A program made the translations under genes and the position numbers. Positions 1-64,000 of a stretch of DNA of 64,000 nucleotides are shown here, in pieces. Origin of the DNA: an uncultured Methanosarcinaceae archaeon (GTDB taxonomy: Archaea > Halobacteriota > Methanosarcinia > Methanosarcinales > Methanosarcinaceae); contig CAWJYV010000008.1 of assembly GCA_963847185.1 (NCBI GenBank), forward strand, positions 1,102,009-1,166,008. Direction: 5' to 3'. The notes beneath the pieces are model-generated. The model made no database searches. It worked only from the letters and a program-made list of their open reading frames with translations, and was not told the DNA's origin. Position 1 is the first letter of the stretch, and each line of letters opens with the position of its first letter.

Positions 1-1339
<1,339 letters not shown>

Positions 1340-1423
1340 AAGCACAAAACACACCAACCAGATGCCGATAAACCGAACAAAATCCTCAAACCAGAGATCC
1401 ATTGTGGATCTCTAGTCTCTCTC

Positions 1424-1496
1424 GGGCTTGTAGATCAGCTGGAAGATCGCTGCCTTTGCAAGGCAGAGGCCCTGGGTTCGAGTCCCAGCAAGTCCA
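1424..1496 (+). tRNA. tRNA-Ala(TGC) in the 16S-23S spacer
   Basis: GGGCTTG/CAAGTCC acceptor stem, anticodon arm CTGCC-TTTGCAA-GGCAG, GGTTCGAGTCC T-loop. Confidence 0.97.
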
Positions 1497-1564
1497 TTTT
1501 TGTGCACCCGGTAAGTAAATTATCGGGGAAGGACGGATCGCCTGTGCGGAACCGCAGGCTCATG

Positions 1565-1607
1565 AAGTCATGTATAGGTGCTGTATACTGGACGCTAACT
1601 GGACCTG
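1565..1607 (+). other. 5' strand of the pre-23S processing stem (bulge-helix-bulge type); pairs with 4523-4570
   Basis: AAGTCATGTATAGG..TGCTGTATACTGGA..CTGGACCTG is complementary to CAGGTCCAG..TCCAGTATGCAGCA..CCTATACATGACTT, with 3-nt bulges. Confidence 0.85.
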
Positions 1608-1626
1608 GTTAGGATATACAGGAATT

Positions 1627-4520
<2,894 letters not shown>

Positions 4521-4600
4521 ATCAGGTCCAGGCGAAATCCAGTATGCAGCACATATCCTATACATGACTTTTAGTCTTTCACAAAATCCTCTTTATATGT

Positions 4601-4729
4601 TGAGTGTGGCGGCCATAGCGTCAGGGCAACTCCTGTACCCATTCCGAACACAGCAGATAAGCCTGTCCACGTTCCTTACTGTACTGAAGTACGCGAGTCT
4701 TCGGGAACTCTGGATCGCTGCCATACTCA
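4601..4729 (+). rRNA. rrf: 5S rRNA
   Basis: TGAGTGTGGCGGCCATAGCG...CCCATTCCGAACAC...GATCGCTGCCATACTCA with paired ends. Confidence 0.96.
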
Positions 4730-4966
4730 CCTATAATACTTTATTCTAAATCTGTTCCATAATTAATGTTGAGTTAATTTTTGATTGTTTTTTCTTATTG
4801 ATTTTTCTGATTGAAGTTTACGTTCTATTTTGGTATCGTTTTACGCTCTTTTTAAACTGTTTCTTTTACAGCTTTTGATTCTTGATTTGTTTTGTCATTT
4901 TTTCCCGCTTTTGTTTCCACTCCGTCTTCTTAAACGTGTAAGGAGAATGAAATGAGTAAGCTGTAT

Positions 4967-5226
4967 CCATAAATTAGTCCTCTTGAGGTAGCGAAAAGGA
5001 TTCCGTGCTGTTACTATTACATTGCAATTCCCAGAAAATATCCTATTTCCTGTGATTCCGAAGTGGAACTCAGGAAGCAAAACTCAGAAAGCGAAACTCA
5101 GAAAGCGAAACTCGGGATTCTAAACCATAAATTAATCTGCTTGAGCGAAGCGAAACAGAATGCGTACTCTCGAGGCGCAATTCGGGTGGCGAAAAGGACC
5201 GCATACTTCCGAGGCGCAGTTCGGGT
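4967..5226. repeat. Dispersed modular intergenic repeat, copy 1 (related to 27651-27853)
   Basis: Shared blocks CCCAGAAAAT..ATTTCCTGTGAT.CCGAAG, GCGAAACTC, GGGATTCTAAA.CATAAATT, CTTGAGCGAAGCGAAA, CGCAATTCGGG. Confidence 0.85.
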
Positions 5227-5428
5227 TTTTGAACTGCGCTTATCTTAAAGCAGGCTGCGTTGTTTTTCAATGATTTTTTTATTCCATCCCTAGTGTCGCA
5301 TCAATCATCAAGGATTGAAAAATTATGAATGGATGCATCAGGAAAGTGCACATATTTCAGCTTTTTAAGACGACTGGAAATCTAAAAAAGATTATTAGTT
5401 TACGTCTAATTGAAAATAAGGTGGATAA

Positions 5429-6031
5429 TTATTCTCCCCGCAATTCAAGCCCTGCCTTAACTCCTCTCATAACCGCTCTTGTAATCTTTTTTCCAAATTC
5501 TGTACTCGATCCTGAGTAGGGAATTTCCTGCTTTTCTCTATTTTCCGGGTCAAGCTTTGAATCCGTTTCATAGGCAACAATCACGGCATCCGTATTCGTA
5601 CCCAGGAAATTATGTCCTTTCTCCAGAAGTGCGAGTCCTTTAGCTTCGGTGGCTGTTATAATTGCACCTAAGAGGGCAGTCTCGGATAGCCTTGCTGTCG
5701 AGACCAGAATTACATTTATGGTGCCTATATTTGTCCTGAATTCTGAGCCGTTACTTACACCAGCGGTTATAAAGGCTGTAAGATAGTTGTCCTCAATAAC
5801 TTGAAGGTATTCCATATTTACAGCTGTCAGGAGGCCGAAGTTAGGCTCATGAATTCCCAGTCCAAGGCCGGCTTCTTTCATAAACTCCTGGGTACTTGGA
5901 GGGTTAAAGGTTCTTGGAACCTGTTTGTTGAAAATATAATTCACCCGCGAACGGCCTCCATTTAAGCCTGTGCTCACGGCTTCGAAATAGCCTTCAATGA
6001 CAAGAGTGCTATCCTTTACATAGTAGTGCAT
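5429..6031 (-). CDS. cbiZ: Adenosylcobinamide amidohydrolase
   Basis: Motifs GLLTAV, ITAGVSN, GTINVI, ATEAK, GTNTDA typical of CbiZ. Confidence 0.88.
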   Translation of the reverse strand: MHYYVKDSTLVIEGYFEAVSTGLNGGRSRVNYIFNKQVPRTFNPPSTQEFMKEAGLGLGIHEPNFGLLTAVNMEYLQVIEDNYLTAFITAGVSNGSEFRTNIGTINVILVSTARLSETALLGAIITATEAKGLALLEKGHNFLGTNTDAVIVAYETDSKLDPENREKQEIPYSGSSTEFGKKITRAVMRGVKAGLELRGE

Positions 6032-6230
6032 GAGTAACTCCGTTTTTTCAGGGATAAAATGCTAAACAGTACTCTCCGAAATAATACTTACTAGGAATAA
6101 GTTTGTATCTGTCAAGTTTTTTTTAATTTGATTCTTGCAAAAAAATGTTTACTTACTTGTGTCAGGAGTTTTGTTCGGGTGCATGAACTCCTGCTAGATT
6201 CCGGACAGATTTCAAGAGATTTCATACACT

Positions 6231-6524
6231 TTATATGTTTCCAGAGGTTGCGTTTCGCAAGCAGGTTTCCCAGTCTTCTGGATGGTCTGTATTATCACAC
6301 TGCCATTCAAATTCACGCCTTGCAAGCCTGATTGTTGCCCGTGCTCTTTTGAGTGGGATTAGCTCCTTTCCGACATCTCCTACACCACCGACATCCAGAC
6401 AGCTTACAATATCAATCATAAAATGTTCCAGAATTTCTGGTGGTATTGATTCGTTCCTTGCATGTAGTTTTGTGCATTTAGCGAGATATTCTGCAAGTAC
6501 ACTGATCAATTTCTCGTCACGCAT
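6231..6524 (-). CDS. Hypothetical protein (97 aa, possibly truncated)
   Basis: ATG preceded by AAGGAGAG RBS; protein-like composition; no recognised domain. Confidence 0.55.
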   Translation of the reverse strand: MRDEKLISVLAEYLAKCTKLHARNESIPPEILEHFMIDIVSCLDVGGVGDVGKELIPLKRARATIRLARREFEWQCDNTDHPEDWETCLRNATSGNI

Positions 6525-6873
6525 GGTCTATCTCTCCTTTGAATGATAAGTGCGCAATCAACTTTATTACACGACTTTAAATTCTGGAAAATCATAATTA
6601 AACTGTATAAAAACGTATAAATATCTTCCTTAACTCATATCAGAATATCTTATATCCATATTTCCCAAGAACTATGCCTAAAACAGCAATTAACTTATTC
6701 TTTTTTTGGGGTTTAAAGGTTTCTAAATTGTTGCACTTGGGATGATTTCTACAGTGTTTTTGAGCTTACCTTCAAGTTTTACCTCACTGAAAACTTTTTG
6801 TTATGGAAACGTTAACAATATAACATTAGACAATCTGAGATAAGACACAACTAAAAACTTGAGGGTGCTGTAG

Positions 6874-7502
6874 ATGTCAAAGTTAGACTTAAAAAAGGAA
6901 AATAAAGAACTGTATAATCCATCCGCAAAAGCCGTTTCGATCGCAGATGTTCCTGAAATGAATTTTCTGATGATAGATGGCGAAGGAGACCCAAATACTT
7001 CGCATGAATATCAAGCTGCAATAGAAGCATTGTTTTCAGTATCTTTTAAAGTTAATTCATCTCTGAAAAAGAAAATTCTCAGGACTATGTTGTAATGCCT
7101 CTTGAAGGGCTTTGGTGGGCTGAAAATATGGAGGATTTCAGCATTAAAGACAAAAAAACTTGGAAATGGACCTCAATGGTAAGGCAACCCGATTTTATTA
7201 CGAAAAAAATGATCGAAAAAGCTATAGAAGAAGCAGGTAAAAAGAAAAATTTGCCTGCACTTTCCAGAATAAGGTTTCAAAATCTTCATGAAGGATTATC
7301 AGCTCATATAATGCACATTGGTCCCTACTCTGACGAAGGTCAGACTATAGAGAAACTACATAATTTTATTGAAGAGAGTGGTTATGAATTTGATGGCAGC
7401 AGGCCTGGTGAGAGGCATCACGAAATATACTTAAGTGACGCACGAAGAACTAAACCTGATAAACTTAAAACTATTATAAGGCAACCAGTAAAAAATAAAT
7501 AA
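6874..7502 (+). pseudogene. GyrI-like small-molecule-binding protein, frameshifted near 7054
   Basis: N-half MSKLDLKKENKELY..FLMIDGEGDPN and C-half DYVVMPLEGLWW..HIGPY..HHEIYLSD join if one A is added at GTT AA TTC. Confidence 0.85.
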
Positions 7503-7787
7503 TAAAAATAAGGAGTTCATGAAAAATAAAATGGTTCATAAAAAATAAGAATAAAATGATGAATATATTTCTGTATTTTTCTGTCAGTTCGGAGAGGTTA
7601 ATGCGGGCAGCAAAGCAGGATACTTCATCTATTTACTGAAAGGTCAATTCTAAGAAGTTAAGGTTTATTTTTCAGAAAATATGTTTCAAAATCAATTTAT
7701 ATCTCGAATTATTATTCTTAAGAGTTATTATAAAAGCAAGATTTATTTTTTTCCAATATTATTTCATTACAAGGGGAGTGTTGGCTC

Positions 7788-9281
7788 GTGAAAGGGAGGA
7801 TTATCCAGTCTATTTGTATTATTTTTTTGTATATGCTTGTGGTAGCAGTAACTCAGGCAGGTGCTACAATTATTATTGTAGATATTAATGGAGAGGGAAA
7901 TTATAGCTCGATTCAAGAAGCCATTAACAGTGCACAAAATGGAGATACAATTCTTGTAGGTTCGGGAATATATCATGAAAATATAAAAGTGAATAAAGAA
8001 CTCACAATTCTCTCAAGTTCAAGCCTCTCAGGCAGCCAGACTCGGACTTATGTTATTGGTGCAGTTCCAGAATATAATGTTTTTGATATTTATACAAGTA
8101 ATGTGACAATAGACGGTTTTTGTATCTCAGGAGGCTCACTGGGAACTGATTGGCACAGATCAGGGATCTACCTTGAAGGAGTGAAAAACTGCTCATTAAA
8201 CAACAACACTCTAATACAGAATAATTGGGGTATTTCTCTCAATGGTTCTCAAGGTAATTATATTTTCAGTAATCTGGTAAGCCTCGGAAGTTACGGAATC
8301 TCTCTTGTTGATTCTGAAGAAAATGTATTGTCAAATAATCTTGCGATTTCAAATGACCGGGGAATTTCACTGAATAACTCGGTTAATAATACTATTGTTA
8401 ATAACACTGCAAGTTTAAATGCAATTGGAATTTTTCTGGAAATTTCTCAAATGAATATGCTTGCTCATAATCTTATTTCTAAAAACAAATATGGAACTCT
8501 TTGCCAGGCCTCGGAGTTCAACACTTTGATCAATAACAGTCTTTATCTTAATGATATTGGAGTGCACTTCAATGAATCATCTAACAATGCAGTTTACCAG
8601 AATGAGTTAATTAATTTGGTTAACGCTATGGATGAGGAAAATAACTCCTGGAACAGTAGCTCGACAGGGAATTTCTGGAATGACTATACAGGACAGGATG
8701 CTGACAGAAATAGTATAGGCGATATTCCATACGCTATCAACCAGACAACCAGAAGTATGGATTATATGCCTCTAGTGAATGAGACTTTTTCAGACAACAA
8801 CTATGAAAGAGTAATCTATAACAATAATTTCATCTTTTTATTAAATGAAAAAATTTTTACGAGGTCTCAGAATACCCTGGAAGAAGGTATTGTTATCGAA
8901 GCAACTGAACTTGGGCAGATAAATACGTCTCTTCAGGAAGGCCCGGTTTTTTTGAGACTTGGAGCTGAGTGGTGTCCGATGTGCCAGTCTATGAAACCCA
9001 TCGTTAAAGAATTGGCAGCAGAATATGGGGGAAAAGTTACTGTAATGTCCGTAAATCTTAATCAGAATCCTGAATTTTCAACTTATTTCGGAGTTGATTA
9101 TATTCCTGATTCCTTCGTAATCGTAGGCATTGAAAACGGGCAATACATTTACATGCAAGAGAATGGGAATGTTACTACAGATCGTTTTAAGGCTAGAATT
9201 GTCGGACTCAGGGATAAAGAAGCATTTGAAAAACTTCTGAATCTTTCTCTTCTCAATAAAAATAAAGATAAATCCACGTAA
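7788..9281 (+). CDS. Secreted NosD/CASH parallel beta-helix protein fused to a C-terminal thioredoxin domain
   Basis: Signal peptide; YSSIQEAINSA..GDTILV..GIYHEN; N-rich GI.L..S.NN repeats; GNFWNDY..D..GD.PY..D..PL; C-terminal GAEWCPMC. Confidence 0.88.
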   Translation: MKGRIIQSICIIFLYMLVVAVTQAGATIIIVDINGEGNYSSIQEAINSAQNGDTILVGSGIYHENIKVNKELTILSSSSLSGSQTRTYVIGAVPEYNVFDIYTSNVTIDGFCISGGSLGTDWHRSGIYLEGVKNCSLNNNTLIQNNWGISLNGSQGNYIFSNLVSLGSYGISLVDSEENVLSNNLAISNDRGISLNNSVNNTIVNNTASLNAIGIFLEISQMNMLAHNLISKNKYGTLCQASEFNTLINNSLYLNDIGVHFNESSNNAVYQNELINLVNAMDEENNSWNSSSTGNFWNDYTGQDADRNSIGDIPYAINQTTRSMDYMPLVNETFSDNNYERVIYNNNFIFLLNEKIFTRSQNTLEEGIVIEATELGQINTSLQEGPVFLRLGAEWCPMCQSMKPIVKELAAEYGGKVTVMSVNLNQNPEFSTYFGVDYIPDSFVIVGIENGQYIYMQENGNVTTDRFKARIVGLRDKEAFEKLLNLSLLNKNKDKST

Positions 9282-10577
9282 AAAGAACTGAGCAATACAA
9301 AAATTCATAAAGACTAAAATAGAAAATAGTCCGAAAGGATCTCACTTATCATTTCTGCATTAGACGATCAGGCAAGGACAGTTTGTTATATGGTCCTAGG
9401 AGTCTCTTAGATTCAATGTTGATCAGCTTTAATCAAATTATATTCAAATGCTCTTAAAAAGGTCTGAATATTTTTTAATCGTCCATTTTTTTTCTAATTT
9501 TTAGAAAGTCCTTAAATTTCCCGAATTTATAGGCTATTTAAAATAGGCTTTTTCAGCTTTCAACCTTAATTTTGAGTTTGTGGAAATTTCGGGCAATGTA
9601 ACTCAAACTTCCAAAAGTTTTTTAAACAATTAAATCGTTAACAGTTTTTGCGAGAAAAGAGAAAGTTATCCCCTCCATGTTCTCTTTTCTTTTTCCTTTT
9701 TCGTCTTCATTTCAGTCAGAAATCTGTAACATAAACGACCTGGATCCAGTTTCAAATATGTTTTTTCATTCTTTCTGTTTTCATTCCTCTCCTATTTCTT
9801 TTCTAAATTCTGTATAATCTCTCTCGATTTCTTCAAGTTCGTATTCCATTTTATACCTCCATTTTGAATTGAAAATATTGAAATTTTTCTACAGGGCTCA
9901 CACGGTTGAACAGGGAATTTTTGTTTCATCAAAGGTTACATAGCTTTTAAGAAAACCATGTAAAGTTTATTTCAGTCGAGTACCCGCTAGCTTGCTGCGA
10001 GGTACGTCACCACAACTTTGATTTGAAGATTTTTTCATCCGCTTTTTCTTTTATCTTGGGTCTTTTTATTGAATCTAAGTTCCTTAACTTTCCATCGGAA
10101 ATAGGTATCCTTCTTCCTATTTAATTATATAACTAATTTTTCATTATTTTTCTTAATTCAACAGAAATATTTCTTATACAGAAAACAAATTGCAATTAAT
10201 TTAACGTAGTTCAAACTCTAATTTATTATTTTTTTCATAAAACTATATTTTTTTACTAATGATATATTTATCTATTTATTTTATAACTCGACAACCATAT
10301 ATATCACAAAAGGCATAGGGTTTTATGCAACTGTAATATATTTCGAAATTTTCACTAAAAGTGTCAAAACCGATGTAAAAGTAAATAGATAAAAAAGAAG
10401 TGTTCTTAGTGTCCTTTGTTTGAAGTAGAATAATATTCTTGCATGTAAGGAAACAGGAAATGAATGCCTTAGTAAATCTCCAAAATTTAGGAAGTATATT
10501 TTTCCATTTGTTTACATGGATATAACTCCCTTCTTTCATAGAGGGAAAAACAATCTTAACTCAACTCTATAAATGTA

Positions 10578-11243
10578 GTGCGTTTCTACAGAGAATCTCA
10601 CGTAAGTGAATTGAAGGGGAAACAAATGTATACTTCGTTAATAATGCTACAAGCCACGGAACTTAACACAATCCTTCCTCAAATAGACGACCTTGCAAAA
10701 AATAGTAATTTAAATAGAGCGGATATAATAAGGAACACACTTTATCAATATTTTGAATATACAGCATCTGAAAGACCATCAACGCAAAAGGAGCAAGAGC
10801 GTAATAAAGAAATTAGTTTACAACTGACGTTACATGATAAATATATCCTCGTTTTTCTTGATGTCTATTTCCAGAGTAAATATTTAGGTACCAGCTCTTT
10901 CAGGCGCATGATTACTGCTATCAATATACTTAACAAATCTTTTATCTATGGTTCTCCATTTAATACCTTAGCCGGAAAGCAATCAAAGTATCCATTCGAT
11001 CCTCAAACTTGTAACAATTATGAGGAAGTCCTTAATGATGCGTTCAATCGGTCTTGGAGCAACATTTGTAAGCAGGACTTGAAGCTTCTCAGTAATTTCT
11101 ATTTCTTTTATAAGACCAAGAGGAGGAATGGGACAATGACCAGGAGAAATGGGATCATAGGTTCAAAAAGAGAGACGATTATAAGAATTGGATTGAAAGA
11201 TATGATAAATAGACAAAACGCTATGATAAGCATTTCCATGTGA
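10578..11243 (+). CDS. Hypothetical protein with N-terminal ribbon-helix-helix (CopG-like) motif
   Basis: ILPQIDDLAKNSNLNRADIIRNTLYQYF matches the RHH pattern; true start probably ATG 10626 after a GGGGA RBS. Confidence 0.6.
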   Translation: MRFYRESHVSELKGKQMYTSLIMLQATELNTILPQIDDLAKNSNLNRADIIRNTLYQYFEYTASERPSTQKEQERNKEISLQLTLHDKYILVFLDVYFQSKYLGTSSFRRMITAINILNKSFIYGSPFNTLAGKQSKYPFDPQTCNNYEEVLNDAFNRSWSNICKQDLKLLSNFYFFYKTKRRNGTMTRRNGIIGSKRETIIRIGLKDMINRQNAMISISM

Positions 11244-11605
11244 GCAGAAAGTCAGGACTGAAATAAGACTTAAGCTTTTTATGGTGTTTTTAGGTTCTTA
11301 AAAACTAGCATTAGTTAACTGATAATGACCGTTTTCCATAAAGTCCAGAAACAATCAAAATATTTTAATTTTTTGTTAAATTCAGTTGTTTTGTACAAAA
11401 TAACTTCCTGTGAAAACTTAATATTTTTACTCTTTTCCAGTTTTTCCAGGCAGGTTCTAAGACTAAAGCAGATGTAATAAACATTATAATTATATTTGGG
11501 AAATTTCAGAAAAATATTTGGTTGAAAAAGAAATATCTGAATTCAAAAAAGAAAGGGAAATAATCCCTGTTAATTATTCAAACTTTAGGCGATTTCTGCT
11601 CCTCT

Positions 11606-13369
11606 TTAAGTTCCATTTGTTTTTGTCCCATTAATCAGTGAAAGCACTTCAGAAGGAATATATACCTTACTGGTTACTGGAACATAGACAACTGTTCCAT
11701 TGAGTTCATGAGCTACCCCGTCCTTGATAAAAATATTTTTGTTCACTGGCAATTCAGAGTCTCCTATTCTCAGTACAGGGTTAGAGGAGTTTGTCATATC
11801 CAGCAAATACTCATTTTCATTCAGTTTCCCATCTCCTTCATCTTTGGAGAAAACCTCACCTACTTCGATAAATAGACATGAGTTGGTCTTGTTCAGGTCA
11901 AATCCGAGTACTTTAGCGATATATCCTGCAATCTCGGTATTATCCATATATCCTGAAGGGCGATCAGGGCCGTAAGTCCACAGAGGGACATCTTCACCAC
12001 AGTGTCCGTGAGTGGTCCATCCGATAACGGTGTGATTCCGACTGATTACTTCGCTGATTGCATAGTCGAGTGAAAGACCTTCTCCATTATTATAGAGCTC
12101 AAGAATTTCAGTTACATCATCATCTGTTGCATCAATGCCCCACCAGTTCTTTAGCTTGGCTTTAATGTTTTCGGAGGAGATATCTGTTCCTATTTTTTCC
12201 GCAACGCCTCCAGAACTGAGCTTCATACCTTTAAGAGGATCAATAACGTCTTCTATGGTTGTAGCTGTATAATTGGAATCAGAACTACTGCCTATGGTCA
12301 TCCCGCCTGTATTATGGTCCGGGAAAGCAAGGACAAGGGTATGCCCATCTTTTTCTGCAAACTCAACTGCAACCTTAACAGCTTCGTCAAAAGCCAGAAA
12401 ATCCGTAACAGCATAAGCAGGGTCATTGGCATGATTTGCCCAATCTACCTGACTGCCTTCTACCATAAGGAAGAACCCATCTTTGTCCTGAGATAGTAGC
12501 TCGACGGCCTTTTCTGTCATCTCTGCAAGAGAGGGCTCTTCAGGTGCAAGTTCGACACGGTCAATATCCGGTGCCATATGACTGCTGGCAAAAAGTCCCC
12601 ACGCTTTTCCAGAGGACATATTTAATATTTCATCTCTGCTGTCAATATACTGGTAGCCTCTATCAAGAAGCACTTTTGTCAGGTTTTCTCCATCAGTCCG
12701 TTTTCCTCCTTCAGCTTCAGGCACGAGATGGCGGGAACCTCCTCCGAATACTACATCAATATCTTCGTAGACCATCTGTTCCATAATCTCGTTTTCATTA
12801 TCCCTGTTGTCAACGTGAGCAGCAAATGCTGCGGGTGTAGCATGGCTGACACGAGAGGTTGCAACTAGCCCTGTAGCTTTACCTGCAATTTTTGATCCTT
12901 CAAGCACTGTTGCAAGCGGTTTGTATTGCAATTCTTCGGAAGGGCTTTCTAACATACTTAGAACAGAAGTATTGCTTGGGCCGACACTTACAAAGCCATT
13001 GGTTGTCTTATATCCAGTGGCAAAAGCAGTTGCAGCTGATGAGGAATCGGTAATAACCGAGTCAGTGCTGTAGGTAGATACTGATCCAGCCACCATTTCA
13101 TCAAGCGTCAGAGAACTTCCACCGTACCATCGGGATAGGGTCTGGACACTCTGAGAACAGCCATCAGGGACAAGAATGATCACGTTTTTAATTTCAGCTT
13201 CCGATTCTAAACAAGATTTGCAGTCGGCGGAATCAGTGAGATCAGTATAATTACCTGAATAATCTTCATCACTCAAATTGCCTTCCACAGCTACCGCAGA
13301 ACCAACATTTCCTAGCAGCAGAAGCCCTATAATAAGGGTTAGTAAAATGTCTGTTTCTTTAGCTTCCAT
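11606..13369 (-). CDS. phoA: Alkaline phosphatase (secreted)
   Basis: NVIILVPDG, ITDSSSAATA catalytic Ser, SHATPAA, VEGSQVDWANH, PDHNTGG; signal peptide; start at 13369 after a GAGGT RBS. Confidence 0.95.
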   Translation of the reverse strand: MEAKETDILLTLIIGLLLLGNVGSAVAVEGNLSDEDYSGNYTDLTDSADCKSCLESEAEIKNVIILVPDGCSQSVQTLSRWYGGSSLTLDEMVAGSVSTYSTDSVITDSSSAATAFATGYKTTNGFVSVGPSNTSVLSMLESPSEELQYKPLATVLEGSKIAGKATGLVATSRVSHATPAAFAAHVDNRDNENEIMEQMVYEDIDVVFGGGSRHLVPEAEGGKRTDGENLTKVLLDRGYQYIDSRDEILNMSSGKAWGLFASSHMAPDIDRVELAPEEPSLAEMTEKAVELLSQDKDGFFLMVEGSQVDWANHANDPAYAVTDFLAFDEAVKVAVEFAEKDGHTLVLAFPDHNTGGMTIGSSSDSNYTATTIEDVIDPLKGMKLSSGGVAEKIGTDISSENIKAKLKNWWGIDATDDDVTEILELYNNGEGLSLDYAISEVISRNHTVIGWTTHGHCGEDVPLWTYGPDRPSGYMDNTEIAGYIAKVLGFDLNKTNSCLFIEVGEVFSKDEGDGKLNENEYLLDMTNSSNPVLRIGDSELPVNKNIFIKDGVAHELNGTVVYVPVTSKVYIPSEVLSLINGTKTNGT

Positions 13370-13844
13370 GAAAACTACCTCTAACTGAGGGCATATTTTT
13401 AAGAGTATGTTCAGTCTCAAACCATACTCAGATTTTTTACCTCATTTTTAAAGAAGTAGCCACCTGTATTTGAATTTTTCACATATATAATATATATCAC
13501 CTTATATCTTATATGTAAAAAGTATTACTATATGGCACTATTTTTCGGTGCCAGGTGTTTGCCAAAATATTTACCTTATATATTTCACTTACGCGTTGCT
13601 AGTTCCACTAATTGTAAGCAAAAAATAACGCTCTAGCCTACAAAAATAGCCTACAAAAATTCCACTTAATAGACGAAGAAAATTGGGATTCTCAAAATGC
13701 GAAACAATAATAACTAACGAAATATTCATTTTTAAACATAAATCAAGAGTACCTTGTTAGTTCATTAAATACTTATTTTTACGGCTAATTATCAAAATCC
13801 GATGAAAATAAAATTGAAAACCACTGGATTTTGTAAATGGCTAT

Positions 13845-13976
13845 CATTTGGATTCGGTTAAGGAACAAAAAGTCAAAAAATACTATTTTTTATGCAACAT
13901 CTAAGAGAATTCTCTTGGAAAATCACTATACGTGGTATTCGAAGTTTGCATAAAATTCGTTAACCGAATCCAAATG
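13845..13976. mobile_element. MITE-like element with 17-bp perfect inverted termini
   Basis: CATTTGGATTCGGTTAA (13845-13861) / TTAACCGAATCCAAATG (13960-13976), plus internal TTTTATGCAA/TTGCATAAAA inverted repeat; no coding capacity. Confidence 0.55.
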
Positions 13977-14060
13977 TACTGATATTAGGTATCAAGTTTT
14001 CCTGCGAAAAAATTTAGAAGAGGCATACTTCTTAAACTAAGAACTATCCCTGAAAAGGGT

Positions 14061-14131
14061 ATATAAGGAAAAGTATAATGACCGAAGAACATGATTGAGA
14101 AAAGAACCGGTTCGGTCATTTTTTCCTTATA
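14061..14131 (-). terminator. Long stem-loop 3' of pstS (terminator or stabiliser)
   Basis: ATATAAGGAAAA..AATGACCGAA / TTCGGTCATT.TTTTCCTTATAT inverted repeat ~45 bp after the pstS stop. Confidence 0.5.
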
Positions 14132-14173
14132 TTTCCTGTTAAAACATTTTTTTCCTTTAAGCCGTTTTTAGAA

Positions 14174-15121
14174 TTACTTCTTTAACTGGATATACCCGAC
14201 TTCAGTCACTAGGCTCTGTCCTTTCTCGCTTGTTACAAAGTCAATGAATTCCTTTGTGAGGCCTGAGGGTTCCCCGTTGGTGTAGAAGTAGAGAGCCCTT
14301 GAAAGTGGGTATGCACCACTGAGGATGTTTTCAGAAGTTGGAGCTTCAGAGCCGTTTCCAGTATCCAGGTTAAGGGCTTTTACGCTTTCATCAAGGTATG
14401 CAACACCGATATATCCTATTGCATTGGTGTTCTGGGAAACTTCACCTACAATTCCACCTGTAGCAGGCTGGGTAAGGGCATCAGCCCGGTATTCGTCTCC
14501 CTGTAAAACTTCTTCCTTGAAGTATTCATAAGTTCCAGAACTGCTGTCCCTGGAAATCACTACAATTTCCTTATCCTCTCCGCCAACATCCTTCCAGTTG
14601 CTAACGCTTCCATTGTAGATGCCGCGAAGCTGATCAAAAGTAAGTTGAGTAACAGGATTCTGAGGGTTTACAATAACTGAAATACCGTCATAAGCAATGG
14701 TAGTCTCTACAGGATTGATACCTTTTGCCTTAGCTGCTTCGATTTCCTCAGATTTCATTTCTCTGGATGCGGTAGCAATATCTACCTCGCCGTCAATTAG
14801 AGCTGTGATACCAACACCAGACCCGCCCCCAGTAACTGTCACACTTTTCCCGGAGTTTTCAACCATGAACTCTTCAGCTTCAGCCTGTGCAAGAGGCAGA
14901 GCAGTGTCAGATCCCTTCAGAGAAATACTCTGTGCTCCACCAGCAGTAGCGTTCTGTGGTGCTTGTGGTGCTTCAGCAGCAGTGGTTTCCTGAACTGGAG
15001 CTCCTTCTGAAGAGGTTTCCTGAGATTCTCCACTATTTTTTTCAGTACATCCTATTCCCAGAAACACAAGTCCAATCACTAATAATAAAAGGACTGCGTA
15101 ATTTTTTAATTTATTCGCCAT
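14174..15121 (-). CDS. pstS: Phosphate ABC transporter substrate-binding lipoprotein
   Basis: Lipobox LGIGC, KGSDT, GGGSGVGI, DIATASR, SRDSSSGT, YPLSRALY. Confidence 0.96.
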   Translation of the reverse strand: MANKLKNYAVLLLLVIGLVFLGIGCTEKNSGESQETSSEGAPVQETTAAEAPQAPQNATAGGAQSISLKGSDTALPLAQAEAEEFMVENSGKSVTVTGGGSGVGITALIDGEVDIATASREMKSEEIEAAKAKGINPVETTIAYDGISVIVNPQNPVTQLTFDQLRGIYNGSVSNWKDVGGEDKEIVVISRDSSSGTYEYFKEEVLQGDEYRADALTQPATGGIVGEVSQNTNAIGYIGVAYLDESVKALNLDTGNGSEAPTSENILSGAYPLSRALYFYTNGEPSGLTKEFIDFVTSEKGQSLVTEVGYIQLKK

Positions 15122-15960
15122 GTCAAAGACACTCCTTTAAATAAATACAACTAATCAACAATCTACGTCCATTAACTGGTACTCGTACTATGCACAATAA
15201 AAGAAAGAGAGATATAAAGATTCTCGATATAGTCTATTGAGGACTGAATACGTGAATAGATTTGCATAATTGGGTAATTTAGTATATAGGTACTATATGA
15301 TATATGTATAAATGAAATTACTGTGTAAGAAAATACTTCTGACATTCTTTGGCATTAACTATGCATTAAAAATATTCCTTGGGAATACGCTAAAAATTTA
15401 CTATTAACAAAAAAGTCTTATTTTTCCTTGAAAATGCTAATATGGTGAAATTAAAGCTTAATTTTTTAGAAAACTATATCTCGTTTTCTATTATGACGTT
15501 AGCTCTGTTTTTTATAAGTTGGATTGAACTTCATATATTTCATATATATTATTAGGAATATTAGAAAGTTAGTAATAAAGTCTCACCTTCTTAACATCAG
15601 ATTTGTCATTAATCTTCTGTGCTCTACATTAGGGAGTTATAGGAAGACAGTTGATTCAGGAGTAAAATTTATTAGTTATTGAATTCATGGCAAAATCACT
15701 TTCATTTCATGTCAATTAGAGGTAATGAGTATGAGTTATTGAAAAACGTGAACATAAAATCTCTCTAAATTTGTCTCAAGTATAGGAAATTTACTCACCT
15801 TTTCGTAATCTATCAATAACTCACGGACAAATAATTTAATATATAGTTCTTTCTGATTTACGGATTATTTAGTTCTAATTAGTACTATTATCAAAATCTA
15901 TAGATATTTGGATAATGTATAAATATAAGGAGAACTAACCTATTTATCCAAGAAGGATTT

Positions 15961-16056
15961 AGCCCATTACGCCCTTCACCAAATCGTAAACCATCTAAAG
16001 TTCTCTTCCCTAGAATAGTACCCTTCTTCTAAGGGTGGAAACTGGGCTTTTTTCTT
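15961..16056 (+). ncRNA. Candidate small RNA with paired ends and U-tract
   Basis: AGCCCATTACGCCCTT pairs with AAGGGTGGAAACTGGGCT, followed by a T-tract; TATA-like elements at 15918-15948. Confidence 0.4.
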
Positions 16057-16449
16057 CTTTCAGGTAAATAGTACTTATTGTTGAAGCTTTGTTATATCCT
16101 GAAGCCTTTCAAAATTTGCGCTTTTTGTCCCCAAGTCTCTGAAATGTATGTTCTAATTTTAGTGTTGTCATACCTTCAAACCTCTTTCAATCTACCTCCA
16201 TATCCCGTACCGATCTTGTTGAGAGGGATAAGAGTAGACTCAATAAAGGAATTAAAAGAAAGAATCAGTCAAATGTAAATCAGATTGACGAAAAACCAGT
16301 CATATTTACGTGAAAATATAAATTGAAGAAAAGGCCAAAATGTCTGGGGAATTGTAATCTAAATAATGGGAATTAATTAGGAATCGAAACATTAGTTTTT
16401 ATTCACATAAAGTGATGAAGTAAATGTTTAGTTTCCCTTGTTCTAATGT

Positions 16450-16575
16450 TTAAAAACAATATTTTAGTAGGAGGAGGTAAGGAGTGAACCCTCCTCCTAA
16501 CTCGGAGGTTGATTTTTTAGTACTCATGCAGGAAAAATATGCCAGAATTCCTAGATGAGTTTTCTATTCAGATAA
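16450..16575 (-). ncRNA. Candidate trans-acting sRNA: hairpin, anti-SD linker, hairpin, U-tract
   Basis: Minus-strand BRE/TATA CGAAAGAGTTAAATA (16598-16612); hairpin ACUCAU.UAGGAA/UUCCUG.AUGAGU; linker AAUCAACCUCCG; hairpin UAGGAGGAGG/CCUCCUCCUA; UUUUU. Confidence 0.6.
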
Positions 16576-16939
16576 TATATATATTACGTATGAAATGTAT
16601 TTAACTCTTTCGCTTTAATACAACTGTTGGAGTTATTGAGTCTTTACTTTCATTTTTATTTCGTACAAAAAATATACAAGTTATATATGAGAAAATCGAA
16701 TTATACCCCTATCTTTTAATCCATTATTTCATTTCCAAGTTACTCTCTTCAATTGCAATTACTAATGAGCTTTTTATTTAGAAATAGGGAATTTAATTAC
16801 TTTTTTTAGAATAAGAGCCCTAAAGTTGCCTATAAATTTTTTAAAAATATCGGAAGACTAATATCAGAGTAAACCTATATAAATAATTCAATTCCAAAAA
16901 TCCAAACATCTTTTTACAGGATCTTAATGGAAAATCTCA

Positions 16940-17704
16940 ATGGAAAGGGGTTTTGACATGTTCTCACTTAACGAACAAAAAGCTATTGAACTTGGCGAAT
17001 CTGGCGAGAAGGCAATAAGGGAGCAAAATGACTATGATGCCCTTCAATATGTTGAATACCTGAGGGAATTCGGGGAAGAGTTGCTCGAGGCAAATCTGGA
17101 GACAGACTTAAAGAGAGTCGTAATCTCACTTCGGAACATAGGCAATAAAGCTATCCAGAAAAGGATGGAAAATATTGCTTCTGAAACTCTGGAAACCCTT
17201 AAAAAACTTGCGGAGCCTGCGCTGGAAAAGAATCTCTCAAATGCACTCTGGTCTTTTTCAAAAGCTGTCCAGGAAATAGGAAAAGGAACTGTACAATTCC
17301 AGATGCTTGAACCTGCAAAAGCTGCTATAGAAATCCTTAATATTATAGGAACAGGGGCTGTTGCAAAAAAAATGGAGGTTGTAACCCTCTGGACAACTCT
17401 GGCTCTTGAGGAAATGGACTTTCTGGCAAACAGGCAGAATCTTGAAGACCTCAGCAAAGCAGCAAAAGATGCCAGGGAAGGAATAATAAAATCTTCGGAA
17501 ACTGCAGGTTTTATTCCGAGGGACCAGATTGAAAAATACCCTCAGCTTATTGCCCATACATTAAGCGAGTTTTCGGAGCTTCAGAACCTTCAGCCTGCAG
17601 GTTATGCGGGTAGGCCTAATGAAGAATTCACGGAAGAAGAATTTTTTGAAGAAGAAATCGAAGAGGAACCTGAGGCTTCAGGAAAGAAGAAATCAGCTGA
17701 TTGA
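16940..17704 (+). CDS. Hypothetical alpha-helical protein with acidic C-terminal tail
   Basis: Long ORF with typical codon usage; repeated IG..A helical units; start may be 16958. Confidence 0.8.
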   Translation: MERGFDMFSLNEQKAIELGESGEKAIREQNDYDALQYVEYLREFGEELLEANLETDLKRVVISLRNIGNKAIQKRMENIASETLETLKKLAEPALEKNLSNALWSFSKAVQEIGKGTVQFQMLEPAKAAIEILNIIGTGAVAKKMEVVTLWTTLALEEMDFLANRQNLEDLSKAAKDAREGIIKSSETAGFIPRDQIEKYPQLIAHTLSEFSELQNLQPAGYAGRPNEEFTEEEFFEEEIEEEPEASGKKKSAD

Positions 17705-17765
17705 GATTGCAAGCTTTGCTTCTATTACAAGATTTTGCTTATATTAGATAAAAAATTTTGGCTGT

Positions 17766-18368
17766 TTAAACAGCCATTTGCTTCTTTTTATAATTTCTGG
17801 AAACTTCCAGAAACCTTTCGATTATTTTCAATCCTTCTGGTGTAAGTACGGATTCTGGATGGAACTGCAGCCCATAGATTGGGTACTTCACGTGTTCTAC
17901 TGCCATTATAGTCCCATCTTCTGCCTGAGCAGTAACCTTTATTCCGGGAGCCGGCTCGCCAATCTCAAGGGAATGGTAACGTCCTGCCTCGAATGAACCT
18001 TTAAATGCTGTGAAAAGTGCCGAGCCCTTATGTAAAATCTTTGAACTTTTCCCATGAACTGGCCCGACTTTACACCTTCTGACAGGCCCCCCAAAAGCTA
18101 CATTAATTGCCTGGTGCCCGAGGCATACTCCAAGAAGGGGAACTTCCCTGCCCATTTCCCTGATTATTTCCAGACAATTGCCTATGTCCCTTGGATCCGA
18201 AGGGCTCCCTGGACCAGGAGAAATTACCAGGGCATCGGGTTTTATCTCTCTAAGCTCTTCTAAGGTAACTGTATTGGGAAGAACCAGGGTGTCTTTCTCA
18301 AAATAAGAAATGTAGTCTACCAGATTCCATACAAAGGAATCTTTATTGTTTATGAAAACCACTTTCAT
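17766..18368 (-). CDS. trpG: Anthranilate synthase component II (glutamine amidotransferase)
   Basis: NNKDSF, ISPGPG, GVCLGHQ, RYHSL, QFHPES; in trp operon. Confidence 0.96.
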   Translation of the reverse strand: MKVVFINNKDSFVWNLVDYISYFEKDTLVLPNTVTLEELREIKPDALVISPGPGSPSDPRDIGNCLEIIREMGREVPLLGVCLGHQAINVAFGGPVRRCKVGPVHGKSSKILHKGSALFTAFKGSFEAGRYHSLEIGEPAPGIKVTAQAEDGTIMAVEHVKYPIYGLQFHPESVLTPEGLKIIERFLEVSRNYKKKQMAV

Positions 18369-18391
18369 CTGAAAAACTCCTCCTGATACTT

Positions 18392-20167
18392 TTATATAAT
18401 TTCTTCACAACTTTTTATTTTCACTTTGTCCATCTCAAAGTCGTTGTCAATAGCCGTAAGCATTGCTGCCATTTTACGCTCGGTTTCCCTGAATTCATAA
18501 GCAGGATCAGAATCCGCAACAATTCCTGCTCCTGCCTGCACGGAAGCTTTCTTGCCCTTTACAAGCACTGTTCGGATTACGATTGCAAAATCTGCGTCCC
18601 CATTCCAGCTATAGTATCCGACTCCTCCTCCATAGATTCCCCTAGGAGAGCGTTCAAGTTCGGAAATAATTTCCATGGCACGGATTTTCGGGGCTCCTGA
18701 TAGTGTTCCTGCCGGAAATACCGCCCTGAAAGCATCAAACTGGTCGCATTCCGGTCTCAGGTTTCCCAAAACCGTGCTTTCTATATGCTGGACATGTGAA
18801 TACTTCAGAACTTTCATAAAACCAGAAACTTTTACCGAGCCGCTCTCAGTAACCATCCTCACATCATTTCTCCCTAGGTCAACAAGCATGACATGTTCAG
18901 CTCTTTCTTTTTCATCGTGGAGCATATGAGAAGCAAGGGCTTCGTCCTCGGTTTCGGATTTTCCTCGAGGGCAGGTGCCTGCAATCGGGTTTGTGATTAC
19001 GGTTCTCTTGTGTACGGTCAGCAGAGTTTCAGGGCTTGCTCCGACAATTGCCTGGTCTCCGAACTCGAAGATGTACATATAAGGACTTGGATTGATCGCC
19101 CGAAGCTGCATGTAGAGTTCGAAAGGAGACTGCTCAAGGTTGAACTCACATTTTCTTGAAAGCACTACCTGGAAAATATCCCCTGCAAAAATGTGTTCTT
19201 TTGCCTGGACTACGGAATTTTCAAACATCTGCCTGTCAGTACAGACTGAGGCAGATAAGCCTGAAACTGTTGAACCTGAACTTGTCGAACCTGAGATTGT
19301 AGATGTCTTTGAAGCTCTGGATACGCTTGGATATGCTGTTTCAATCGAATCTCCGTATAAAGCAGTTTCCTTGAGGGTTGAGCAAAGTATTTCTGCCTCA
19401 TGAAGGGCTTTTTCATACAAAATTCCGGCATCTGAGCCAGGATTAATGAGGGGAGTGATCGAGATATAAATCTCATCAGTCAAATGATCGAACACAAAGG
19501 TTTTTGAGACCAGCAGATACTGAAGTTCAGGAATTTCGGATTCAAATCCTTTTTCGACACCGAGCCAGCTGTCATAGATTGCATCATAAGCCGTATAACC
19601 TATAGCCCCGCCCAGGAAAGTTTGCCTGTCAAAACGTTTACCGTTGAGGAGTTCCATCCCGTTTGCAGGAGAAAAAGCCAGGCGAAGAGCATCAAATGAA
19701 TCTTTTCCTTTAGGAATTGTAGCTGCAAACTGCAGGTTTTTAGGCTTCTGCCTGTTTTCAGAGTGTTTTTCCCGACTCTTCTCTGAATTATTCTCCGAAT
19801 TTTCCCTTTTCACGGCTTCAGGTCCGAATACTTCTTCCATTTTCGAGCAAATCGATTCGAAAAGAACCGAAGCTTTCGGGTTCAGGAGTTCAAGGGAGAC
19901 TTTTCGGTCACTTATTTTAATCACGGCGTCAGGATCGCTTCCAACAAAGGAGTATCTTGCATGGCTTGCCTGTTTTTCTACAGACTCCAGCAGATAAAAA
20001 TACTCTGAAGTTCCTGAAACTCGCAAAGCATGGTAAAGCTCAAGGGGTGAACAGGCAGGAGAACCTGTATCGACTTTCGCAAGGAGCTGGATAAGGCCTG
20101 GCTGTTTCAGTTCCGATGCAAGCTCTTTGAATTCTTCTTTTCCAAGGTCAAAGGAAAGCACTGGCAC
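18392..20167 (-). CDS. trpE: Anthranilate synthase component I
   Basis: LLES, NPSPYM, GASPE, PIAGT, KERAEHVMLVDLGRND, PAGTLSGAPK. Confidence 0.97.
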   Translation of the reverse strand: MPVLSFDLGKEEFKELASELKQPGLIQLLAKVDTGSPACSPLELYHALRVSGTSEYFYLLESVEKQASHARYSFVGSDPDAVIKISDRKVSLELLNPKASVLFESICSKMEEVFGPEAVKRENSENNSEKSREKHSENRQKPKNLQFAATIPKGKDSFDALRLAFSPANGMELLNGKRFDRQTFLGGAIGYTAYDAIYDSWLGVEKGFESEIPELQYLLVSKTFVFDHLTDEIYISITPLINPGSDAGILYEKALHEAEILCSTLKETALYGDSIETAYPSVSRASKTSTISGSTSSGSTVSGLSASVCTDRQMFENSVVQAKEHIFAGDIFQVVLSRKCEFNLEQSPFELYMQLRAINPSPYMYIFEFGDQAIVGASPETLLTVHKRTVITNPIAGTCPRGKSETEDEALASHMLHDEKERAEHVMLVDLGRNDVRMVTESGSVKVSGFMKVLKYSHVQHIESTVLGNLRPECDQFDAFRAVFPAGTLSGAPKIRAMEIISELERSPRGIYGGGVGYYSWNGDADFAIVIRTVLVKGKKASVQAGAGIVADSDPAYEFRETERKMAAMLTAIDNDFEMDKVKIKSCEEII

Positions 20168-20873
20168 ACCTCACTTCTTCAATAAAACTTTTGATTTTCA
20201 CGGCATCTTTTTTTCCGCAGGTTTCAACTCCTGATGCCGTATCAACAGCATAAGGAGAAACAACCCTAATTGCTTCCTGAATATTTTCGGGTTTGAGACC
20301 ACCTGCAAGAATAAGAGGAAGCTTTGTTTCTTCAGCAATTTTTTTGCTCAAAGTCCAGTCGTGGATACAACCCGTTCCCCCGGGCTTTCCGGATTTTCCA
20401 GTATCGAGCAGAATAGAATCTACAACAGATGCTTCTTCCAGCAGACTAACCTGTTCCATCAGCTCGGAGATAAAAGCAGTATTTTCTGTTTTTTTCGCCT
20501 CTTTTCCTGAAGTTTCCTCTCTTGCAGGTACGGAAAGGGTCTTTATGATAGGAATATCCGCTTTTTCTTTTACTATTTCAAGCTCGGAAAGGGACAGCAT
20601 GGAATGAATTTGTACGATATCGGGTCCGATTTTGTCAATAAGTTCAAGAGCCTCTCTGGAATTTTCCGGCATTATAACAAGTACGGAACTCAGGCCTTTC
20701 GGGACTTCTGAGACGAGAGCTGCAGCAGTGTCCGAATCCAGCTTTCTTGGGCTTTCTACAGGGACTTCGGTTATAAAACCAACCGCATCGGCGCCGTAGA
20801 GATCTGCAAGTTCTATTTCCTCAGGACTGCGGATCCCGCAGATTTTTATTCTTGTTCTGGGTTTTATTTTCAT
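20148..20873 (-). CDS. trpF: Phosphoribosylanthranilate isomerase
   Basis: KICGI, GADAVGF, QIH, GGTG..HDW, LAGGL, VDTASGVE. Confidence 0.96.
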   Translation of the reverse strand: MKIKPRTRIKICGIRSPEEIELADLYGADAVGFITEVPVESPRKLDSDTAAALVSEVPKGLSSVLVIMPENSREALELIDKIGPDIVQIHSMLSLSELEIVKEKADIPIIKTLSVPAREETSGKEAKKTENTAFISELMEQVSLLEEASVVDSILLDTGKSGKPGGTGCIHDWTLSKKIAEETKLPLILAGGLKPENIQEAIRVVSPYAVDTASGVETCGKKDAVKIKSFIEEVRCASAFL

Positions 20874-21973
20874 GCCTTTTCCCCCGATGCCGTGCTTAAC
20901 ACGGAAACCGAGGAAGGTGACAGAATTCCGTTTTCCTTACAAAAATGCTGTTTCTTTTCCTTTTCGTAAAGTTCTGTGGTAAAAGTCCTGAACTGATTGA
21001 ATTTGACCATTACCTTTCCGTTGTCTATTGCATCTTCGGCAATAGGAATTGCCTGCTTGATGGAACCCACTATCCCGCTCACATAAAGGGCTGCAGCTGC
21101 ATTCATGACTACAAGGTCTCTTTTTGGGCCTTTCTGGCCTTTAAAAATGCACAGCAGGTCTCTTGCATTCTCTTTCGGCGTTCCTCCTTTTATATCCTCA
21201 AGATTTGCTCGCAATATGCCAAGAGATTCTGGGGTTATCGTATAGGTTGAAACCTCACCGTTTTTCAATTCTGCAACATAGGTCTCACCTGTGTTTGTGA
21301 TCTCATCCATTCCATCCCCATTGACAACCATGGCATGTTCGGTTCCAAGTTCTGCAAGGGCGTAAGCTATCGGCTCACAGAGCTTTTTATCAAAAACTCC
21401 TATTATCTGCCCTTTTGCACCTGCAGGATTTGTCAGGGGGCCGAGGATGTTGAAGACAGTACGGACTCCTAGTTTTTTTCTGACTCCTGCAACCCTCTTC
21501 ATAGCAGGGTGGAATATCGGAGCAAACATGAACCCTATACCTATCTCTTCTATTGTCTTCCTGACATTTTCCGGCGAAAGATCAACTTTAATTCCAAGGG
21601 CCTCAAGTGCATCCGAACTTCCTGACTTTGAAGTTGCGGCTCTATTTCCATGTTTGGCCACAGGGACGCCTGCTGCTGCAGTCACTATTGCTGCTGCTGT
21701 CGAGACATTGATTGTATTAAGGCCGTCTCCTCCTGTTCCGCAGGTGTCAACAAGCCTGAAAGACACTCTGGGCCTGATTGTTTTCCCGACTTTTCTCATC
21801 CCTCTAACAAAACCCGCGATTTCTTCGGGTTTTTCCCCTTTTGCCCTCAATGCAAGCAGAAACGCTCCTATTTCTTCATCTTCAGCCGTACTTAGAATTT
21901 CAGCTACTGATGCTTCGGCTTCTTCGGGACTCAGGTCACAGCCTTCCTCCAGTTTTTTAATGTATTTCTGCAT
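20870..21973 (-). CDS. trpD: Anthranilate phosphoribosyltransferase
   Basis: DTCGTGGDG, NVST, KHGNR, GSSD, RTVFNILGPLTNP, DGMDE. Confidence 0.97.
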   Translation of the reverse strand: MQKYIKKLEEGCDLSPEEAEASVAEILSTAEDEEIGAFLLALRAKGEKPEEIAGFVRGMRKVGKTIRPRVSFRLVDTCGTGGDGLNTINVSTAAAIVTAAAGVPVAKHGNRAATSKSGSSDALEALGIKVDLSPENVRKTIEEIGIGFMFAPIFHPAMKRVAGVRKKLGVRTVFNILGPLTNPAGAKGQIIGVFDKKLCEPIAYALAELGTEHAMVVNGDGMDEITNTGETYVAELKNGEVSTYTITPESLGILRANLEDIKGGTPKENARDLLCIFKGQKGPKRDLVVMNAAAALYVSGIVGSIKQAIPIAEDAIDNGKVMVKFNQFRTFTTELYEKEKKQHFCKENGILSPSSVSVLSTASGEKA

Positions 21974-22107
21974 CTTTCCTACCTCCTTTCAAACTCCCAC
22001 TTCTTCCTTTGTGATTTATTGCAAAATCGTGATCTTGTTAACGTTTATGATTTCTCCTGTTTCGTTAACTTTTTTGATTTTTCCCAGATTTTTCCTGCCT
22101 TTCCCAT

Positions 22108-22959
22108 TTAATTGGCTTTCAGCATTCCGGATTTGAGTTCTCTTGCAAGGGCTTCCAGCCTCTCGTTTACATCTTTACATTCTTCAATAATCTTGACAAA
22201 TGCCGAGCCGACTATAACAGCATCGGCTCCAGCTTTTCTAACTTCTTCTGCCTGCTTTCCTGTGGATATCCCGAATCCTACAGCTTTTGGAATTTCGGTT
22301 TCCACTCTTGCAAGCAGGTCTTTAGCAGAGGATGATACGTCTTCTCTGGTTCCTGTGACTCCGAGTCTTGAGACGAGATATATGAACCCTGAACCCCTTT
22401 GCAGGATCTTTTTAATTCTATCATTGGTTGTTGTGGGTGCAACCAGGAAGATCAGGTCAAGTCCGTACTTTTCGCAGTTGCTCTTCAGATCGGCTGCTTC
22501 TTCGACCGGGATATCGGGTATGATCAGCCCTCCGATTCCTGCTTTTGCTGCCCCTTCCACAAACTTTTCCACCCCATACCTGAATACAGGGTTGTAATAG
22601 GTCATGCACACGAGAGGAATCCTGACATCGAGAGTTTTAACAAGCTCAAAATAATGCCTGATATCCATGCCTGCTGCAAGCGCTCTCTGCCCCGCTACCT
22701 GGATTGTCGGACCATCGGCTACGGGATCTGAGAAAGGAAAACCAAGTTCTATAATATCTGCTCCGCCTGCAGCCAGAGCTTTTACAAACTTCGATGTTGC
22801 TTCTGCAGAGGGGTCTCCTGCCATTATGTAGCAGATAAGAGCTCCTTCCTTTCTGTCCCTGAGTTCGCTGAATTTTTCTGAGATTTTTTGTCTTGTTACC
22901 CCGGCTTTCATTTCAGCTTTCATTTCGGTTTTCAGCTCAGTTCTTACTTCAGTTCCCAT
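22108..22959 (-). CDS. trpA: Tryptophan synthase alpha chain
   Basis: ELGFPFSDPVADGPTIQ, MTYYNP, GVTG, VGFGIS, VIVGSA. Confidence 0.97.
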   Translation of the reverse strand: MGTEVRTELKTEMKAEMKAGVTRQKISEKFSELRDRKEGALICYIMAGDPSAEATSKFVKALAAGGADIIELGFPFSDPVADGPTIQVAGQRALAAGMDIRHYFELVKTLDVRIPLVCMTYYNPVFRYGVEKFVEGAAKAGIGGLIIPDIPVEEAADLKSNCEKYGLDLIFLVAPTTTNDRIKKILQRGSGFIYLVSRLGVTGTREDVSSSAKDLLARVETEIPKAVGFGISTGKQAEEVRKAGADAVIVGSAFVKIIEECKDVNERLEALARELKSGMLKAN

Positions 22960-22960
22960 C

Positions 22961-24169
22961 TCAGATCCCTCTTTTCAGGCTCAGGACGGTTTCAAGGTCT
23001 TTATCCCCTCGTCCTGACAGGTTTACAACCACAACCTCTTCCAGTTCTCCGGCTTCTGCTGCTTTCTTCAGATAAGCAAGGGCATGGGAAGATTCCAGAG
23101 CAGGAATTATTCCTTCAAGCCGGCTCAATTCATGAAAAGCTTCAAGGGCTTCGTCGTCAATCGCGTAACGGGCTGTAACCCTGCCGCTTTCGGCCAGGTA
23201 AGCCAGTTCAGGCCCTACTCCTGAGTAATCAAGCCCTGCAGAAATGGATTCGGATTCAAGTATCTGCCCGTTTTTATCCTGCAGCACTTTTGTCCTGGCC
23301 CCATGCAGAATTCCTTCTTCTCCTGCACAGAGGCAGGCTGAGTGAAGAGCTGCTTTTTCCGTACTTTTCAGGGCTTTTCCTCCGGCTTCAACAGCAATTA
23401 GTTTGACTTCTCTGTCTTCTACAAAAGGATGGAAAATTCCCATTGCGTTACTCCCACCGCCAGCGCAGGCAATAATCGAATCAGGCAGACGCCCTTCCTT
23501 TTCAAGAATCTGCTCTTTTACCTCGCGTCCGATAACGCTTTGAAAATCCCTTACAATTACAGGATAGGGATGAGGGCCAACTACCGAGCCGATCAGGTAG
23601 TGTGTATTTCCAATGTTTGTGACCCAATCCCTGAAGGCCTCATTAATTGCATCCTTGAGAGTTTTTGAGCCTGTATGCACGGCTTTTACTTCGGTACCCA
23701 TTAGTTCCATGCGGTATGCATTCATCTGCTGGCGTTTGACGTCTTTTGCCCCCATGTACACAATGGTTTCAAATCCGAGATTCGCTCCTGCCATTGCTGT
23801 TGCAGTCCCATGCTGTCCTGCCCCGGTTTCTGCGATCAACCTTTTCTTTCCCATGTATTTTGCAAGCAGGGCCTGCCCTATTGCGTTGTTTAATTTATGG
23901 GCCCCTCCGTGCACAAGGTCTTCTCGCTTAAGGTAAATTTTTGATCCGTATTTTTTGCTCAGGTTTCTGGCAAGATAAAGAGGTGTTTTTCTGCCTGCAA
24001 AATCCCGAAGGTAATGGTCGAGTTCTGCAAGAAACTCGGGGTCGTTTTTATATCTCTCATATCCTTTTTCCAGTTCTTCCAAAGCAGGCATGAGGACTTC
24101 TGGTACGTATTGTCCTCCATATTTTCCATACTTCCCTTTTACCTGTAGTTCTGTTATAGTTCCTGTCAA
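22961..24169 (-). CDS. trpB: Tryptophan synthase beta chain
   Basis: [15 protein letters not shown] (PLP Lys), [29 protein letters not shown]; TTG start. Confidence 0.98.
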
Positions 24170-24185
24170 TTCAATTACTCCCTTG

Positions 24186-24253
24186 TTTAATCTGGTAATT
24201 TTAATCTGGTAATTTTAATCTGGTAATTTTAATCTGGTAATTTTAATCTGGTA
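24186..24253. repeat. 14-bp tandem repeat (TTTAATCTGGTAAT) x~5 between trpC and trpB
   Basis: Direct reading. Confidence 0.95.
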
Positions 24254-24367
24254 GCTTAATTTCTGAGTTCCATAATTTCATGAAATAAAATTCGGTTTTC
24301 GAGTGAATCGGATTTTCCAGTCCGAATTCAGGCAGGCCGAAAGCTCCGGATAATACAGGAAAAACAG

Positions 24368-25174
24368 TTATTCACGCCAGCCAAGACTCTGGACGAATTC
24401 TTTGGTTTTATCAAAAACAGAAGCACTTTCCATAAGTGCCGATCCGATCAGTACAGCGTCTGCTCCTGCCCGGATAACTCTCCTGACATCTTCTGCGCTG
24501 TTCATCCCGCTTTCGCTTATGATTATGTGTCTGGTCCCGTGATCTAGGTCATATTCCCTGACAAGAGGTGCAAGCTCGTCGGTGGTTTCCAGATCTATTT
24601 TAAGAGTCTCAAAGTTCCGGTTGTTAATCCCAATAACTTTTGCGGCGGTTTCCAGGGCAAGTTCAAGCTCTTCCCTGTTGTGAACCTCAACCAGCGGCTC
24701 AAAACCTTTTTCAAGGGCAAGATCGACAAAAGAACCCAGTTCTTTTCCAAGGATACCTGCAATCAGTAGTATGAGGTCGCTTTCTGCTTCTCCCAACTGT
24801 ACACTGTCAATTATGAAATCTTTTCTGAGAACAGGTATGCATACCGTTTTTCTGACAGCCTCCAGGTTTTCAATTGAACCTCGAAAAACCCCAGGCTCTG
24901 TCAGGACAGAAACTGCTACAGCTCCTGCTTCTTCCATTTCCAGTGCGAGCTCTGCAGCTGCAGCAGGCGGAATATCCCTGAAAGTTTTTCCCGGAGATGC
25001 CGGCTTGACTTCTGCAATTACAGGTACCCGCCCTTCTGCTTTGGCATCTTCCAGAGCAGAGAGAAAATTCCTTTTCTCAAACTGCTTCTGCAGGTCTTCA
25101 GGACATTTATGTGGCCCGAATGCCTGGATGCGGGTTTTTGTCGTGTTGAGGATATGGAGAATTGAAGAGTGCAT
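24368..25174 (-). CDS. trpC: Indole-3-glycerol phosphate synthase
   Basis: IAEVKPASP, SVLTE, LRKDF, LVEVH, GINNRN, ISESG, LIGSALM. Confidence 0.96.
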   Translation of the reverse strand: MHSSILHILNTTKTRIQAFGPHKCPEDLQKQFEKRNFLSALEDAKAEGRVPVIAEVKPASPGKTFRDIPPAAAAELALEMEEAGAVAVSVLTEPGVFRGSIENLEAVRKTVCIPVLRKDFIIDSVQLGEAESDLILLIAGILGKELGSFVDLALEKGFEPLVEVHNREELELALETAAKVIGINNRNFETLKIDLETTDELAPLVREYDLDHGTRHIIISESGMNSAEDVRRVIRAGADAVLIGSALMESASVFDKTKEFVQSLGWRE

Positions 25175-25185
25175 TTATCATCACT

Positions 25186-25241
25186 AATGTCTCTTTATGT
25201 ACATCAATGTCTAATGCAGTACTTCATATAAATAGGTTTTG
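25186..25241 (-). promoter_or_regulatory. trp operon promoter with TRP-box-like sites
   Basis: Minus-strand AAAACC-TATTTATATG (25225-25240); TGTACA (25198-25203) and AGTACT (25218-25223) lie between the TATA box and the start codon. Confidence 0.5.
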
Positions 25242-25250
25242 GATTGGTAA

Positions 25251-25316
25251 GCTTTGCACCTAAAGTCCAATTTTCGAGGTACTTTAGGTGCAGAATTGGA
25301 ACTTTAGGTGCAAAGC
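25251..25316. repeat. Inverted repeat with a third internal arm
   Basis: GCTTTGCACCTAAAGT-CCAATT / AATTGGAACTTTAGGTGCAAAGC with an internal extra ACTTTAGGTGCA. Confidence 0.85.
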
Positions 25317-25528
25317 CGGATTGTGTAAGAATCAGAATTTGGAAATTTTGCCTCCGGGGAATTAGAGATCCCTTACAATTTTTTATTGTAATGTTCCAGA
25401 TCACAATCTTCCGTTATTTTATAAAGTTCACAGGTTTTTCGAGCCTTCAATTCACAGAGAATACACTTGTGACCACGGAAAGTACTATATATATTAATCA
25501 AGTGTATGCCCCAGATTGAGGTGCACTT

Positions 25529-26164
25529 ATGGAAACAAAAACCATTAAAATCAGTGCAGAACTGTACGAAGCACTCGATTTTTGCAGGGATAGAGATAGC
25601 GATATCGGGTGGGAGTCAAAAACCACAATAATCACCAAATTGCTGGCTCGATATGATGATACCTGTCAACTTATACATGAAAACGGGGACTATTGGTTCG
25701 TTATTAACGGCAGGAAACGGAAATTTCCAAAACTTTCTAATGCTACGGAAAATGTAAAAATAACTCAAGATCTTTATCAAAGACTTAGCGAAGCTAAAAT
25801 CCATCCTGACGAGACAATAAATACTGTCCTTCAGCGTTTACTGTTTTCGTACTATGGCAACAAGCTGGTATATCGCATAAATATAAAATCCGCTAGCGAC
25901 GAAGACAGCCAGGACTTAATGTTTTTCATGCGCGAACTGCTGCTGACAGAACCAAAGTTTAACAACTCATTATTTGTCGAAGTTCTAAACGTAGAAAATT
26001 ACCCGGAAATAAAAAGCAAATACGAGAAAAATACGTTGCCATTGTCTATATTATACAATTTTGAAGAACTTGAAGTCTGGCGCATGGAAGAAAAGCATGA
26101 CTTAGCTGAAGTGAGAAGAAAGTTGGAGTCATTTATCGATTCTTCAGAAGAGCTTACAGGTTGA
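25529..26164 (+). CDS. Hypothetical protein: two RHH/antitoxin-like repeats plus thioredoxin/KaiB-like C-terminal domain
   Basis: GAGGTG RBS; TKTIKISAELYEALD and TENVKITQDLYQRLSEAKIHPDETINTVLQRLL; C-terminal VEVLNVENYPEIKSKY..TLP. Confidence 0.75.
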   Translation: METKTIKISAELYEALDFCRDRDSDIGWESKTTIITKLLARYDDTCQLIHENGDYWFVINGRKRKFPKLSNATENVKITQDLYQRLSEAKIHPDETINTVLQRLLFSYYGNKLVYRINIKSASDEDSQDLMFFMRELLLTEPKFNNSLFVEVLNVENYPEIKSKYEKNTLPLSILYNFEELEVWRMEEKHDLAEVRRKLESFIDSSEELTG

Positions 26165-26507
26165 CATGGCGCACATGCAAAAGTCAATTCTTCTTCGATA
26201 GGACACTAATTATTATAAACATAATAAAAATAATAACTATTAAGTCTGTACATTCAAATAGACCAGTCCATCCAAACATTATGTAGGCCAGGGCAAGAAA
26301 AAGAATTGGTAGACTTGTATATATGATATATTTGCAGTTAATCACAATATCTTTAAACGCAGTGAATGAATAAATAAATTACTTATGTTATGCCCTTTAT
26401 CTCTCAGTAAACTCCAAATAAATTATCCTGCATTTATTGTTTAGAGGGTTAAGGTTCCATCTTTTTATCTAAAATTTTGCAAAAGCACAAGCTTCAGGTT
26501 CTCAACT

Positions 26508-27164
26508 TCAAAACTGTTCAAGGAGCGAAACCATCCCTTTTACACTTGTGAACATATCTCCGATCACAGGTGTAGTATTATTAGGGGTTCCCATGGTCAT
26601 ATTGGCAGATTCGATCATATTATCCGGATATGTTAAACTTGAGTTGATCTGTGACATCGTTGCGTTTAAAGAATGAAGAGTAACATTGGAATTGCTTGTA
26701 TTATTGGGGTCCATATTCAGGATAACAAGTATATTATCCACTGTTTTTATACCTTCATCTGTCCCTTCAATAGTGGGCTGGAGAAAAGGAAATTCTTCTA
26801 AATGGGCGTTAAGAGTCTCGTTTATAAGGTGAAGATTGAGGTTAAGCATTTGCAGCATGGATGTCAGGAAATTAAGGTTCAACTTTATTTCCTGTGATAT
26901 TAGTCCAGTTACATTAGACGAGGACATTTCATTAAATGGAAGTATTTCATTGAATGAGGAAGTTTCACCGGATAAAGCTGTCTCATTATTTGAAGAAATC
27001 AAATCGTCAATTGAAGTCTCAGAGGTGCCGTTTTCAAGAATGGTTCCAACTACCGGATTTGATGCTCCAAGAGCTGAAATAATAGATATTATGAGTAAGA
27101 ATCCTGCGAATATTGACAGGAATATATATTTATAGCTGTCCATATAAATGGTCCCCACTATCAA
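26508..27164 (-). CDS. Secreted or surface N/S/T-rich hypothetical protein
   Basis: Hydrophobic N-terminal signal; many N-x-S/T sequons; start probably 27143. Confidence 0.7.
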   Translation of the reverse strand: MIVGTIYMDSYKYIFLSIFAGFLLIISIISALGASNPVVGTILENGTSETSIDDLISSNNETALSGETSSFNEILPFNEMSSSNVTGLISQEIKLNLNFLTSMLQMLNLNLHLINETLNAHLEEFPFLQPTIEGTDEGIKTVDNILVILNMDPNNTSNSNVTLHSLNATMSQINSSLTYPDNMIESANMTMGTPNNTTPVIGDMFTSVKGMVSLLEQF

Positions 27165-27650
27165 TGTTAAGAACTTAATGTACGTTCTTCTTTATTCAAA
27201 AATAGCCAGATTGGATATAAAAACATACGGATTAGGATAAAATATTCTATTAAGTATATAATATGGAATAGCTGAAGAAAAAAAGATTCTGAGAAAGTCT
27301 TCTCGTTTTTGTTTTACTTTAATTCCTTTTATGTCATAAATTTTAAATAAATCTTTAGAACTTGTCACAAAAACCAAAATATCCGGAAATTGTATCCAAT
27401 AAGTATATATATATTCAATAGCTTCAAATATATTTTTAAAGCTATTTTTTATAAAATACTGTCCATTCAAAACTTATGATTTTTCTCTTCTAATCCCGTA
27501 CATAAAATTCACTATCTATAGGACATACGGGCACGTTCGACCAAACACAACAAACAAAAACTAAGGCATTAGTTTTTTGGTTTTCCTTCCAGATAATGCC
27601 TGAAGTCCCGACTCTCATATCAGAACAAAAGCAAAATGACTATCGAAACT

Positions 27651-27853
27651 CCCAGAAAATTCCCGATTTCCTGTGATCCCGAAGCGAAACTTTGGATTCT
27701 AAACTATAATTAGTCCTCTTGGGCGAAGCGAAGAGGGCGTTGTGCTCCTGAAGCGAAACTCGGGTGCCAAAGTGAAACTCGGGATTCTAAATCATAAATT
27801 CGTCCTCTTGAGCGAAGCGAAAAGGACTGCGGGCTCCCGAATCGCAATTCGGG
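27651..27853. repeat. Dispersed modular intergenic repeat, copy 2 (related to 4967-5226)
   Basis: Same blocks as copy 1, with two GTCCTCTTG.GCGAAGCGAA hairpin modules. Confidence 0.85.
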
Positions 27854-27964
27854 AAGCGAAGGATTTACATGCAAGGGAAGCATAAAGTGCACAAAAAAGC
27901 CGCCTAAAAGACAGGATAATAAAAATGAATTAAAATTAGACTGGAAAATGATAGAGGAAGAGAA

Positions 27965-28432
27965 ATGGCTGTATGGAAGGGAAAGAAAGTGGTTTTAAAC
28001 ACCACTATGGGTGACATTACGATCGAGCTTTTTGAGGACATGCCTATTACTGCAGGTAATTTTGCAAAACTCGTGGACAAAGGGTTCTATAACGGAACAG
28101 TCTTCCACAGGATCATTGACAAATTTATGATCCAGGGTGGAGACCCGACAGGGACAGGCATGGGAGGCCCGGGATACGAGATTCCGGATGAGTTCACAAA
28201 GCACAACCGAAACGATAAGGGGACCATTTCCATGGCAAATGCAGGCCCTAACACAGGTGGCAGTCAGTTCTTTATCAATCTTGTGAATAATAACTATCTC
28301 GACAAAATGCATCCTGTTTTCGGAAAAATAGTCGAAGGAATGGATGTCGTAGATACCATGGGAAAAGTGAAAACTGACCGTCAGGACCGCCCAAAAACAG
28401 AAGTGAAGATTATAAAAGCCGAACTGGTCTGA
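27965..28432 (+). CDS. Cyclophilin-type peptidyl-prolyl isomerase
   Basis: FHRII..FMIQGGDP, SMANAGPNTGGSQFFI, HPVFG. Confidence 0.97.
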   Translation: MAVWKGKKVVLNTTMGDITIELFEDMPITAGNFAKLVDKGFYNGTVFHRIIDKFMIQGGDPTGTGMGGPGYEIPDEFTKHNRNDKGTISMANAGPNTGGSQFFINLVNNNYLDKMHPVFGKIVEGMDVVDTMGKVKTDRQDRPKTEVKIIKAELV

Positions 28433-29064
28433 AGAAGCAACTATTCTATTGATTAGTTCTTTTTCCGATATCGGCAAAGCTTAGATGTGATATTGGCAGC
28501 CTGGGTATTATCGATGGTCAAGATCTGATATACGTCAGTTCGCCTTACACATCTTAACTTACATATACACACCTTAACTTACATAAATTGATCAATAAAT
28601 GAATAGCATTAGATTTATACCGAATTTAGGATTTATCTTATTCGCTTTCCAAAAACCATGATCCAAGAAAATAAGCTTTTACTGACCAGGTAAACTGTTT
28701 AGATAAATGATATCATAGACGGTTACTATAGTCATGGTTACAAAGCTACACAGGTGCAAACTTCAACTTGTCTTAAAAAGACTTAAAAGCTCTTGAATCT
28801 CTGGATCTCTCTCCTGGCTTCTTTAATTTAGAAGAGCTACTCGGGAAAGCTTTATCTGTTCTTATCTATAATCTCAATGTAATCTAAGATATCATTCAGG
28901 ACTGGGTTAGCTGAGTCAAAATAATTAAAACATTTTCTACTAAGTTATATCTTGGATTTTTATATCATATGGTTTGCAGCATATTTATTTAACATATAAA
29001 ACAGATAATAAATCCATCAACACATTTTAAACTTATACCTAAACTCGAAAGGACAGGATAATAA

Positions 29065-30081
29065 ATGGTTAAAGCAAAAGTTGCAGTAAACGGTTACGGG
29101 ACTATCGGTAAAAGAGTTGCAGATGCCGTAACGGCTCAGACCGATATGGAAATTATTGGGGTTTCCAAGACGAAGCCAAACTATGAAGCTGCAGTGGCCA
29201 AACAGCTTGGGTATGATATATATGCTCCTGCTGCAAATCTGGGAGCTTTTGAGAAGGCAGGCATACCTGCAGCAGGGTCCATTGAAGAAATGGTAGAAAA
29301 GGCTGATGTGGTTGTGGACTGTACTCCTGGGGGAGTTGGAGAGGAAAATAAAGCTCTGTATCAGAAAGCCGGAGTAAAGGCAATCTGGCAGGGCGGCGAA
29401 GATCACGAACTTGCAGGTTTTTCGTTTAATGCAATTTGCAACTACGAACAGGCTCTGGGCCGCGATCTGGTAAGGGTTGTTTCCTGTAATACCACAGGGC
29501 TTTGCAGAGTTATCTACCCGGTAGATAAAGAATTAGGGATAAAAAAGGTTAGGGTAACTCTTGCAAGAAGGGCAGTCGATCCAAATGATGTAAAGAAAGG
29601 ACCGATTAACGCAATAGTGCCTGATCCTATTAAGCTTCCATCTCATCACGGGCCTGATGTAAAGAGTGTACTTCCGCAGATTGACATTACAAGTGCAGCT
29701 CTGAAAATTCCGACAACTCTAATGCACGTACATGTTGTAAATATGGAAGTTAGTACCGATTGCACTGCAGACGATATTAAGAATATTTTCGGTTCTCAGT
29801 CCAGAATACGTTTCGTAGGGCAGGGCATGTCATCGACAGCAGAAATCATTGAATTTGGACGGGACATGGGACGCCCCAGAAACGATATGTGGGAGAATTG
29901 CATCTGGCCTGAATCCATAACAGTCAGTGAGAAAGAACTCTATTTCTTCCAGGCCATTCACCAGGAGTCAATTGTAGTTCCCGAAAACGTTGATGCTATC
30001 AGGGCAATGATGGAACTGGAAAGTAGCGGTGCAAAATCAATCGAGAAAACAAATAAAGCTATGGGATTGTACAATAAATAA
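29065..30081 (+). CDS. gap: Glyceraldehyde-3-phosphate dehydrogenase, archaeal type II
   Basis: NGYGTIGKRVADA, VVSCNTTGL, PSHHGPDV, HQESIVVPENVDAIRA. Confidence 0.97.
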   Translation: MVKAKVAVNGYGTIGKRVADAVTAQTDMEIIGVSKTKPNYEAAVAKQLGYDIYAPAANLGAFEKAGIPAAGSIEEMVEKADVVVDCTPGGVGEENKALYQKAGVKAIWQGGEDHELAGFSFNAICNYEQALGRDLVRVVSCNTTGLCRVIYPVDKELGIKKVRVTLARRAVDPNDVKKGPINAIVPDPIKLPSHHGPDVKSVLPQIDITSAALKIPTTLMHVHVVNMEVSTDCTADDIKNIFGSQSRIRFVGQGMSSTAEIIEFGRDMGRPRNDMWENCIWPESITVSEKELYFFQAIHQESIVVPENVDAIRAMMELESSGAKSIEKTNKAMGLYNK

Positions 30082-30285
30082 ATTTACGGGACTGTACAAG
30101 TGGAGCTATGGGGCTGTAAGTCTCTGGAAACTTCGGTTTTTGAGGGCTCTGGCTTAAAAGATGTTCAATCTGATTATCCCGGAGCCCTACAGCCTGGGTT
30201 TTGTGTTTCCGAGAATCCTAATACCCATATTCTGTATCTGGATAATAGAATCTGAAGCTTTTGAATTAAGTAAACTGGCTTAAAT

Positions 30286-31092
30286 ATGAACTCATTAGAT
30301 TCAAGTTTTTTGAAATTATCCCGGGAAGCTTTTAAAGCCGCGTCAGATTCAATCAGGAATCTTGAAGGCACTGATGCGGCAGCCAGCTTTGTTCGTATGG
30401 GAGCCGACGGGACACCTACTACCAAAATAGATCTTGTAGCAGAGGATGCTATCATTGATGTGCTTAAAGCCGACGGTAGGTCAATGAGGATTATAAGTGA
30501 GGAAAGGGGAGAGCTTGTTCTGGGAGACTCCCCTGAGTTTTCCATTGTTCTTGACCCTCTTGATGGGACATATAATTCCTATGCTGGAATTCCTTTCTAT
30601 AGTGTTTCAATGGCTGTTGCTTCCGTTGACCTTTCAGATATCAGATTTGGATATGTCAGTAATCTTGCATTACGTGAAGAATATTATGCAGAATCCGGAA
30701 GAGGAGCCTACCTTAATGGGAAAATGATTAAAACTTCACCTAATTCGGATCTGCGGGAACTGTGTGTAAGTGTTTACGGCTACAGACAAAACGTGGAAAG
30801 AACCCGAAAAATTTACAAAAATGTCAGACGTATAAGGTTATTTGGGAGTGTAGCACTCGAAATGTGCTATGTGGCCTCAGGCAGGCTTGACGCCCTTGTA
30901 GATGTTCGAAACGCTTTGCGTGTAACGGATGTGGCAGCAGGGATACTTATTTTAGCGGAGGCAGGAGGGCTTGTAACAGACGGGCATGGAAATCCTTTTA
31001 AGCTTCCTGATAGTGTAACTGCTAGAATCGAAATGGTCGCATCCAATGGACATGTTCACGAAAAACTTTTAAAACTACTCTCAGGAGGATAA
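30286..31092 (+). CDS. suhB: Fructose-1,6-bisphosphatase/inositol monophosphatase family protein
   Basis: GADGTPT..ID, SEE, LDPLDGT, DVAAG. Confidence 0.9.
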   Translation: MNSLDSSFLKLSREAFKAASDSIRNLEGTDAAASFVRMGADGTPTTKIDLVAEDAIIDVLKADGRSMRIISEERGELVLGDSPEFSIVLDPLDGTYNSYAGIPFYSVSMAVASVDLSDIRFGYVSNLALREEYYAESGRGAYLNGKMIKTSPNSDLRELCVSVYGYRQNVERTRKIYKNVRRIRLFGSVALEMCYVASGRLDALVDVRNALRVTDVAAGILILAEAGGLVTDGHGNPFKLPDSVTARIEMVASNGHVHEKLLKLLSGG

Positions 31093-31093
31093 G

Positions 31094-31921
31094 TTGGCGA
31101 TAAAAAAAATAGGAATCTGCTCACGTTGTGATAGGCCTGAAGTAATTGAAATGGTCAGGCGAATTCTTTCCCATTTCAGCTCGCAGGTGCAGATCTTTGT
31201 CTCCACTTCCACAGCTGATGTACTCGGAATCGAAGGTGTTCCAGTTGAGAGTATGAGGGAGAAGGGAGTAGAACTTATTGTCAGTGTGGGAGGCGATGGT
31301 ACAGTCCTCAGGAATGTTGCCAAAATGAAAGATCCTCTCCCTGTACTCGGGATTAATATGGGGACTCTAGGTTTTCTCGTAGATGTGGAGCCCAGGGATG
31401 CTATTGAGACCATAGAGGAGGTCCTTTATGGTTTTTCGTATCTTGAAAGGATGAGGGTAGATGTCTTCCTTAACGGAGAAATGATTGAGACCGCTACCAA
31501 TGAAATTGCAGTAATGTCTGCAAAACCCGCGAAGATTATTCAATTTCAAGTCCATGTGAATGATTGCCTTCTTGACGACATGCGTGCCGATGGCGTAGTT
31601 TTTGCAACTCCTACAGGTTCGACTGCCTATGCTATGAGCGCAGGTGGTCCTATAGTAAGTCCCAGGGTAAATGCAATAGTAGTTGTTCCCATTGCACCTT
31701 TTAAACTCTCTTCAAGACCATGGGTCATCCCGTCTGATAGTGAAATCACAATAAGACTGTCGTCCCCAAAAAAAGAGGCAGTTGTTGCAATTGACGGGCA
31801 GAAATCTTACAGGATCAAGCCTGAAGATATTGTCAAACTTAAAAAGTCCAAATATCCTGCTCGTTTTGTAAAGGTTTCAGATACCTGTTTTTATGAAAAA
31901 GTTCAGAGGAAGCTTTCATGA
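31094..31921 (+). CDS. nadK: NAD(+) kinase
   Basis: GGDGT, GINMGTLGFL, NE, TPTGSTAYAMSAGGP; TTG start. Confidence 0.95.
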   Translation: MAIKKIGICSRCDRPEVIEMVRRILSHFSSQVQIFVSTSTADVLGIEGVPVESMREKGVELIVSVGGDGTVLRNVAKMKDPLPVLGINMGTLGFLVDVEPRDAIETIEEVLYGFSYLERMRVDVFLNGEMIETATNEIAVMSAKPAKIIQFQVHVNDCLLDDMRADGVVFATPTGSTAYAMSAGGPIVSPRVNAIVVVPIAPFKLSSRPWVIPSDSEITIRLSSPKKEAVVAIDGQKSYRIKPEDIVKLKKSKYPARFVKVSDTCFYEKVQRKLS

Positions 31922-32304
31922 GAAAGTTCATATGTTCAGATTTTGGATCTTTTCACTAGGTTTAGTCTAAGTAACATTTTCTCTTAGTCTAAACAAGTTT
32001 TCTTAACAATTTTTCTGGTTATTTCCAATCTTGAACTCAACATATCCAGAAGCTATGCCGGAATTGAGTTTATAATAATGCCGCTGCCGGAAGCTCTTTT
32101 CCTCCAAGGAAAACATTTATACACGTGTAGGTAAAGCTATGCTTAATTTTTACAGGACACAATATTTTTGGACTTTTAAAATTTTTAAATCATGGTATTT
32201 TTTATCAAGCCTTAGGGTAATTCTTAGGCCGTTCATCAATTATATGTCATTAAAAATAATCAAAAATATCTTTCAATCATTAAAAAATCGAGGACGTAGC
32301 AAAA

Positions 32305-33522
32305 ATGTCAGAGAGCGAGCAGTATTCCAGAAATACACTGATGGACTTTATCGAATATCGCCCCCTTGATATCGAAATTTGTGATGTAACCCTTCGAGAT
32401 GGAGAACAGACTCCGGGAGTTGCGTTTTCAAAAGAACATAAGCTGGCGATGGCTAGCGAGCTTAATTCCATGGGTATTGAGGTTATAGAAGCCGGATTTC
32501 CGGTAGTCTCCGCATATGAAAAGGAAATTGTAAAGGAAATAGCAAACCAGGGCTTTGATTCACGAATATGCTGCCTCTCAAGAGCCGTAAAGGGGGATGT
32601 GGATGCTGCCCTTGATTGTGATGTCGATATTGTAAGCATTTTCATTGCAATGTCTGACATGCACCTCAAGTACAAGTATCACAGGAGCCTTGAGGAAATG
32701 CTCGGCTGTGCCAAAGACGCCATCGAGTACGCAACTGATCACGGGTTAAAAGTGCGTTTTGCAGCTGAGGATGCAAGCCGGACTCCTGTTGACCGCCTCA
32801 AGCAGGCTTTCAAGGAAGTTGAAAGCGAATATAAAGTGCAGTATGTGAGCCTTGCAGATACTATAGGCATCCTTAATCCGACTACAACTCATTACCTTGT
32901 AAGCGAGATTTACAAGTCAGTCAACACTTCCATCTGTATCCACTGCCACGATGATCTCGGAATGGCTACAGCAAATACCCTTGCAGCTGCCGAAGCCGGA
33001 GCAAAGCAGCTCCATACGACAGTTAATGCTATAGGAGAAAGAGCAGGAAATGCTTCTCTTGAAGAAGTCATAGTAGCCCTCAGGATACAGTATGGAATCG
33101 ACCGTTATGACACAACAAAATTAACTGCCCTTTCCAGAATGGTTTCGGAATACTCTGGCATCACACCCTCAGTAAACAAAGCTGTTGTCGGCCAGAATGC
33201 CTTTACCCACGAATCCGGAATCCATGTCGCTGCAATCCTGGAAGAGCCGCGTACCTACGAACTTTTCCTTCCTGAGATGGTTGGAGGAAAGCGCAACCTC
33301 GTCGTCGGAAAGCATACCGGTACAAAAGCCTTAAAAGGCATTATTAACAGCATCGGTTTCTGCCTTGAACGGGAAGAACTCTGTGCCCTGATTGATAAGG
33401 TCAAGGTTTGTACCGAAGAAAGACATAAGAGCATTTCTCGCGAGCAGCTTGAAAAAATGATCAGTCAGGTTAGGCATGAAAAGAAGGCTTCAGAAAAGGA
33501 AGACGAAAGGTTTTCTATCTAA
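32305..33522 (+). CDS. aksA: Homocitrate synthase family (trans-homoaconitate synthase, coenzyme B pathway)
   Basis: DVTLRDGEQTPG, HCHDDLG, GERAGNA, HESGIH; no IPMS regulatory domain. Confidence 0.8.
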   Translation: MSESEQYSRNTLMDFIEYRPLDIEICDVTLRDGEQTPGVAFSKEHKLAMASELNSMGIEVIEAGFPVVSAYEKEIVKEIANQGFDSRICCLSRAVKGDVDAALDCDVDIVSIFIAMSDMHLKYKYHRSLEEMLGCAKDAIEYATDHGLKVRFAAEDASRTPVDRLKQAFKEVESEYKVQYVSLADTIGILNPTTTHYLVSEIYKSVNTSICIHCHDDLGMATANTLAAAEAGAKQLHTTVNAIGERAGNASLEEVIVALRIQYGIDRYDTTKLTALSRMVSEYSGITPSVNKAVVGQNAFTHESGIHVAAILEEPRTYELFLPEMVGGKRNLVVGKHTGTKALKGIINSIGFCLEREELCALIDKVKVCTEERHKSISREQLEKMISQVRHEKKASEKEDERFSI

Positions 33523-33631
33523 AAACCTTTCTCTTTTATTTACTTTTCCTTTTTAACTTACTTTAAACTCCTTTTATTTCATCTTAAATTCCTTTATTAC
33601 TTTTTTTACTTCCTCATCCATCCAGTAAAAA

Positions 33632-36184
33632 TTAAGAAGAGTATGTGGAGGTCCACTCCGGCTTTTCCGGGGGATTTGCCTCCAGCATTTCTCTCCATTT
33701 TTCATCTGTCAGGCGGGCCTCCATAGGCTGCTTGAACTCGTAGTGGCTCATAACCGGCCCGGCTCCGAGAAGGATTCTGCCGTCAGGAAGTTTATATGCA
33801 ACTACAAGCATGTCCACGTATCCAACACCTTCTTCAAGTACGGCTCTAGTATTTCCGTCAGTGTGGACATCAGCTACGATTGTGGTTTTTCTGGCTTTTT
33901 CTTCAACGTCTGCTATGGTGCCTTCAAGCTGGCCTCCGAAGTTTTTGATAAATTCGTAATCTTCTGCTGTCAGTTCTTCGTTTTCGAGTTCTTTTACTGA
34001 GATTGCCTGAAGCCTTGAGATGATGCCTTCAAGGTTTGTTAGCCTTGATTTTGAGTTTTGGTCAAATACACCCATCTCATCAAGGCCCTGGTTTGTCATA
34101 TTCGTCAAGGCAAGCAGCCTGGCGTAAAAATCAGGGACAGGTTCTACGTATCCTACAAAAGGTTTTTCTTCTAATTGCATCGGTCCTGCGCTACCAACCA
34201 TAGTGTAGCTTTGTTTGGCATAGAGAATTGTATCGTGCCTGAGTTCTGTCCAGGAAGCAAGGGCTGTGTTCAGTTCCTTATCATGCCAGGCGTCAGTCTG
34301 CATAAAGGTGGGATAACCTTCCCCATAATCTTTCAGAAGAGGTTGAAGTGAATAAAGCCATGACCAGTAGAGGTTTCTGTTCCAATCGGCTGCGCTGATA
34401 TTAGAAAATTCCGAATTCATCTTTCCATATTGAACACTATAATTTTCGTAATTGGAATCGTTAAGCTCGTTGAGCCAGTAAACAGACCTGTTTGAACCCA
34501 GTAGAGCCATCGCGTCAAGCCCGCGAGGGAAGCCGCGAATAGGCCGTCCTGCTCCTGATATAACAAATGTAAACGGAGTTTCATTTCCTTCTGGATATTC
34601 TCCCTTATATACTCCTGTATAGGGCTCGACAAGATTTGAAAATAGGTACGAATCTGGAATGAAACGCTGTCCCATGAAGCGGAAACCAGTTGTATTTTTG
34701 AGACATTCGTCAGCCTGCTCCGGAGTAAAAGGTGGTTCAAGGACACAGTTTCCGGTCCCTCCGTAGATCTTCGGGCCTTCGTACTCGGCAAGTTTAGTTT
34801 TGAGTTCGTTAACTGTTGTTTCGTTGAATTTCCTTTCTCCACTGCCAAAGACTGAATCCAGAGCCTCCATATATTCATAAGGTCCAAGGTCGTCGGAAAA
34901 ACCTACGTAAAAAGCTGTAACCTCATATATTCTGTCCCAATTTTTAAGAAGTTCGGGCTCTTTTTGGAATTCAGAAGCAATCAAACTGGCCTGGATAGTC
35001 TGGATTCTGGCGTCTTTTGCAGGGTTTTCGGATTTGATCAGTTTATCTTTGAGGAGCATGCTTATTCTGCCATGCCACATAAAAGCTCTGAAATAGTTTT
35101 GCAGTTTCTCAGATCGAGTATAGTGTCCTCTGGGCACATATTGAGAATAATCTTCTTCATACTTGAAAACAGGAGAAATTTCAAATCCTTCATGAGCGTC
35201 TATCAGGGCAAGTTCGGCTTCAACTTCATCTTTTACAAACGCAGGGACTTCAAATTGATATTGTTTCCCAGAAACTTCAGAGAAAAGGGACTCGTCAACA
35301 AAGCCGTATGGATCTTCTGGTCCCTGAATCTGCTCAGGTTTCGGCTGGAGAAGGTTTAAAGCAATCGCGAAATAGGCTGTATTTCTTCTTGCAGCTTCCT
35401 GTTCTTCTCCTGAAGCATCGTTGTACTTCTCGATAGAAGAGTTTAGCAGGGCGAAATCGGTTTCCCATAGGGTATCGTAAAACTCCTTCTCTTCTACTTG
35501 CCGAAGGGTTTCATCAAACTGGATATGGTATAGATGCAACAGGGAATCCGTGGTAATAAAAACAGGTATTTCCTCTCCCTTGAGGGTTGAGTACATTGAA
35601 GTTATATCTTCTTCTCCAGGGTTATAAGGGTTTTTTATCACCACAAAACCATTGGTTTCCAGCATCTTTAGATCGGACTCTTTCAGAGAAATTTTACTGG
35701 AAAAGTTTCCATAGTTTGAGACTCTTTCTTTGTTAAGAGGTAACTCATAAGAAGGCACTTTCAACTCAACATCGAGAGCTTCAAGCCTGTAACTTCCTGC
35801 AAGAGATGAATTTTCTGCCCTTAAATCGGAAAGGTTTATCTCTTCGGTTTCCAGATGACCTGTTGAGTAACTTCTAGAATTGTCTACTTCATTTTTGTGA
35901 CCTCTAGAAAAGCTTATTTTATTGCTTTCTTCTTTCTTACCTATTGAATAATTTCTATTATTGTCTATCTCTCCTTTCTGGCCTATAGATAAATTTCTGT
36001 TATTGTTTTCTTCTTCTTTCTGATCAATAGATAAGTTTCTGTTATTGTCTATTTGTTCTTTCCCGTCCGTTCCGTTCTCTCCACTTAACCCGGAACTTTG
36101 CTCCATACATCCTCCTGTAAACAGGCAGGCTAAAAGGATTAGAAAAACTAAGTAAGTTGCAACTAGCTTGGTTACGTATTTCAT
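33632..36184 (-). CDS. DUF3160-family lipoprotein with N-terminal 14-aa repeats
   Basis: Lipobox-like FTGGC; FITTDSLLHLYH, EDYSQYVPRGHY, FMGQRF, SWTELRHDTILYAKQ, GYVEP, ADVHT. Confidence 0.85.
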   Translation of the reverse strand: MKYVTKLVATYLVFLILLACLFTGGCMEQSSGLSGENGTDGKEQIDNNRNLSIDQKEEENNNRNLSIGQKGEIDNNRNYSIGKKEESNKISFSRGHKNEVDNSRSYSTGHLETEEINLSDLRAENSSLAGSYRLEALDVELKVPSYELPLNKERVSNYGNFSSKISLKESDLKMLETNGFVVIKNPYNPGEEDITSMYSTLKGEEIPVFITTDSLLHLYHIQFDETLRQVEEKEFYDTLWETDFALLNSSIEKYNDASGEEQEAARRNTAYFAIALNLLQPKPEQIQGPEDPYGFVDESLFSEVSGKQYQFEVPAFVKDEVEAELALIDAHEGFEISPVFKYEEDYSQYVPRGHYTRSEKLQNYFRAFMWHGRISMLLKDKLIKSENPAKDARIQTIQASLIASEFQKEPELLKNWDRIYEVTAFYVGFSDDLGPYEYMEALDSVFGSGERKFNETTVNELKTKLAEYEGPKIYGGTGNCVLEPPFTPEQADECLKNTTGFRFMGQRFIPDSYLFSNLVEPYTGVYKGEYPEGNETPFTFVISGAGRPIRGFPRGLDAMALLGSNRSVYWLNELNDSNYENYSVQYGKMNSEFSNISAADWNRNLYWSWLYSLQPLLKDYGEGYPTFMQTDAWHDKELNTALASWTELRHDTILYAKQSYTMVGSAGPMQLEEKPFVGYVEPVPDFYARLLALTNMTNQGLDEMGVFDQNSKSRLTNLEGIISRLQAISVKELENEELTAEDYEFIKNFGGQLEGTIADVEEKARKTTIVADVHTDGNTRAVLEEGVGYVDMLVVAYKLPDGRILLGAGPVMSHYEFKQPMEARLTDEKWREMLEANPPEKPEWTSTYSS

Positions 36185-36569
36185 TATTTCATCTCGGCCG
36201 CTTTGGATAAGTATTTGATTTGAGCTTTATCGCCCAGAAAGAGGGGTTTTGCCTTCTCAGCCTGTAGGTTCAAATTATCCTGTTTTGCAACCGAAGACCT
36301 GTATGGGGGGTTGATTTTTTAAAAATTAAGTTTCTTTATATGTTTATCTTATCGAGTATTTCAACCTATCTGTAATCAGGTTAGGTGGTCTATTTATAAA
36401 TATAATAAACATTGAAAGAAAAAACAGAAAATAATTTAAAATAACTTAAAAAATATATATTGATACTTATTAAATCATTCTGCAAATTGTCATATGTGTA
36501 AAAAGTTTTAATTTATAATCTAATTAAGTTTTCTATATTAAGTAGAAGAAAAGAAAACTTTTCTCCGTA

Positions 36570-36734
36570 TTAATCTTTAGGGCTTAAAGGATCTATTCTG
36601 AAAAGCAAAATCATGAACAGTACAGTTACAGTGCCTGTACCCCATAGAAGTGGGTCTCTCGTAATGTTCAGAATCGTACCTGTGATCATTAACAAGATAC
36701 CAAATAATAATAAAATTTGAATCTTTTTATTCAC
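36570..36734 (-). CDS. Small 54-aa two-TM membrane protein (absent from ORF track)
   Basis: GGGGGA RBS, GTG start, MNKKIQILLLFGILLMITGTILNITRDPLLWGTGTVTVLFMILLFRIDPLSPKD, TAA. Confidence 0.55.
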   Translation of the reverse strand: MNKKIQILLLFGILLMITGTILNITRDPLLWGTGTVTVLFMILLFRIDPLSPKD

Positions 36735-37192
36735 TGTCTTCCCCCATCAATTCCCTTTTTGAATCATTAAGTTCTCAAATAGTAGTGAGGCGCTGAGAAC
36801 TCAACTTCCCATAACTTTAATTGTTTCATTCAGTTATCTATCTTTTTCACAAACCATATATTCTTTTATATAACTTCAATAAGGATTGAAGTCATATATT
36901 TAAAAAGATATGCATGTCGGCTAAAAAAATAGGGGAAGTTTGGAATTTTAGACTTAGATTATAACAAACTATTTAAATATCCTATAAATTGGACAAGTTA
37001 TCAAAAATAAAAAAAACAGTTAAAAATTTAAGCTAATATTCAAATAAAAAATTGTATTGGGTATTAAAAAGTTACTATAGGATAATTCATGTGATTACTG
37101 ATTCATGTAATTATTAGCACATTCCCTTGTGAAACACCGACTTTTTATCCAGGCAGATTATTATGTTTGATTCTAAATAGCAAGTGATTGGA

Positions 37193-37648
37193 ATGGAACT
37201 CATCGAAATAACCAAAGAAGGCAAGTCTACGAGGCCTATTGCTGATCTTACAGACACGATTAAAGAGATAATGAGCTTAACCGCAGATCTGTATGCAAAG
37301 GCAGGATATGTGCCCGCCTTGGATCGGCTACCTTGCTTTTGAAGAAAACCAATGTGTGGGCACACGTGCGCATTCAAGGTCCCTCCGGAAGATAATTGTG
37401 TGGAAATTGCGTATTTCACTTTTCCTGAATACAAAGGGAAGGGTGTAGCTACACGCATGGCCCAAATATTGTTGAAGATAGCATTTGTCACAATTCCAGA
37501 TATTAAAATTGTCGCGCAGACCCTTCCTGAAAAAAACGCATCAACTACAGTTCTCAAGAAACTTGGTTTTCAGTTTACTGGTGAACGAGAACATCCTGAA
37601 GATGGAAAAATCTGGGAGTGGGAGCTAAGAAATCCTGAAAGCAAATAA
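37193..37648 (+). pseudogene. RimJ/RimL-type GNAT acetyltransferase, disrupted
   Basis: MELIEITKEG..AGYVP, then PWIGYLAFEENQCVGT in another frame, then CAFK..VEIAYFTFPEYKGKG..NAS..VLKKLGF. Confidence 0.8.
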
Positions 37649-37742
37649 ATAAATAGGCAATGGAATTTGTAAATCAGCCAGCTTCTTAAGCAACAAAACA
37701 TCTAAAACAAGTCTTTCTTAAGCAGTAAAATCTCCAAACCAA

Positions 37743-38531
37743 TCAGATCTCTTTTATTTCTCTGGACAGGCCTTTGTAATATGTATAGAGATCTGCTCCC
37801 CAGCAGAGAGCTGCAGGTTCGAAACATATGACATCGTTAACATGGTCGTAAATGCCGTTATTGTAGAAGAGGCCAAGAGACAGGAAGCAGTTTGTTACTG
37901 CGATTGAGAGAAATATTTCTTTGTCATAAACGTAGGCGTGGGTATTATCCAGGGCCAAAAACTGTTCAAACTCATCCCTGAATTCCGTTCTCATTCTGTC
38001 AAATACAGGTTCTGTCACAATAAGTGATACATTTATGCCTCTCTTTGCAAAACTAAGAAACATTTCAGGATACAGAGGATGAATAAAAGGAGAGATGCCG
38101 TTTACAAATTCCGATTTTGCAATATTTTCCACAAATTCCATGTGGGAAGAGAACATACTGCTTTCATCAAGTGGGCTGGCAAAAGTACTGCATTTCAGGT
38201 CACTAATTCTTTTTAAGAGATGAGGGGGTATGCTGTCAAGCTTGTGATTGTTCCAGAATTCATATTTGCTCTCAAGAGATTCTACAGTATCGACCACGGG
38301 CTTCATTTTGTCAGCTACTGCTTTTCCTAATGTGGTTAGAAAATACTTATCCCCTTCTCTATACAGAAGATGCCCTTCTTTAAGTAGTTTTATCTGCGGA
38401 TAAACAGAAGCCGGGCCTGCGTTCAAAACATCCATCATATCCTGTATGCCCTTTGGGCCTTCCCTCAATAAAAGAAGGATCTGTTTCCTTTTTTCGGAAG
38501 AGAAAATCAGGTCAAGATAAGATAATTCCAT
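37743..38531 (-). CDS. Winged-helix transcriptional regulator (Methanosarcina ArsR-like/DUF1724 family)
   Basis: LIFSSEKRKQILLLL.EGPK..PQIKLL; FWNNHKLDSIPPHLL.RI; C-terminal AL.WG..L..YY. Confidence 0.85.
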   Translation of the reverse strand: MELSYLDLIFSSEKRKQILLLLREGPKGIQDMMDVLNAGPASVYPQIKLLKEGHLLYREGDKYFLTTLGKAVADKMKPVVDTVESLESKYEFWNNHKLDSIPPHLLKRISDLKCSTFASPLDESSMFSSHMEFVENIAKSEFVNGISPFIHPLYPEMFLSFAKRGINVSLIVTEPVFDRMRTEFRDEFEQFLALDNTHAYVYDKEIFLSIAVTNCFLSLGLFYNNGIYDHVNDVICFEPAALCWGADLYTYYKGLSREIKEI

Positions 38532-38770
38532 TCTGTCTCCACTTTTATATTGATAATTATTCCTTTTTAAGATGTACTCTCGATTTTGTGCAGGTATCCT
38601 AAGCTATATCTACAGATATAGTTTATCCAAACAATTCAATCTTTCAGGCTCGAAGTATTATGTAACTTTATCGAAATAAGAAATCAATACATATAAGAGG
38701 ATACAGGAGAAACCTGTCAGATTGAAATGTAGAAATAGAAAGGGAACAAAAATGAAGTTGGTGGGAATTC

Positions 38771-41309
38771 TTGAGTGAGCAGCCAGCAACACATGAGAGG
38801 ACTTACAGTCAGATTTCAGATGAAAGGATAAAGGCTGCACGGCAGCTAGGGACTTATTTTGAGGTTTATCCTGACAGGAGACAGGCTTTTGAAGACCTTT
38901 TACGGCTTTGTTCTGACAGGGACAGTGTAGTAAGGGAAGAGGCTGTAAATTCCCTTGCAACAGTTTTTCCGAATGTGCCTGATAGAGAGGCGGTATGGAA
39001 GCAATTTATAAATCTTACGGCTTATCCGGAAGAAAGAGTCATAAGGGCCGCAGTAAGCTCTCTTATTAGTGTTTTTTCTCTGATGCCGGATAAGAAAAAG
39101 GCATGGGGGGATCTCGTTGAGCTGGCACATTCGAAGTCAAGCCTGGAAGATGTGAGCAGGGGAATTGTCAGTTCATTTTCGGATTTCATCAAGGAGATTC
39201 CGGATAAGCAGCATGTGTGGAAAGACCTGCTTGATATGACAGCATCAACTGACATTTATGTCAGGGAGGAAGCGGCTTCCCTCTTAAGTATTGTTTTTCC
39301 TGAGTTGTCAGATGAAAATAAAGAAGAAGCCTGGAATGAACTGCTGGAGCTAGCTGACTGAATCTACTACTGAATCTGATAATACAAAAGTAAGAGAACA
39401 GGCTGCAAGGACTCTTGGAGCAGTCTTTATGGATATGCCAGCTCAAAAGAAGGATGAGGCCCTGGATGGGCTGCTGGAACTTGCAGTTTCAGAAAGCCCT
39501 GAGGTTCAAAAAGAGATTCTTCTGGCTCTGCCCTATGTTTTTTCACATATTTCGGATAAAATAAGAGCATGGGATAATATTCTCAGGCTTACTGGAAACG
39601 AAAAAGAATCCGTACGAAAGAAAGCTGCAGATGCCCTATTCTCAATGTTTCCTGATATGCCGGATAAGAGTAAAGTCTGGACTGGTTTCTTCTACCTGAT
39701 CAGGGCAAAAGACGAGTATGTACGGGCTGTGGCAATAAATGGGCTTGTATCTCTGTTTCCTTCACTGGAAGACAAAGATTCCTTCTGGAAAGAGATTGTT
39801 GAACTTACAGATAATAACGAAGAATATGTCCAGAGAGCAGCCATTGGCACGCTGGGCAAGGTTTTTCCTTATCTTCCCAATAGAAAAGAGGCATACACAG
39901 AACTCGCGAATTTTGCTGATAAAAACGATAATAACATGCTTAAGAAGTTACTAGTGACCCTTGAATCTGATAATCCGCAGTTTTCCGATAAGTACGAAAA
40001 GAATGAAGAGGAATCGAAAGAGACGGAAAAAGAAAGAGTTGGGAATGAGCAGGCCCGGGTAAGCAGAAAGCTAATTTCTGACTCCCTCGGACCTGCAGAT
40101 GACAGCAATTCTTACATCCAAAAAGATGAGGTAAAACCCTTTGTCTGGACACACTCCTATCCGCCGGAAAAAAACGAAGTAATAAAGGAACTCATTAATC
40201 TGAGTTCAAGCCAGGATTCACAGGGATTGAGGGATATAGAGTCCTTGCTTGCTCTTTATTCAAGACACTCGGGAAAAATGCAGGACATCTGGAATGAACT
40301 ACTTAAGATAATAGAGGGTAAAGATACGGGTGCCAGAAGGAATGCCGCAGGGCTGCTCCCATATATCTTTCCAGGAGTTGAGGATAAATCCAGAGCCCTT
40401 CAAGATCTGCTCAGGCTAACTGAAAGTCAGGATTCTCAGCTCCGAAAAACTGCCGCTGAAATCTTTGCCACTGCTTTTGAATATTCTGAAAATAAACAGA
40501 GAACATGGGACGAGTTTGTCAGGCTTGCTTCTTTTGAGGACAGGGAGGTAAGAAAAAGAGCTGTCCTTGCTCTGTCATTAGGCTTTGCAGAAGTTCCTGA
40601 TAAAGAAAAAGCATGGAGGGACCTGCTCAAGCTTTCAGTTCATAGCGACAGTTTTGTACAGAGAGCTGCAACGAGGGCGCTTGGCCCTGCCTTTTATCAG
40701 GTTCCGGATAAAACTCAGGCATGGAGAGACCTTCAGGTGCTTACTGATAACCCGTACATCTATGTCCGGAGGTATGCTTTTCGCTCCCTTGCAAGAGCTT
40801 CTCTCTGGAGGGCTTTAAAGGCGGAAAACGAAGCTGCTTTTATCTTCGGGTTAAAAGAGGCTGTCAAATACTATGAAAAAGCAGCTGAAACTTTTGTTGA
40901 CGTTAATATTCCTGAATTCTATCTACCCTTTTATGAAGCTCTTTTATTCATTCTCTTTGGTGACAGGCCCGGGAGATCAAGACTTGAAAGCGGAAGATAT
41001 CTCACGAGAGTGACCGGTGGGCTCAGGGATCAAAAAGAAAACCAGTATGTTCTCGAAGCTCTCGAACAGTTTACAGACCTTTTAAGAAATGCAGAAAATT
41101 TAGCAACAAGTAGCCTGTCTGCCCGGAAAAAACTGCTTGAAACCTGCATTTTGACTTTTGATAGATATTCAAGCCTTTTTGAAAGCGTGGAAGAAAAAGA
41201 AATTCTTGCTCCTAAAACGGTGAAAAAAGAGCACCATGAACCTGGAAAAGCAATTCTGGAGAAAGTAGAGAAGAAGAAATTATTCCTGTTAAGAAACCGT
41301 AAAAAATAA
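38771..41309 (+). pseudogene. HEAT-repeat protein split by a frameshift at ~39357-39370 (ORFs 38771-39361 and 39429-41309)
   Basis: Repeats AW.DLL.L....D..VR..AA..L...F...PDK in both halves; duplicated ACTGAATCT at the junction. Confidence 0.8.
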
Positions 41310-41324
41310 TGGCAAAAAACAGAC

Positions 41325-41425
41325 CCTAAAAACCAGCTCATAAAAACAGATCGTGAAGAAACAGATCGTAAAGAAACAGCTCGTAAAGAAACAGCTCGTG
41401 AAGAAACAGCTCGTAAAAAACAGAC
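41325..41425. repeat. 15-bp tandem repeat AAGAAACAGCTCGT(A/G), degenerate array
   Basis: Direct reading; second array at 41577-41650. Confidence 0.9.
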
Positions 41426-41801
41426 CCTATGAAAATAAACTGTAAGTAATATGCCATGAGAAAGTTAAGCCTGGGTTTTTTGTCCTGCACTTTAATATCT
41501 TATCCTGCCAATTCCCTGTTATGTACGAGGCAGGAATCGAATTAACAGATTCGGACTTTGAGTTTGCAAAACCTCCCGTAAAGAAACAGCTCGTAAAGAA
41601 ACAGCTCGTGAAGAAACAGCTCGTGAAGAAACAGCTCGTAAAAAACAGACCCTATGAAAATAAACTGTAAGTAATATGCCATGAGAAAGTTAAGCCTGGG
41701 TTTTTTGTCCTGCACTTTAATATCTTATCCTGCCAATTCCCTGTTATGTACGAGGCAGGAATCGAATTAACAGATTCGGACTTTGAGTTTGCAAAACCTC
41801 C
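41352..41801. repeat. ~225-bp tandem duplication covering the repeat array, upstream region and first 19 codons of the 41746 gene
   Basis: 41417-41576 is repeated at 41642-41801; ATG at 41521 and 41746. Confidence 0.92.
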
Positions 41802-42060
41802 TTTTTCAAGAAAATTCATTCGCCTGGTATTCGAAAAATACCAGATTAATTTTATCGTTTACTTTGGCGAAAATATGTTCTATGTCTCAGGACAAAATTC
41901 TGAGCCTCTTGTACCCTTATATCCAAAAACAACGTACCCTGAAGATATAGAACTTGTGCTGGATTTTATGGTGCGTGAGAGAATTCGCAGAATTAAATTT
42001 GAGGACGGAAAACTTTTTCGATCCGCAGTTCCTGAACTGAACAACTCAGGTAGGGGTTAA
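41746..42060 (+). CDS. Hypothetical protein (104 aa)
   Basis: Clean ORF with protein-like composition. Confidence 0.75.
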   Translation: MYEAGIELTDSDFEFAKPPFSRKFIRLVFEKYQINFIVYFGENMFYVSGQNSEPLVPLYPKTTYPEDIELVLDFMVRERIRRIKFEDGKLFRSAVPELNNSGRG

Positions 42061-42272
42061 GGCAAGAGTTAACTAGCAGTCAGATAGTTTACCTGAAACA
42101 TGGATAGGGAGTAAGAAAAAATTGCTAAATTTGTCACTTAAGAAAGGGACATTTAAATCTGTCAAGAGAAAGCAAAAATTACTTTTTTTCTTTTGTTTTA
42201 GTTATTTATAGTTTCACCGCAATATTAATTTATTGAAATTTACTATTTATCGCTAACAAGAGGGGGTATCAA

Positions 42273-42458
42273 GTGATAAAACTATGGGAGTATGATGCTC
42301 GCAGGATTCACGCAGTACACATGCCACAGCAGATGAGCGACCTCGAAAGAATCGGAAATGAAGGTTGGGAACTTGTTGTTATTAAGGATGATATTGATGA
42401 AGAAGGGACAGTAACTGCAATTTTTAAAAGGGAGAAAGCAAACATAGGAGAAGAGTGA
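42273..42458 (+). CDS. Small DUF4177-like protein
   Basis: WEY..L..IG.EGWELV..IFKRE pattern; GGGGGT RBS, GTG start. Confidence 0.75.
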   Translation: MIKLWEYDARRIHAVHMPQQMSDLERIGNEGWELVVIKDDIDEEGTVTAIFKREKANIGEE

Positions 42459-42509
42459 CTGATTCAGACTTACTGCTTTTAACCTGATATATTTTAATTT
42501 ACTTATCTA

Positions 42510-42567
<58 letters not shown>

Positions 42568-42694
42568 TTTATTGCCTATTTCTTTCAACTTACTAAATAT
42601 GCAGGCGGAAACCTTCATATCTAAATTTTTACCGCAGAAAGAAGGAAAGAATATTAACATTTGTTTAATATTTGTTCATTTTGAAGAAAAGATT

Positions 42695-42891
42695 GCGTTC
42701 CCATCTTGAATCTTTGGAAGTTCCGAACGGCACTTAAGAGATCTTTTATGAAGAGGTTTAGTATTGGACTCAAGGGTTGTGAGCTCTCTAATTATTTTCT
42801 CTTCACTTATAGAGTAGATTTTTCGGAGTAGGCGTTGAAGTAGTTCTTGTGGAATAGGTCTTTGCTCTGTGGTCTTGATAGATGAGAACGC
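42695..42891 (-). ncRNA. Candidate structured ncRNA, copy A (~197 nt)
   Basis: AAAAATATTATATA promoter 23 bp upstream; GCGUUCUCAUC..GAUGGGAACGC terminal stem; paralog at 43747-43934. Confidence 0.65.
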
Positions 42892-43251
42892 AATTTATAC
42901 TAGGACCTCAACCTATATAATATTTTTAATGTATAATAATATTTTATTTTTCTATTCCTGCATTATTAATCTAACTTTTTTTCATTGGTCTAACTTTACA
43001 ACACCAAACTTTGGTCATCCAATGGTGCATCCTCAAAAATTACAGCTTATCTTATTTTAGAGTAATTAAAATCGGTCAGTTGCTGTTGAAATTAGTAATC
43101 AAGAAGTTTATACTTTTAACTTTTAATACAATAAACCGCAAACAGCTATTCAAAATCAGTATAAATATATTTATTTGATTTTTTAGAAAATAATAAATAC
43201 TGTTATATCTAATTATTTTTATGGATTGATAGAACATCAGGAGGAATAGGT

Positions 43252-43611
43252 ATTAAAAAACTTAATTTTATTTTGATCTTACTTGTCTTAGCATTACTGA
43301 CAGTAAACCCCGCTGCTTCAAGACCAGAGAGAATAATAATAAGAGAAAGTACACTTATATATCCTGCTGGCTCATATTATGAAAAGAATCCCATGTTTTT
43401 GAGCATTCACACATCTGGAAATTATAGTAAGGTACAAAATCAGATGCCCACATTGAATGAAGCTCCTGGAAACTCTGAAAACAGAAAAGAAGATATATCT
43501 CCGTATAATTCCGATGATCAAACAAATCGTTACAGGAAATTTGACATCGGATATTGCTGTATGCGAATTGACAATTTTCTTTTTTCCTGGAGAATTTCTG
43601 ACGTATCCTGA
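43252..43611 (+). CDS. Small putative secreted protein; signal peptide begins at an ATT codon (TTG alternative at 43273)
   Basis: GGAGGA RBS, then in-frame ATT AAA AAA CTT.. = (I/M)KKLNFILILLVLALLTVNPAAS. Confidence 0.5.
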   Translation: MKKLNFILILLVLALLTVNPAASRPERIIIRESTLIYPAGSYYEKNPMFLSIHTSGNYSKVQNQMPTLNEAPGNSENRKEDISPYNSDDQTNRYRKFDIGYCCMRIDNFLFSWRISDVS

Positions 43612-43746
43612 TATTTTGAAATCTAAAAACGCTAATTAAGATTTTGAAATACTAAAAGATAATGGATTAATTCACTTAATATTCTTAAAGGAATCCTTAA
43701 TAAATAGAATTTATGTTTGATTCAATAATTCTTTTTAAAAGAGGAA

Positions 43747-43934
43747 GCGTTCTCATCCAAAAAATACCTGGGAGTTCCGAACGATATTCAAGAGACTCAC
43801 TTTATTTTAGTTGGGGAAGAGGTTTTGAGGTACTTTCACTTTGGTTGCGAGTTTCTTTTCTATCTCTTTATTTGTGGAGTAGTGTTCTGGAGTAGGTGTT
43901 GTCTGCTAGTGGGGTGTTAAAGAGATGAGAACGC
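43747..43934 (-). ncRNA. Candidate structured ncRNA, copy B (~188 nt)
   Basis: Same promoter and spacing; perfect GCGUUCUCAUC/GAUGAGAACGC terminal stem; internal blocks shared with copy A. Confidence 0.65.
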
Positions 43935-44129
43935 AAATTATAGTATGCAGTCATCATATATAATATTTTTAACACTTAATATTATTCGATCACTCATTGA
44001 TTAGTTCATCTCTATAATTATTTATTCATTGATTTAATGTTATACTACCTTACTTAGGATATAGATGAAAAACTGATCAAACCAAAAAGGAAAAACTAAT
44101 TTCCGGATAAAAAGAGTCACTTAACTGGC

Positions 44130-46691
44130 TCATTTCATCCGGGTATTATACGTATGATATACCGTGTATATCAAATAAAGAAGGAAAGCCAGGAAGATGA
44201 TATATTTTGTATACAAGACCTTTACCATGGCTTTCTTTTCCGTACTGGTTAAGGAGTCGCTCGTTATTCGCGAATAGATATCACCTGTGGTGTAAACCTT
44301 TCCGCCGTTTTCAAGCAGGGCTGTTCTGAAGAGGGGGTTTTCTCCAATATGAGTGTACTCGTCAGGACAGTTCGCTGATGCAGGTCTCCATGAAGAGCTA
44401 TCTACACCGAACTTTTCAGGAGTAAGTTTTTCAGTCTGGTTTATACCGGCAGGTTTTTCTGAGATCTTATGGAGTCCGAACGTATCCGGGGTAACATATG
44501 ACTCATACATACTGTCTCCGATAGGTGTTATTTCCATACGTTTCTTATCGAAATAGAGTTCTGGGGCTCCTTCTGTTTTTGTTGTGATAAGGACTCTGCC
44601 TGGCTGATCTACTTTAAGGTCAGGAACTTTTAGCTGGATATTTTCCGACATCTCGGTATCCGCAACTGCCCAGTTAAGAGTTCTTGTAACAATCAGGCTA
44701 TCGTTTCCTGAGTAGAGGCCAGAGGCCCAGGGCATGTCATGGCCGTAACCGTTATCAGTCGTAATCGCTGCAACACGACCAAGGCCAAGTCTCCAGATCG
44801 TGAGAACGGGTTTGCCCAATCTTGTTGTCACGAGTCGGTTTGCTTCGGGTTTTGGAGTTACTTCATTATAACCTAAAACATCACTTTCAGTTTCAGGCAA
44901 ATCCTTTGTAATGAAGTGTCTGGGGTCGCAAACTATCAATGAACCGCTGGAATAATTCTCCTCTTTTTCTTCGGACTCTTCCGAATTCTCGTTAGAGAAA
45001 CTGACGTTAATTCTCTGTCCTGGTTCTAGCTTTTTGTAGTTTTCAGATAGACCTAGTCTGTTCATGAAGAGATCTGGATAATATTTGCCTTTGGGAGTAA
45101 CCTGATATTGCGTTCTTGGAGCGTGAATATGAACAAAGTGAATACCTATCCCTTTTTCACGAAGCATTTTAGCACAATTAACTGCCTTCTCAAATCTATT
45201 ATCCCCTTCAGCCGTATTGCCGATTCCTCCATCCGAAACTATTACAATTTCAGCATCTGCACTTTCGTTCTGTGCTTTAAGCAGATTGCGTGCAGTAATT
45301 AATCCTTTTTCGAGAGATGTCGAATCTCCGGATGGCTTTATTTTGCGAATCTCAGTGTCAAGCCACAATCTATTCGACTCTTTTGACATATCCAGGAATC
45401 CGTTAGTTATATCCTGTCCCTTGCTTCCGAAAGTAATTACATTTACTCTTGCATCTTTTAAAAGATCGCTTTCAAGAAGAAGTACTGCATTTGACAGGAT
45501 ATCGTCCAGGACCCGTCCTCCAACATTATTGCTTTGAAGGGTGCTGGGCGAAACATCAAGTATCAAAACGACATTCCTGCCTCCTCTCCAGCTTGAAGGC
45601 TTTGAGATCACCGGAAGGAGTTCTTCAAATTGTGTATTTTGATACGTGCTATCTGCAGGATAATCGAAAGAGTCATCTCCCCCAACTACCACCATACCGC
45701 CTCCTCCGATGATGTATTTCCTCAAGGCATCGACTTCAGAATCTGAGATTGTCGACGCAGCCTGATTGTCGAGAATGACTGCATCGAACCCTTCAAGGGA
45801 ACCGATTGATCTGGAAGAGGATACATCATAAACTTCATTCAACATGTTTGCCAGGGAAGAATCAGGTTCTTTCGTTACAAAAAATACCCTGGGCTTTGGG
45901 GTTACGTATACGCATTTCATGTACTGGTTATTGTTCTCAAAATAATCCAGGCTCTTTACATTTATGGCTGCAGGATGAAGAGTTGCTTTTATTGTGTGCG
46001 GGCCCAGTGTATCGAAAGTATGATTGAGTTCAATGCTTTCTATTCTTCCGGTCTGAGTAATTTCCTTTTCCATTACCTGTTTGCGGTCAACTGTAACTCT
46101 AACCTGATACTTCATTTCGTTTTCAGTAGATTTTCTAATATTTAGCTTGAAAAAAGCCTCATTATCTATTACAAGCTCATTTTCTCCTTCGATTTCTATA
46201 CTGAGGTCCTCTTTGAGAGTATGCGGGATAAGTGCGGATACAGGGAAATTGTTTTTTTGGCAATAGGAGAGAGCCTCTTCAATTGAAGTTCCTGAATTGC
46301 TCTGTCCGTCAGAAACTACGAGTACATAGTTTTCAGGAGAAGCCTGCTGGATAATAGCATCCCCAAGAGAAGTATGCTGCCCCGAAAGCGTTGTAATGGT
46401 GACCGGGATCTTACTGTTAAGTTTTTCAGAAATGTTTTCCGGAACTCCCTTTTGGAAAAGCTCCATACTGGTACTCTCGTCAGATATTATGGTTATTTTG
46501 GATTGGCTGGTTTTCGGGAAACTCATCTCTGTAGAAAAAGGAGCTGCAAGCGCTATAATCAGGAGGGACGCAACAAGCGCATGGAAAAACAAATGTTTTC
46601 TACTGATTTTTGTTTTTAGCCCCAGAAGTACGAGAATTGCCAGAGGAAGCAGGAGGATTAATTCCGTTTTGTATAGAAAATCAAAGCTCAT
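44130..46691 (-). CDS. Membrane-anchored vWA-domain protein with glutamine-amidotransferase-like domain
   Basis: MIDAS-like DESTS..SDG and DVSPS..VSDG; GGGMVVVGG..LLPV; GLGRV; N- and C-terminal TM. Confidence 0.85.
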   Translation of the reverse strand: MSFDFLYKTELILLLPLAILVLLGLKTKISRKHLFFHALVASLLIIALAAPFSTEMSFPKTSQSKITIISDESTSMELFQKGVPENISEKLNSKIPVTITTLSGQHTSLGDAIIQQASPENYVLVVSDGQSNSGTSIEEALSYCQKNNFPVSALIPHTLKEDLSIEIEGENELVIDNEAFFKLNIRKSTENEMKYQVRVTVDRKQVMEKEITQTGRIESIELNHTFDTLGPHTIKATLHPAAINVKSLDYFENNNQYMKCVYVTPKPRVFFVTKEPDSSLANMLNEVYDVSSSRSIGSLEGFDAVILDNQAASTISDSEVDALRKYIIGGGGMVVVGGDDSFDYPADSTYQNTQFEELLPVISKPSSWRGGRNVVLILDVSPSTLQSNNVGGRVLDDILSNAVLLLESDLLKDARVNVITFGSKGQDITNGFLDMSKESNRLWLDTEIRKIKPSGDSTSLEKGLITARNLLKAQNESADAEIVIVSDGGIGNTAEGDNRFEKAVNCAKMLREKGIGIHFVHIHAPRTQYQVTPKGKYYPDLFMNRLGLSENYKKLEPGQRINVSFSNENSEESEEKEENYSSGSLIVCDPRHFITKDLPETESDVLGYNEVTPKPEANRLVTTRLGKPVLTIWRLGLGRVAAITTDNGYGHDMPWASGLYSGNDSLIVTRTLNWAVADTEMSENIQLKVPDLKVDQPGRVLITTKTEGAPELYFDKKRMEITPIGDSMYESYVTPDTFGLHKISEKPAGINQTEKLTPEKFGVDSSSWRPASANCPDEYTHIGENPLFRTALLENGGKVYTTGDIYSRITSDSLTSTEKKAMVKVLYTKYIIFLAFLLYLIYTVYHTYNTRMK

Positions 46692-48586
46692 ATGATTTTC
46701 CTCCTGAGCATGATAAAGTTTTCAATAATAAGCAGTAGCAACAGGATGTAAATTATGTATTTTCGGATTTTGTCCGGGGACCTGGTCTGCAGATCTTCTT
46801 TTTTAATCTCTGCGTTCTCACCTTCCAGATCCAATCTTTTTTCCGTGAAGGTATTTGATTCTGCGGAATCGTAAAGGTTGGCAGCAACAGTTTTCTGGTT
46901 AAGGTGGTAGAGCCCGCATTCATCATAGTAAATGAACTTGCTGCTTATAGTTTCCGTAGGGGTTTTGATTATGGTATTCTGGTCGAATGCCTGGTACCTG
47001 CCTGTGTTTACATTGGTTTCGCTGATATCATCGATTCCCCATATATACTTGAGAAGTTTTGCCCAGAAAACAGGATATGTAGGGATAGTAGGGAAATTTG
47101 TCCAGGCTTCGTTTTCAATAGTGTCACTCAGCCCAACATAGGTCGTTGTCCCATCTTTTATATTCCACGCACAAACAACAGGTCCGACCCCTTCAAGTTC
47201 GGCAAGCACCGAAATATTATCCTTCGGAACAGCAACAAGATATTTGCGCAGGTACACCTCGTCAAATGCCACTTCCTCAAAAATATTGTTTCCACTTCCT
47301 GCAGTTTCAATCGTGTGGCTGTCTTCTTCTTTAATTGAAACTATATCTACGGGAAGGATCGGATAAAGCCCATGCATTTCTGAAGAATTATACAGGCAGC
47401 CGTTTCCTATAACAATCAGATTTTTTCCGTTTTTCGCATATGTTACTACTTTCCTGATATCGGAGCTTGAAAGAGGTTCATACTCGCAACTTATCACAAT
47501 AGTATCATACTTTTCAAAGTCTTCCGGCAGCTTATTCTGCACATCGACATTATTATCAGGCATCAAGGATAGTGCTGTTATTACAGGAGACTTGCTGGAA
47601 GCAGGATCAATGTCTGTTAATATAAGCATTTTTTTCGGAGTGATTTCAGGAATGGAGATATGGGCAATGTTATCACAGGAGACTGCATCCTTATTTTGAA
47701 TTTTCACAGCTGAAGCACCCTCTGGAATACTGGAAAATGTTATTTGCTGAGCTCCGAACCCATCCAGGGAAAGTGAATTGTTTATTTTTTGAGGGGAAAA
47801 GAGCCCGGATTTACTTTCCAGTTGAACATCGAGCCTTGCACTCTCATTGCCGAAATTTTTGACAGTACACATATAATCATATGTGCCATCATTACGGTCT
47901 TTCAAATAACCGTTTACGATTGCGTAGTTAATAGCGGGTTTACCTACCTGCCTGAACTCAAGTTGCATGTTTTTTGCGTTAGCAATTTTGACGTATGTTT
48001 CAGGAGCCCTTCCTGCCCAGTTTTCAAAATCCGAGATCACGACGATTTTTGCATTTTCATTTTCCTCATCATTCACAACAGTAAGAATCGATTCAGGCAC
48101 ATCTGCAGGTGTATCTCGAGCTTCCATGCTGCTGACAAGTTCTTTTGCGTTTTTCGAATCAATGGCCTTCGCAAGCACTACAGGAATGCTTTCCGCAGCA
48201 ATAATTGTATTTTCTTTTCCCAGGCTCTCTATTGCGATGGACCTGGCGGCATCAATACGGTCAGGTACGCTCATGCTGGCTGAAGAGTCTATTATGACTA
48301 CAACTTTTTCCGAGTTTTCTGAAATGCTATCCAGTAAAGGACCTGCAATGGCAATTGATAAAAGGACCAGCGTAAGTAATTGTAAGAAAAAAAGAGGATC
48401 TGTGATTTTCTTAGTAATTTTGCGCCTGGAAGCGCTTACATTCTGGCTTATTCTTTGAACAAACATTAAAGAAGGGAGGATTATCTGTTTTGGCCTGGGT
48501 TTAAGTAAATATACTATTATCAGGGGAATTATACCTGCAAGTGCAACCAGGCCCGGGGGAAATTCATAGTCCATAGGCAGGATCAC
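46688..48586 (-). CDS. BatA-type N-terminal/vWA domain protein
   Basis: IPLII.YLLKP.P....PSLMF..LQLL..A.A.P; DSSAS MIDAS; VISD; C-terminal TM. Confidence 0.85.
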   Translation of the reverse strand: MILPMDYEFPPGLVALAGIIPLIIVYLLKPRPKQIILPSLMFVQRISQNVSASRRKITKKITDPLFFLQLLTLVLLSIAIAGPLLDSISENSEKVVVIIDSSASMSVPDRIDAARSIAIESLGKENTIIAAESIPVVLAKAIDSKNAKELVSSMEARDTPADVPESILTVVNDEENENAKIVVISDFENWAGRAPETYVKIANAKNMQLEFRQVGKPAINYAIVNGYLKDRNDGTYDYMCTVKNFGNESARLDVQLESKSGLFSPQKINNSLSLDGFGAQQITFSSIPEGASAVKIQNKDAVSCDNIAHISIPEITPKKMLILTDIDPASSKSPVITALSLMPDNNVDVQNKLPEDFEKYDTIVISCEYEPLSSSDIRKVVTYAKNGKNLIVIGNGCLYNSSEMHGLYPILPVDIVSIKEEDSHTIETAGSGNNIFEEVAFDEVYLRKYLVAVPKDNISVLAELEGVGPVVCAWNIKDGTTTYVGLSDTIENEAWTNFPTIPTYPVFWAKLLKYIWGIDDISETNVNTGRYQAFDQNTIIKTPTETISSKFIYYDECGLYHLNQKTVAANLYDSAESNTFTEKRLDLEGENAEIKKEDLQTRSPDKIRKYIIYILLLLLIIENFIMLRRKII

Positions 48587-49464
48587 CTTTCACCTATGAT
48601 TGTAAGAACAGCATCAATCGGTCTATTCTCAATGCTGACGCTGAAATATGGAATTTTAAAGTCGTATGCAATTTTATCCATTTCAGCCATATGTTTCTGG
48701 TACTCGGCAGCGTATTCTTTTTTAAACTCCGGCCCTACGGAAATGTTGAATTCTTCATTTGTCTCACTGTCAATGAATTTGACCGTACCGTCTATGGTTT
48801 CAGGCAGGGAAATCTCGGTTTCGTCATAAAGATGCACAAGCACAATTTCGTGCTTGGAAAGCCTGTGGACAGCATGCCGGATGGAATCAAGATTGTCCAG
48901 AAAATCCGAGATTATTAAGACCATTGATTTCGATTTTATTCTGGAATATATTGAATCTGCACAGTCTGCAAGCTTTGTCTTTCCATTAACCGAAATTGAG
49001 GATAAGTTGTCAATGGTCCGAAGGAATTCTTCTCTGCCTTTGCGGGCTTTAGAATAATCTACATCATCCGCAAACGTTGCAATCATGTACTGGTCGTTAT
49101 ATCTCATTACAATATAAGAGATTCCAAGGGCTATCGTTGATGCATATTCGAATTTGTTAGGAGATTTCTCAGGAAACAGCATGCTGCTGCTGGCATCAAG
49201 AAGTATGATCATATTCAGGTTTTTGTCCTCTTCGAACCTGCGTATGTAGAGTTTTTCAGTACGCGCATAGAGGTTCCAATCTATCTTTTTTAACGAATCA
49301 CCCGGATTGTATTTCCTGTGGTCTACAAGGTCAAGTCCTGATCCCTTCTTTGTTGAGATATGGCTGCCCGAGTGGACCGCTGTTACTCTATTCCTGAGAG
49401 GAAGTGCATATCTATCAAGCTGATTCAGGAATGAAGTATCTATCTTATGTTTTGCTTCAGCCAT
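48583..49464 (-). CDS. DUF58 family protein
   Basis: GSG....HRKY.PGD....IDWNLYART..LYIRRFEE; DASSS; ISDF. Confidence 0.92.
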   Translation of the reverse strand: MAEAKHKIDTSFLNQLDRYALPLRNRVTAVHSGSHISTKKGSGLDLVDHRKYNPGDSLKKIDWNLYARTEKLYIRRFEEDKNLNMIILLDASSSMLFPEKSPNKFEYASTIALGISYIVMRYNDQYMIATFADDVDYSKARKGREEFLRTIDNLSSISVNGKTKLADCADSIYSRIKSKSMVLIISDFLDNLDSIRHAVHRLSKHEIVLVHLYDETEISLPETIDGTVKFIDSETNEEFNISVGPEFKKEYAAEYQKHMAEMDKIAYDFKIPYFSVSIENRPIDAVLTIIGER

Positions 49465-49492
49465 ATTCTCTCCTGCCTCCAGCCTTGTTTTA

Positions 49493-50506
49493 TTACTGGC
49501 TGGGCTCTTTGAGTTGTTTTTTCTCCTCCAGGATTTTCAGGACGATGGAATCGCTGGTAATGCTGTTCCTTGCAGCATCGAATGAGAGTATGATCCTGTG
49601 GCGAAGTACAGGCAGAGCCATAGAGTCAATATCCTCTTTTTCGACATATCCCCGGTTGTCAAGGAAGGCATTTGCTTTTGCACAGAGAATAAGGGCTATC
49701 GACGCACGTGGAGATGCACCTGCTTCTATCATTTCAGGCATCTCTCGAGTCTGGTTCACGATGTCTATTGCATACCTCTTTAGCTTATTCGAAATTGGAA
49801 TCCTGCGGGTGATCTGCTGCAGCTCGAGGAAAGACTGTTTATCTATACATTTCTGAACGCTGGGCCTGAAAGCTTCAGCATATCGGTTTACAATTTCAAA
49901 TTCTTCTTCTTTGTCAGGATATTTCAGCTGGATCTTCATTAAAAACCTGTCAAGCTGGGCTTCGGGCAAAGCATAGGTCCCTTCCATTTCAATAGGGTTC
50001 TGAGTGGCAAGGATGAAAAAGGGCCTGTCCAGCAGATACGTAGTATTTGCTACCGTTACCTGCTTTTCCTGCATGGCTTCAAGCAGGGCAGACTGGGTTT
50101 TCGGAGATGCTCTGTTGATCTCATCAGCAAGGACAATATTAGCAAAAACAGGGCCCTGCTTGAATTTGAAGTGTTTTGAGCCTCTCTCGTCATCTTCAAT
50201 TATGTCTGTTCCCGTAATATCAGCAGGCATAAGATCAGGTGTACACTGTATCCTGCTAAACTTCATGTTCATAATCTGAGAAATAGTGGATATTGTCAGG
50301 GTTTTGCCCAGACCGGGGTTGCTTTCAACCAGAACATGCCCTTCACACAGCATGGCTATGAGAATGTGCCGGATCATTTCCTTCTGACCGACGATAGAGT
50401 TGCCTACTTCCTTAAAGATAAGTTCAAAAATAGCAGGGGCTTTTTCATAAGTAGGTCTTAAGTTAAGCTCCGAGTCTTCAAGCTGAATTTCCTGTACTTC
50501 TTTCAT
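49493..50506 (-). CDS. moxR: MoxR-family AAA+ ATPase
   Basis: PGLGKT, RIQCTPDLMPAD, LADEINRASPKTQSALLEAM, ATQNPIE, LPEAQLDRF, GASPRA. Confidence 0.95.
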   Translation of the reverse strand: MKEVQEIQLEDSELNLRPTYEKAPAIFELIFKEVGNSIVGQKEMIRHILIAMLCEGHVLVESNPGLGKTLTISTISQIMNMKFSRIQCTPDLMPADITGTDIIEDDERGSKHFKFKQGPVFANIVLADEINRASPKTQSALLEAMQEKQVTVANTTYLLDRPFFILATQNPIEMEGTYALPEAQLDRFLMKIQLKYPDKEEEFEIVNRYAEAFRPSVQKCIDKQSFLELQQITRRIPISNKLKRYAIDIVNQTREMPEMIEAGASPRASIALILCAKANAFLDNRGYVEKEDIDSMALPVLRHRIILSFDAARNSITSDSIVLKILEEKKQLKEPSQ

Positions 50507-50821
50507 ATTGAAACTCCATTCTTATATCATAAATTCGTGAATCTGTTTTTGCTCAAACTGGAATACTGTTGACTTTTTCATATAGCCACAACTTCTAATT
50601 ATTTTTAATACTCTTCAAATTGCAAACCCGTATTCTCTGAATTTTGCTTTGAGTTTGTCAACGATTTAATTTATTAATTCAACAGGGTGTAAAATCGCCT
50701 TTCGGATTACTATAATGTTTTTAACTGCTCCCAGCGCAGTTTTTATAATGGCGAAACAACCCTGAGCAATTTTTCAAAATCGTGTAAATTAATTTAAATA
50801 TCATTTTAATGCACCTGTTTT

Positions 50822-51676
50822 TCAAGACGAGAGTTTTTCAAAGTATTGTTTTATCAGAGGTTCGTATTCTTCAGGCAGGTTTTCTGTATATGTTTGACTG
50901 TACCTGAAATCTTCGTTAGAAACTTTTGAACTTCCATCGAACTTGCCAGCTGTATTTGTATTTACCTGATTTGTAAAACCGAGTCCAAGCGTTGGATTTA
51001 TCTCCATTTCAATCTTTTCTCCGTTTTTTGTTATAACAGCTTCTACATCGTACGTAATCTCAGGAACAGTTTCCTCTTCTTGCTTGCCGGATGCTGTTCC
51101 ATCAAGCAAATTCGGAATTTTTCCCATGAGTTTGCTGGGAGAGATATCAAAACTGAAACCTTCATTTACACAGTAAACGACTGCTCCGCTAAACAGCAGG
51201 AATACAACAAATGCTCTGAGAATCTGTCTTCTTGGAGCCAGTTTTTTTATTTTAATATCAGTCAACTGCCTGTATACATCATCAAAAAGCTTTTTCGTAA
51301 CTATATTGAAATTCTGCTTGTTATCGTATGCTGTGCTCAGTTTTGTTCTGAGTCCCGGAAAACTCCCTTCAAGCTTGTTTATAAGATTAAATTTACTTTT
51401 TTTGCTGAACAATTTGTGAGCAAGAGAAATAAAAAGAGTGAATAAGAGCGCTTCTGAAGCCATAATAGAGATATTAAGCCAGTAAGGCTCGACATAAGTT
51501 TGAGCTTTGATAAATGTATCCAATCCGGGTAAGAAATAAGCAAATTCATACCCGTTAAATAAAATCAGCAACAGAAAAAGAAAGGCAAATTTTCCGGCTA
51601 TTTGTAGAAACCTGAGGGTCCAGTAAGACCGCTTAAGGTAAGTTTCATATTTCAGAAGCATGGACTCAAAAAACAT
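50822..51676 (-). CDS. Membrane protein upstream of the MoxR cluster
   Basis: Three TM segments; L.TAYDN; C-terminal LPEEY..LIKQYFEKL; start uncertain (ORF open to 51802). Confidence 0.75.
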   Translation of the reverse strand: MFFESMLLKYETYLKRSYWTLRFLQIAGKFAFLFLLLILFNGYEFAYFLPGLDTFIKAQTYVEPYWLNISIMASEALLFTLFISLAHKLFSKKSKFNLINKLEGSFPGLRTKLSTAYDNKQNFNIVTKKLFDDVYRQLTDIKIKKLAPRRQILRAFVVFLLFSGAVVYCVNEGFSFDISPSKLMGKIPNLLDGTASGKQEEETVPEITYDVEAVITKNGEKIEMEINPTLGLGFTNQVNTNTAGKFDGSSKVSNEDFRYSQTYTENLPEEYEPLIKQYFEKLSS

Positions 51677-51950
51677 GGAAATCTCAAACCACAGTTTTAA
51701 ATTTATGATAATTATATCGCAGATCTTGCTAAAAAACTTTTCGAATAATTTGAGCAACTTTATTTCCCTGTTTGATAAACAGGTCATTCCCCCAATTCTC
51801 ATTAAATAATATGCAGAAAATTATATAATATATATCAGAATTAATTTATCTGTACTGTAACTTAGATTCTAATTTTAGATCCGAGAATTCATCAAAAATT
51901 TGATGAGTTTATGGAATCGGAAGTTTCCATTTAAAAGAAGTAAATAGGTC

Positions 51951-52087
51951 AAACAGGTAGGGTAAACAGGTAGGGTAAACAGGTTAGGGTAAACAGGTTA
52001 GATTAAACAGGTTAGATTAAACAGGTTAGATTAAACAGGTTAGATTAAACAGGTTAGATTAAACAGGTTAGATTAAACAGGTTGAGT
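51951..52087. repeat. 13-14 bp tandem repeat, ~10 units (6 perfect AAACAGGTTAGATT)
   Basis: Direct reading. Confidence 0.95.
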
Positions 52088-52236
52088 AAAATGGGTAGAC
52101 TAAAAAGATTTAATAACAGTTTCAGGATACAATCTTTAAGGAAATATTTGCTATAGGATGCCGACAAAGAATATTCACGAGAATTTACTAAAGAGCGTTC
52201 AGGAGAATACACCAGAGTATTCACAAGAACGTTATC

Positions 52237-52995
52237 CTAAATGTCGCCTTCAATCGCCCCATCTTTCAGTCTTATTATCCTGTCTGCATATTCTGCATGC
52301 CAGCTTTCGTGAGTAACCATTACAATCGTCTGCCCATGTTCTTTATTAAACTTCTTGAAGAGGTCGAGAACTTCTTTTGAAGTCTGAGAGTCCAGGTTTG
52401 CGCAGGGCTCGTCTGCAAAAAGAACCCTCGGAGAATGGGCAAGAGCTCTGGCTATCGAAACTCTTTGCTGCTGTCCCCCACTCATTTTGGAGGGGAGCTG
52501 CTGAAGCCGGTCTCCAAGGCCGACAGCTGTGAGGATATCTGAAGCTGCAGCTTCGTATTCTTCTTTGCTTTTGCCCTGCATCATGAGGGAGATGTAAACA
52601 TTCTCCAAAGCATTTAATTCGGGAAGAAGGGCATAGTCCTGAAAGACATAACCTAAATTGTAGAGCCGGAATTTGCCTTTTTCCCGGTCAGACATGCGGG
52701 AAGTATCCGTGCCCTCTATAATGATTTTCCCGGAATTAGGAGTATCAAGAAGGCCAAGCTGATTTAAGAGAGTAGTCTTTCCCGAGCCGCTTGCACCCAT
52801 AATAGCTATGAATTCTCCACGCCGGATTTTCACATTTACGCCTCTAAGAGCCCGGACTTTTATTTCTCCCATACTGAAACTGCGGACTATATCTATGCCT
52901 TCAATAATGATTTCATCTGAAGATTCCTCTTTTGACAACTCTTCTTTTGACAACTCTTCTTTTGATAATTCTACCTTTTTCCCAATTTCTTCCAT
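52237..52995 (-). CDS. ABC transporter ATP-binding protein (LolD/MacB type)
   Basis: GASGSGKT, MSGGQQQR, ADEP, VTH; N-terminal (E)ELSK repeats from a 15-bp repeat. Confidence 0.95.
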   Translation of the reverse strand: MEEIGKKVELSKEELSKEELSKEESSDEIIIEGIDIVRSFSMGEIKVRALRGVNVKIRRGEFIAIMGASGSGKTTLLNQLGLLDTPNSGKIIIEGTDTSRMSDREKGKFRLYNLGYVFQDYALLPELNALENVYISLMMQGKSKEEYEAAASDILTAVGLGDRLQQLPSKMSGGQQQRVSIARALAHSPRVLFADEPCANLDSQTSKEVLDLFKKFNKEHGQTIVMVTHESWHAEYADRIIRLKDGAIEGDI

Positions 52996-53007
52996 GCTTT
53001 CCTCCGC

Positions 53008-54213
53008 TCATTTGCCCCAGATCAGTTCAAGCAGGCTTCTCTGAGCCAGTTTATAGGCAGGAATTACAGAACCGACAATAGAAGCCAGGAAAAGAAGAAT
53101 TGCACGGTTTACGGCTTCTGCATTATCCAGTTTCAAGCTTACGGATCCAAGGGGAATATCTACAGGGTGATAAACCGTATAAGGTGCAAGCCCGAAGCGC
53201 ATAAAGGAATAACCGAGTACTATACCGGTGCCTGCGTAAAGCATTGCCTGGAGCACGAAAGACGCAACTATTACATTCTGCTCGATCCCTATGGCTTTCT
53301 GGACGCCTATCTGCCTCTTTTTGTTCACTATATTTACGTAAATAACCACAAAAATTATCACAAATGCTATTAGCAGGCCAATCGCATTCATAATATTACG
53401 GACAAGGCCAAGTGTGTTTTCTATCAGGCGGAGGATACCTGCAAACTCGTGCCAGGTATGGATATTTTCCCTGATTCCAAGGGAGAGAAGCGCGGTCTGC
53501 GTTTCATACTCATCAGTGCCGTCTGTGGTCTTGACTGCGATTTCCTGGGCGAGGTTTCTGTCTTCAATACCCATCATTTCTTCAAGGTCAGCCTTGTTGA
53601 GATAAGCTGAAGCATCAGCCATGAAGAAACGGGTGGAATAGATCCCTTTTACTCTGAATTCCCGGGAAACGCCGTTTAATGTAAGTTCAATGGTATCTCC
53701 TACTTCTGCACCTCCAAGAGACCTTGCTTCCATAAGGGCTCCAAACCCTCCTGATACTTCCCTTCCCAGGATTATTTCCCCCCTGTCAGGCCTGCTCAGG
53801 AATTCTCCACTTATTACGGCATCTTCCAGCCCTGTTACAAAAGCTTCATCAGCAGGATCTATCCCGTAGACAGTTCCTCCGATTTCCTTTTCTTTGTAGC
53901 GGAAGTTCCCAGAGGCCTTAAGGCGAGCAGAGGTCCCGACTACCTGAGGAAAACTTTCTATCTTTTTCTGAAGAGCTGATGCATCCTCTATATAACGTTC
54001 TTCTGTTTTTGGCTCGACAACTACATTTCCGGTCTGAAAATCTACCATAAGTTCGTTGAACTTTAGCGTAACGCCTGCAAGCATGCTCGAAAAAAGCACG
54101 AGCTGTATGAAGATAAGGGTCAGCACGAAGACTGTAAAGATTGTAATTCCCTTATTTCCCCGTCTTATAGAGCGACCTGCAAGGAAGAAGGAGACTTTCG
54201 CTTTCTCAAGCAT
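53008..54213 (-). CDS. ABC transporter permease (FtsX/MacB type)
   Basis: TM, large periplasmic domain, 3 TM topology; KRQIGVQKAIG; IPA. Confidence 0.92.
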   Translation of the reverse strand: MLEKAKVSFFLAGRSIRRGNKGITIFTVFVLTLIFIQLVLFSSMLAGVTLKFNELMVDFQTGNVVVEPKTEERYIEDASALQKKIESFPQVVGTSARLKASGNFRYKEKEIGGTVYGIDPADEAFVTGLEDAVISGEFLSRPDRGEIILGREVSGGFGALMEARSLGGAEVGDTIELTLNGVSREFRVKGIYSTRFFMADASAYLNKADLEEMMGIEDRNLAQEIAVKTTDGTDEYETQTALLSLGIRENIHTWHEFAGILRLIENTLGLVRNIMNAIGLLIAFVIIFVVIYVNIVNKKRQIGVQKAIGIEQNVIVASFVLQAMLYAGTGIVLGYSFMRFGLAPYTVYHPVDIPLGSVSLKLDNAEAVNRAILLFLASIVGSVIPAYKLAQRSLLELIWGK

Positions 54214-54297
54214 AATCAGGCACCTGGATTTGTTCTTATATTGCTTATTTTGTCAGGTTTATTCTGTCAGCTTCGGGCCTTAGATCTTACCTTTCTT

Positions 54298-55602
54298 TCA
54301 GATCTTACCTTTCTTTTTCAGGTAGAAGATCGCAGCTGCGAGAATCAGGAACAGTCCCAGCACTATAGGAACAATATTTCCCTCCTGCCTGTCTACATTA
54401 AAACTGAGGTTCTCATTGAGCCTGTGCTCTCCGAAATCATCTTCATATTCTACTACCAGGGTCACGTTATGTTCACCTGTTTTATTTGGGACAAACGTAA
54501 AAACTGCAGGGGCATCATCATCTTTATTCAGGCGCCCAAGGAAGGCATCGGTACTGCCCGAACCTTCAAGCCCTTCAAGCCTGGCTTTAACGAAGCGGGC
54601 TTCTCCTTCCCCCACATTTTCAAGTCTCAGGATCATGGAGACTTGTTGTCCTTTTACCGGTATTTCAGGATCGAACTTAAGGCTTGCAATGTTAATCTTC
54701 GCCTGGTTCAGTACGTTGACTCCTATCTCCTGAGCTTTGTCTATCTGAAAAGTCTCAGCGTCGTTTGAAGCCGTAATTCGCAGGGGAATTTTATAGGGCT
54801 GCACGTCTGCATTGCTGCCAAGAAGAAGTTTGAAGGAGAGGTTTTCGGAGCTGCCAGCACTCAGGTTTTCAAAGAAACGGACATTGTCGTCCAGAGGGAT
54901 TAAAGGTGAAGAGCTATTGAGATCAAGAATGACTCTGACATTCTTTGCATTGCCGTTTCCTGCATTTTTAACTGCTGTCTTCACATAGAATTCCTGCCCT
55001 GGAATAATGGCTCCTGAAGAATTCTCTCCATTTACGGGAAAAACCGAGGTGCCGATAAGTACGAGATCAGGATTGCCTTCAACACGGACGGGAATTCTCT
55101 TTGAAAAGCTTGTCCCGCTATTGTCCTGAATAGTAAATTCAAGCTGATAAGCTCCTGATTCTGCTTTTGGATCCACCATGAAATGGAAGTTCAGTTCGGC
55201 TTTCGAACGCTGCCTTATCCGGTCAATCTGAAAATTGAGTTCGGTATTCGTCCCGGAACCATAAGCCTGTGAGGTGCTGTACTTGAAAACAAAGGGATAA
55301 AGTTCCTCAAGCCCTATTCTCACGTTTTCCGCGGGCTCGTCTCCTGTATTTTCGATATTAATTTTCAGGAGAAAATCTTCTCCTGGCCTGGCCGGATTGG
55401 GAGTAATTTCCGAGATATAAACCTCAAGACGGGTGTTTCCGGAAACCACGGCTGCAGAGGATGTAGGAGTCAGAAGAATGATTATCATCAGTATGGCTGC
55501 GATAAGATTGAAGACAGCAGCATGGGCTGTTCCAGTTTTTTGAGATCTCTTCTTCACGACCCGAAAATTCGTTTCTGGATGGGTAAATTTCATGGGTAAC
55601 AA
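54298..55602 (-). CDS. COG1361 S-layer-domain family protein
   Basis: Repeated Ig-like units PG....I.N.G...A.NV; signal peptide; C-terminal TM plus KKK. Confidence 0.85.
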   Translation of the reverse strand: MLPMKFTHPETNFRVVKKRSQKTGTAHAAVFNLIAAILMIIILLTPTSSAAVVSGNTRLEVYISEITPNPARPGEDFLLKINIENTGDEPAENVRIGLEELYPFVFKYSTSQAYGSGTNTELNFQIDRIRQRSKAELNFHFMVDPKAESGAYQLEFTIQDNSGTSFSKRIPVRVEGNPDLVLIGTSVFPVNGENSSGAIIPGQEFYVKTAVKNAGNGNAKNVRVILDLNSSSPLIPLDDNVRFFENLSAGSSENLSFKLLLGSNADVQPYKIPLRITASNDAETFQIDKAQEIGVNVLNQAKINIASLKFDPEIPVKGQQVSMILRLENVGEGEARFVKARLEGLEGSGSTDAFLGRLNKDDDAPAVFTFVPNKTGEHNVTLVVEYEDDFGEHRLNENLSFNVDRQEGNIVPIVLGLFLILAAAIFYLKKKGKI

Positions 55603-55774
55603 TCCCTTCCTGGATGCGTAGCTTTATAGATAATAATCAACTGGGAGAACTTATAACCTTTACACTTTATTTGCAACCTTTATCAGGTTGTATTTTTTCC
55701 ACATTCCAGCCGGGTCTAGAGCATGTCATTAAAGAGAATTCTATTAAAGAGAACGGTGTTAAAGTCGCTTGGCT

Positions 55775-57151
55775 TCATTTTTTGTATTTCAGTTTCTCAA
55801 AATACTGCCTGGTCTCAGCTGTGACAACTTTTCTCAACGCGAGAAGGGCGATGAGGTTTGGGATTGCCATGAGCCCATTGACGATATCTGCGAGAACCCA
55901 GATGACGTCCAGAGTCAGGAAGGCACCTGAGGCCACTATCAGGATGTAAAGTATTTTGTAAGGAAGAATTCCTTTTATGCCGAAAAGAAATTCCGTGCAG
56001 CGTTCCCCATAATAGTTCCACCCAAGAATGGTTGTAAAGGCAAAAAAGATCAGGCCCAGGGTTACAATATAACTTCCGGCTTCTGGAAGAGCGGTTGAAA
56101 AAGCGTAGTTTGTCATATAGGCTCCTTCAAAGTCCCCAGTCCAGGAATCAGTAATGATTAATACCATTCCGGTCATAAGGCAGATGACAAGGGTATCAAA
56201 AAAGGTCCCGGTCATAGAAATCAAGCCCTGTCTGGCTGGTTCTTTTACTTTTGCAGCTGCAGCAGCTATAGGTGAACTCCCAAGGCCTGATTCGTTTGAG
56301 AAAATTCCCCGGGCAATTCCCATCCTGATAGAAAGCATTACCCCTGCTCCAAGAAAACCACCCTTTGCAGCCGTTCCGGTAAACGCAGAACTTACGATAA
56401 GAGCGAGAGTTTCAGGGAGTTTCTCAAAGTTGAATCCTATGATCACAAGGCAGCCAAGTACATAACCAACTGCCATAAAAGGTACTAAAAACTGAGCTAC
56501 AGCTGCAATTCTTCTGATCCCGCCCAGAGTCACAAAAGCCACGAGCAGACTTATAACAGCCGCACTCAGGACTTCGGGGATATCAAAGGTAATTCTGGCT
56601 GAATCGGCAATGGCGTTTACCTGTGGGAAGGTCCCTATCCCGAAAAGGGCTACATTTACGCCGAAGATGGCAAAAAGAGGGGCAAGGACTTTGCTGTATC
56701 TTTTTTGCTCCAGCCCGTTTTTAATGTAATACATGGGACCTCCCGACATCTGCCCGTTTGCATCCACTGTCCTGTATTTGACTGCCAGCAGAGACTCGGA
56801 ATACATGGTTGCCATCCCGAAAAAAGCTGCAAAACACATCCAGAAGAGAGCGCCTGGCCCTCCGGCTTTTACTGCAGTTGCAACTCCAACTATGTTTCCT
56901 GTCCCGATAGTTGCAGACAATGCAGTGCTGAGAGCCGCAAAACTCGAAACATCCCCCAGATCTCCTGCTTCGTTTCTCCTTGAATTTAGAAGGTACCTGA
57001 GCGCAAGGGGCAGCCTGAATATCTGTATTATTCCCAGTTGCCATGTCAGGAAAATCCCTGTCCCGACGAGCAAAATCAGAAGGGGAGGCCCCCAGATAAA
57101 TTTGTCTATCCTGGTAAGGATGTCCAGTATATCAATACCCAGAATTTCCAT
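55775..57151 (-). CDS. agcS: Sodium:alanine symporter (AGCS family)
   Basis: TIGTGNIVGVA, GGPGALFWM, GGPMYY, FSNESGLGS, FAFTT..W.YYGE. Confidence 0.93.
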   Translation of the reverse strand: MEILGIDILDILTRIDKFIWGPPLLILLVGTGIFLTWQLGIIQIFRLPLALRYLLNSRRNEAGDLGDVSSFAALSTALSATIGTGNIVGVATAVKAGGPGALFWMCFAAFFGMATMYSESLLAVKYRTVDANGQMSGGPMYYIKNGLEQKRYSKVLAPLFAIFGVNVALFGIGTFPQVNAIADSARITFDIPEVLSAAVISLLVAFVTLGGIRRIAAVAQFLVPFMAVGYVLGCLVIIGFNFEKLPETLALIVSSAFTGTAAKGGFLGAGVMLSIRMGIARGIFSNESGLGSSPIAAAAAKVKEPARQGLISMTGTFFDTLVICLMTGMVLIITDSWTGDFEGAYMTNYAFSTALPEAGSYIVTLGLIFFAFTTILGWNYYGERCTEFLFGIKGILPYKILYILIVASGAFLTLDVIWVLADIVNGLMAIPNLIALLALRKVVTAETRQYFEKLKYKK

Positions 57152-57257
57152 TCAAACAAGCCCCTTTTAATGGAAAAAAATAGTCTTGACCAGGTATTTG
57201 TTCAGGATTAGTCTTAAACATTGACTCTGATCCTGTTACTTATGTATATTTTAAACT

Positions 57258-57352
57258 TCAATGTTCATCTTAGACATTTTTATATCGATCTTAAATCTTA
57301 ACGTTCATCTTAGGCACTTATGTTGATCTCAGACACTTATATTGATCTTGAA
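57258..57352. repeat. Degenerate ~19-bp tandem repeat (TTATRTTSATCTTAGACAC-like) x5
   Basis: ATGTTCATCTTAGACA / ATATCGATCTTAAATC / ACGTTCATCTTAGGCA / ATGTTGATCTCAGACA / ATATTGATCTTGAA. Confidence 0.6.
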
Positions 57353-57438
57353 TGCGAGATCATATTTAAGGATTGAAGTATATTTGGAGTCCAAAATGTG
57401 AAATTGCAAAATAATCGTGCATAATAAGGAAATCTCAT

Positions 57439-57828
57439 ATGGAGAAAAATGAGCTTACTTTAAGCGTCATTGAAGGCAGGTTAGGTATCTGTAGACTGGA
57501 AAATGATTCGGAAATCCCCCCATGGGCGCAGGAAAGTAATTTCTTTTATGTAATCCGGACTTCCGAGGAACTTTCAGTAGTCTGCCAGGAAAACAACATC
57601 CCGGCAGATATCAGGGCTGAGAGAAGCTGGAGCTGCCTGAAAATCGAGGGACCTCTGGACTTCGGGCTCACTGGAATCCTTGCAAAACTCAGTCAGGTCC
57701 TGGCTGATTGCGGAATCAGTATATTTGCTATCTCGACATATGATACGGATTATGTTCTTGTCAGGGAAAAAGACCTGAATAATACGGTCAAAGCACTTTC
57801 AGAAGCAGGTTACATCTTCCTGAAATAA
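57439..57828 (+). CDS. ACT-domain protein (CASTOR/DUF2241-like)
   Basis: RTSEELSVV, GPLDFGLTGILA, ISIFAISTYDTDY. Confidence 0.9.
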   Translation: MEKNELTLSVIEGRLGICRLENDSEIPPWAQESNFFYVIRTSEELSVVCQENNIPADIRAERSWSCLKIEGPLDFGLTGILAKLSQVLADCGISIFAISTYDTDYVLVREKDLNNTVKALSEAGYIFLK

Positions 57829-57943
57829 ACTGCAGAAGCATGATTCTGAGGCAAGTCTGTAAATAGGATTATCAATTAAAATAACATCAGTTTGTATAGT
57901 CATTATAGTATCAAAAATAGTTTTAAAAAACAAAAATAAGTAA

Positions 57944-58522
57944 TTAAGCAACTTTCAATTCCATTTCATAGCAATTTTCATCCTGGCCACATACATTTTT
58001 TACTTTATTAGTCACTTCAAAGCCAGTTTTTTCATACAATCTTATGGCTGGCTGATTGTTTACATTTACATATAAGAAAATGGATGATATTCCGTTTAAC
58101 TTCATTTCTTTAATACTTTCTTTTAATAACTTCTCAGCAAGACCCTTACCTCTGAAGTCCCTGTCAATTGCAATTGAGGAAATTACCGATTTATTTTTGA
58201 AGCCACCGAAACCGAGTGTAGGCCTCAGATAATACATACAGAATCCCGCAATCTTATCCTGATCCTTAATGACATAAAAAATGTCTCTGGCATTTTTCGA
58301 ATACCTTATAAGTTTTTCCCGGTTTCCGTAATTAAATGCCTCATTTTGAATTCTGAGAAGCTCGGGAATCATGGACTCTTCTACAGATACTATATTTTCC
58401 TTCTCAATCTTTTTCCATCGCCTCAGAAGGAAAGCGCCGGCAGTATCTAACAGCAGTCTTCTAGAACTAACTAAACCCTGAGTTAATTTATTATTGATTT
58501 TTGTAAGACCGATACAAATCAC
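57944..58522 (-). CDS. RimI-like GNAT N-acetyltransferase
   Basis: IAID..FRGKGLA..LL; L.V...N..AI.LYEK.GF; start uncertain. Confidence 0.88.
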   Translation of the reverse strand: MICIGLTKINNKLTQGLVSSRRLLLDTAGAFLLRRWKKIEKENIVSVEESMIPELLRIQNEAFNYGNREKLIRYSKNARDIFYVIKDQDKIAGFCMYYLRPTLGFGGFKNKSVISSIAIDRDFRGKGLAEKLLKESIKEMKLNGISSIFLYVNVNNQPAIRLYEKTGFEVTNKVKNVCGQDENCYEMELKVA

Positions 58523-59009
58523 CTTTAAATAAGGCCATTGGGGAAATAATCTTGGAGAAGGATATAAGTCTACGAAATTGCAAAAACATACTCTACTTGC
58601 AAGTAGCAGGAATTACTTATAGCCAGATGATCAACCGAGTATAAAAACACAATTTTATTTAAACATATCTTAAGGAATAGAGTTCTTCTAATCCATATTT
58701 AAAAGAGGGAATATCTAACTAATATCGAGTTATAAGGTAAAAGAATCAATTATAACTAAATATAAATAATAGAAATATATGAAAATAACTAAAACCATAT
58801 TCTAAAAACAACTTTTATATTAGTTTCTAAGAATAATTTCTGAGACCAGTTCTATCATTGCTTCTCAGAGCCATCTCATAAAAGTGGTTTCCAGTACGGA
58901 TTTATAAGAAACAATTTGATAAGAGCAATTTGATAAGACAATTTTTGTTGCGAGAATAATTATTCGCTGAAGATTTCGGGAAACAGTGTTTTATGTAATC
59001 AAAAAAGAA

Positions 59010-59579
59010 TTAGCTAAGTTCCAACTTCATTTTATAACACATCTCATCCTGGCCACATACATCTTTTACTTCCTTGATAATTCGAAAGCCTATTTTTTCG
59101 TACAGGTGTATGGCAGAAATATTTTTTATATTTACATATAAAATCACAGAGGAGATTTTGTTTAACCTCATTTCTTTGATACTTTCTCTTAAAAGGTTTT
59201 CACCTAAACCTTTTCTTCTAAAATTGTTGTCGATCGCAATTGAATGGATTACCGAATTTTTCTCAAAGCCTTTTAGGGAAGGTATCAGTTTGAGATAGTA
59301 TATGCAATACCCCACAACCTTGTTATGATCCATGATTACATAAAATGTCTTTTTCATTTTCTTTGAATATCGTCTAACACCGTTCCGATCGCTGGTTCCA
59401 AATCCTTCTTTTTGAATTCTAGTAATTTCAGGAAGCATTGCACCATCCAGTGATACAACGTTTTCTTTCTCAACCTGTTTCCATTTATATAGAAGTAACA
59501 TCCCAATACTATCTTGTACCATTCTTTTGAAATTAGTCAAATGTATAGTGAATTTTGCCTGAACTTTTATGAGGTCCAT
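59010..59579 (-). CDS. RimI-like GNAT N-acetyltransferase (paralog of 57944)
   Basis: IAID..FRRKGLG; AIHLYEKIGF; CGQDE.CY.M.L shared; start at 59579 after an AGGTGA RBS. Confidence 0.88.
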   Translation of the reverse strand: MDLIKVQAKFTIHLTNFKRMVQDSIGMLLLYKWKQVEKENVVSLDGAMLPEITRIQKEGFGTSDRNGVRRYSKKMKKTFYVIMDHNKVVGYCIYYLKLIPSLKGFEKNSVIHSIAIDNNFRRKGLGENLLRESIKEMRLNKISSVILYVNIKNISAIHLYEKIGFRIIKEVKDVCGQDEMCYKMKLELS

Positions 59580-59832
59580 ATAAAAAATCACCTGGAAATG
59601 AAGATAGCAGTTGAAGATTTTATTTCTGGACAATTTTTAATTCACCACCCGTGAACTGGGCAGCTGGTACGCAAAAATAGTACGCAATGATTACGATTCG
59701 TAATAATCTAAAGATAGACTCCAAATAATTCGGACATATAAATAATAGACATTTTATTTAAAAACGAAATTAGATACCCGAGGTTGGATACTGAAACTTG
59801 GATACCTGCACATTTTGAATCCTCAAGCATTA

Positions 59833-60273
59833 TCAAACCTTTATCTCTTCTTCCTCAGTTTTTTCCCAAGGGAATGTTGTTAACCTTGAGTGCTTAACTC
59901 CTTTTAAGCTTAGAATTTTTTCAGTAAGTTCTACTATTCTCTTTCCCTCTCCCTCAAGGATTATTACTTCAAAGCAGGAGTTTTCTTCAATATGGAAACG
60001 CACAGACGAACTTATCAGATCCATATTTTCATGCTGAATTTTTGCCAGGCTGCTTGAGATCCCCGTTTTTGAGCAATCATATACAATAGAGATTGTTGCA
60101 GCCCTCATCCCTTCGATCTGCTGCATCCAATCATAGTGTTTATTGTATGTCCTTATAGCATCCCTTATGCCTTCAGAACGAGATGAGTAACCTCTCTTCA
60201 GGAGACTACTATCAAATTTGTCAAGGAGTTCTCCAGGCAGGGAAATCCCTATTCTCATGAGTTTATTTTCCAT
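59833..60273 (-). CDS. nikR: NikR-family transcriptional regulator
   Basis: RIGISLP..LL..FD.....GY.SRSE.IRDAIR RHH; C-terminal QH..C.EV..LKGVK. Confidence 0.88.
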   Translation of the reverse strand: MENKLMRIGISLPGELLDKFDSSLLKRGYSSRSEGIRDAIRTYNKHYDWMQQIEGMRAATISIVYDCSKTGISSSLAKIQHENMDLISSSVRFHIEENSCFEVIILEGEGKRIVELTEKILSLKGVKHSRLTTFPWEKTEEEEIKV

Positions 60274-60924
60274 AAATCCCTCCTCGGAAATTTTCCCTCA
60301 GGCTATTGTTCCTCAGGCTATTCTGCAGCTACATAACCAGAAAAATAAAATGATACCTGAAATCAGAAAAATTTCCGATATATCCCCAAATTCTCAATAT
60401 AATATTCAGAATTGTATATAATATTTTATTGTAATTAAGAGGCATAAATAGTAATCGAGAGACATATGAAATATGAGAAAGTGAAGTAAAAAGTAAAAGC
60501 ATATCAAACTTTCATCTTTTTCTTTATCTTTTTAAATCCTTTTCGATACCTGATCTAAAAACCAGCAAATTTTCTTATGCCGGAACCTTTATTTTCTATG
60601 TATAACTTGAAAGAGCTAGATATTCCTGCAGAAGAGAGCAGCTTCCGTATATAGAAAAAGGAAAGGTTTTACCTGCCAGTTCCGGATCAAAAGCTTCAAT
60701 TATCCAATTAAAGTGTCAGCAGACATGGATTATGAACTAATCTCGTGTAAATTAAAATTTTTTTGCTGATCTGCCAACTCCAGAGCAAACCTGATGATTC
60801 CCAAAAAGCTTATTAAAGGCAGAGTTCTATAGCGTGAAACACATTTGCTCTGAAAGTTCAGAATTTAGCTGACAAAGGACAATTCATCTTATCATTTAGT
60901 TAATTAATCGAGAGTTGAGAATTT

Positions 60925-61689
60925 ATGGCAATCCAGAAAGGCGATTTCATAAAGTTAAATTACACAGGTAGATTCGAAGACGGTAGGGTTTTCGACACAA
61001 CAAACGAAGAGCTTGCAAAAACAGAAGAGATTTACAATCCTCGCGGCCTTTACGGCGGAGATGTTGTTATTGTTGGAGCAGGACATACTATTGAAGGTCT
61101 TGACGAAGACCTCGAAGGAAAAGAAGTAGGGTACACCGGAACAGTTGCAATCCCTGCAGAAAAGGCCTTTGGCCCGAGCAATCCAAAGCTCGTAGAAACA
61201 ATGTCCATCACAAAGCTGCAGGACAGAAACGTCCACCCAGGCCTTTCCGTTGAGATCGAAGGCAAAAGAGGTATTGTGACCAGAGTAATAGGCCGCAGGG
61301 TCACCGTGGACTTCAACAGCCCTCTTGCAGGCAAGACCGTTAACTACGAATACACCATCGAAAAAATCCTTGATTCCGACATTGAGAAAATCCAGGGCCT
61401 GCTCGCCCTCTATACCGGCATCAGGGATATGGAAATCGATGTTACTGACGGTGTTGCAAAGATCTTCATCCCAACAGGCCTGACCTTCAACCAGCGCTGG
61501 CTCATGGCAAAGAACAGAGTCGCAACCGAACTTTTCAAATATCTCGGCCTCAAGGAAGTTCAGATCATCGAAAAGATCAACGCCGAAGCCGAAGCCAAAG
61601 AACTTGCTGAAATGGAAGCCGCAGCCGAAACTGAAGCTGAATCTGAGCCTGAAGCCACAGCTGAAGAGCCCACAGAGCCTGAAGCCTGA
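60925..61689 (+). CDS. slyD: FKBP-type peptidyl-prolyl isomerase (long SlyD type)
   Basis: GDFIKLNYTG..G.VFDTT, EKAFG, VDFNSPLAGK; acidic tail. Confidence 0.92.
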   Translation: MAIQKGDFIKLNYTGRFEDGRVFDTTNEELAKTEEIYNPRGLYGGDVVIVGAGHTIEGLDEDLEGKEVGYTGTVAIPAEKAFGPSNPKLVETMSITKLQDRNVHPGLSVEIEGKRGIVTRVIGRRVTVDFNSPLAGKTVNYEYTIEKILDSDIEKIQGLLALYTGIRDMEIDVTDGVAKIFIPTGLTFNQRWLMAKNRVATELFKYLGLKEVQIIEKINAEAEAKELAEMEAAAETEAESEPEATAEEPTEPEA

Positions 61690-61843
61690 TTTCAGTCTAA
61701 AACTACACTAAAAAAGCGAAGAGTTCATTCTCTTCGCAAATTTTATATATAATAATCTGGTTTTCTGTATACGCTTCCCGGAATGATTGAGTTATCTGCA
61801 CCATTCCATTTCCGGAAGCTACAGGAGACAATTAATTCAACCT

Positions 61844-61929
61844 GCTGAGGTAGCCCAGCGGACTACGGCGCCGGTCTTGAAAACCGGTAGTGCTCACGCG
61901 CTACGGGAGTTCGAATCTCCCCCTCAGCG
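61844..61929 (+). tRNA. tRNA-Ser(TGA)
   Basis: GCTGAGG/CCTCAGC acceptor, CCGGT-CTTGAAA-ACCGG anticodon arm, long variable arm, GTTCGAATC. Confidence 0.96.
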
Positions 61930-62462
61930 TCACTTTTTTCTAAAAGCATTTTTCTAAAGGATATTTATTTCTTATTCTTTTGAATTTGGTTGTTCATCAA
62001 CAGTAGGTTGATATTTACTCAGAACCAGTCCACTATTCACCCTACATAAATTAAAATGAGTGCTCTGGAGCTTCAGGTGAGATTATATTAGAAGTATTTT
62101 AAAAGCATCTTATATGGTCGCAAAAAAGGAAAAAATATTTTTGGAAAGATAAATTAAGATTTCTTTATTATTTAACTTTCATGCCTGCTTCATAGCCTTT
62201 TGGGAAGCAGTCACTATAACCTTTTTCGTATCCTCTGGTGAGAACCAGGCGAGGATAAAGCAACCTGAATGAGAGAAAAGAAAGATGGTCTGAATTAAAA
62301 CACAGGCATTGCGAATGACGGGAGTGGTCTTCTCATTTAATCTGCCTCCTGGATTGTGGAAGCCCGGAGCTGCAGCACGTTGTGACACCAAAAACCATGT
62401 CTCTGCAGATCCGGTGACCCTAATTTCCTGCAGTACTGACGGCTGCCGGAGGTCGAAGACTT

Positions 62463-63824
62463 TTACTGCTCAGAGTTAGCGTCCCATTGTTGCAGCTGCG
62501 GCCCGCCACGGTTGTATTCCGTCGAATCCAGAACAGCCAGCCAATCGAAATCTGTGAAGCTTTGAGGAGTCAGTGCGAAGTAGGTAGTGTTCTTCATACT
62601 GCCCGAACGAGTAGGAAGAGCTTCAATCTCAGAGGCTGGAAGCCCCTGGCCTTTGTGAGTTGGAATTAATCGCACGAGCTCTTGAGCGGCAGTCAGCTTC
62701 GCCTCAAGAGTGCCGGCTTCGGGCTGGCTGATGCCATTGGAATCAGAAACGCCAACTGCAGAACCGATTACAGCATATCGCGGGCCGAATATCTCATTGA
62801 GGTGAGATCCCACAGGCCACCATGTTAACAGGTCGGTGCCCAGTTGCCATTGTGCCTTTCCGCGTTGCAGGTGGCTGTTGTGAGCGAAGGCAAAAACTTT
62901 CCCTCTGCCACGCTCACGAGACACAATGTACGTCAGATTATCCGCCATTATAAGGTCACGGATGCCAAGACCTTCGACGAGCCGTTTGCTCGGTTTGCCT
63001 GAAATTCGCGCTAGCGTTGCATGATAGTTCAGCAACTGCCGGGCGACAGTTGCATATTGCACTGCTTCCAGATAGCGGCTTTCATCGCTCTTAGCCACTA
63101 ATTCGGGGCGGCGTAAGCGAAGTTCCGCGATGAGATCCTCAGTCTCAATCCGAAGCGCCGTAGCAGCTGGTGATAGGCCTACCGATTTCGTCGGATCCAT
63201 CATTGCAGCGGGGTTCTCCCAATCGGAGTCCTGGCCTAAAAGAGTGTCAATACGTTCACGATGCTCCTGGCCTCTGGCATTATCAATCGAGGTGAGGTAG
63301 TCGAGCACAAAATGCAGGACCTGTCTTGGACTATCGGTACCTGTCATTTCTGTGGGGCTATCGAAGCCGTAGAACCGGAGTTTGACGTGATGGGAAGGAT
63401 CGGCATTGTATTGCCCCATCCACTCCACTAGTTCTCTATTCGCGTCAAGTATGCCAAAGCCGTGGCTAAATCCCGTTTCCTGCACAGCATCATAAGATGC
63501 CGGGCCTCTACCGGCTATGTATTCGTTAACTATGTGCGCCCGAGGAAAACTGCTCTCGATAGCAATGGCGCTGTAGCCGTGCTTCTCCACCAGGCACTGG
63601 AAGAGTCGGTTGCGGAGAATAAGAATGTCCTCGCCACCGTGGAGTGCTTCTCCAAAGCCAAGTAACTCCACAGAGTCATCAAGTGCGGCAATGACCCTGT
63701 CGACGGAGGCATTGAAGGTTTCGGACGAATCGAAGGAGAAAGGAATAGCTTCGTGTAGAATCCAATCTTCGAGGGTTGTATACACCGGATCGGAGCTTTT
63801 CTGAAGAAATAAACTTTTTTCCAT
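62463..63824 (-). CDS. Erythromycin esterase family protein
   Basis: LGFGEALHG, AIAIES, RFYGFD, RD..MADN, AHNSH; start at 63824 after a GAGGT RBS (ORF open to 63860). Confidence 0.85.
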   Translation of the reverse strand: MEKSLFLQKSSDPVYTTLEDWILHEAIPFSFDSSETFNASVDRVIAALDDSVELLGFGEALHGGEDILILRNRLFQCLVEKHGYSAIAIESSFPRAHIVNEYIAGRGPASYDAVQETGFSHGFGILDANRELVEWMGQYNADPSHHVKLRFYGFDSPTEMTGTDSPRQVLHFVLDYLTSIDNARGQEHRERIDTLLGQDSDWENPAAMMDPTKSVGLSPAATALRIETEDLIAELRLRRPELVAKSDESRYLEAVQYATVARQLLNYHATLARISGKPSKRLVEGLGIRDLIMADNLTYIVSRERGRGKVFAFAHNSHLQRGKAQWQLGTDLLTWWPVGSHLNEIFGPRYAVIGSAVGVSDSNGISQPEAGTLEAKLTAAQELVRLIPTHKGQGLPASEIEALPTRSGSMKNTTYFALTPQSFTDFDWLAVLDSTEYNRGGPQLQQWDANSEQ

Positions 63825-64000
63825 TTTCTCAAGACCTCTTATTAATGTAGACAAAAACATACTTACTGGCTACCAGCTATAATTTGCTGAGAAAATCTCA
63901 CTCCCATATCAAAGGCTTTTTGCAATCACTGGGAAATTGTTTCTCCCGTATCCTGGCTTTTTCCATGGGATCGAATATTGTAAATTTACCATAATTGAAT

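Follow-up and report, generated by a model that had tools for sequence, protein, structure and literature searches.

The DNA analysed here, a stretch of 64,000 nucleotides from an uncultured Methanosarcinaceae archaeon (hereafter the window), carries two RNA genes, copies A and B, which we identified as two of four paralogous non-coding RNA genes in their own genome. The family to which they belong is, as far as it was searched, restricted to Methanosarcina and one sister genus, its RNA is abundant and expressed as a discrete unit, and its only universal helix, on the comparison of sequences, is a terminal stem (P1) that joins the 5′ and 3′ ends. As to function, we suggest, with a probability of roughly 0.45, that the RNA is a trans-acting base-pairing regulator which would work through conserved G-poor single-stranded segments.

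Copy B lies on the minus strand at 43747..43934 (188 nt, running from a 5′ G at 43934 to a 3′ C at 43747) and copy A on the same strand at 42695..42891 (197 nt, from the 5′ G at 42891 down to the 3′ C at 42695), the two 5′ ends being 1043 bp apart; with our covariance model R1 they scored 161.5 and 129.2 bits, respectively. Our reading of the sequence agreed with an earlier note on this DNA as to the coordinates and the minus strand of both genes, and also as to an identical BRE/TATA element placed exactly 23 bp upstream of both RNAs. Indeed, AAAAATATTATATA is located at 43970-43957 (B) and 42927-42914 (A) and stops 23 bp short of the first G in both, and the promoter 16-mer TTAAAAATATTATATA (minus strand, 43957..43972 for B and 42914..42929 for A, each ending 23 bp ahead of the RNA's first base) occurs four times in the 4.04 Mb genome, one time ahead of each family member. 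In copy B, a promoter-proximal element ATACTATAATTT (43935..43946, minus strand; family consensus ATAGTATAANTT), which is conserved across the listed copies, abuts the first base. Past the stem, a pyrimidine/T-run was read in both genes (minus strand, 43737..43746 in B and 42683..42694 in A), which in copy B is a likely termination site (one 185-nt contig extends to 43732), and promoter, first base and T-run were conserved in 46 of the 46 listed copies. The 11-mer GCGTTCTCATC, counted on both strands with at most one mismatch, was found 5 times in the window versus 0.80 expected, a count that none of 100 shuffles attained; the ends of A and B account for four of these five occurrences. The 15-mer CGTTCGGAACTYCCA was found twice versus 0.12 expected, a count attained by a single one of 100 shuffles. 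Since the RNA bodies of A and B are only 50% identical, the common promoter, ends and blocks stand out, and all the conserved internal blocks listed in the earlier note are present.

At the genome scale, R1 returned four copies from the own genome, with nothing else at E <= 1, so that the pair of paralogues claimed beforehand is right for the window but not for the genome, which has four copies. The same model recovered the family in 34/34 sampled genomes of the same genus (Methanosarcina) and 6/6 of the sister genus, with 2-6 copies per genome throughout. It gave no match among genomes from 14 other genera (110 searched) and from four other families (83 searched). Family RNAs are 148-227 nt long (median 189), with a body that is mostly A/C-rich and G-poor (15% G), and paralogues are otherwise 38-67% identical. 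The A/B locus is syntenic across species at 6 other loci (VWA gene, B-type, A-type, orf104 and HEAT gene), where the proteins neighbouring A/B are 41.5-80% identical; gene neighbours differ among three loci, with VWA and HEAT proteins at one, a CobW GTPase at another, and ParE and a FAD protein at the third.

Inverted ends of 11-12 nt (terminal inverted repeats) and several copies per genome are also what a MITE or other mobile repeat would display, in which case the ends would merely resemble an RNA stem. We consider such an origin highly improbable, since the conserved promoter lies outside the repeat and the T-run after it, the flanks (ATAGTATAANTT upstream, an A/T-rich stretch and then the T-run downstream) are no direct repeats, the copy number remains steady at 2-6, the G-U and compensatory changes are strand-specific, and the element is expressed as a discrete unit. 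The earlier note had expected a MITE to have homologues that lack the upstream TATA and carry target-site duplications; we found that the homologues keep the TATA, have no target-site duplication and lie in syntenic loci, which argues against a MITE, and the reading as an RNA family stands.

P1 has a length of 11-12 bp. In copy B, nt 1-12 (43923..43934, minus strand) pair with nt 177-188 (GGAUGAGAACGC, 43747..43758, minus strand), and in copy A the fold pairs nt 1-12 (42880..42891, minus strand) with nt 186-197 (AGAUGGGAACGC, 42695..42706, minus strand), the latter carrying a U7-G wobble. Both copies thus have the complementary ends followed by a pyrimidine tract that had been described, and the end mismatch of copy A is, as had been proposed, a wobble on the minus strand only, where a U-G pair forms. 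In the set of 33 sequences fetched by an exact-end pattern, U-A alternates with U-G at pairs 4, 5 and 7, pair 12 takes the forms C-G (13/33), U-A (8/33) and U-G (4/33), and 8 of the 12 pairs are without any variation. A divergent set was formed by 21 model-found matches that had been retrieved without use of the exact-end pattern (20 divergent copies and one opposite-strand match of L095); here P1 was 99.2% paired, three pairs were changed on both sides, 5 of the 12 pairs did not vary, and the covariation score reached 0.205 versus 0.154 +/- 0.011 in shuffles (0/500 as high), with slid controls at 0.034-0.094. A covariance-model search and a covariation test, of the kind recommended beforehand for these RNAs, gave a family in two genera with a covarying terminal stem.

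Outside P1, the body of the RNA is predicted to be largely single-stranded. The idea of a structured RNA with paired ends was right about the ends, P1 being universal and covarying, but the RNA appears far less structured otherwise. Single-sequence folds of A and B were mildly better than those of shuffles (z = -2.0 and -2.2, with 4/200 shuffles as good for each), RNAalifold on 33 sequences gave no helix besides P1, a column-pair scan added no robust helix to it, and the subfamily consensus folds mutually disagreed, having in common only P1 and local hairpins. A helix P2 is present in 57/92 family members; in copy B, the best partner of AAAGAGAU (nt 65-73) is the 5′ AUCUCUUUA (nt 9-17), the two forming a predicted 9-bp duplex of -9.6 kcal/mol, the 5′ strand (43918..43926, minus strand) overlapping P1 by the three bases AUC and the 3′ strand being UAAAGAGAU (43862..43870, minus strand). 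In copy A, GUGAAGAG (nt 86-93) and CUCUUCAU (nt 137-144) would form P3 (42748..42806, minus strand), which encloses P4 and in which CUCUUC has a P(paired) of 0.99. The AAGAGA/UCUCUU helix suggested in the earlier note exists as a pairing, but its partner differs between the copies, namely the 5′ AUCUCUUUA in B and CUCUUCAU in A. The P4 hairpin, folded in copy A from nt 108-124 (GCUCAC / UUGAGU, 42768..42784, minus strand) and in copy B from nt 85-99 (UCGC / GUGA, 43836..43850, minus strand; weaker than the consensus ACUCGC / GUGAGU), had 70.8-78.7% of its cells paired, with 4/6 pairs altered on both sides in A4, and P5, the hairpin of the 3′ block, had 54.5-70.7%. The 3′ block is conserved and shared by both copies, as UCGUUCGGAACUCCCAGGU in B (nt 151-169, 43766..43784, minus strand) and CCGUUCGGAACUUCCA in A (nt 162-177, 42715..42730, minus strand), and its hairpin is not universal. 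Note that a U-rich tract ahead of the 3′ strand, considered as a fixed protein site, was rejected, since it differs between subfamilies.

Expression was read from the contigs of X1, X2 and X4, which are metatranscriptomes from three studies, and of X3, which is RNA by guess only. These contigs cover only 42702-42883 (copy A) and 43732-43926 (copy B); on copy B, contigs span 43748-43926, and one contig of 185 nt and 100% identity spans 43732-43916. Library-adapter-like letters abut inside the genes at 42716, 42843, 42883, 43752 and 43796, always in the same orientation, and the k-mer depth spanned hundreds to tens of thousands for X1 and X2, against 3.7-5.5 for X3 and X4; as transcript ends and strand are taken from contigs and adapter-like junctions and not from raw reads, ends, strand and level are uncertain. 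The spacer and the flanks are without contig cover, which is no evidence of silence there. Run shares were 0.05-0.14 of the sampled words, with contigs placed for X1-X4 only, and the contigs of these four runs, a poor source of evidence on circular RNA, held no back-joined or other joints. The claim that A and B are independently transcribed minus-strand genes agrees with the strong archaeal promoter and the T-run that each of them has and with contigs limited to the two genes. Given the presence of the family in every searched genome of the genus, its several copies and its abundance, the RNA probably ranks among the major small RNAs of these cells, and the family assembles by itself from sludge and sediment metatranscriptomes.

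On the plus strand, chance ORFs (41 and 60 aa) lie across the copies, and one could think of a small-protein mRNA or of a cis-acting leader of a neighbouring gene, to which we give a next to negligible probability. Indeed, no ORF is conserved across the family (the median longest ORF is 18.5 aa sense and 25.5 aa antisense), RNA lengths vary without a period of three, 7/92 RNAs are without any ATG on the sense strand, the same-strand downstream gene is absent or convergent, and the RNA contigs end at the gene borders. That neither copy holds a credible ORF had already been seen from the window. The absence of a recognised named family was also borne out with Rfam 15, which gave rRNAs and tRNAs only over the whole window at gathering thresholds, and 6 weak matches, none on either RNA, within 42600-44050 at E <= 10. 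Keyword and sequence-string searches of the article texts available gave no description of such an archaeal RNA family. A 2009 study of M. mazei reportedly lists 248 sRNA candidates, and individual copies may well be found in that list or in Ribo-seq supplementary tables under sRNA numbers.

The segments of the RNA predicted to be open are marked by pyrimidine motifs. Copy B has a G-poor loop (nt 18-64, 43871..43917, minus strand) that holds ACACCCCAC and two CUACUCC, i.e., its CUAYYYY motifs at nt 40 and 53, and copy A has an array of four CUAYYYY at nt 35, 49, 61 and 75 (42811..42857, minus strand) with a spacing of 12-14 nt. The repeated and spaced CUAYYY motifs reported earlier are thus present in A (four) and B (two), but they are a subfamily trait: among 72 RNAs, CUA[CU]3 is found in no copy in 11, in one in 39, in two in 10, in three in 11 and in four in 1, i.e., in at least two copies in 22. 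In the same 72 RNAs, conservation of CUCUUC and CUACU is 97% or higher. In addition, copy B has a conserved pyrimidine block (nt 101-122, 43813..43834, minus strand) with two ACCUC and CUCUUCC, which is predicted to be unpaired (P(paired) 0.07-0.27). ACCUC, which corresponds to five letters of the 16S 3′ tail, occurs in 76/92 RNAs versus 0.28 per RNA in shuffles, and exact CCUCC is found in 4/92, under the shuffle expectation. The anti-SD-like character given to the motifs at first therefore holds only in part, with ACCUC widespread but exact CCUCC depleted.

In the base-pairing regulator that we propose, the P1 end clamp and the U-tail would shield the RNA from exonucleases, a protection that fits its abundance, and the invariant pyrimidine segments would be shown as open seeds, namely CCUACUCC, which lies in the 5′ loop, and ACCUC..CCUCUUCC, which lies midway along the RNA. 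The seeds would pair with purine-rich mRNA stretches (GGAG / GAGGU) within or close to ribosome-binding sites, thereby altering the translation or stability of these mRNAs, and paralogue-specific additions, e.g., the four-motif array of copy A, may widen or shift the target set. A precedent for seed pairing is given by sRNA162, sRNA154 and sRNA41 of M. mazei, which are reported, in the text available to us, to act on ribosome-binding sites (PMC3510493, PMC5867862, PMC6560208).

Target searches in the own genome gave a longest perfect antisense complementarity of 16 nt and a best match of 21 nt that includes one mismatch (E 0.03); none of the matches exceeded what chance would give. Motif complements were not enriched before ORF starts (GGAGTAG in 19 start regions versus 14 interior windows of 4853), the ORF start calls being crude, with GGAGG in 281/4853 only. 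RBS-like sites with GGGAAGAGG or GGAGTAGG exist in the genome and are unremarkable, clusters of sites complementary to the motifs (RRRRTAG) were only tandem repeats, and complementarity to 23S and 5S rRNA was unremarkable. The ACDS (cdh) operon, tested for identity with sRNA41, gave only matches of 6-7 nt by eye. A plus-strand ORF between the copies, where ACCUAUUCC of copy A complements GGAAUAGGU at the RBS (43243-43251), was tried as a target and rejected, because the spacer is unconserved in 11 related tandem loci and ~0.2 chance matches are expected on a rough estimate.

This lack of a convincing RNA target in the own-genome searches is also consistent with a protein-binding RNA, in which the stem and the motifs would bind one conserved protein and the RNA would serve as a sponge, a decoy or the scaffold of an RNP, comparable to CsrB/RsmZ, CrcZ, 6S or Y RNA. 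We regard this as a serious rival, though the less probable of the two. The stem sequence itself is near-invariant in both sets described above, the motifs are retained by all paralogues despite 38-67% identity, the k-mer depth is very high in two metatranscriptomes, and the motifs are arrayed in copy A and repeated in the 22 RNAs mentioned above; as stem, motifs and promoter are kept in such divergent paralogues, one common partner, a protein, fits at least as well as many mRNAs. However, the gene neighbourhoods, which differ among the three loci, gave no candidate protein, and most members carry a single CUAYYY (39/72) or none at all (11/72). We know of no protein-sequestering RNA of such a kind described in archaea. 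It appears unlikely to us that the RNA is part of an abundant Methanosarcina-specific RNP, titrating or scaffolding a single conserved protein (perhaps a factor that recognises the pyrimidine-rich 16S 3′ tail, of which the RNA repeats the five letters ACCUC), and that it is not an ordinary mRNA-targeting sRNA; if true, it would be the first archaeal counterpart of the CsrB, 6S or Y-type regulatory RNAs, and any protein partner would imply a class of regulation so far undescribed in archaea.

The match of ACCUC to the 16S 3′ tail also raises a ribosome-directed role, in which the tandem ACCUC block would pair with internal 16S rRNA or mimic its 3′ tail, and thereby control small-subunit assembly or translation. 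Nt 101-124 of copy B can form 21 bp with the 16S window 454-480 (-29.8 kcal/mol; 4/200 shuffles as good), and C7 and C10 choose overlapping 16S sites. We nevertheless hold this role to be very unlikely, since the statistics are weak and non-independent (14/200 for C7 and 30/200 for C10), the best site of copy A lies elsewhere in 16S, and the pairing is weakened by sequence changes in RNAs of the sister genus. In the 4 other genomes compared, the 16S segment does not differ at all, which leaves no covariation to read. Moreover, the 16S segment opposite copy B is presumably base-paired within the mature rRNA, which counts against such a role.

No methanogens are more versatile than Methanosarcina, which also serve as the main genetic models in methane biology, and to our knowledge a function has been established for only three Methanosarcina sRNAs. 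In this context, a so far uncatalogued family can now be annotated by a covariance model, and its invariant stem and motifs provide handles for knock-outs, pull-downs and target searches, whether the RNA is the base-pairing regulator that we propose or binds a protein.

Among the known systems, sRNA162 of M. mazei is described, in the text available to us, as a primary transcript of ~191 nt with its own promoter and a paralogue, sRNA171, with three stem-loops and a single-stranded linker that masks the RBS; it adjoins an ArsR-family regulator (MM2441 / MA1531), overlaps the MM2442 leader in antisense, and is single-copy in M. acetivorans and M. barkeri, with homologues reported within Methanosarcina only (PMC3510493). 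As far as this description goes, our family resembles sRNA162/sRNA171 in genus, length (188/197 nt versus ~191 nt), own promoter, paralogues and, by prediction for our family, an unstructured single-stranded segment. Unlike sRNA162, no family copy lies beside a listed HTH_5 (ArsR-type) gene in 5 genomes, the neighbours in the window being the VWA and HEAT genes; the nearest HTH_5 among the matches listed is ~7 kb from a family copy and the others are at least 13 kb away, with 56 weaker matches outside that list. In addition, the family has 2-6 copies in every searched genome of the genus, whereas sRNA162 is described as single-copy in the two species named above. Six short pieces (RNA ends and CUACUCC, as DNA, RNA and reverse complement) are absent from the text of PMC3510493, in which the sRNA162 sequence sits in figures or supplements. 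On the published text, the family is thus not sRNA162/sRNA171, from which it is set apart by locus, copy number and description rather than by alignment.

In the available text on sRNA154 and sRNA41 of M. mazei, both are intergenic with loops that occlude RBSs, and sRNA154 is conserved in Methanosarcina and appears under nitrogen limitation only, from an NrpR-operator promoter between MM3337 and MM3338 (PMC5867862, PMC6560208, PMC3177094). Our family is likewise made of intergenic Methanosarcina sRNAs, but neither of these two is reported in that text as a multi-copy family with closed ends, a comparison made by description, which leaves room for sRNA41 being a family member.

The bacterial CsrB/RsmZ and CrcZ RNAs are abundant and paralogous, and they present many copies of a short unpaired motif in hairpin loops or A-rich tracts to an established protein partner. 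Abundance and paralogues are features that our family has in common with them, and a short motif in regions predicted to be unpaired is repeated in part of its members; most, in contrast, carry one CUAYYY, and no sequence or Rfam similarity was found. Finally, 6S RNA and Y RNA, which are both in Rfam, are abundant RNAs of ~100-190 nt with ends joined by a terminal stem. Unlike 6S RNA, the family has no rod-like pairing of its halves beyond P1, no central-bubble fold and no Rfam match at E <= 10, and unlike the case of Y RNA, no TROVE/Ro match was found in the neighbouring ORFs, six of them in the window and six more across the other two loci. What our family shares with both is its size, its abundance and a terminal stem that joins the 5′ and 3′ ends.

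Copies A and B, the two small-RNA genes of the window, belong to a real, expressed, genus-restricted and multi-copy family of small RNAs, which has no Rfam entry and of which the searchable literature gave no description. Read from the sequence, both RNAs lie on the minus strand, copy B at 43934-43747 (188 nt) and copy A at 42891-42695 (197 nt), and they share the start GCGUUCUCAUC and the end GAUG(A/G)GAACGC. The end 11-mer (at most one mismatch) has five matches in the window where 0.8 would be expected, a count reached in 0 of 100 shuffles, and four of these five matches are the ends of copies A and B. The RNA bodies share only 50% identity, so the promoter, ends and internal blocks common to both are conserved islands and not the product of a recent duplication. 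The earlier note had described the two units correctly in every detail open to checking (coordinates, strand, promoter, ends and blocks). About 15 AAAT units (minus-strand reading) lie at about 42512-42575, ~120 nt downstream of copy A.

The paralogy proposed in that note stands, but the ‘pair’ is one only within the window. Indeed, a similarity search of the own genome found two further copies, on contigs C7 and C10, and a covariance model (R1, made from 33 copies, its structure being the terminal stem plus two hairpins) gave exactly four matches there at E <= 1. The exact-end pattern matched 52 of 58 same-genus genomes and five out of six from a second genus; 14 further genera of Methanosarcinaceae had no match, nor had the reversed-pattern control. 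With R1, all 34 same-genus genomes and all six of the sister genus were matched, and 0 of 110 from those 14 further genera; in a class-wide sample, 24 of 67 genomes of the same family matched, only in the two genera (18/18 and 6/6), and none of 83 from four other families. The covariance-model search, a check named in the earlier note, found homologues in two genera, with 2-6 copies per family-bearing genome, often in tandem. A pattern scan of one genome per species (185,579 species) returned 67 stretches, nine of them with bacterial titles, and R1 was then run on these nine and on four others. All four others matched, and eight of the bacterial-titled stretches, having no R1 match at E <= 1, are chance pattern matches; the ninth (L125, a 2,672-bp contig in a MAG labelled Eubacteriales) carries a tandem family pair (152.9 and 142.1 bits) and is probably a Methanosarcina contig mis-binned into a bacterial MAG. 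The remaining 54 of 67 stand as pattern matches, under the titles Methanosarcina, Methanosarcinaceae or Methanosarcinales.

An identical AAAAATATTATATA lies upstream of copies A and B, ending 23 bp ahead of the initial G; a pyrimidine/T-run follows each copy. All 46 listed copies are preceded by TTAAAAAT(A/T)(T/A)TATATA or a near variant, then by about nine variable bases and a conserved ATAGTATAANTT abutting the first G, and their T-run starts 3-10 nt past the last C. In the whole own genome (4.04 Mb), the 16-mer TTAAAAATATTATATA is found just four times, once ahead of each family member. The RNA genes are on the minus strand by four independent lines: the position of the promoter, that of the T-run, the G-U pairs, which would turn into C-A mismatches on the opposite strand, and the adapter-like junctions in RNA contigs, all oriented one way, this last line presupposing the usual stranded-library convention. 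The strand had first been called from the promoter and a G-U wobble, and the T-run and junction orientation now bear that call out. Upstream of the A-type promoter, sequence (GCTATAAGGTTAAACCA ... AACAAAATAGAGTTAAAATAATATTA) is kept across species to about -110 (30-110 nt before the TATA box) among the loci compared (copies A and B and the fetched stretches L039, L051, L056, L069, L072, L075 and L076), and it may be a regulator site.

A run search with a 1451-nt stretch gave 22 runs, 20 of which contain 5-14% of the sampled words, about one RNA gene's length. Contigs were placed for four runs, X1, X2 and X4 being metatranscriptomes from three studies and X3 RNA only by guess, and every placed piece lies inside 42702-42883 or 43732-43926, with k-mer depths that range between hundreds and tens of thousands for X1 and X2 and are only 3.7-5.5 for X3 and X4. 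RNA libraries from independent studies thus yielded assemblies of both short stretches, with nothing around them among the placed pieces. Adapter-like letters, which we take to be library adapter, abut genome sequence at 42716, 42843, 42883, 43752 and 43796, so read length exceeded insert length; a 185-nt contig (100% identity) extends 15 nt beyond the stem into the T-run, and no joints were reported in contigs of the four runs. The contigs are no proof of transcript ends, strand or level; with the own promoter and T-run, their confinement to A and B agrees with the independent transcription first proposed.

The locus is flanked by ORFs at 39429-41309 and 41746-42060 (plus) and 44130-46691 and 46688-48586 (minus), in an order kept in several species; among them are the genes of a HEAT-repeat protein, of orf104 (104 aa, without a family), and of VWA/DUF7408 and BatA/DUF7408 proteins. 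Orthologues of the VWA-domain gene upstream of copy B lie directly upstream of a family copy in five other loci (68-80% identity), orf104 is again downstream in three fetched loci (41.5-71%) and the HEAT-repeat gene recurs in two (about 49%). The A/B locus is inherited vertically, and a MITE, the mobile element against which the earlier note had warned, is rejected on the synteny and inheritance of a locus with its promoter upstream. No link of the flanking genes to the RNAs is evident, and the other two own-genome loci have unrelated neighbours. A leader of a neighbouring gene is contradicted by synteny, ORF and spacer evidence; the spacer between tandem copies is not conserved in 11 related loci. 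A small-protein mRNA is likewise rejected, as the longest ORF has a median of 18.5 aa in sense and 25.5 aa in antisense, without three-base periodicity in lengths, in line with the initial reading that neither copy holds a credible ORF. Rfam 15, another check proposed, gave no family match to either RNA at gathering thresholds and none on the RNAs at E <= 10. Note that a small ORF (~110 aa) lies between the RNA genes at 43239-43611 (plus), with a GGAGG box, a hydrophobic, signal-peptide-like start and no Pfam match; GGAAUAGGU in its RBS region could pair with the complementary ACCUAUUCC in copy A, and both ORF and site are absent from the spacers of the 11 related loci. Directly past the fourth copy (contig C10, L003 about 1770-1870) stand tandem ~17-nt, TCATTCCTTTGTTTTTG-like units. 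The window also holds an rRNA operon at 1-4726 (a 16S truncated where the window begins, a spacer tRNA at 1424-1496, 23S 1613-4521, 5S 4605-4726) and another tRNA at 61844-61929.

Only one helix, the terminal stem P1, is universal. Selection by the exact-end pattern fixes its sequence in the set so obtained, and even there pairs 4, 5 and 7 switch between U-A and U-G; at pair 12, outside the selection, 13 of the 33 sequences have C-G, eight have U-A, four have U-G and eight have no pair. A pattern-independent set of 20 lower-scoring, R1-found copies gave 21 matches, all counted (one is an opposite-strand match of L095), in which P1 is 99.2% paired, with pair 3 as G-C 17, G-U 2 and A-U 2, pair 5 as one C-G versus 20 U-A, pair 7 as U-G, U-A or C-G, and pair 12 as U-A 10 and C-G 7. 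Jointly, P1 and the hairpins P4 and P5 scored 0.205 for covariation against 0.154 +/- 0.011 (0 of 500 shuffles as high) in a model-fitted alignment that favours structure; slid controls gave 0.034-0.094. P4 (consensus ACUCGC/GUGAGU) has 71-79% of cells paired and is in most members, and P5, a 3' hairpin around CCGUUCGGAAC, has 55-71% and is not universal. P2 joins nt 9-17 (AUCYCUUUA) to UAAAGRGAU ~50 nt downstream, enclosing a G-poor loop; of the 92 distinct RNAs, 57 have a detectable P2, among them copy B but none of the A type; its position 12 (C-G 39, U-G 4, U-A 14) is descriptive, the helix having been chosen by energy search. Because of base composition (35% A, 27% C, 23% U, 15% G) and a predicted pairing of ~0.47 overall (0.07-0.27 in the middle pyrimidine block of copy B), the RNA is predicted to be end-clamped and mostly open: the paired ends of the original proposal hold, and its ‘structured RNA’ overstates the rest. 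The 3' block CCGUUCGGAAC (43766-43784 and 42715-42730) holds both CGUUC, as in the P1 5' strand, and GGAAC, as in the P1 3' strand, so either RNA end could pair there instead of with the other end; in a column scan, GUUCU (nt 3-7) is 95-100% complementary to this GGAAC.

The top-conserved internal letters among 72 distinct RNAs are CUACU in CCUACUCC (~nt 38-46) and CUCUUC in CCUCUUCC (~nt 113-121), and CUA[CU]3 occurs 1.33 times per RNA versus 0.47 in shuffles. Since most RNAs have a single one (none 11, one 39, two 10, three 11, four 1), the array of repeated CUACUCC-type motifs first noticed (spacings 12-14 or 25-26 nt) is a trait of the A and B subfamilies. As for their ‘anti-SD-like’ character, ACCUC, which equals five letters in the 3' tail of 16S rRNA, is present in 76 of 92 RNAs, but the exact core CCUCC in only 4 of 92, under shuffle expectation.

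The genes of the family carry a promoter and a terminator of their own, and the RNA is abundant, confined to two genera, closed by a terminal helix and endowed with conserved pyrimidine motifs predicted to be open. It would act as a trans-acting base-pairing regulator, a reading ranked first (roughly 45%) because every characterised sRNA of Methanosarcina works so and the conserved motifs are predicted open. Against it, CCUCC is avoided, no target rose above chance in the searches made, and the paralogues, diverged as they are elsewhere, keep stem sequence, promoter and motifs invariant, which suggests one common partner for all of them. On these same three grounds an RNA that binds a protein is a strong rival, though less probable than base pairing. 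A ribosome-directed role, kept as a lead, is far less probable: nt 101-124 of copy B (43811-43834) could form 21 bp with 16S rRNA at 454-480 of the window, where a segment with two GAGGU faces the most conserved block of the RNA, but shuffles did as well in 4/200 (B), 14/200 (C7) and 30/200 (C10), and the segment is identical in four other genomes, so covariation gives no test.

Base pairing has close precedents. According to PMC3510493, the primary transcript of sRNA162 measures 191 nt and masks an RBS with a 39-nt single-stranded linker, and sRNA162 has a paralogue, sRNA171; sRNA154 and sRNA41 are likewise reported to occlude RBSs (PMC5867862 and PMC6560208). What PMC5867862 says on sRNA41 also points to two ACDS operons in M. 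mazei; CdhC (ACDS) was found at one locus only in this 10-contig assembly (C8:777067-777528). Single copies of the family, which was compared with sRNA154 and sRNA41 by description, may already bear sRNA numbers in the 2009 M. mazei candidate catalogue. Identity with sRNA162 is rejected by description, since PMC3510493 puts sRNA162 next to a regulator of the ArsR type and reports one copy of it each in M. acetivorans and M. barkeri, R1 finds only four copies in the own genome and, among the matches listed, no family copy in five genomes adjoins an HTH_5 gene (nearest ~7 kb, others at least 13 kb; 56 weaker matches lie outside that list). sRNA162 is nonetheless the nearest functional precedent, and the family joins the archaeal intergenic sRNAs with an unusually strong conservation of promoter and end stem.
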